A DNA stretch of 22,627 bases. It comes from Deferrisomatales bacterium (GTDB taxonomy: Bacteria; Desulfobacterota; Deferrisomatia; Deferrisomatales; JACRMM01). Shown here piece after piece: positions 1 through 22,627 of this stretch (its first letter is position 1; every line of letters begins with the position of its first letter). The notes under the pieces are model-generated. The model did no database searches. It had not been told where the DNA came from and saw only the letters and a program-made list of their open reading frames with translations. The position numbers were made by a program, and so were the translations under genes. The DNA is taken from the NCBI GenBank assembly GCA_033551855.1, contig JAWSUI010000058.1, positions 1 to 22,627 on the forward strand, written 5' to 3'.

Positions 1-50
1 CAGCGTAAAAACTTGACTCGTCTTTCAAGATCTTCACCCCCCAAGGACTT

Positions 51-833
51 CTAGCGGCCCTTGTAGACCGGCTTCCGCTTCTCCCGGAAGGCCAGCAGCC
101 CCTCCCGGCGGTCCTCCGTGGGGATCGTGATCTCGTAGCAGGTGCTCTCGAAGACCAGGGCGCTCGCGAGATCCATCTCCATCCCCCGGTCGATGGCGCG
201 CTTGGCCAACCGCACGGCCACGGGACCGTTCCTCGTGATGGCTTCGGCCATCGCCCGGGCTTCGTCGAGCAACGAGGCCGCCGGTACCACCTTGTTCGCG
301 AGCCCGATGGCCAAGGCCTCCTGCGCGTCGATCCGGCGAGCGGTGAGAACGAGCTCCTTGGCCTTGGCCTTGCCCACGATCCGGGGGAGTCGCTGGGTGC
401 CCCCGGCACCGGGAATGATCGCCAGGCTGGTCTCGGTCAGGCCGAGGGTGGCGGTGTCGGCCGCGACGCGCAGGTCGGAAGCCAGGGCGAGCTCGGTGCC
501 TCCCCCCAGGGCGACGCCGTTGACCGCCGCGATCACCGGCACCGACAGGTTCTCCACCAGAGTGAACGTGTTGCGGATGGTCTCGATGTAGCGCCGGACC
601 TCGACCTCGGACATGCCGGCCCGTTCCTTGAGGTCGGCCCCGGCGCAGAAGGCCTTTTCCCCCGCGCCGGTGACGATCACGCAGCGCGCCTCGGGGTCGA
701 ACTGAACATCTTCCAAGGCGCTGCGCAGATCGCGGAGCATGGCGACATTGACGGAGTTCATGGCCTCTGGGCGGTTGAGCGTCAGGGTGCGGATCCCGCC
801 TTCCCGGTGTACCAGGACCGTGGGCTCGGACAT
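51..833 (-). CDS. Enoyl-CoA hydratase/isomerase (crotonase), YngF/LiuC-like putative methylglutaconyl-CoA hydratase, 260 aa
   Basis: Crotonase motifs LNRPEAMNS, FCAGADLKER, ALGGGTELALASDLR and ETSLAIIPGAGGTQRLPR (both catalytic Glu present). ATG at 833 follows GAGGAGGA. Lies directly downstream of HMG-CoA lyase. Confidence 0.93.
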   Translation of the reverse strand: MSEPTVLVHREGGIRTLTLNRPEAMNSVNVAMLRDLRSALEDVQFDPEARCVIVTGAGEKAFCAGADLKERAGMSEVEVRRYIETIRNTFTLVENLSVPVIAAVNGVALGGGTELALASDLRVAADTATLGLTETSLAIIPGAGGTQRLPRIVGKAKAKELVLTARRIDAQEALAIGLANKVVPAASLLDEARAMAEAITRNGPVAVRLAKRAIDRGMEMDLASALVFESTCYEITIPTEDRREGLLAFREKRKPVYKGR

Positions 834-869
834 CGTTTCCTCCTCGTCGTCCAAGGGTTGCGGCAGCCC

Positions 870-1799
870 TCAGATTGTCTTGGGCCCCCGGTCATCGGGG
901 CCGCCCCCTGGTTGCGCTTTCCGGAGCACCGCGAGACATTCCCCGGCCGCCTGCGCCAGCGCCTCCCCGTCGATCCCGGTGTCCACCCCGAGGCTGTGGA
1001 GCAGGTACACCACGTGCTCGGTGTCCACGTTTCCCCTCGCCCCGGGGGCAAAGGGGCACCCTCCCAGCCCCCCGATGGCGCCGTCGAAACGGCCGACACC
1101 GGCGGCCAGGCCCGCCAGGACGTTGGCGGAAGCCACCCCGAAGGTGTCGTGAAGGTGTAACCCCACCCGGTCCAGGGGAAACGCGGGGGCGATCTCCTCC
1201 AGCAGCACGGTGACGTCCCGGGGGGACGCACCTCCGTACGTGTCGCAGAGGGTGAGCTCCCGGAAGCCCAGGCGAGCCAGCTCCCTTGCCAGCCCCACGA
1301 CCCGCCCCCGCGGGACCGCGCCCTCCTCCGGGTCGACCCAGGCCATGGATACCGCGGCTCGGGTCCGGGTCCCTGCCCCCCGGGCCTGCCGGGCCAGGGG
1401 GCCGAGCTCTGCCAGCACCCCCTCCACCGGCCGCCCGAGATTGGCCAGGCTGTGGGTCTCGGTGGCGGAGAGGACGCACACGAGGTTGCGCGCCCCTGCC
1501 TCCAAGGCGTCTTCGAGCCCGCGCTGGTTGGCGACCAGAACCCACAGGCGATCGGCAAAGGGCCGGAGCCGCTCCAGGACACCGGCGGTATCGGCCATCT
1601 GGGGGACCCGCGCGGTGGAGACGAAGCTGCCCGCCTCGACCTCGGGGACCCCGGCCTCCAGCAGGCGCGCCACCCACGCCGCCCGAACCGCTGACGGCAG
1701 GGTCGGAGAGACCGCCTGGAGGCCGTCCCGCGCCGAGACGTCCACCACCGTGGCCCGCGTCGGCAGTGCACTTAACACTTTACGTAAGGTGGCAATCAT
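870..1799 (-). CDS. hmgL: Hydroxymethylglutaryl-CoA lyase (DRE-TIM metallolyase), ~309 aa
   Basis: RDGLQ, EAGSFVS..VPQMAD, DTYG, GLHLHDTFG and GGLGGCPFAPGARGNV motifs. Start uncertain (ATG 1799 or GTG 1778), with no clear SD for either. Confidence 0.92.
   Translation of the reverse strand: MIATLRKVLSALPTRATVVDVSARDGLQAVSPTLPSAVRAAWVARLLEAGVPEVEAGSFVSTARVPQMADTAGVLERLRPFADRLWVLVANQRGLEDALEAGARNLVCVLSATETHSLANLGRPVEGVLAELGPLARQARGAGTRTRAAVSMAWVDPEEGAVPRGRVVGLARELARLGFRELTLCDTYGGASPRDVTVLLEEIAPAFPLDRVGLHLHDTFGVASANVLAGLAAGVGRFDGAIGGLGGCPFAPGARGNVDTEHVVYLLHSLGVDTGIDGEALAQAAGECLAVLRKAQPGGGPDDRGPKTI
1776..1791. promoter_or_regulatory. Palindromic operator-like box CACTTTACGTAAGGTG
   Basis: AT-rich 16-bp dyad (7 of 8 pairs) centred on ACGT at the hmgL start. 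A related box lies at 1981-1996. Confidence 0.5.
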
Positions 1800-1844
1800 G
1801 GCCCGCCGGCATCTGCCGCCCGAAACAAACGACGGTAGGTCACA

Positions 1845-1874
1845 TCTATACCTCAAGGGGACGGGCGGCGTCAA
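1845..1874 (-). promoter_or_regulatory. sigma70-type promoter for hmgL-hydratase
   Basis: TTGACG-N18-TATAGA on the minus strand, about 45 nt upstream of the hmgL ATG. Confidence 0.55.
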
Positions 1875-1980
1875 CGCCCACGGCACCCTTTTCCCCTTGC
1901 GTCGGGCCAGCAGTCGCGGGTTCCCGAGGGGTGACTAGGTCGCCGGGGGGCCTTCGGGCGCTCCCTCGGGCGGCTGCTGA

Positions 1981-1996
1981 CATCTGACGTAAACTG
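1981..1996. promoter_or_regulatory. Second operator-like box CATCTGACGTAAACTG
   Basis: 15/21 identity over 1981-2001 to the reverse complement of 1771-1791. Lies just upstream of the -35 of the transporter promoter. Confidence 0.45.
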
Positions 1997-2007
1997 CGAA
2001 AAACATT

Positions 2008-2037
2008 TTGACAGGAAAACTCGAACGGTGTTATACG
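2008..2037 (+). promoter_or_regulatory. sigma70-type promoter for the ABC transporter operon
   Basis: TTGACA-N18-TATACG with an extended -10 TG at 2029-2030 and AT-rich sequence upstream. Confidence 0.65.
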
Positions 2038-2083
2038 TCGCCCCCGCATTCTGGCTACCGGGTGCTTGAGAAGGAGTATGCCC

Positions 2084-2875
2084 ATGGAAACCCCGGCCCA
2101 GCTCCAGGTGGACGGCATCCATCTGAGCTTCGGCGGCGTCAACGCCCTCATGGATGTCGGCTTCCAAGTCAAACAGGGAGAGATCTTCTCGATCATCGGC
2201 CCGAACGGAGCCGGCAAGACGAGCATGCTCAACTGCATCAGCGGGCGCTATACGCCCCAACGCGGGCGGATCGCCTTCGAGGGCACGGAGATCACCGGCA
2301 GGCCGCCGGCGCTGCGGTCCCAGCTCGGCATCTCCCGCACCTTCCAGAACATCGCCCTCTTCAAGGGTATGACCGTGCTCGACAACATGCTCATCGGCCG
2401 CCACATCCACCTCAAGAGCGGCGTCCTCACCGGGGGCATCTACCTGGGTCCCTGCAAGCGAGAGGAGATCGAGCACCGCAAGTTCGTCGAGGACATCATC
2501 GACTTCCTCGAGATCGAGCACATCCGCAAGAAGGTCGTGGGCACCCTGGCCTACGGTCTCCAGAAGCGCGTGGAGCTGGCCCGGGCCCTCTCCCTGGACC
2601 CCAAGCTCGTGCTCCTGGACGAGCCCATGGCAGGCATGAATCTGGAGGAAACCGAGGACATGGTGCGCTACGTCCTCGACATCAACAACGAGTGGGGGGT
2701 GACGGTGGTCCTGGTAGAGCACGACATGGGCGTCGTCATGGACATCTCCGACCGGGTGGTCGTGCTCGACTTCGGCCAGAAGATCGGCGAGGGCACCCCC
2801 GACGAGGTCCAGAAGAACCCGGCGGTCATCCGGGCGTACCTGGGGGACGAGGAATCCGTCTTCCTCGGGCGATAG
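2084..2875 (+). CDS. ABC transporter ATP-binding protein, LivG-like, 263 aa
   Basis: Walker A GPNGAGKTS, GISRTFQNIALF, signature LAYGLQKRVELARAL, Walker B LLDEP, EHDM. SD AAGGAG 7 nt before ATG 2084 (alternative ATG 2078). Confidence 0.95.
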   Translation: METPAQLQVDGIHLSFGGVNALMDVGFQVKQGEIFSIIGPNGAGKTSMLNCISGRYTPQRGRIAFEGTEITGRPPALRSQLGISRTFQNIALFKGMTVLDNMLIGRHIHLKSGVLTGGIYLGPCKREEIEHRKFVEDIIDFLEIEHIRKKVVGTLAYGLQKRVELARALSLDPKLVLLDEPMAGMNLEETEDMVRYVLDINNEWGVTVVLVEHDMGVVMDISDRVVVLDFGQKIGEGTPDEVQKNPAVIRAYLGDEESVFLGR

Positions 2876-2888
2876 GGAGGAGCCATCC

Positions 2889-4805
2889 ATGGTCCAGTTG
2901 TCCCACGACACGCTTCCCAAGCTCCTGCGCCACAACGCCCTCAAGTACGGCGACGGCAAGGTCGCCCTGCGGGAGAAGGAGTTCGGGATCTGGCAGCCCT
3001 TCACCTGGCAGCAGTACTACGAACACGTCAAGTACTTCTGCCTGGGGCTCGTCTCCATGGGCCTCGAGAAGGGCGACACCATCTCCATCATCGGTGACAA
3101 CCGGCCCGAGTGGGTCTACGCCGAGCTCGCGGCCCAGTGCGCCGGGGCGGTGGGGATCGGCATCTACCAGGATTCGATCCTCAAGGAGGTCTCCTACATC
3201 ATCAACCACGCGGCCTCCAAGTTCATCGTGGCCGAGGACCAGGAGCAGGTCGACAAGGTCCTCGACATGGGTGACGAGCTCACCACGGTGCGCCACGTCG
3301 TCTACACCGACGACCGGGGCATGCGGAAGTACGAAGATTCCCGCCTGATCTTCTTCCCCGAGGTCGAGGAGAAGGGCCGCCAGTACGAGAAGGACCACCC
3401 GGGGCTCTTCGATCAGCTCGTGGATGCGACCCAGGCCGACGATCCCGCCCAGATCTGCACCACCTCCGGAACCACGGGGAATCCCAAGCTCGCGGTGCTC
3501 TCTCACCGCAACATGCTCTCCATGGCGGCGAACCTGGGGGCGGTCGATCCCAAGCGCGAGGCGGACGAGTTCGTGAGCTTCCTGCCCCTGCCCTGGATCG
3601 GTGAGCAGATGATGGGCGTGGCGAGCGCACTCCTCTTCGGCTTCACGGTCAACTTCCCCGAATCCCCCGAGACCGCCACCGACAACATCCGGGAGATCGG
3701 ACCCCACGTGCTCTTCAGCCCGCCCCGGGTCTGGGAGAACCTGGCCGCCACGGTCCAGGTCAAGATCATGGATGCGTCGTGGATGAAGCAGTTCCTCTAC
3801 AACCGGTGCCTGCCCATCGGGTACGAGTGGGCGGACCTGAAGTTCCAGAAGAAGGCCCCCAGCGCGCTCCAGAAGCTACGGTACGGCCTCGCCTACCTCC
3901 TCGTGTTCCGGGCGCTGAAGGACCGCCTCGGGTTCACGTTCGTGCGCTCGGCCTCCACGGGGGGCGCCGCCCTGGGCCCGGACACGTTCCGCTTCTTCCA
4001 CGCCTTGGGGGTGAACCTGAAGCAGATCTACGGGCAGACGGAGATCTCGGGCATTTCCTGCATCCACCTGGACGGGGACATCAACTTTGACTCCGTGGGC
4101 AAACCCATCCCCGAGACCGAGGTGCGCATCGACAACCCCGACCCCCAGGGGGTGGGGGAGGTGATCTCCCGGAGCCCGGCCCTCTTCCTGGGGTACTACA
4201 AGAACGAGGAGGCCACCCGGGAGACGATCGTCGACGGGTGGCTCTACTCCGGGGACGCCGGGTACTTCACCCCGGACGGCCACCTCATCATCATCGACCG
4301 GATGAAGGACATCATGACGATGACGAGCGGGGAGCGCTTCAGCCCCCAGTTCATCGAGAACAAGATGAAGTTCAGCCCCTACATCAAGGAGGCCGTCTGC
4401 ATCGGGCACCAGCGCGACTTCGTGATCGCCATGATCTGCATCGACTTCGGGATCGTCGGCAAGTGGGCTGAGGACCGGCGGATCAACTACACCACCTACA
4501 CCGATCTTGCCGCGAAGCCGGAGGTGTACGACTTTCTCGAGAAGGAGGTCCGGAAGGTCAACGCCACCCTGGTCGAGTCGCAGAAGGTCAAGAAGTTCAT
4601 CCTGCTCTACAAGGAGCTCGACGCGGACGACGACGAGCTCACCCGCACTCGGAAGGTCCGGCGGGGCTTCATCGACGAGAAGTACAAGGACATCATCGAG
4701 GCGATCTACGCCGGCCAGGACCAGATCCACATCGACACGCTCATCAAGTACCAGGACGGCAAGACTTCGCAGCTCAAGACGACGCTTCCGGTGAGGACGC
4801 TCTAA
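2889..4805 (+). CDS. Long-chain-fatty-acid--CoA ligase (AMP-forming acyl-CoA synthetase), 638 aa
   Basis: P-loop TTSGTTGNPK, FLPLPW, IYGQTE, SGDAG...IDRMKD, ELTRTRKVRR. SD GGAGGAG. Confidence 0.92.
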   Translation: MVQLSHDTLPKLLRHNALKYGDGKVALREKEFGIWQPFTWQQYYEHVKYFCLGLVSMGLEKGDTISIIGDNRPEWVYAELAAQCAGAVGIGIYQDSILKEVSYIINHAASKFIVAEDQEQVDKVLDMGDELTTVRHVVYTDDRGMRKYEDSRLIFFPEVEEKGRQYEKDHPGLFDQLVDATQADDPAQICTTSGTTGNPKLAVLSHRNMLSMAANLGAVDPKREADEFVSFLPLPWIGEQMMGVASALLFGFTVNFPESPETATDNIREIGPHVLFSPPRVWENLAATVQVKIMDASWMKQFLYNRCLPIGYEWADLKFQKKAPSALQKLRYGLAYLLVFRALKDRLGFTFVRSASTGGAALGPDTFRFFHALGVNLKQIYGQTEISGISCIHLDGDINFDSVGKPIPETEVRIDNPDPQGVGEVISRSPALFLGYYKNEEATRETIVDGWLYSGDAGYFTPDGHLIIIDRMKDIMTMTSGERFSPQFIENKMKFSPYIKEAVCIGHQRDFVIAMICIDFGIVGKWAEDRRINYTTYTDLAAKPEVYDFLEKEVRKVNATLVESQKVKKFILLYKELDADDDELTRTRKVRRGFIDEKYKDIIEAIYAGQDQIHIDTLIKYQDGKTSQLKTTLPVRTL

Positions 4806-4889
4806 GGCCGAGGAGTGTGAGACCAGAACGGTGACGGTCCGCGACCACACGCTTCCCGTCTTCCGAATCGCCCGTTACGGAGGGAACCG

Positions 4890-5780
4890 ATGGAATTCTA
4901 TGTTCAACTGATCATCAGCGGGCTCGTCCTGGGCTCCATCTACGCCCTGGTGGCCTTGGGGTTTGCCATCATCTACAAGTCCACGAGCGTCGTGAACTTC
5001 GCCCAGGGCGAGTTCCTGATGCTCGGGGCGTATTTTTGCTTCTCGATGGTGGTGCAGTACCGCATCCCGTGGCTGTGGGCCTTCGTCCTGACCCTGATCT
5101 TCTCCGTGATCCTGGGGCTTCTGGTCGAGCGGCTGATCCTGCGGCCCATGATCGGTGAGCCGATCATCTCGATCATCATGGTCACGATCGGGCTCTCCTC
5201 GGTCCTGAAGAGCGTCGTGACCACGATCTGGGGAACCCAGATCCAGATCTACGACCCGCCGCTGTTCCCGGACGTGCCGGTGGTCATCGCAGGGATCCCC
5301 ATCAGCCAGGTGTACCTGTGGAGCATGGGGCTGTCGCTCCTGCTCCTGGCCATGTTCGGCCTCTTCTTCAAGTACTCGAAGGCCGGGGTCGCCATGCGGG
5401 CGACGGCCTTCTCGAACCAGGTGGCGCTCTCCATGGGGATCAGCGTGAAGAACATCTTCGCGCTGGCCTGGTGCATCGCGGTGGTCGTCTCTTCCATCGG
5501 CGGGATTCTCATCGGAAACATCAACGGCATCAACATCTCCCTGGGGCACTTCGGCCTCAAGGTCTTTCCGGCGGTCATCCTCGGGGGGCTCGACTCGATC
5601 CTCGGCGCCGCCCTGGGCGGGTTGATCATCGGGGTGCTCGAGAACCTTTCCGACGGCGTGCTGAAGACGATGTTCGGCCTCCAGGGCATCAAGGAGGTCG
5701 CCCCCTTCGTGTTCCTGGTGATCATCCTGATGGTGAAGCCCTACGGGCTCTTCGGCACCGAAGAGATCGAGCGCGTGTGA
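4890..5780 (+). CDS. Branched-chain-amino-acid-family ABC permease, LivH-like, 296 aa
   Basis: GSIYALVALGFAIIYK..VVNFAQGE, G.AMRATA, LGGLDSILGA, KPYGLFG; hydrophobic throughout. Confidence 0.95.
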   Translation: MEFYVQLIISGLVLGSIYALVALGFAIIYKSTSVVNFAQGEFLMLGAYFCFSMVVQYRIPWLWAFVLTLIFSVILGLLVERLILRPMIGEPIISIIMVTIGLSSVLKSVVTTIWGTQIQIYDPPLFPDVPVVIAGIPISQVYLWSMGLSLLLLAMFGLFFKYSKAGVAMRATAFSNQVALSMGISVKNIFALAWCIAVVVSSIGGILIGNINGINISLGHFGLKVFPAVILGGLDSILGAALGGLIIGVLENLSDGVLKTMFGLQGIKEVAPFVFLVIILMVKPYGLFGTEEIERV

Positions 5781-5841
5781 CCGGTACCGGTCACCGGACC
5801 ATCATTACGAACCACGCGTCACGCGCGAGCGGAGCGAGCGA

Positions 5842-6894
5842 ATGAGCGTCCATCACTGCGGGGATTTCAAGCAGACTTACTCCGACGACATGAAGGTCAT
5901 GCAGACCCGGTTCCTCCAGGTCTGCATCGGGCTCTTCGTCGTCCTCCTGTACGCCTTCCCGTACCTGGGGTCGACCTACCACGTCAGCGTGATGAACAAG
6001 ATCGGCATCGCGGTCATCGGCGCGGTGGGGATCAACATCGTCACCGGGTTCACGGGGCAGATCTCCTTGGGCCAGGGGGCCTTCCTGGGCGTCGGCGCCT
6101 TCGCGTGCTCCTACTTCATGCGGGTTTGGGGCATCTCCTTCTGGTTCGCGATGCCCATGGCGGGACTCGTCACCGCCGGCGTGGGGATGATCTTTGGGAG
6201 CCCCAGCCTGCGGCTCAAGGGCCTGTATCTCGCCATCGCCACCCTTGCGGCCCAGTTCATCCTGGAGTATCTGTTCCTCCACGTGGACAAGGTCACCGGG
6301 GGGAGCAACGGGGTCATGTTCCCGCCCCCCGAGATCGGGTCCTTCGCCTTCGACAGCGACCGGTCCATGTACTACCTGATCCTGACCGTGGCGATCATGG
6401 GGGTGGTCTTCGCGGTGAACCTCTTCCGTTCCAAGGGCGGCCGGGCCTTCGTGGCGGTGCGCGACCACTACCTCTCCGCGGAGATCATGGGGATCCACCT
6501 CTTTCGATATCGGCTCCTCTCGTTCGCCATCAGCTCTTTCTACGTGGGGGTCGCCGGGGCCCTGTGGGGTGCCTACACCCAGTACATCACCCCGGAGCAC
6601 TTCACCATCCACGAGTCGATCCACTACCTGGCCATGATCATCATCGGCGGGCTCGGAAGCGTGCTGGGGGCAATCTACGGGGCGATCTTCATGACGCTTC
6701 TGCCGTTCGTCCTCACCGGGATCACGGCGAGCCTCGCCGACTACTTCCCCCAAGCGGGGTACTTCATTCAGAGCCTTCGGGAGGGCGTTTTCGGCCTCAT
6801 CGTGATCCTCTTCCTGATCTTCGAGCCCGACGGCCTTGCCCACCGGTGGCGGCTCATCAAGGCCTACTGGAAACTCTATCCCTTCAGTTACTGA
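5842..6894 (+). CDS. Branched-chain-amino-acid-family ABC permease, LivM-like, 350 aa
   Basis: GFTGQISLGQGAF, LRLKGLYLAIATLA, GRAFVAVRD, IIGGLGS, EPDGL. Confidence 0.95.
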   Translation: MSVHHCGDFKQTYSDDMKVMQTRFLQVCIGLFVVLLYAFPYLGSTYHVSVMNKIGIAVIGAVGINIVTGFTGQISLGQGAFLGVGAFACSYFMRVWGISFWFAMPMAGLVTAGVGMIFGSPSLRLKGLYLAIATLAAQFILEYLFLHVDKVTGGSNGVMFPPPEIGSFAFDSDRSMYYLILTVAIMGVVFAVNLFRSKGGRAFVAVRDHYLSAEIMGIHLFRYRLLSFAISSFYVGVAGALWGAYTQYITPEHFTIHESIHYLAMIIIGGLGSVLGAIYGAIFMTLLPFVLTGITASLADYFPQAGYFIQSLREGVFGLIVILFLIFEPDGLAHRWRLIKAYWKLYPFSY

Positions 6895-6961
6895 GGGCAG
6901 GAAAGGAGGGGAGCAGGAGCAAGCGGAAGTTGGCGAGCGACCTTGAGGGAGGTGCCTTTGT

Positions 6962-7021
6962 ATGGTTCTGGTTCGGATTTGTCCCGGGAGAGAACGACCC
7001 ACAAAAGGAGGTACGCAATGA
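6962..7021 (+). CDS. Candidate 19-aa leader ORF MVLVRICPGRERPTKGGTQ
   Basis: SD GGGAGGT 8 nt before ATG 6962. Its TGA (7019-7021) overlaps the ATG of the binding-protein gene. No homology evidence. Confidence 0.25.
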   Translation: MVLVRICPGRERPTKGGTQ

Positions 7022-8184
7022 AGCGCATGCACACCCTGCTCGGTCTCGTGGCCGCCGTGGCCCTGGCCGGCACCACCTTCGCCCAAGACATCGTCATCGG
7101 CAACCTGGCAGACATCACCGGGGGCACCGGGTCGGTGGGCAAGCCCTACGCCGACGGCGTGAGGGCCTACACCGACTATATCAATGCCCGGGGCGGCATC
7201 AACGGGAAGCGGATCCGGCTCCTGCAGGTCGACTACGCCTACAAGATCCCGGAGGCGCTCAACGCCTACAAGAAGTTCAAGGAGTCCGACGGTGCCATCG
7301 CGATGCAGGGGTGGGGCACGGGCGACACCGAAGCCCTGGTGGCCCAGGTGAACCGGGACGAGATGCCCTACTACTCGGCATCCTACTCGGCCCACCTCAC
7401 CGATCCGAAGATCAGCAAGTACAACTTCTTCATCGCGGCCGACTACTCCACCCAGGCCCGGGCGGGGCTCACCTACATCATGAACAACTGGAAGGAGAGC
7501 CGAAAGCCCAAGCTGGCCCTGGTCTACCCGGACCATCCCTACGGCAAGGCGCCGATCCCGGCGATCAAGAAGTTCGCCGAGGAGATCGGGTTCGAGCTGG
7601 TGGGCGAGGAGAACGTGGCCCTCAACGCGATCGAGGCCACCACCCAGATGCTCAACCTCAAGAAGAACGAGCCCGACTTCGCGTGGCTCGGGGGCACCAC
7701 CCCCTCGTGCGCGGTGGCCATCAAGGACGCTCGCAAGCTGGGCCTCAAGACCACGTTCCTCGTGAACATCTGGGGCAACGATGAAGACCTCCCGCGCCTC
7801 GCTGCCGGCGCCGAGGAAGGGACCCTCGGGCTCCAGGGCGCCGTGACCTACGGGGCCGACGTCCCCGGCATGAAGCCGATCCTCGAGGTGACCAAGGGGG
7901 AGCCCCAGATGACCCACTTCATCCGCGGCTGGACCTCCATGCTCGTCATGTGCGAGGCCCTCAAGCGCGCCGACGCGGCGGGTCAACTCAACGGCAGGGG
8001 GATCAAGGAAGCCACCGAGACCATCCGCGACTTCGACACCGGCGGGCTGACCGCCCCCATCACGTTCACCCCCGAGGATCATCGGCCCACCATGTCGGCC
8101 GTGATCGTCGAGTTCGTCGGGGGCAAGCCGGTTACCCGGGAGACCGTGGTCTTGGAGCGCAAGGCCGAGTGGCTCGGTTTCTGA
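7018..8184 (+). CDS. ABC transporter substrate-binding protein (periplasmic binding protein type 1, LivJ/K superfamily), 388 aa
   Basis: Signal peptide MKRMHTLLGLVAAVALAGTTFA|QD, INARGGINGKRI, GWGTGDTEAL, PITFTPEDHR. SD AAGGAGGT. Confidence 0.93.
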   Translation: MKRMHTLLGLVAAVALAGTTFAQDIVIGNLADITGGTGSVGKPYADGVRAYTDYINARGGINGKRIRLLQVDYAYKIPEALNAYKKFKESDGAIAMQGWGTGDTEALVAQVNRDEMPYYSASYSAHLTDPKISKYNFFIAADYSTQARAGLTYIMNNWKESRKPKLALVYPDHPYGKAPIPAIKKFAEEIGFELVGEENVALNAIEATTQMLNLKKNEPDFAWLGGTTPSCAVAIKDARKLGLKTTFLVNIWGNDEDLPRLAAGAEEGTLGLQGAVTYGADVPGMKPILEVTKGEPQMTHFIRGWTSMLVMCEALKRADAAGQLNGRGIKEATETIRDFDTGGLTAPITFTPEDHRPTMSAVIVEFVGGKPVTRETVVLERKAEWLGF

Positions 8185-8196
8185 GCCCCTGAGGGA

Positions 8197-8231
8197 GGGG
8201 GGCGGGAGGGCTGCGGGCCCTCCCGCCCTTC
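8197..8231 (+). terminator. Strong intergenic stem-loop after the binding-protein gene (mRNA stabiliser or partial terminator)
   Basis: GGGCGGGAGGGC-TGCGG-GCCCTCCCGCCC, a 12-bp perfect stem extendable with G-U pairs. No U tract. Confidence 0.55.
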
Positions 8232-8291
8232 CCGGCGGGCCTCGGGGACACCGGGGCCTGCCGGGAAGGGAATTCCCACCGAGGAGAAGCC

Positions 8292-9086
8292 ATGCTCAGC
8301 GTGAACAATGTCGAAGTCGTCTACAACGACGTCATCCTGGTGCTGAAGGGCCTCTCCCTCCAGGCGGAGGAGGGGAAGATCACGACGATCCTGGGCGCCA
8401 ACGGCGCCGGGAAGTCCACGACCCTGAAGGCCATCTCGGGGCTCCTCAAGAGCGAGGAGGGCGAGGTGACCGAGGGGACCATCGAGTTCATGGGCGAGAA
8501 GATCAACGGCGTCGACCCCGAGAAGATCGTCCGCAAGGGGATCTTCCAGTGCATGGAGGGGCGCCGGGTCTTCGAGGACCTGGACGTGGTGGAGAACCTG
8601 CGCTGCGGCGCCCACACGCGGAAGGACCGGGCCGGGGTCAAGCGCGACCTCGCCCTCGTGTTCACCTATTTTCCGCGCCTCAAGGAGCGCAAGGATTCCC
8701 TCGCGGGGTACCTCTCCGGCGGCGAGCAGCAGATGCTCGCCATCGGGCGTGCCCTCATGGCCCGGCCCAAGCTCATGCTCCTCGACGAGCCAAGCCTGGG
8801 GCTCGCCCCTCTGCTGGTCAAGGAGATCTTCGGGATCATCCAGAAGATCAACGCCGAGGAGAAGACCACCATCCTCCTCGTGGAGCAGAACGCGAACCTC
8901 GCCCTCCAGGTGGCTTCCTACGGCTACATCATGGAGAACGGCAAGGTCGTGCTGGACGGGCCCTGCGACAAGCTTCGGCAGAACCAGGACGTGAGGGAGT
9001 TCTATCTCGGCGTCGGCGAGAGCGGCCACAAGCGCTCCTTCAAGAACGCCAAGCATTACAAGCGCCGCAAGCGGTGGCTGTCATAG
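8292..9086 (+). CDS. ABC transporter ATP-binding protein, LivF-like, 264 aa
   Basis: GANGAGKST, EGRRVF, LSGGEQQMLAIGRAL, LLDEPSLGLAP, VEQNA, C-terminal YKRRKRWLS. SD GAGGAG. Confidence 0.95.
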   Translation: MLSVNNVEVVYNDVILVLKGLSLQAEEGKITTILGANGAGKSTTLKAISGLLKSEEGEVTEGTIEFMGEKINGVDPEKIVRKGIFQCMEGRRVFEDLDVVENLRCGAHTRKDRAGVKRDLALVFTYFPRLKERKDSLAGYLSGGEQQMLAIGRALMARPKLMLLDEPSLGLAPLLVKEIFGIIQKINAEEKTTILLVEQNANLALQVASYGYIMENGKVVLDGPCDKLRQNQDVREFYLGVGESGHKRSFKNAKHYKRRKRWLS

Positions 9087-9114
9087 AGGGCTTGCGCCCG
9101 GAGAGGGGATGCGC

Positions 9115-10374
9115 ATGGATCGGACACAAGGGTTCCTGAATCCGGAAGGCGAGGCGCGCAGTTGGGATGAGCAGGTCGCGGGCCTGGAGGCGGGGTTGGG
9201 CAAGCTCTTGGCCCACGCGTACGCCAACGCCCCGGCCGTTCGCGCGAAGCTCGACGCCGCCGGTGTGGCCCCCCAGGAGATCCGGACCCTGGGAGACCTG
9301 GCGAAGGTGCCGGTCACCTCCAAGATGGAGTTGGTGGAGCTCCAGAAGAAGGACCCGCCGTTCGGAGGGCTGCTGGCCGTGCCCCTCACGGAGATCGCGC
9401 ACGTCTTCCAATCGCCGGGGCCGATCTACGATCCCATCGCCCGGGGAGAAGGGTGGGGCTTCGAAGAGGCGTACTACGCGGCGGGGTTCCGGCCCGGCGA
9501 CCTGGTCGTGAACACCTTCGGGTATCAGGTGACCCCCGGCGGCATGATGTTCGACGACAGCATGCTCAAGGCCGGTTGTGCCGTGGTTCCCATGGGGGGA
9601 GGCGAACGGGAGACCCAGGTGGAGATCCTGCGCCGGCTCGGGGTCACCGGGTATCTGGGGATGGCGTCGTTCCTGATGCAGATTGCCGAGAAGGCGCGGG
9701 AGATGGGCCTCGACCCCCGGCGCGACTTCTCCCTCGAGGTGGCCTGGAGCATTGCGGAGCCGCTCCCTCCCAGCCTGCGCCAGGCCGTGGAGGACACCTT
9801 CGGGTGCCTGTGCCGGCAGGGGTACGGGACCGCCGACGTCGGGTGCATCGGGTTCGAGTGCTTCCACATGGGAGGGTGGCACGTGACCTCGCGGGCCATC
9901 GTGGAGGTCGTCGATCCCACGAACGGGCAGCCCTTGCCTCCCGGTGAGATCGGGGAGGTGGTGGTGACCCTCTTCAGCCAGGCGTACCCGCTGATCCGGT
10001 TCGGCACCGGGGACCTCTCGGCTCTCGACCCCGGCGAGTGCGCGTGCGGCCGTCGGGCCCCGAAGCTCCGGGGCTGGCTGGGGCGGGCGGACCAGTTGGT
10101 GAAGGTGAAGGGGCAGTTCGTGCACCCAGGCCAACTCCAGGGGGTCTTTCGGGAGTTCCCGGAGGTGGAGCGGTTTCGGGCCGTGGTCACCCGGGACGGC
10201 AGTCGCGACCTGCTCACCGTGAAGGTCGAGGGGACATCCGACGCCGGCCTCCAGGCGCGCCTGGAACAGCGGCTCCGGGAGGTGCTCCGGATCGGCGCCG
10301 CCGTTGCTTGGATCGCTCCCGGCACGCTTCCCCAGGACGGCCGGGTCCTGGAGGACGCGCGAACGTGGGAGTGA
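9115..10374 (+). CDS. Phenylacetate--CoA ligase (PaaK/PaaF) family AMP-binding protein, ~419 aa
   Basis: DLAKVPVTSK, PPFGG, AAGFRPGD, QGYGTAD, YPLIRFGTGD, GRADQLVKVKG. Start 9115 (alternative 9109). Confidence 0.88.
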   Translation: MDRTQGFLNPEGEARSWDEQVAGLEAGLGKLLAHAYANAPAVRAKLDAAGVAPQEIRTLGDLAKVPVTSKMELVELQKKDPPFGGLLAVPLTEIAHVFQSPGPIYDPIARGEGWGFEEAYYAAGFRPGDLVVNTFGYQVTPGGMMFDDSMLKAGCAVVPMGGGERETQVEILRRLGVTGYLGMASFLMQIAEKAREMGLDPRRDFSLEVAWSIAEPLPPSLRQAVEDTFGCLCRQGYGTADVGCIGFECFHMGGWHVTSRAIVEVVDPTNGQPLPPGEIGEVVVTLFSQAYPLIRFGTGDLSALDPGECACGRRAPKLRGWLGRADQLVKVKGQFVHPGQLQGVFREFPEVERFRAVVTRDGSRDLLTVKVEGTSDAGLQARLEQRLREVLRIGAAVAWIAPGTLPQDGRVLEDARTWE

Positions 10375-10784
10375 GGGAGCGCGCACAGGCCCAGGGATCC
10401 CGGTCGGGGCGGAGCGCCCCGCCCTACAGCATCGGGGACCTGGCACGTCAGGTGGGTCTCACCCCGCGCACCATCCGGTATTACGAGGACATCGGCCTCC
10501 TGAACAGCGTTCGCCGCATCGAGAGCGGCCGGCGCATCTACACGGAGGAGGACGTTCGCCGTCTGCGGTTCATCAAGCGCCTCAAAGTCCTGGGGCTCAC
10601 CCTCGAGGACATGAAGGAGCTCGAGGATCTCTACCTGACCCACCGGAGCAACGACCGGGTGCTCCCCCGCCTGCTGGAGCTCTTCGACCGGCATATGGCG
10701 ACGCTGGAGGCGCGCATCGAGCAGCTCAGGATCCTGAAGCAGGACATCGAGGGGTACCGCGATCACATCCGGGAGAAGCTGTAA
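10371..10784 (+). CDS. MerR-family transcriptional regulator, LiuR-like, ~137 aa
   Basis: YSIGDLARQVGLTPRTIRYYEDIGLL helix-turn-helix, GRRIYT, LKVLGLTLEDMKEL and a coiled coil. GTGA overlap with the upstream stop. No Cys residues. Confidence 0.92.
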   Translation: MRERAQAQGSRSGRSAPPYSIGDLARQVGLTPRTIRYYEDIGLLNSVRRIESGRRIYTEEDVRRLRFIKRLKVLGLTLEDMKELEDLYLTHRSNDRVLPRLLELFDRHMATLEARIEQLRILKQDIEGYRDHIREKL

Positions 10785-10804
10785 GCCCTCGCAACGGAGG
10801 GCTT
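10783..10804 (+). terminator. Small hairpin at the end of the MerR gene
   Basis: AAGCCCTC-GCAACG-GAGGGCTT, 8-bp stem with no real U tract. Confidence 0.3.
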
Positions 10805-10950
10805 GGAAGGGGCTCGAACCGGTCAGCGCTCTCGCCGGTAGGGAGCCGCACCTTCGCCGACCGGCCCCCCTGGCATCCGGCCGACCCGGTCCTACCGTAT
10901 CCTACGGCCTCTCGGGTCGTCACGCCGTTCGGCGCGAGGAGGAGAAGAGC

Positions 10951-12105
10951 ATGGCCCTGGACTTCGATCTTTCCGCCGAGCAGAACATCCTCCGGCAGAG
11001 CGTGCGGGAGTTCTCCGAGAAGGAGATCCGCCCGGTCGCCAGGGAGCTGGACGCCCGGGAGGAGTTCAGCTACGAGCTGACCTCGAAGATGGCCCAGATG
11101 GGGCTGTTCGGGATCTTCGTCTCCCCCGAGTACGGGGGGAGCGGTCTGGACTACGTCTCGTACATCATCGCCGTGGAGGAGATCGCCCGAGTCGACGGCT
11201 CCCAGGCAGCCACCGTCGCGGCGGGAAACTCCCTGGGGATCGGCCCCATCTACTACTTCGGGAGCGAGGAGCAGAAGCGGCGCTGGCTCCCGAAGCTCTG
11301 TACCGGCGAGCTCCTCGCGGGGTTCGGGCTCACGGAGCCCCTGGCGGGTTCCGATGCAGGGTCCTCCCGGACTCGGGCGGTTCGGGACGGGGGGGAGTGG
11401 GTGATCAACGGGAGCAAGATCTTCATCACGAACGCAGCCACCGACACGACGGGCGTCATCGTCGTGCAGGCAGTGACCGGCAAGAAGAGCGACGGCCGCA
11501 ACGAGCTCTCCTGCTTTCTCGTGCCCGCCGACGCCCCGGGCCTCACCCGCAAGTCCATGCACGGAAAGATGATGTGGCGCTCGTCCAACACGGCCGAGCT
11601 CTACTTCGACGATGTGCGCTTGCCGGGTGACGCCATCCTGGGCCGCCAGGGCGACGGCTTTCGCCAGATGCTCGCGACCCTCGACGGCGGCCGCCTCTCG
11701 ATCGGCGCCATGGGGCTCGGGGGGGCCCAGGGGGCCTTCGAGCTCGCCCTCAAGTACTCCCAGGAGCGAAAGCAGTTCGGGCAGGCGCTGTTCGAATTCC
11801 AGGCGGTCCAGTTCAAGCTCGCCGACATGGCCATGGAGATCGAGGCCGCCCGCAATCTGCTCTACAAGGCCTGCTGGCTCAAGGACAACGGCCGCCCCTT
11901 CGGAAAGCAGGCGGCGATGGCCAAGCTGTACTGCTCGGAGGTCATGGGCCGGGTCGTCAGCGAAGCCGTGCAGGTCCACGGGGGTTACGGCCTCATGCAG
12001 GACTACGACGTGGAGCGGTTCTTCCGCGACCAGAAGCTGCTGACCATCGGCGAAGGCACGAGTGAGATCCAGCGGATGGTCGTCGCCCGGCATCTGCGCG
12101 AGTGA
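10951..12105 (+). CDS. Acyl-CoA dehydrogenase (short/branched-chain, YngJ-like), 384 aa
   Basis: FGLTEPLAGSDA, INGSKIFITNA, ERKQFG, FQAVQFKLADM, QVHGGYG, TIGEGTSEIQR. SD GAGGAGGAG. Confidence 0.95.
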   Translation: MALDFDLSAEQNILRQSVREFSEKEIRPVARELDAREEFSYELTSKMAQMGLFGIFVSPEYGGSGLDYVSYIIAVEEIARVDGSQAATVAAGNSLGIGPIYYFGSEEQKRRWLPKLCTGELLAGFGLTEPLAGSDAGSSRTRAVRDGGEWVINGSKIFITNAATDTTGVIVVQAVTGKKSDGRNELSCFLVPADAPGLTRKSMHGKMMWRSSNTAELYFDDVRLPGDAILGRQGDGFRQMLATLDGGRLSIGAMGLGGAQGAFELALKYSQERKQFGQALFEFQAVQFKLADMAMEIEAARNLLYKACWLKDNGRPFGKQAAMAKLYCSEVMGRVVSEAVQVHGGYGLMQDYDVERFFRDQKLLTIGEGTSEIQRMVVARHLRE

Positions 12106-12180
12106 GCGCCCAGGCGCGGCCGGCGCCGCCCTCCTTCGAGATGGGGTAGGCGGGGGGCCGTTGCCGGGAGGCCCCCGAGG

Positions 12181-13134
12181 ATGGGACAGCTCGACCTCTT
12201 CCTGGATGCCCCTGTGCACCTCCTCGCGGCCATGAGGCTGCTGGAGCGACTCGACCTGGAGGGGTGCCGCAGGGAGCTCGCGCTGCAGCGCCGGGTCTTG
12301 CCGGGGGCGGACCCGGACCCCTCGGGTCTCGAGGGGGCCGCGTCCTGGCTGGAGAGCCGTCTGCCGGGACCGGCCTGCTCGGCTCCCGAGTACGGGGCGG
12401 CGGGTCTCCTCCTGTGCCGCGAGTTGATCGCCGGGCACGCCGAGGCGCTTCGGGGGCTGGGGGAGGGGACGCGGCGGGGCGTGGCCCGGACCCTCGCCGG
12501 TTGGGCACTGGGACGAGCCCGGGGGGAGGGCCTCGGGGAGCGCTCGGAGGTTGTGGACGGCCTGCCCTGGGCCGTGTTCCACCTGTTCGCGGGGCGACCC
12601 GGTGCGGCCCTCGGGCCCCTCCTGGAGCGGGCCCTCGGCGGCGGGGGCGGGAGCGGTGCGTGGCTCGCCCTCGGCGACGCCCTGCGGGCGCAGGGCCGGC
12701 GCGAGGAAGCCCTCGCCGCCTACCGGGAAGGGGCCGGGCTGGACCCCGGGCTGACGGCGTGGCGGCCGGCCGAGCCGCTCGTCGAAGAGCTGCGAAGAGG
12801 GTTCGAGACCGACCCCCTGTTCGGGGGTTCCTGGTGGGTGGTAGGGGCCTACCTGGAGGGGGATCTCCCCCGCTACCGAAGGGCTCCCCCCGCCCTGCGG
12901 GCCGCGAGGTGGCAGCGCTTCGCGGCGCTCCGCGCCGACGGTGCGCCGGCGCCTGTGGTGTTCTTCGGCGGGCTTCTCCTGTCGGAGCAGGGAACGTCGC
13001 TCCCCGACGAGCAGCTCGAGGCGGTCCGGAGGGTCCTGCAGGGCCTCCATCCCGCAGCTTTCGCGCTCCACCGGCAGGCGTTGGCGGAAGGAGGACCTCC
13101 TCTGCCGGCCCGCCCGGAGAGCGGTCTCCCCTGA
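12181..13134 (+). CDS. Hypothetical alpha-helical protein with one TPR-like repeat and an N-terminal QLDLF, 317 aa
   Basis: AWLALGDALRAQGRREEALAAYREGAGLDP fits the TPR pattern. Fills the gap between two co-directional genes. GGGAGG upstream. Confidence 0.7.
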   Translation: MGQLDLFLDAPVHLLAAMRLLERLDLEGCRRELALQRRVLPGADPDPSGLEGAASWLESRLPGPACSAPEYGAAGLLLCRELIAGHAEALRGLGEGTRRGVARTLAGWALGRARGEGLGERSEVVDGLPWAVFHLFAGRPGAALGPLLERALGGGGGSGAWLALGDALRAQGRREEALAAYREGAGLDPGLTAWRPAEPLVEELRRGFETDPLFGGSWWVVGAYLEGDLPRYRRAPPALRAARWQRFAALRADGAPAPVVFFGGLLLSEQGTSLPDEQLEAVRRVLQGLHPAAFALHRQALAEGGPPLPARPESGLP

Positions 13135-13191
13135 CGCGGCGCCCGCCGGCCCCGGCCCCGCGTCATCCCGGGAACCAGAGGAGGACCGCCC

Positions 13192-13680
13192 ATGTCGGAC
13201 AAGGCGTTCCAGGATTTCTACCCGGAGGCGCTCTCCCACTGTTACGGGTGCGGACGGCTCAACCCCCACGGGCTTCACGTGAAGAGCCGATGGGACGGCG
13301 AGGAGTCGGTGGCCACCTTCGAGCCGCGACCCTATCACACGGCGATTCCCGGCTACGTGTACGGGGGGCTCCTGGCGTCGCTCGTCGACTGCCACGGCAC
13401 CGGGACGGCGGCCGCCGCGGCCCACCGAGCCGAGGACCGTGAGATGGGAAGCGAGCCGGCGCTGCGTTTCGTGACGGGATCCCTGCACGTGGATTTTCTG
13501 AAGCCGACGCCCCTGGGGGTGCCCCTGGAGCTGCGGGGGAGGGCAGAGGAGGTGAAGGGCCGCAAGGTGACGGTCGCGGTGGAGGTCTGTGCCGGGGGCG
13601 AGGTGTGCGCCCGAGGAAGGGTCGTGGCCGTCCGGATGCCCGAGAGCTGGGAGCAGGGGCCGAGTCGTCACCCCACATGA
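13192..13680 (+). CDS. PaaI-family hot-dog thioesterase, 162 aa
   Basis: HCYGCGRLNPHGL, PGYVYGGLLASLVDCH, VTGSLHVDFLKPTP. SD GAGGAGGA. Confidence 0.9.
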   Translation: MSDKAFQDFYPEALSHCYGCGRLNPHGLHVKSRWDGEESVATFEPRPYHTAIPGYVYGGLLASLVDCHGTGTAAAAAHRAEDREMGSEPALRFVTGSLHVDFLKPTPLGVPLELRGRAEEVKGRKVTVAVEVCAGGEVCARGRVVAVRMPESWEQGPSRHPT

Positions 13681-13728
13681 CCCGCAGCAGAGCCCGGTGA
13701 CGAGCTACCGGGAGCCCCCGGGGACCGT

Positions 13729-13923
13729 TCAGAGGGCCGAGGGCTTACACAGATTCTCGCTTTGTTGCGCCGTCCGGCCGCAGGTCCGGCAGAGGTACCT
13801 GGGCTCCCCGACGAGGCGGCGAACCTTCTCCGGTGTGCCGCCCTTCTTCACCACGCGGCACAGGTGATAGACTTCCTGGCAGTGCTCCCCCCCGCGACAG
13901 TACTGGGCGGCTCGATCCGCCAT
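13729..13923 (-). CDS. Small Cys/His-rich protein, 64 aa, putative metal binder
   Basis: MADRAAQYCRGGEHCQEVYHLC...PRYLCRTCGR...NLCKP. SD GAGGGAGG before ATG 13923. Confidence 0.75.
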   Translation of the reverse strand: MADRAAQYCRGGEHCQEVYHLCRVVKKGGTPEKVRRLVGEPRYLCRTCGRTAQQSENLCKPSAL

Positions 13924-14158
13924 GGCGCCCCTCCCTCGGCTCGTGGGCTCGCGGTGGCTGTAGTGTCCGGGAGAACCGCAGAGGAGCCAATGGGGGCGCT
14001 CCCGACGTTTCCGGAAAACACACCCCCAGTCAGGCTGCCGCGACGGCAGCAGCCGGGGGAAACCGGGTTTCTCCGCGAAGACGAGGCCGCCGACCGGACG
14101 GCGCGGCGGGAGTGCATCCGGGGGAGGGAACCCGCGGCGGGCGATCGGAGGGACGTGT

Positions 14159-14668
14159 ATGGCGGCTGGGTGGGTAGTGCGCGGCCTCGCGCTGTGGCTC
14201 GCAATGGCCGTCTTGTCGTGCAGTGAGGGTCCCCGGAAGCCGGAATTGGGCCGTCCGGCGCCGGATTTCACCCTCTCGGGCCTGGATGGGACCACCTACC
14301 GGCTGGCCGATCTGAGGGGAAAGGTCGTCTTCGTCAATCTGTGGGCCACGTGGTGCCCCCCGTGCCGCCACGAGATGCCTTCGATGATCCGGTTGTACGA
14401 GCGGTTCCGGGGGCAGGGGTTGGAGATCCTCGCCGTCTCCGAGGATACGGACGAGGCCGAGCTGCGCCGCTTCGTCCGTGCGTACGGGCTGCCTTTCCCG
14501 GTGCTCCGCGACGAGGGCAAGAAGGTGTACGACCTCTACCGGGCCACGGGACTGCCGGAGACCCACCTGATCGACAGGGAAGGGATGCTGCGCGCCTCCA
14601 TCATCGGCCCCTTTGACTGGGACGGCCCCGAGACGGTCGGCAGAGTGCGGGAGCTCCTGGAGAGGTAG
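14159..14668 (+). CDS. TlpA/ResA-like thiol:disulfide oxidoreductase, probable lipoprotein, 169 aa
   Basis: APDFTL, NLWATWCPPCRHEMP, GLPETHLIDREG; lipobox-like AVLSC. SD GGAGG. Confidence 0.93.
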   Translation: MAAGWVVRGLALWLAMAVLSCSEGPRKPELGRPAPDFTLSGLDGTTYRLADLRGKVVFVNLWATWCPPCRHEMPSMIRLYERFRGQGLEILAVSEDTDEAELRRFVRAYGLPFPVLRDEGKKVYDLYRATGLPETHLIDREGMLRASIIGPFDWDGPETVGRVRELLER

Positions 14669-14772
14669 CGCCGTGACGGCACCGGGAGCTCGGGGGAGTG
14701 ATGCCGAAGAGGAGTGGCCCGGGGGGCGGGAGTCCCTGGGGAATCGCGGCCGCAGACCCATGCCGGAAACGT

Positions 14773-14806
14773 GAGAGGGCCGGGAGGCAGCGCTCCCGGC
14801 CCTCTC
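14773..14806. terminator. 14-bp perfect hairpin between convergent tlpA and rpmB
   Basis: GAGAGGGCCGGGAG-GCAGCG-CTCCCGGCCCTCTC, 22 nt past the rpmB stop, followed by ACGTTT on the minus strand. Confidence 0.7.
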
Positions 14807-14828
14807 CGCAGGTGCCGCGGGAGGCGCC

Positions 14829-15020
14829 TCAAGGCGCCTTGAGGACCTTGCCGGAGCGAAGACACCGGGTGCAGACCTTGATCCGCTGAACCCCGCCCCC
14901 GACCTGAGCCCTCACGGTTTGCAGGTTCGGCAGGATGACGCGCTTGGTCTTGTTGTTGGCGTGGCTGACGTTCTGCCCCACAGAGGGGCCCTTCCCGCAA
15001 ATTTCACACGTTCTGGCCAT
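14829..15020 (-). CDS. rpmB: 50S ribosomal protein L28 (zinc-binding C+ type), 63 aa
   Basis: [47 protein letters not shown]. Confidence 0.98.
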
Positions 15021-15061
15021 CTCGGTCTCTCCTCTCGGGGCACTTCGCCGAAGAAACGCAC

Positions 15062-15091
15062 TCTATAACACGCCTTGGCTACCACGCTCAA
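15062..15091 (-). promoter_or_regulatory. sigma70-type promoter for rpmB
   Basis: TTGAGC-N18-TATAGA with an extended -10 TG. Confidence 0.5.
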
Positions 15092-15108
15092 GGACCTCTT
15101 GGCTCTCT

Positions 15109-15308
15109 GGATCCACCACTTGGCGCGTGCTCGGGGTCGGGGAGCCCCTCCGCTCCGCCCCGCAATCCGCGATATCCGGACGGGCCGTCGGCGAGGAAGC
15201 GGGTATGCCCCGCTTCACCCGATCTTGCCGGACTCGGCGGGTCGGTCGATGCGGTGCGGGGGTGCTCTCCGGGGCTCCCGGACCCCGCCCCGGGTGTGGG
15301 GGTGGATT
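15109..15308 (+). repeat. Dispersed ~200-bp fold-back intergenic element, copy 1
   Basis: 117/156 nt ungapped identity (15136-15291) to 19218-19373. Inverted repeats at 15133-15148 and 15271-15286. Confidence 0.85.
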
Positions 15309-15453
15309 GGGGGGTCCACGTGGCTTCTTCGGGTTCCCGTGTGCCTCGGGGGTGGCCTGGGGCGCACCGATGGCCCGGCCGTCGGCGGTTTCCGGCGGCC
15401 TCCGTGCGGCAGGGGGTCCTGTAGATGGTTGGGGTGCCGCCGGAAACGCCCCC

Positions 15454-17028
15454 TCAGCGGGTTGCCGCGGGGATCGGGAGGTCGTAGGCGATCAGGCGGG
15501 TGTTCATGGTCCGAAACAGCCCTCCCTCGGTCTGGACCAGGGCGACATAGGCGGTGCGGCCCTCTGGGCGCTGGGGCCCCAGGTCCAGGTCGGGGATGAA
15601 GCCGGGGATCTTCGGGCCCTCGGCCACGGTGGTGAGGGTGAGACCGTCCCAGCGCAAGGCCAGGAGTTGGCCGTGGGAGAAGCTCGCGATGCGTTGGAGA
15701 ATCCGCCCCACACTCGACTGGTTCCTGGCCGTCAGCAGGACCGGCCGGCCGTCATTGCCGACCCAGGACAGGGTCCTGCCCTGGACCCGGAAGATGTCCT
15801 CGTCCTGGCGGCCGCCCACCCGTTCCTCCCCCCTCAGGAAGATGCGGCTTCCCTTGACGGAGTCGGCCCCCTGGAAGACGCGGTTTCCCTCGGCGTCATA
15901 GATCCACAGGGTGTCCCGGCGGCTGGTGATCACGGAAAAGACCCCTCCCGGGTCTCCCGCCGAGACCAGGTCCAGGTTCACCGGGCCGGCCGCCGGGGGC
16001 GCGACGAACGTGCCCTCTTCCCGGTACGTCGAGCCGGTCCAGACGAAGTGCCCCACGGTGGGGCCGAAGAGGTCCTTGCCCAGCCCGGGCGTCCGCCCCA
16101 GGAGGATCGGGCCCCTCTCCGGGTGGTGCACGACACGGAGGAAGGCGTGGAGGCGACTCCCCTTGGGGGCGAGGGCGGACCCGAACCACTCCAGAGCCTG
16201 AGTGACCGGCTGGGTTCCGCTCATCCCCGCGACGAAGAGCTCGGGCAGCCCGTTGCCGTCCACGTCCCCGGCGGAGAGGACCCTCGGCTGGAACCCCCGC
16301 GGGACGGGGCTCTCCCAGGCCCGCACGAGGGCCCCGTCCACGTCGCGGAAGGCGACGATCACGTCATCCAGGAGGAGCAGGATCTCGTGCGAGCCGTCCC
16401 GGTCCACGTCGGCGACGACGAGGCTCAGGGCCTCGCCCGGCACGGTGGGGCCCGCGCGATGGTTCCGCAGGGCGAGGGCCAGGTGGGCTTCCTCCTGCAG
16501 GGGAGACGCACCCGTGGGCGCCTCGGCCGCCGGCAGGCTGGGGATTGGCGAGGGAGCCGGGGCGCGAGGTGGGGCGGGAGCCGGCACGGCCCCTGCCGAG
16601 GCCGGGGGCGCCTCGGAGCTGGCGGCGATCCGGACCAGCGCTTCCCGCAGCCGCGCCGCCACCTGGTCCAGGGCCGGCAGGAGTGCCTCGACGGAGCGGG
16701 CCGTCTCGTAGGTGCGGGTTCCTTCCCCCGTGCCGGTCACCGGCTCGAGGGAGGCGTCGATGCTGTACACGCCTCCCAGGTGGGTGATCGTCATGCGCAC
16801 GGCCCAGGCTTCTTCCCCGGGCTCCTGCGTCTTCACGGTTTCCACCGAGTACCCGGGTCCCGCGAGCCGGCTCGCCAGCATGGATTGGAGGCCGGAGGCC
16901 AGTGCCTCCACATCCCGAGCGTTGTACACCTCCAGAGGACGCACCACCACCCTCTGCTCCGACGCGAGGACCGTCGCACAGGGAAGTAGGAGGAGGGTGA
17001 GAAGCAGACGCAGGGGCGCGCGGGTCAT
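15454..17028 (-). CDS. Secreted FG-GAP/VCBS-repeat protein, ~524 aa
   Basis: Signal peptide (RLLLTLLLLPCATVLA), alpha/beta N-terminal domain, Pro/Ala linker, repeats ADVDRDGSHEILLL and GDVDGNGLPELFVAG. Start 17028 or 17034. Confidence 0.85.
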   Translation of the reverse strand: MTRAPLRLLLTLLLLPCATVLASEQRVVVRPLEVYNARDVEALASGLQSMLASRLAGPGYSVETVKTQEPGEEAWAVRMTITHLGGVYSIDASLEPVTGTGEGTRTYETARSVEALLPALDQVAARLREALVRIAASSEAPPASAGAVPAPAPPRAPAPSPIPSLPAAEAPTGASPLQEEAHLALALRNHRAGPTVPGEALSLVVADVDRDGSHEILLLLDDVIVAFRDVDGALVRAWESPVPRGFQPRVLSAGDVDGNGLPELFVAGMSGTQPVTQALEWFGSALAPKGSRLHAFLRVVHHPERGPILLGRTPGLGKDLFGPTVGHFVWTGSTYREEGTFVAPPAAGPVNLDLVSAGDPGGVFSVITSRRDTLWIYDAEGNRVFQGADSVKGSRIFLRGEERVGGRQDEDIFRVQGRTLSWVGNDGRPVLLTARNQSSVGRILQRIASFSHGQLLALRWDGLTLTTVAEGPKIPGFIPDLDLGPQRPEGRTAYVALVQTEGGLFRTMNTRLIAYDLPIPAATR

Positions 17029-17074
17029 CGACATCCTTTCCTGCGCCCCGGGGCGCGAGATGGGTGCGCGCGGT

Positions 17075-17782
17075 CTAACCGGGCGGGAGCCCGCCCTCGT
17101 CCGCGAAGCTGTAGTAGCAGTCCCGGCCGACGATTACGTGGTCCAGGACGCGAATGCCCAACACCTTGCCCGCTTCCCAGAGCCTGCGGGTGAGCTCCAC
17201 GTCCTCGCGGCTCGGGGCAGGATCGCCGCTTGGGTGGTTGTGGGCAAAGATGACGGCCGACGCGGCCTCGCGGACGGCGGCGCGAAAGGCCTCCCGGGGA
17301 TGCACCAGGCTCGCCGTCAGGGAGCCCTCGCTCACCCGGTCCTCCCGCAGCCAGCGATTGCGGGCGTCGAGCAGCAGACAGAAGAAGTTCTCTCGCTTCA
17401 GCTCGGCCAAGCGCGGCCCGTAGTGTTCATAGACCTCGCCGCTGCCTCGAAAGGCACCGGCCGCCGGCAGGGGTCGGCTGGCCAGGCGCCGCCCCAGCTC
17501 GAGGGCCGCGGCCACCGTGGCTGCCTTGGCGGGGCCGATTCCCCGGTGTTGCGCCAGCTCCGCTGCGGAGGCCTGCCCCAGGGCTGCCCAGTCTTCCTCG
17601 TAGGACGCCCAGAGGCTGCGGGCAAGGTCCAAGGCGGTGCGGCCGCCCCCCCCGTCCCCGGTCCGCAGCAGGACGGCGAGCAACTCGGCGGGCCCCAGCG
17701 CCGAGGGGCCGCGGGTACAGAGCCTCTCCCTCGGCCTCTCCTCGCGAGGCCAGGTCTTGATCCCCCTCGGTGTCTCCCCCAT
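17075..17782 (-). CDS. radC: RadC / UPF0758 JAB-domain protein, 235 aa
   Basis: IKTWPREERPRERL, ELLAVLLRTG, HhH GIGPAKA, VHPRE, HNHPSGDPAPSRED, LDHVIVG. Confidence 0.96.
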   Translation of the reverse strand: MGETPRGIKTWPREERPRERLCTRGPSALGPAELLAVLLRTGDGGGGRTALDLARSLWASYEEDWAALGQASAAELAQHRGIGPAKAATVAAALELGRRLASRPLPAAGAFRGSGEVYEHYGPRLAELKRENFFCLLLDARNRWLREDRVSEGSLTASLVHPREAFRAAVREAASAVIFAHNHPSGDPAPSREDVELTRRLWEAGKVLGIRVLDHVIVGRDCYYSFADEGGLPPG

Positions 17783-17811
17783 GCTCTCCCCCGCGACGGC
17801 TCGCAGTAAGG

Positions 17812-17841
17812 ATTGTAGAGACCGCAAGGAAGCGGTGTCAA
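17812..17841 (-). promoter_or_regulatory. Near-consensus sigma70 promoter for radC with a dyad in the spacer
   Basis: TTGACA-N18-TACAAT containing ACCGC-N6-GCGGT. Confidence 0.7.
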
Positions 17842-19025
17842 ACGGGATTGCGGCCGCGGAGCCCGCCGAGGGCCGCGGCATACACCTCCTTGAGGGGAAC
17901 CCCCGCCTCCCGCGACAAGCGCCGGCAGTCCTCGAACTCCGGGGCGCGGTTCACGACCCGCCCGCCCCTCACCCCCACCTTCACACGAACGGGGCCCCAC
18001 GGGGTGGCTGCCTCTTCCCAGGACCGTCCGAGGCACGAGCGGTCGACCGTCAGGGAGCGCAGCCCAAGGGTCGATGAGTGGAGGAAGATCGCCTCCTCTA
18101 CGGCGCCGGCCTCCCCCTCCCGGCACAGGGCAGAGAGCAGGTGGGCGGGCCGGCCCTTCTTCATGAGGATCGGGGTCAACCAGGCGTCGAGCGCACCGGC
18201 CTCCAGGCACACCTCGGGCAGGGTGGCCAGGATCTCCGGAGACAGATCGTCGAGGTTCGCCTCCAGAACCCGAAGGGTCTCCGGTCCGGGGCGGGGTCCC
18301 CGTGGGGTCCCGAGGAGGAGTTGAAGGAAGCGGGGGTGCGCTGCAGGCCCCGCGGGTGCGAACCCTGCGCCCGCCGCCTGGAGCACCATCGGCGGAGGCG
18401 GCCCGAAGGAGGTGGCCAGCGTGCGGGCGAGGGCTGCGCCGGCGGGTGTCACGACCACCGAGGCTGCGTCCACTCCGACGGTGGGGAGCCCCGTCAGGAG
18501 CGCCAAAGTGGACGTCTCCCAACAGGGTGCAGCCCCTCCGGGAGCTGCGGGGCCCAGTGGAAGGGGACCGGTGGAGACCGAGGAGATGCCCAGGAGCTCC
18601 CCCGCGAGACAGGCCCCGACGATCCGGAGGGCAGTCGCGGTACCCCCAAGCTCGGCGAGGGTGACCTGATCGAGCCCGATGCCCCGGACCTCGGCCCGGG
18701 CTTCCCCCAGGGCCTCGAGGGCGGCCAGGGCTGTCCGAACGGCCGGGGCGGGCAGGGGCGCCGAAGCCACGGCGTCGCGCAGGACAGGGTACCCGAAGCG
18801 GGACGTGCCAGGGTCCGTCTCCGGCGCCGTGCGGAGCCGCAGCCCCCGAATTCCCTCGTCCTCCGCGGGCTCGAAGGCCAGCTGCACGTCGGAGGCCCCC
18901 GGGACCGGAATCCGCTGGACGGCGGACTCCACCGCTTCCGCTGCGGCGCCCAGGTGTACCAGGCCCGCCAGGAGCATCTCGGCGGAGAAACCGCCGCAGG
19001 GGTGGATGTGGAGGTGGCGCTCCAT
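17838..19025 (-). CDS. larC: LarC-family (DUF111) nickel-insertion protein homologue with a divergent N-terminal domain, 395 aa
   Basis: The C-terminal domain is canonical (EANLDD, GALDAW.TPILMKKGRP, STLGLR, TPWGPVRVK, PEFEDC). The N-terminal domain aligns only loosely (GFSAEMLLAGL, VTPAGAALA). ATG 19025 follows GAGG. Confidence 0.85.
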   Translation of the reverse strand: MERHLHIHPCGGFSAEMLLAGLVHLGAAAEAVESAVQRIPVPGASDVQLAFEPAEDEGIRGLRLRTAPETDPGTSRFGYPVLRDAVASAPLPAPAVRTALAALEALGEARAEVRGIGLDQVTLAELGGTATALRIVGACLAGELLGISSVSTGPLPLGPAAPGGAAPCWETSTLALLTGLPTVGVDAASVVVTPAGAALARTLATSFGPPPPMVLQAAGAGFAPAGPAAHPRFLQLLLGTPRGPRPGPETLRVLEANLDDLSPEILATLPEVCLEAGALDAWLTPILMKKGRPAHLLSALCREGEAGAVEEAIFLHSSTLGLRSLTVDRSCLGRSWEEAATPWGPVRVKVGVRGGRVVNRAPEFEDCRRLSREAGVPLKEVYAAALGGLRGRNPV

Positions 19026-19145
19026 GGGGTCGCCTCGCATCCGGGGCGGGTCATGCGGAGGGTCCGAGGCGTGCCCCCCGGGTGCCGGGGAAGGGCCTGG
19101 CGAAGCCGCTTCTCCGCGGGGTGCTCGCGGCGTACGCCGGTGCCG

Positions 19146-19174
19146 AGGGTAGCAGAGCCGCGAGCTTGAGGCCA
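19146..19174 (-). promoter_or_regulatory. Weak candidate promoter for larC
   Basis: TGGCCT-N17-TACCCT with an extended -10 TG. Confidence 0.3.
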
Positions 19175-19190
19175 GGGGGTGCCGAGACCC

Positions 19191-19391
19191 GGATCCTGCG
19201 GCTGGTCGGCGAGCAGAGTCCGTGAGCCCCTGCGTTTCGCCCCGCAATCCGCGGCCATTCGAAGAGGTGTCCCGGCAGTCCCCGGTGCGCCGGGCTTTAC
19301 CCGCTCGCGCCGGACTCGTCGAGTCGGTGGATGCGGTGCGGGGCTGCTCTCCTGGGCTCCCGGACTCCGCCCCACAATGTGGTGGTGGATT
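19191..19391 (+). repeat. Dispersed ~200-bp fold-back intergenic element, copy 2
   Basis: Homologous to copy 1 at a constant offset of 4082. Inverted repeats at 19216-19229 and 19354-19367. Confidence 0.85.
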
Positions 19392-19416
19392 CTGGGACAG
19401 GTGGTGGGAAGACCCT

Positions 19417-19607
19417 GGATCCCCCGTCTCGGAGGAGAGCGAGGTCGGGGAGCCCTTGCGTCTTGCCGCGGAACCCGCGGCGAGTCGAGACGGTGCCCAC
19501 CGGGGAGCGGGAGTGCCGAGCCTCACGGATCCCGGTCGGTCTCTGCGCCTCGGTCCCTGCCGTTCCCGGCTACACAGGTCGTCCCGATCCCGCCCAACGT
19601 GTGGCGG
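19417..19607 (+). repeat. Dispersed intergenic element, copy 3 (more diverged, tandem to copy 2, period 226)
   Basis: 80/129 ungapped identity to copy 2 (40/54 in the first block). Same GGATCC 27 nt before the GTCGGGGAGCCC block and the same CCGCCC..TGTGG.GG end. Confidence 0.7.
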
Positions 19608-19729
19608 CGCCTGTGGGAGACCCTGTTGCGGGAAGGGTGCCGGGGGAGAGGTGCTGCTTTGCGAGGGGCGTATTTCGGTGTACATTGCCCGGCCGGGGGG
19701 TAGGGAGATCCATCGAAGAGGAGCAGGTG

Positions 19730-20059
19730 ATGACAGACCCTGGCGCCAAGCGCCGTTTTCCGCGCATTCCGTCGGAGAACGCGGTTCTGATCAAGAAGCT
19801 CGGCCCTGAGGAGTCGGAGGGGTTCGCCAAGACCCGGGTGGTGGGGCTCGGGGGGTGTATGTTCGTGAGCGACGAGCGGCTGGGGGTGGATTCCTGCCTC
19901 GATCTGCTGATCTCCGTGAGGGGCCGCGTGGTCAAGACGAGGGGCCGCGTGGCCTACGAGGTCGATACCGGCGGTGGGGAGTTGGAGGTCGGAGTCGAGT
20001 TCCTAGAGATCTCCCCCCACGACCGGGCCATCCTGCAAGAGCTCTTCCGCCCCCGCTGA
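19730..20059 (+). CDS. Stand-alone PilZ-domain protein, 109 aa
   Basis: N-terminal KRRFPR (RxxxR), GLGG, GRVAY, VGVEFLEI. SD GAGGAG. Confidence 0.88.
   Translation: MTDPGAKRRFPRIPSENAVLIKKLGPEESEGFAKTRVVGLGGCMFVSDERLGVDSCLDLLISVRGRVVKTRGRVAYEVDTGGGELEVGVEFLEISPHDRAILQELFRPR

Positions 20060-22627
<2,568 letters not shown>

Follow-up and report, generated by a model that had tools for sequence, protein, structure and literature searches.

The window, the whole stretch of 22,627 nucleotides that was analysed, contains rpmB, a larC-type gene and three copies of a short repeat, arranged as follows.

14829 to 15020, minus strand: rpmB (ribosomal protein L28; PF00830, 79.1 bits), served by the predicted promoter beside copy 1
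15062 to 15091, minus strand: predicted sigma70-type rpmB promoter, reading away from copy 1 (-35 TTGAGC at 15091-15086, 18-nt spacer, -10 TATAGA at 15067-15062)
15102 to 15105, no strand: promoter-side target-site duplication of copy 1, GCTC (partner GGTC at 15313-15316; 3/4 match)
15106 to 15312, plus strand: copy 1 of a 208-nt MITE, 207 nt (nhmmer 152.4 bits; profile bounds plus tips)
17838 to 19025, minus strand: larC-type gene (PF01969, 279 bits)
19146 to 19174, minus strand: predicted weak larC-type promoter (-35 TGGCCT at 19174-19169, 17-nt spacer, -10 TACCCT at 19151-19146)
19184 to 19187, no strand: promoter-side target-site duplication of copy 2, GAGA (partner GACA at 19396-19399; 3/4 match)
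19188 to 19395, plus strand: copy 2 of the MITE, 208 nt (nhmmer 206.7 bits)
19396 to 19413, no strand: linker between copies 2 and 3, 18 nt, GACAGGTGGTGGGAAGAC, ending in the 4-nt duplication of copy 3
19410 to 19413 and 19618 to 19621, no strand: target-site duplication of copy 3, AGAC/AGAC, perfect
19414 to 19617, plus strand: copy 3 of the MITE, 204 nt (nhmmer 96.1 bits)

A spurious 615-aa frame (17838-19685) runs across copies 2 and 3. The three copies, initially noticed as same-orientation elements of about 200 bp, were re-found by a repeat search, which returned a 63-nt repeat (D1) starting at 15109, 19191 and 19417 (spacing 4082 and 226) and a 90-nt repeat (D2; 84%). The hand alignments of the sequence-only reading were reproduced by script, both for copy 1 against copy 2 (31/36, 10/30 and 76/90, in total 117/156, ungapped) and for copy 2 against copy 3 (80/129). 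Likewise, a GGATCC motif 27 nt ahead of the GTCnGnGAGCCC block and a CCGCCC-N3/5-TGTGGnGG terminus were each present in 3/3 window copies. The family profile placed the bounds slightly wider than first given (15106-15312, 19188-19395 and 19414-19617). Copy 1 belongs to a subfamily of intermediate age (nearest genomic copy 86.4% identical), copy 2 to the young, dominant subfamily (nearest copy 93.7% identical; 39 copies at least 85% identical) and copy 3 to an old, divergent one (nearest copy 78.8% identical).

Copy number was determined by a genome-wide nhmmer search, which gave 261 hits in the 4.24-Mb genome. After removal of opposite-strand echoes, 234 dispersed places were left, so that what had been described as a three-copy element is a large family. 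Of these places, 102/234 are near full length, with 52/102 copies measuring exactly 208 nt, and 132/234 are truncated or split. The consensus is bounded by terminal inverted repeats (CCTGGATCCACC... and ...GGTGGATTCTGG), positions 1-13 pairing with positions 196-208. A perfect flanking duplication of 4 or 5 nt was found in 51/102 copies, whereas 1000 shuffled pairings averaged 1.5 and never exceeded 7 copies with a perfect repeat. The earlier statement that no target-site duplication is evident was thus mistaken: the duplication is perfect at copy 3, matches at 3/4 positions at copies 1 and 2, and is a family-wide signal. Ten head-to-tail arrays were identified, in most of which the linker is the 4-nt duplication; the 18-nt linker between copies 2 and 3 exceeds the 4-5-nt linkers typical of most arrays and lies outside the account of array formation given below. 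No autonomous copy was found in the genome, and partial ends paired at distances of 260-6000 nt gave arrays, split copies and neighbouring full MITEs.

Both window loci were found to be empty in the same-genus genome G001, in which the interval between rpmB and the FG-GAP gene and the interval between larC and pilZ are devoid of the element and the promoter blocks are kept. Genome G002 carries one copy at the rpmB locus and one at the larC/pilZ locus; identity to the copies at these loci in the genome studied here (G000) is 77% at rpmB, as compared with ~70% for non-syntenic pairs, and 63-64% at larC/pilZ. In the contigs of one DNA sequencing dataset, depth was ~1100 and ~2300 on the copies as opposed to 25 beside them. 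No empty allele was detected in this dataset, the joints being due to cross-mapping between repeat copies, with none skipping exactly one element.

Given its inverted repeats, its target-site duplications of 4-5 bp and the empty sites in a same-genus genome, the element is a MITE and not an RNA gene. Prokaryotic MITEs such as Correia/nemis, ERIC and TIMEs are small, non-coding and present at high copy number, with inverted-repeat ends, target duplications, a hairpin-forming consensus and a presence that differs between relatives. The element studied here agrees with this description in being short and lacking a transposase gene (208-nt unit; copies differing by indels of 1-4 nt, with 207, 208 and 204 nt in the window) and in its inverted repeats, duplications of variable sequence, many dispersed copies and empty sites. 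It differs from MITEs in general in keeping a fixed register and a fixed orientation towards promoters and in head-to-tail arrays that share one 4-nt linker. A non-autonomous mobile element, one of the candidates put forward initially, was therefore the right one, as judged by the inverted tips, the target-site duplications, the empty sites and the 234 places.

The sequence-only reading had taken a divergence of 25-40% with few indels as a sign of selection on length or structure. The scarcity of indels holds for the full-length copies, in which there are 41 substitutions per indel event and 49/102 copies have no indel, but the inferred selection was only half right, given that 132/234 places are truncated or split. 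Most copy-to-copy differences are subfamily markers, shared with at least three other copies (47/51, 13/17 and 60/67 of the differences among the three window copies). The divergence therefore arose in source lineages that needed to stay mobilisable and not through decay in place. The high divergence at nearly constant length thus follows from the presence of three subfamilies of different age in the window.

The -35 hexamer of the predicted rpmB promoter is located 14 nt from the tip of copy 1; at copy 2, the distance between the tip and the predicted larC-type promoter is 13 nt. The CTCAAG and TATA columns at the rpmB locus are invariant across three species, including the element-free G001, and the TAGCAGAG and GAGGCCAGG blocks at the larC-type promoter are invariant in G000, G002 and G001. 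Neither window promoter was called in a strict consensus promoter scan, their -35 boxes matching the consensus at 4/6 and 3/6 positions, respectively. When copy 2 is removed, copy 3 has no recognisable -35 box at 13 nt. Across the 102 promoter-side flanks, exact GTCAA (the reverse complement of TTGAC) starts at -18 in 21/102 and at -19 in 8/102 cases and at any other offset in at most 2 flanks each; the exact in-register motif is thus limited to 29/102 flanks, with a per-position agreement of ~50-65%. A and TA are enriched 17 nt beyond GTCAA, which fits a TAnnnT -10 box, and no GTCAA-type motif was found on the far-side flank of the 102 copies. The nearest gene is transcribed away from the element on the promoter side in 85/102 cases and on the other side in 60/102, based on crude gene calls (GC3 filter, 2736 genes, 74% coding). 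These flanks likely place one end of the element 13-14 nt ahead of the -35 box of an outward-directed sigma70-type promoter.

Elements with the same tips were found to bound transposase genes. The partner transposase matches PF13701 and NF033539 and is thus of the IS1380 type. In genome G002, ...GGTGGATCCTGG occurs ~210 nt after a C-terminal IS1380 transposase fragment (NF033539) and is separated by 13 nt from TTGACG, which in turn is separated by 17 nt from TAAATT. A 507-aa transposase (L088) scored 205.3 bits against NF033539 (cut-off 180). A whole element in a Chloroflexota MAG (L089) has CCATAATCCACCA tips, a 5-bp GTCGA duplication and a right end 14 nt from TTGACA. Because a search of genome contigs with the G002 fragment yielded only 3 loci, metagenomes were scanned, giving 80 transposase loci, in 68/80 of which the transposase gene is followed downstream by a ...GGTGGATT..GG-type motif. 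After exclusion of loci without an end motif (12), with the motif too near the ORF end (3, dropped from the 68), with a flank shorter than 45 nt or containing N (14) or duplicated (1), 50 evaluable copies were left. TTGAC is located 13-14 nt from the right end in 24/50 of these metagenomic IS1380-family copies, versus 0-1 in eight control offset windows. A TTG-type hexamer is present at offsets 12-15 in 36/50, and 21 of these 36 also have TAnnnT 16-18 nt further on. Eleven further IS1380 elements from the phylum, all with good inverted repeats, showed a promoter flank at 0/10 right and 0/11 left ends. The IS1380 element of genome G005 (L043, L046) was considered as a helper and rejected, as it has related but different ...CACGGATTCAGG tips and no clear promoter beside two copies.

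In the G000 assembly, no cognate transposase was found (best NF033539 match 23.5 bits; nothing at E<=1e-3 by tblastn with the L088 transposase). Mobility in this genome is therefore historical, or else the helper is unassembled. The assembly consists of 132 contigs, and a repeated IS may be missing from it. With respect to an IS1380 origin, the MITE has termini like those of the transposase-bearing elements and a 4-5-bp duplication, and a cognate transposase is lacking in the same genome.

The copies are very probably a 208-nt MITE whose movement likely depends on a DDE transposase of the IS1380 family acting in trans, with insertion predicted to occur 13-14 bp upstream of a sigma70-type -35 box. 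The MITE tip with similarity to the IS right end faces promoter-like sequence at a fixed distance, and IS1380 elements with the same tips share this flank. The transposase, or a complex containing it, would read the -35 region or the sigma factor or RNA polymerase bound there. Insertion just upstream of the -35 box would spare the core promoter, and if one promoter were hit repeatedly, head-to-tail arrays such as that of copies 2 and 3 would result, the most recent arrival lying closest to the promoter. With somewhat less confidence, a branch of the IS1380 family (DDE_Tnp_1_4) probably evolved docking at sigma70 promoters independently, its right end coming to lie 13-14 bp upstream of the -35 box; the two MITE tips alone would carry the information for docking and orientation, and repeated docking would write the head-to-tail arrays.

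The fixed distance to the -35 box could in principle reflect the survival of harmless insertions and not targeting, but a register of one nucleotide and a fixed orientation argue against this reading. A further, unlikely alternative is that the host has co-opted MITE copies as upstream regulatory DNA. From about -50 to -260 of many promoters, they could serve as a scaffold for protein binding or bending, and their position would then reflect function as well as insertion preference. Consistent with such a role, the element always takes the place of the region upstream of about -49, in which UP elements and activators exert their effect, lengths are tightly kept (52/102 at exactly 208 nt), a few stem positions co-vary across subfamilies (e.g. 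pair 34-175, with 34 compensated versus 16 broken cells), and the copy upstream of rpmB is retained in two species. However, full-size IS1380 relatives lie at an equal distance from unrelated promoters in unrelated metagenomes, so that insertion alone explains the position, G001 has both predicted promoters without the element, and 132/234 places are truncated or interrupted. The protein-binding DNA scaffold envisaged in the sequence-only reading is accordingly not supported.

A multi-copy gene for a structured non-coding RNA, another of the original candidates, is a very improbable reading. The consensus folds as a 72-pair rod (-122.5 kcal/mol), the folding of copies 1 and 2 surpasses that of shuffles (z -2.0 and -2.6), and compensated cells number 173, whereas column shuffles average 107 and reach at most 125. 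Yet RNAalifold over the 102 copies gave 7 consensus pairs (-0.8 kcal/mol), pairing along the end-to-end hairpin extends to 81.1% of cells versus 79.5% in column shuffles, and no advantage over shuffles was seen in the folding of copy 3 (z -0.7), so support for a conserved fold is weak. The earlier statement that no RNA family is matched was borne out: Rfam gave 0 matches at gathering scores in the whole window and none on the copies at E<=10 (14900-19800), leaving neither a covariance-model match nor clear covariation, and no tRNA or tmRNA was found. The palindrome has the appearance of two inverted ends joined together, and the target-site duplications, the empty sites and the existence of relatives that combine these tips with a transposase gene are properties of a transposon. 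Site- and orientation-specific insertion with head-to-tail clusters is also typical of REP/RAYT and IS110 systems, but an assignment to REP/BIME-type or IS110 (bridge-RNA) repeats, which would make the mobilising enzyme a tyrosine (RAYT) or DEDD recombinase instead of a DDE transposase, is scarcely credible. REP/BIME repeats are imperfect palindromes of 20-40 nt that lack target duplications and are accompanied by a RAYT gene in the genome. The 208-nt unit, its CC-starting inverted repeats of 12-13 nt and its variable 4-5-bp duplications are features of neither REP nor IS110 ends, and DDE transposase genes of the IS1380 type are bounded by these very tips; both assignments were rejected on account of the variable duplications and the DDE-type relatives.

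An IS1380-derived MITE with a preference for promoters was then compared with known systems. IS1247, a member of the IS1380 family, measures 1672 bp, with inverted repeats of 16/13 and a direct repeat of 5 bp (as listed in PMC3281130, Table 2), and ISEcp1 and ISPme1 are given as further examples in PMC9330008. The MITE resembles this family in its tips, which start with CC and are similar to IS1380-type tips, and in its target duplication of 4-5 bp. It differs from IS1380-family insertion sequences in measuring 208 nt and encoding no transposase, and the promoter habit is absent in the 11 other IS1380 elements of the phylum. According to Guerillot et al. 2014 (PMC3942029), TnGBS ICEs, ISLre2 (p-MULT 3) and ISKra4 (p-MULT 4) encode Mutator-like DDE transposases and insert in an oriented manner ahead of the -35 box in promoters of the housekeeping sigma factor, at a distance of 15-17 bp for TnGBS and 13-17 bp in the screen reported there. 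The MITE shares with these elements a fixed short distance to the predicted -35 box (13-14 bp, within the range of 13-17 bp) and asymmetric ends with a single orientation, whereas its partner transposase is of the IS1380 type and not Mutator-like, so that the working is similar without membership. The text of PMC3942029 contains the terms 'IS1380' and 'MITE' 0 times each. In the literature searched, which included few subscription journals and no ISfinder/TnPedia text, no description of promoter or -35 targeting by IS1380 elements or of IS1380-derived MITEs was found, and the promoter-docking habit was met with only for the unrelated TnGBS/ISLre2/ISKra4 transposons (PMC3942029).

As a repeat, the element is an ordinary genomic parasite, and it explains the assembly breaks at these sites as well as long spurious intergenic ORFs. 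The docked copies mark probable promoters in an uncultured organism without a transcriptome. If a second, unrelated transposase family indeed reads promoters and inserts directly ahead of them, promoter docking would be a convergent safe-haven strategy of bacterial transposons, and two tips of ~15 nt together with one protein would provide a compact system for studying how a DDE transposase senses a -35 box or bound RNA polymerase.

The three same-orientation intergenic repeats picked out by the sequence-only reading were real, and a repeat search of the window returned the same families. The identities given for copy 1 against copy 2 (31/36, 10/30, 76/90 and 117/156) and for copy 2 against copy 3 (80/129), together with the 27-nt spacing from GGATCC to the conserved block and the common end motif of all three copies, were reproduced by script. 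The family profile set the following bounds:

15106-15312, copy 1
19188-19395, copy 2
19414-19617, copy 3

Long open frames cross copies 2 and 3 (17838-19685 on the minus strand; 19179-19703 and 19222-19809 on the plus strand); they are probably spurious, lying in G+C-rich DNA, and could mislead gene callers. Strain-level variation was seen at 15383-15437, in the interval separating copy 1 from the FG-GAP gene: relative to the window, public-run contigs show a 13-nt deletion at 15383 and clustered substitutions at 15425-15431.

The source genome (4.24 Mb, 132 contigs, G+C ~70%, the window being contig C58) gave dozens of matches to the element in a first DNA search. An nhmmer profile built from 99 BLAST-defined copies yielded 261 matches, which were reduced to 234 places once weak opposite-strand echoes of the palindrome had been taken out; 102 places were near full length (52 of them exactly 208 nt) and 132 truncated or split. 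Contig depth in the only public run holding the stretch (~1100 on copy 1 and ~2300 on copy 2, versus 25 alongside) agrees with a high-copy repeat. The consensus starts with CCTGGATCCACC and ends with GGTGGATTCTGG, positions 1-13 pairing with 196-208 as terminal inverted repeats. A perfect 4- or 5-nt flanking repeat was present at 51/102 copies, as compared to 1.5 on average, and never more than 7, when pairings were shuffled 1000 times; the duplicated words varied between copies. The earlier statement that no target-site duplication was evident does not hold, with AGAC/AGAC flanking copy 3, GAGA/GACA copy 2 and GCTC/GGTC copy 1. The repeat also occurred in G001 and G002, two further species of this genus, and in G005, which represents a different genus of the same taxonomic family; it was not found in the remaining 37 genomes searched. 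Both window loci were free of the element in G001 and carried one element each in G002. Inverted tips, flanking duplications and element-free loci thus bear out one of the candidates initially proposed, a non-autonomous mobile element, here a miniature inverted-repeat transposable element (MITE).

A structured RNA, likewise proposed, was rejected because Rfam gave no match (none at gathering scores, and none on the copies at E≤10) and fold support over the 102 copies was slight. The consensus fold was a 72-pair rod, and RNAalifold kept only 7 pairs over the same copies. Rod pairing was observed in 81.1% of cells versus 79.5% (maximum 80.1%) with shuffled partner columns; compensated cells were in excess (173 versus 107 in column shuffles, maximum 125) but concentrated at a small number of subfamily-marking pairs. 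Fold z-scores were -2.6 for copy 2, -2.0 for copy 1 and -0.7 for copy 3, and joining inverted ends back to back would give just such a hairpin. The suggestion of a protein-binding scaffold found no support.

High divergence with few indels had been attributed to selection on length or structure. Indels were indeed rare in full-length copies (41 substitutions per indel event, 49/102 copies without any, in a set that leaves out truncated copies by construction), but most of the divergence reflects subfamily differences. Differences from the consensus were common to at least three other copies in 47/51 cases for copy 1, 13/17 for copy 2 and 60/67 for copy 3, and nearest-neighbour identities were 86.4%, 93.7% and 78.8%, respectively, so that the copies represent three subfamilies that differ in age. 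The source lineages diverged while having to stay mobilisable, whereby element length was kept. Variants of ~330 nt (C14:77676-78006, C23:2778-3111, C31:10459-10793 and C47:21004-21316) contain profile positions 83-115 twice, around ~100 extra bases.

When the flanks of the 102 copies were aligned on the element tip, one flank only bore a motif, G(T/C)CAAG at positions -18 to -13, which lies outside the element because the duplication separates it from the tip. Exact GTCAA started at -18 in 21/102 flanks and at -19 in 8/102, with at most two at every other offset, and A at -42 and TA at -38/-37 were enriched; no such motif was found in the other flank. Read on the opposite strand, this flank is a predicted sigma70-type promoter directed away from the element (TTGAC(N), 17-nt spacer, TAnnnT), its -35 hexamer 13 nt from the tip. 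By crude GC3-based calls, the nearest gene was transcribed away from the element on the promoter side in 85/102 cases versus 60/102 on the other side. Copies from relatives, a small sample, showed GTCAA at -18 in 3/8 evaluable flanks. The predicted promoters at the window loci were:

Copy 1 locus, TTGAGC-18-TATAGA, 14 nt from copy 1, upstream of rpmB (PF00830)
Copy 2 locus, TGGCCT-17-TACCCT, 13 nt from copy 2, upstream of a larC-type gene (PF01969; start at 19025)

Both blocks were invariant across the source genome, G002 and the element-free G001, indicating that the putative promoters are older than the element. They are predictions from sequence, and a strict consensus scan called neither. 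The only strict sigma70 pass within 14700-19800 was TTGACA-18-TACAAT (17812-17841, minus strand), which immediately precedes radC and lies where the larC-type gene has its 3' edge.

The 4-5-bp duplication and tips beginning with CC, traits of IS1380 elements, made this family the suspected helper. A search with the IS1380 transposase model NF033539 gave no more than a 23.5-bit match in the source genome and, in G002, a C-terminal transposase fragment adjoining a scaffold gap. About 210 nt past its stop codon the latter reads ...GGCGGTGGATCCTGG, followed by 13 nt, TTGACG, 17 nt and TAAATT. Reverse-complemented and compared by eye, this right end shares 12 of its terminal 14 nt with the MITE's promoter-side tip. 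Scanning species genomes with the fragment returned two more loci: L088, encoding a 507-aa transposase (205.3 bits against an IS1380 cut-off of 180; PF13701) and ending ...GGTGGTGGATCCGGG at the contig end, and L089, a whole element in a Chloroflexota MAG with CCATAATCCACCA tips, a 5-bp GTCGA duplication and its right end 14 nt from TTGACA. An alignment of the three C-termini was used as query in a metagenome scan that returned 80 loci, 50 of which were evaluable after leaving out those without end motif (12), with the motif too near the ORF end (3), with a flank <45 nt or containing N (14) or duplicated (1). TTGAC lay near the right end in 24/50, at 13 nt (20) or 14 nt (4), versus 0-1 in each of eight four-offset control windows; a TTG-type hexamer occurred at offsets 12-15 in 36/50, with TAnnnT 16-18 nt further on in 21/36. 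A control set from the same phylum, 11 further IS1380 elements whose inverted repeats matched at ≥14/16 positions, showed the docking signal in 0/10 right and 0/11 left flanks; the duplications of several of these were CTAG or TTAA instead. Docking, i.e. insertion at a fixed distance upstream of a -35 box, is therefore probably a property of one branch, and L058, L059 and L084, bounded at either end by CTAG or TTAA and with no promoter alongside, indicate that target rules differ among IS1380 branches. The MITE bears the tips of the docking branch to which it belongs, its class being ordinary.

If the element inserted again and again at a single site set by a promoter, arrays whose linkers match the outer duplications would result. 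Ten head-to-tail arrays were found in the source genome, most with a linker identical to the 4-nt word of the outer duplications; those on C2, C6 and C21, with 100% identical neighbours, may instead have arisen by local duplication or in assembly. Of the window pair, promoter-side copy 2 is young and copy 3 old, as repeated docking predicts. Their linker (19396-19413), at 18 nt, departs from this picture; its middle contains GGTGGTGGGA, like the far tip of the element itself, and it may be the remnant of a lost copy.

A second, unrelated ~209-nt repeat family occurs at 20175-20383, between pilZ and ligA, with its own inverted tips (GGTTCCTCCGG... / ...CCGAAGAACC-type), 122 BLAST rows in the source genome and 24 places in G002; the family-1 profile gave no match on it. 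This repeat lies inside the long frame 20156-22477, so that ligA itself probably begins downstream of the repeat. The seemingly split family-1 copies C12:80052-80429 and C25:34690-35113 are nested insertions, broken by the second family (C12 80130-80338; C25 34822-35031).

TnGBS, the ISLre2 family and the ISKra4 group, whose transposases are all Mutator-like, are reported to insert in a fixed orientation upstream of sigmaA -35 boxes, at a distance of 15-17 bp (13-17 bp in the screen of that study); the text mentions neither IS1380 nor MITEs (PMC3942029). For IS1380 elements, promoters directed outward, the capture of neighbouring DNA and duplications of 5 bp have been described (PMC9330008, PMC3281130), as has over-representation between co-oriented genes (PMC9208149). 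In the part of the literature searched, neither IS1380 promoter docking nor an IS1380-derived MITE was found, and the landing rule looks new for the IS1380 transposase family.
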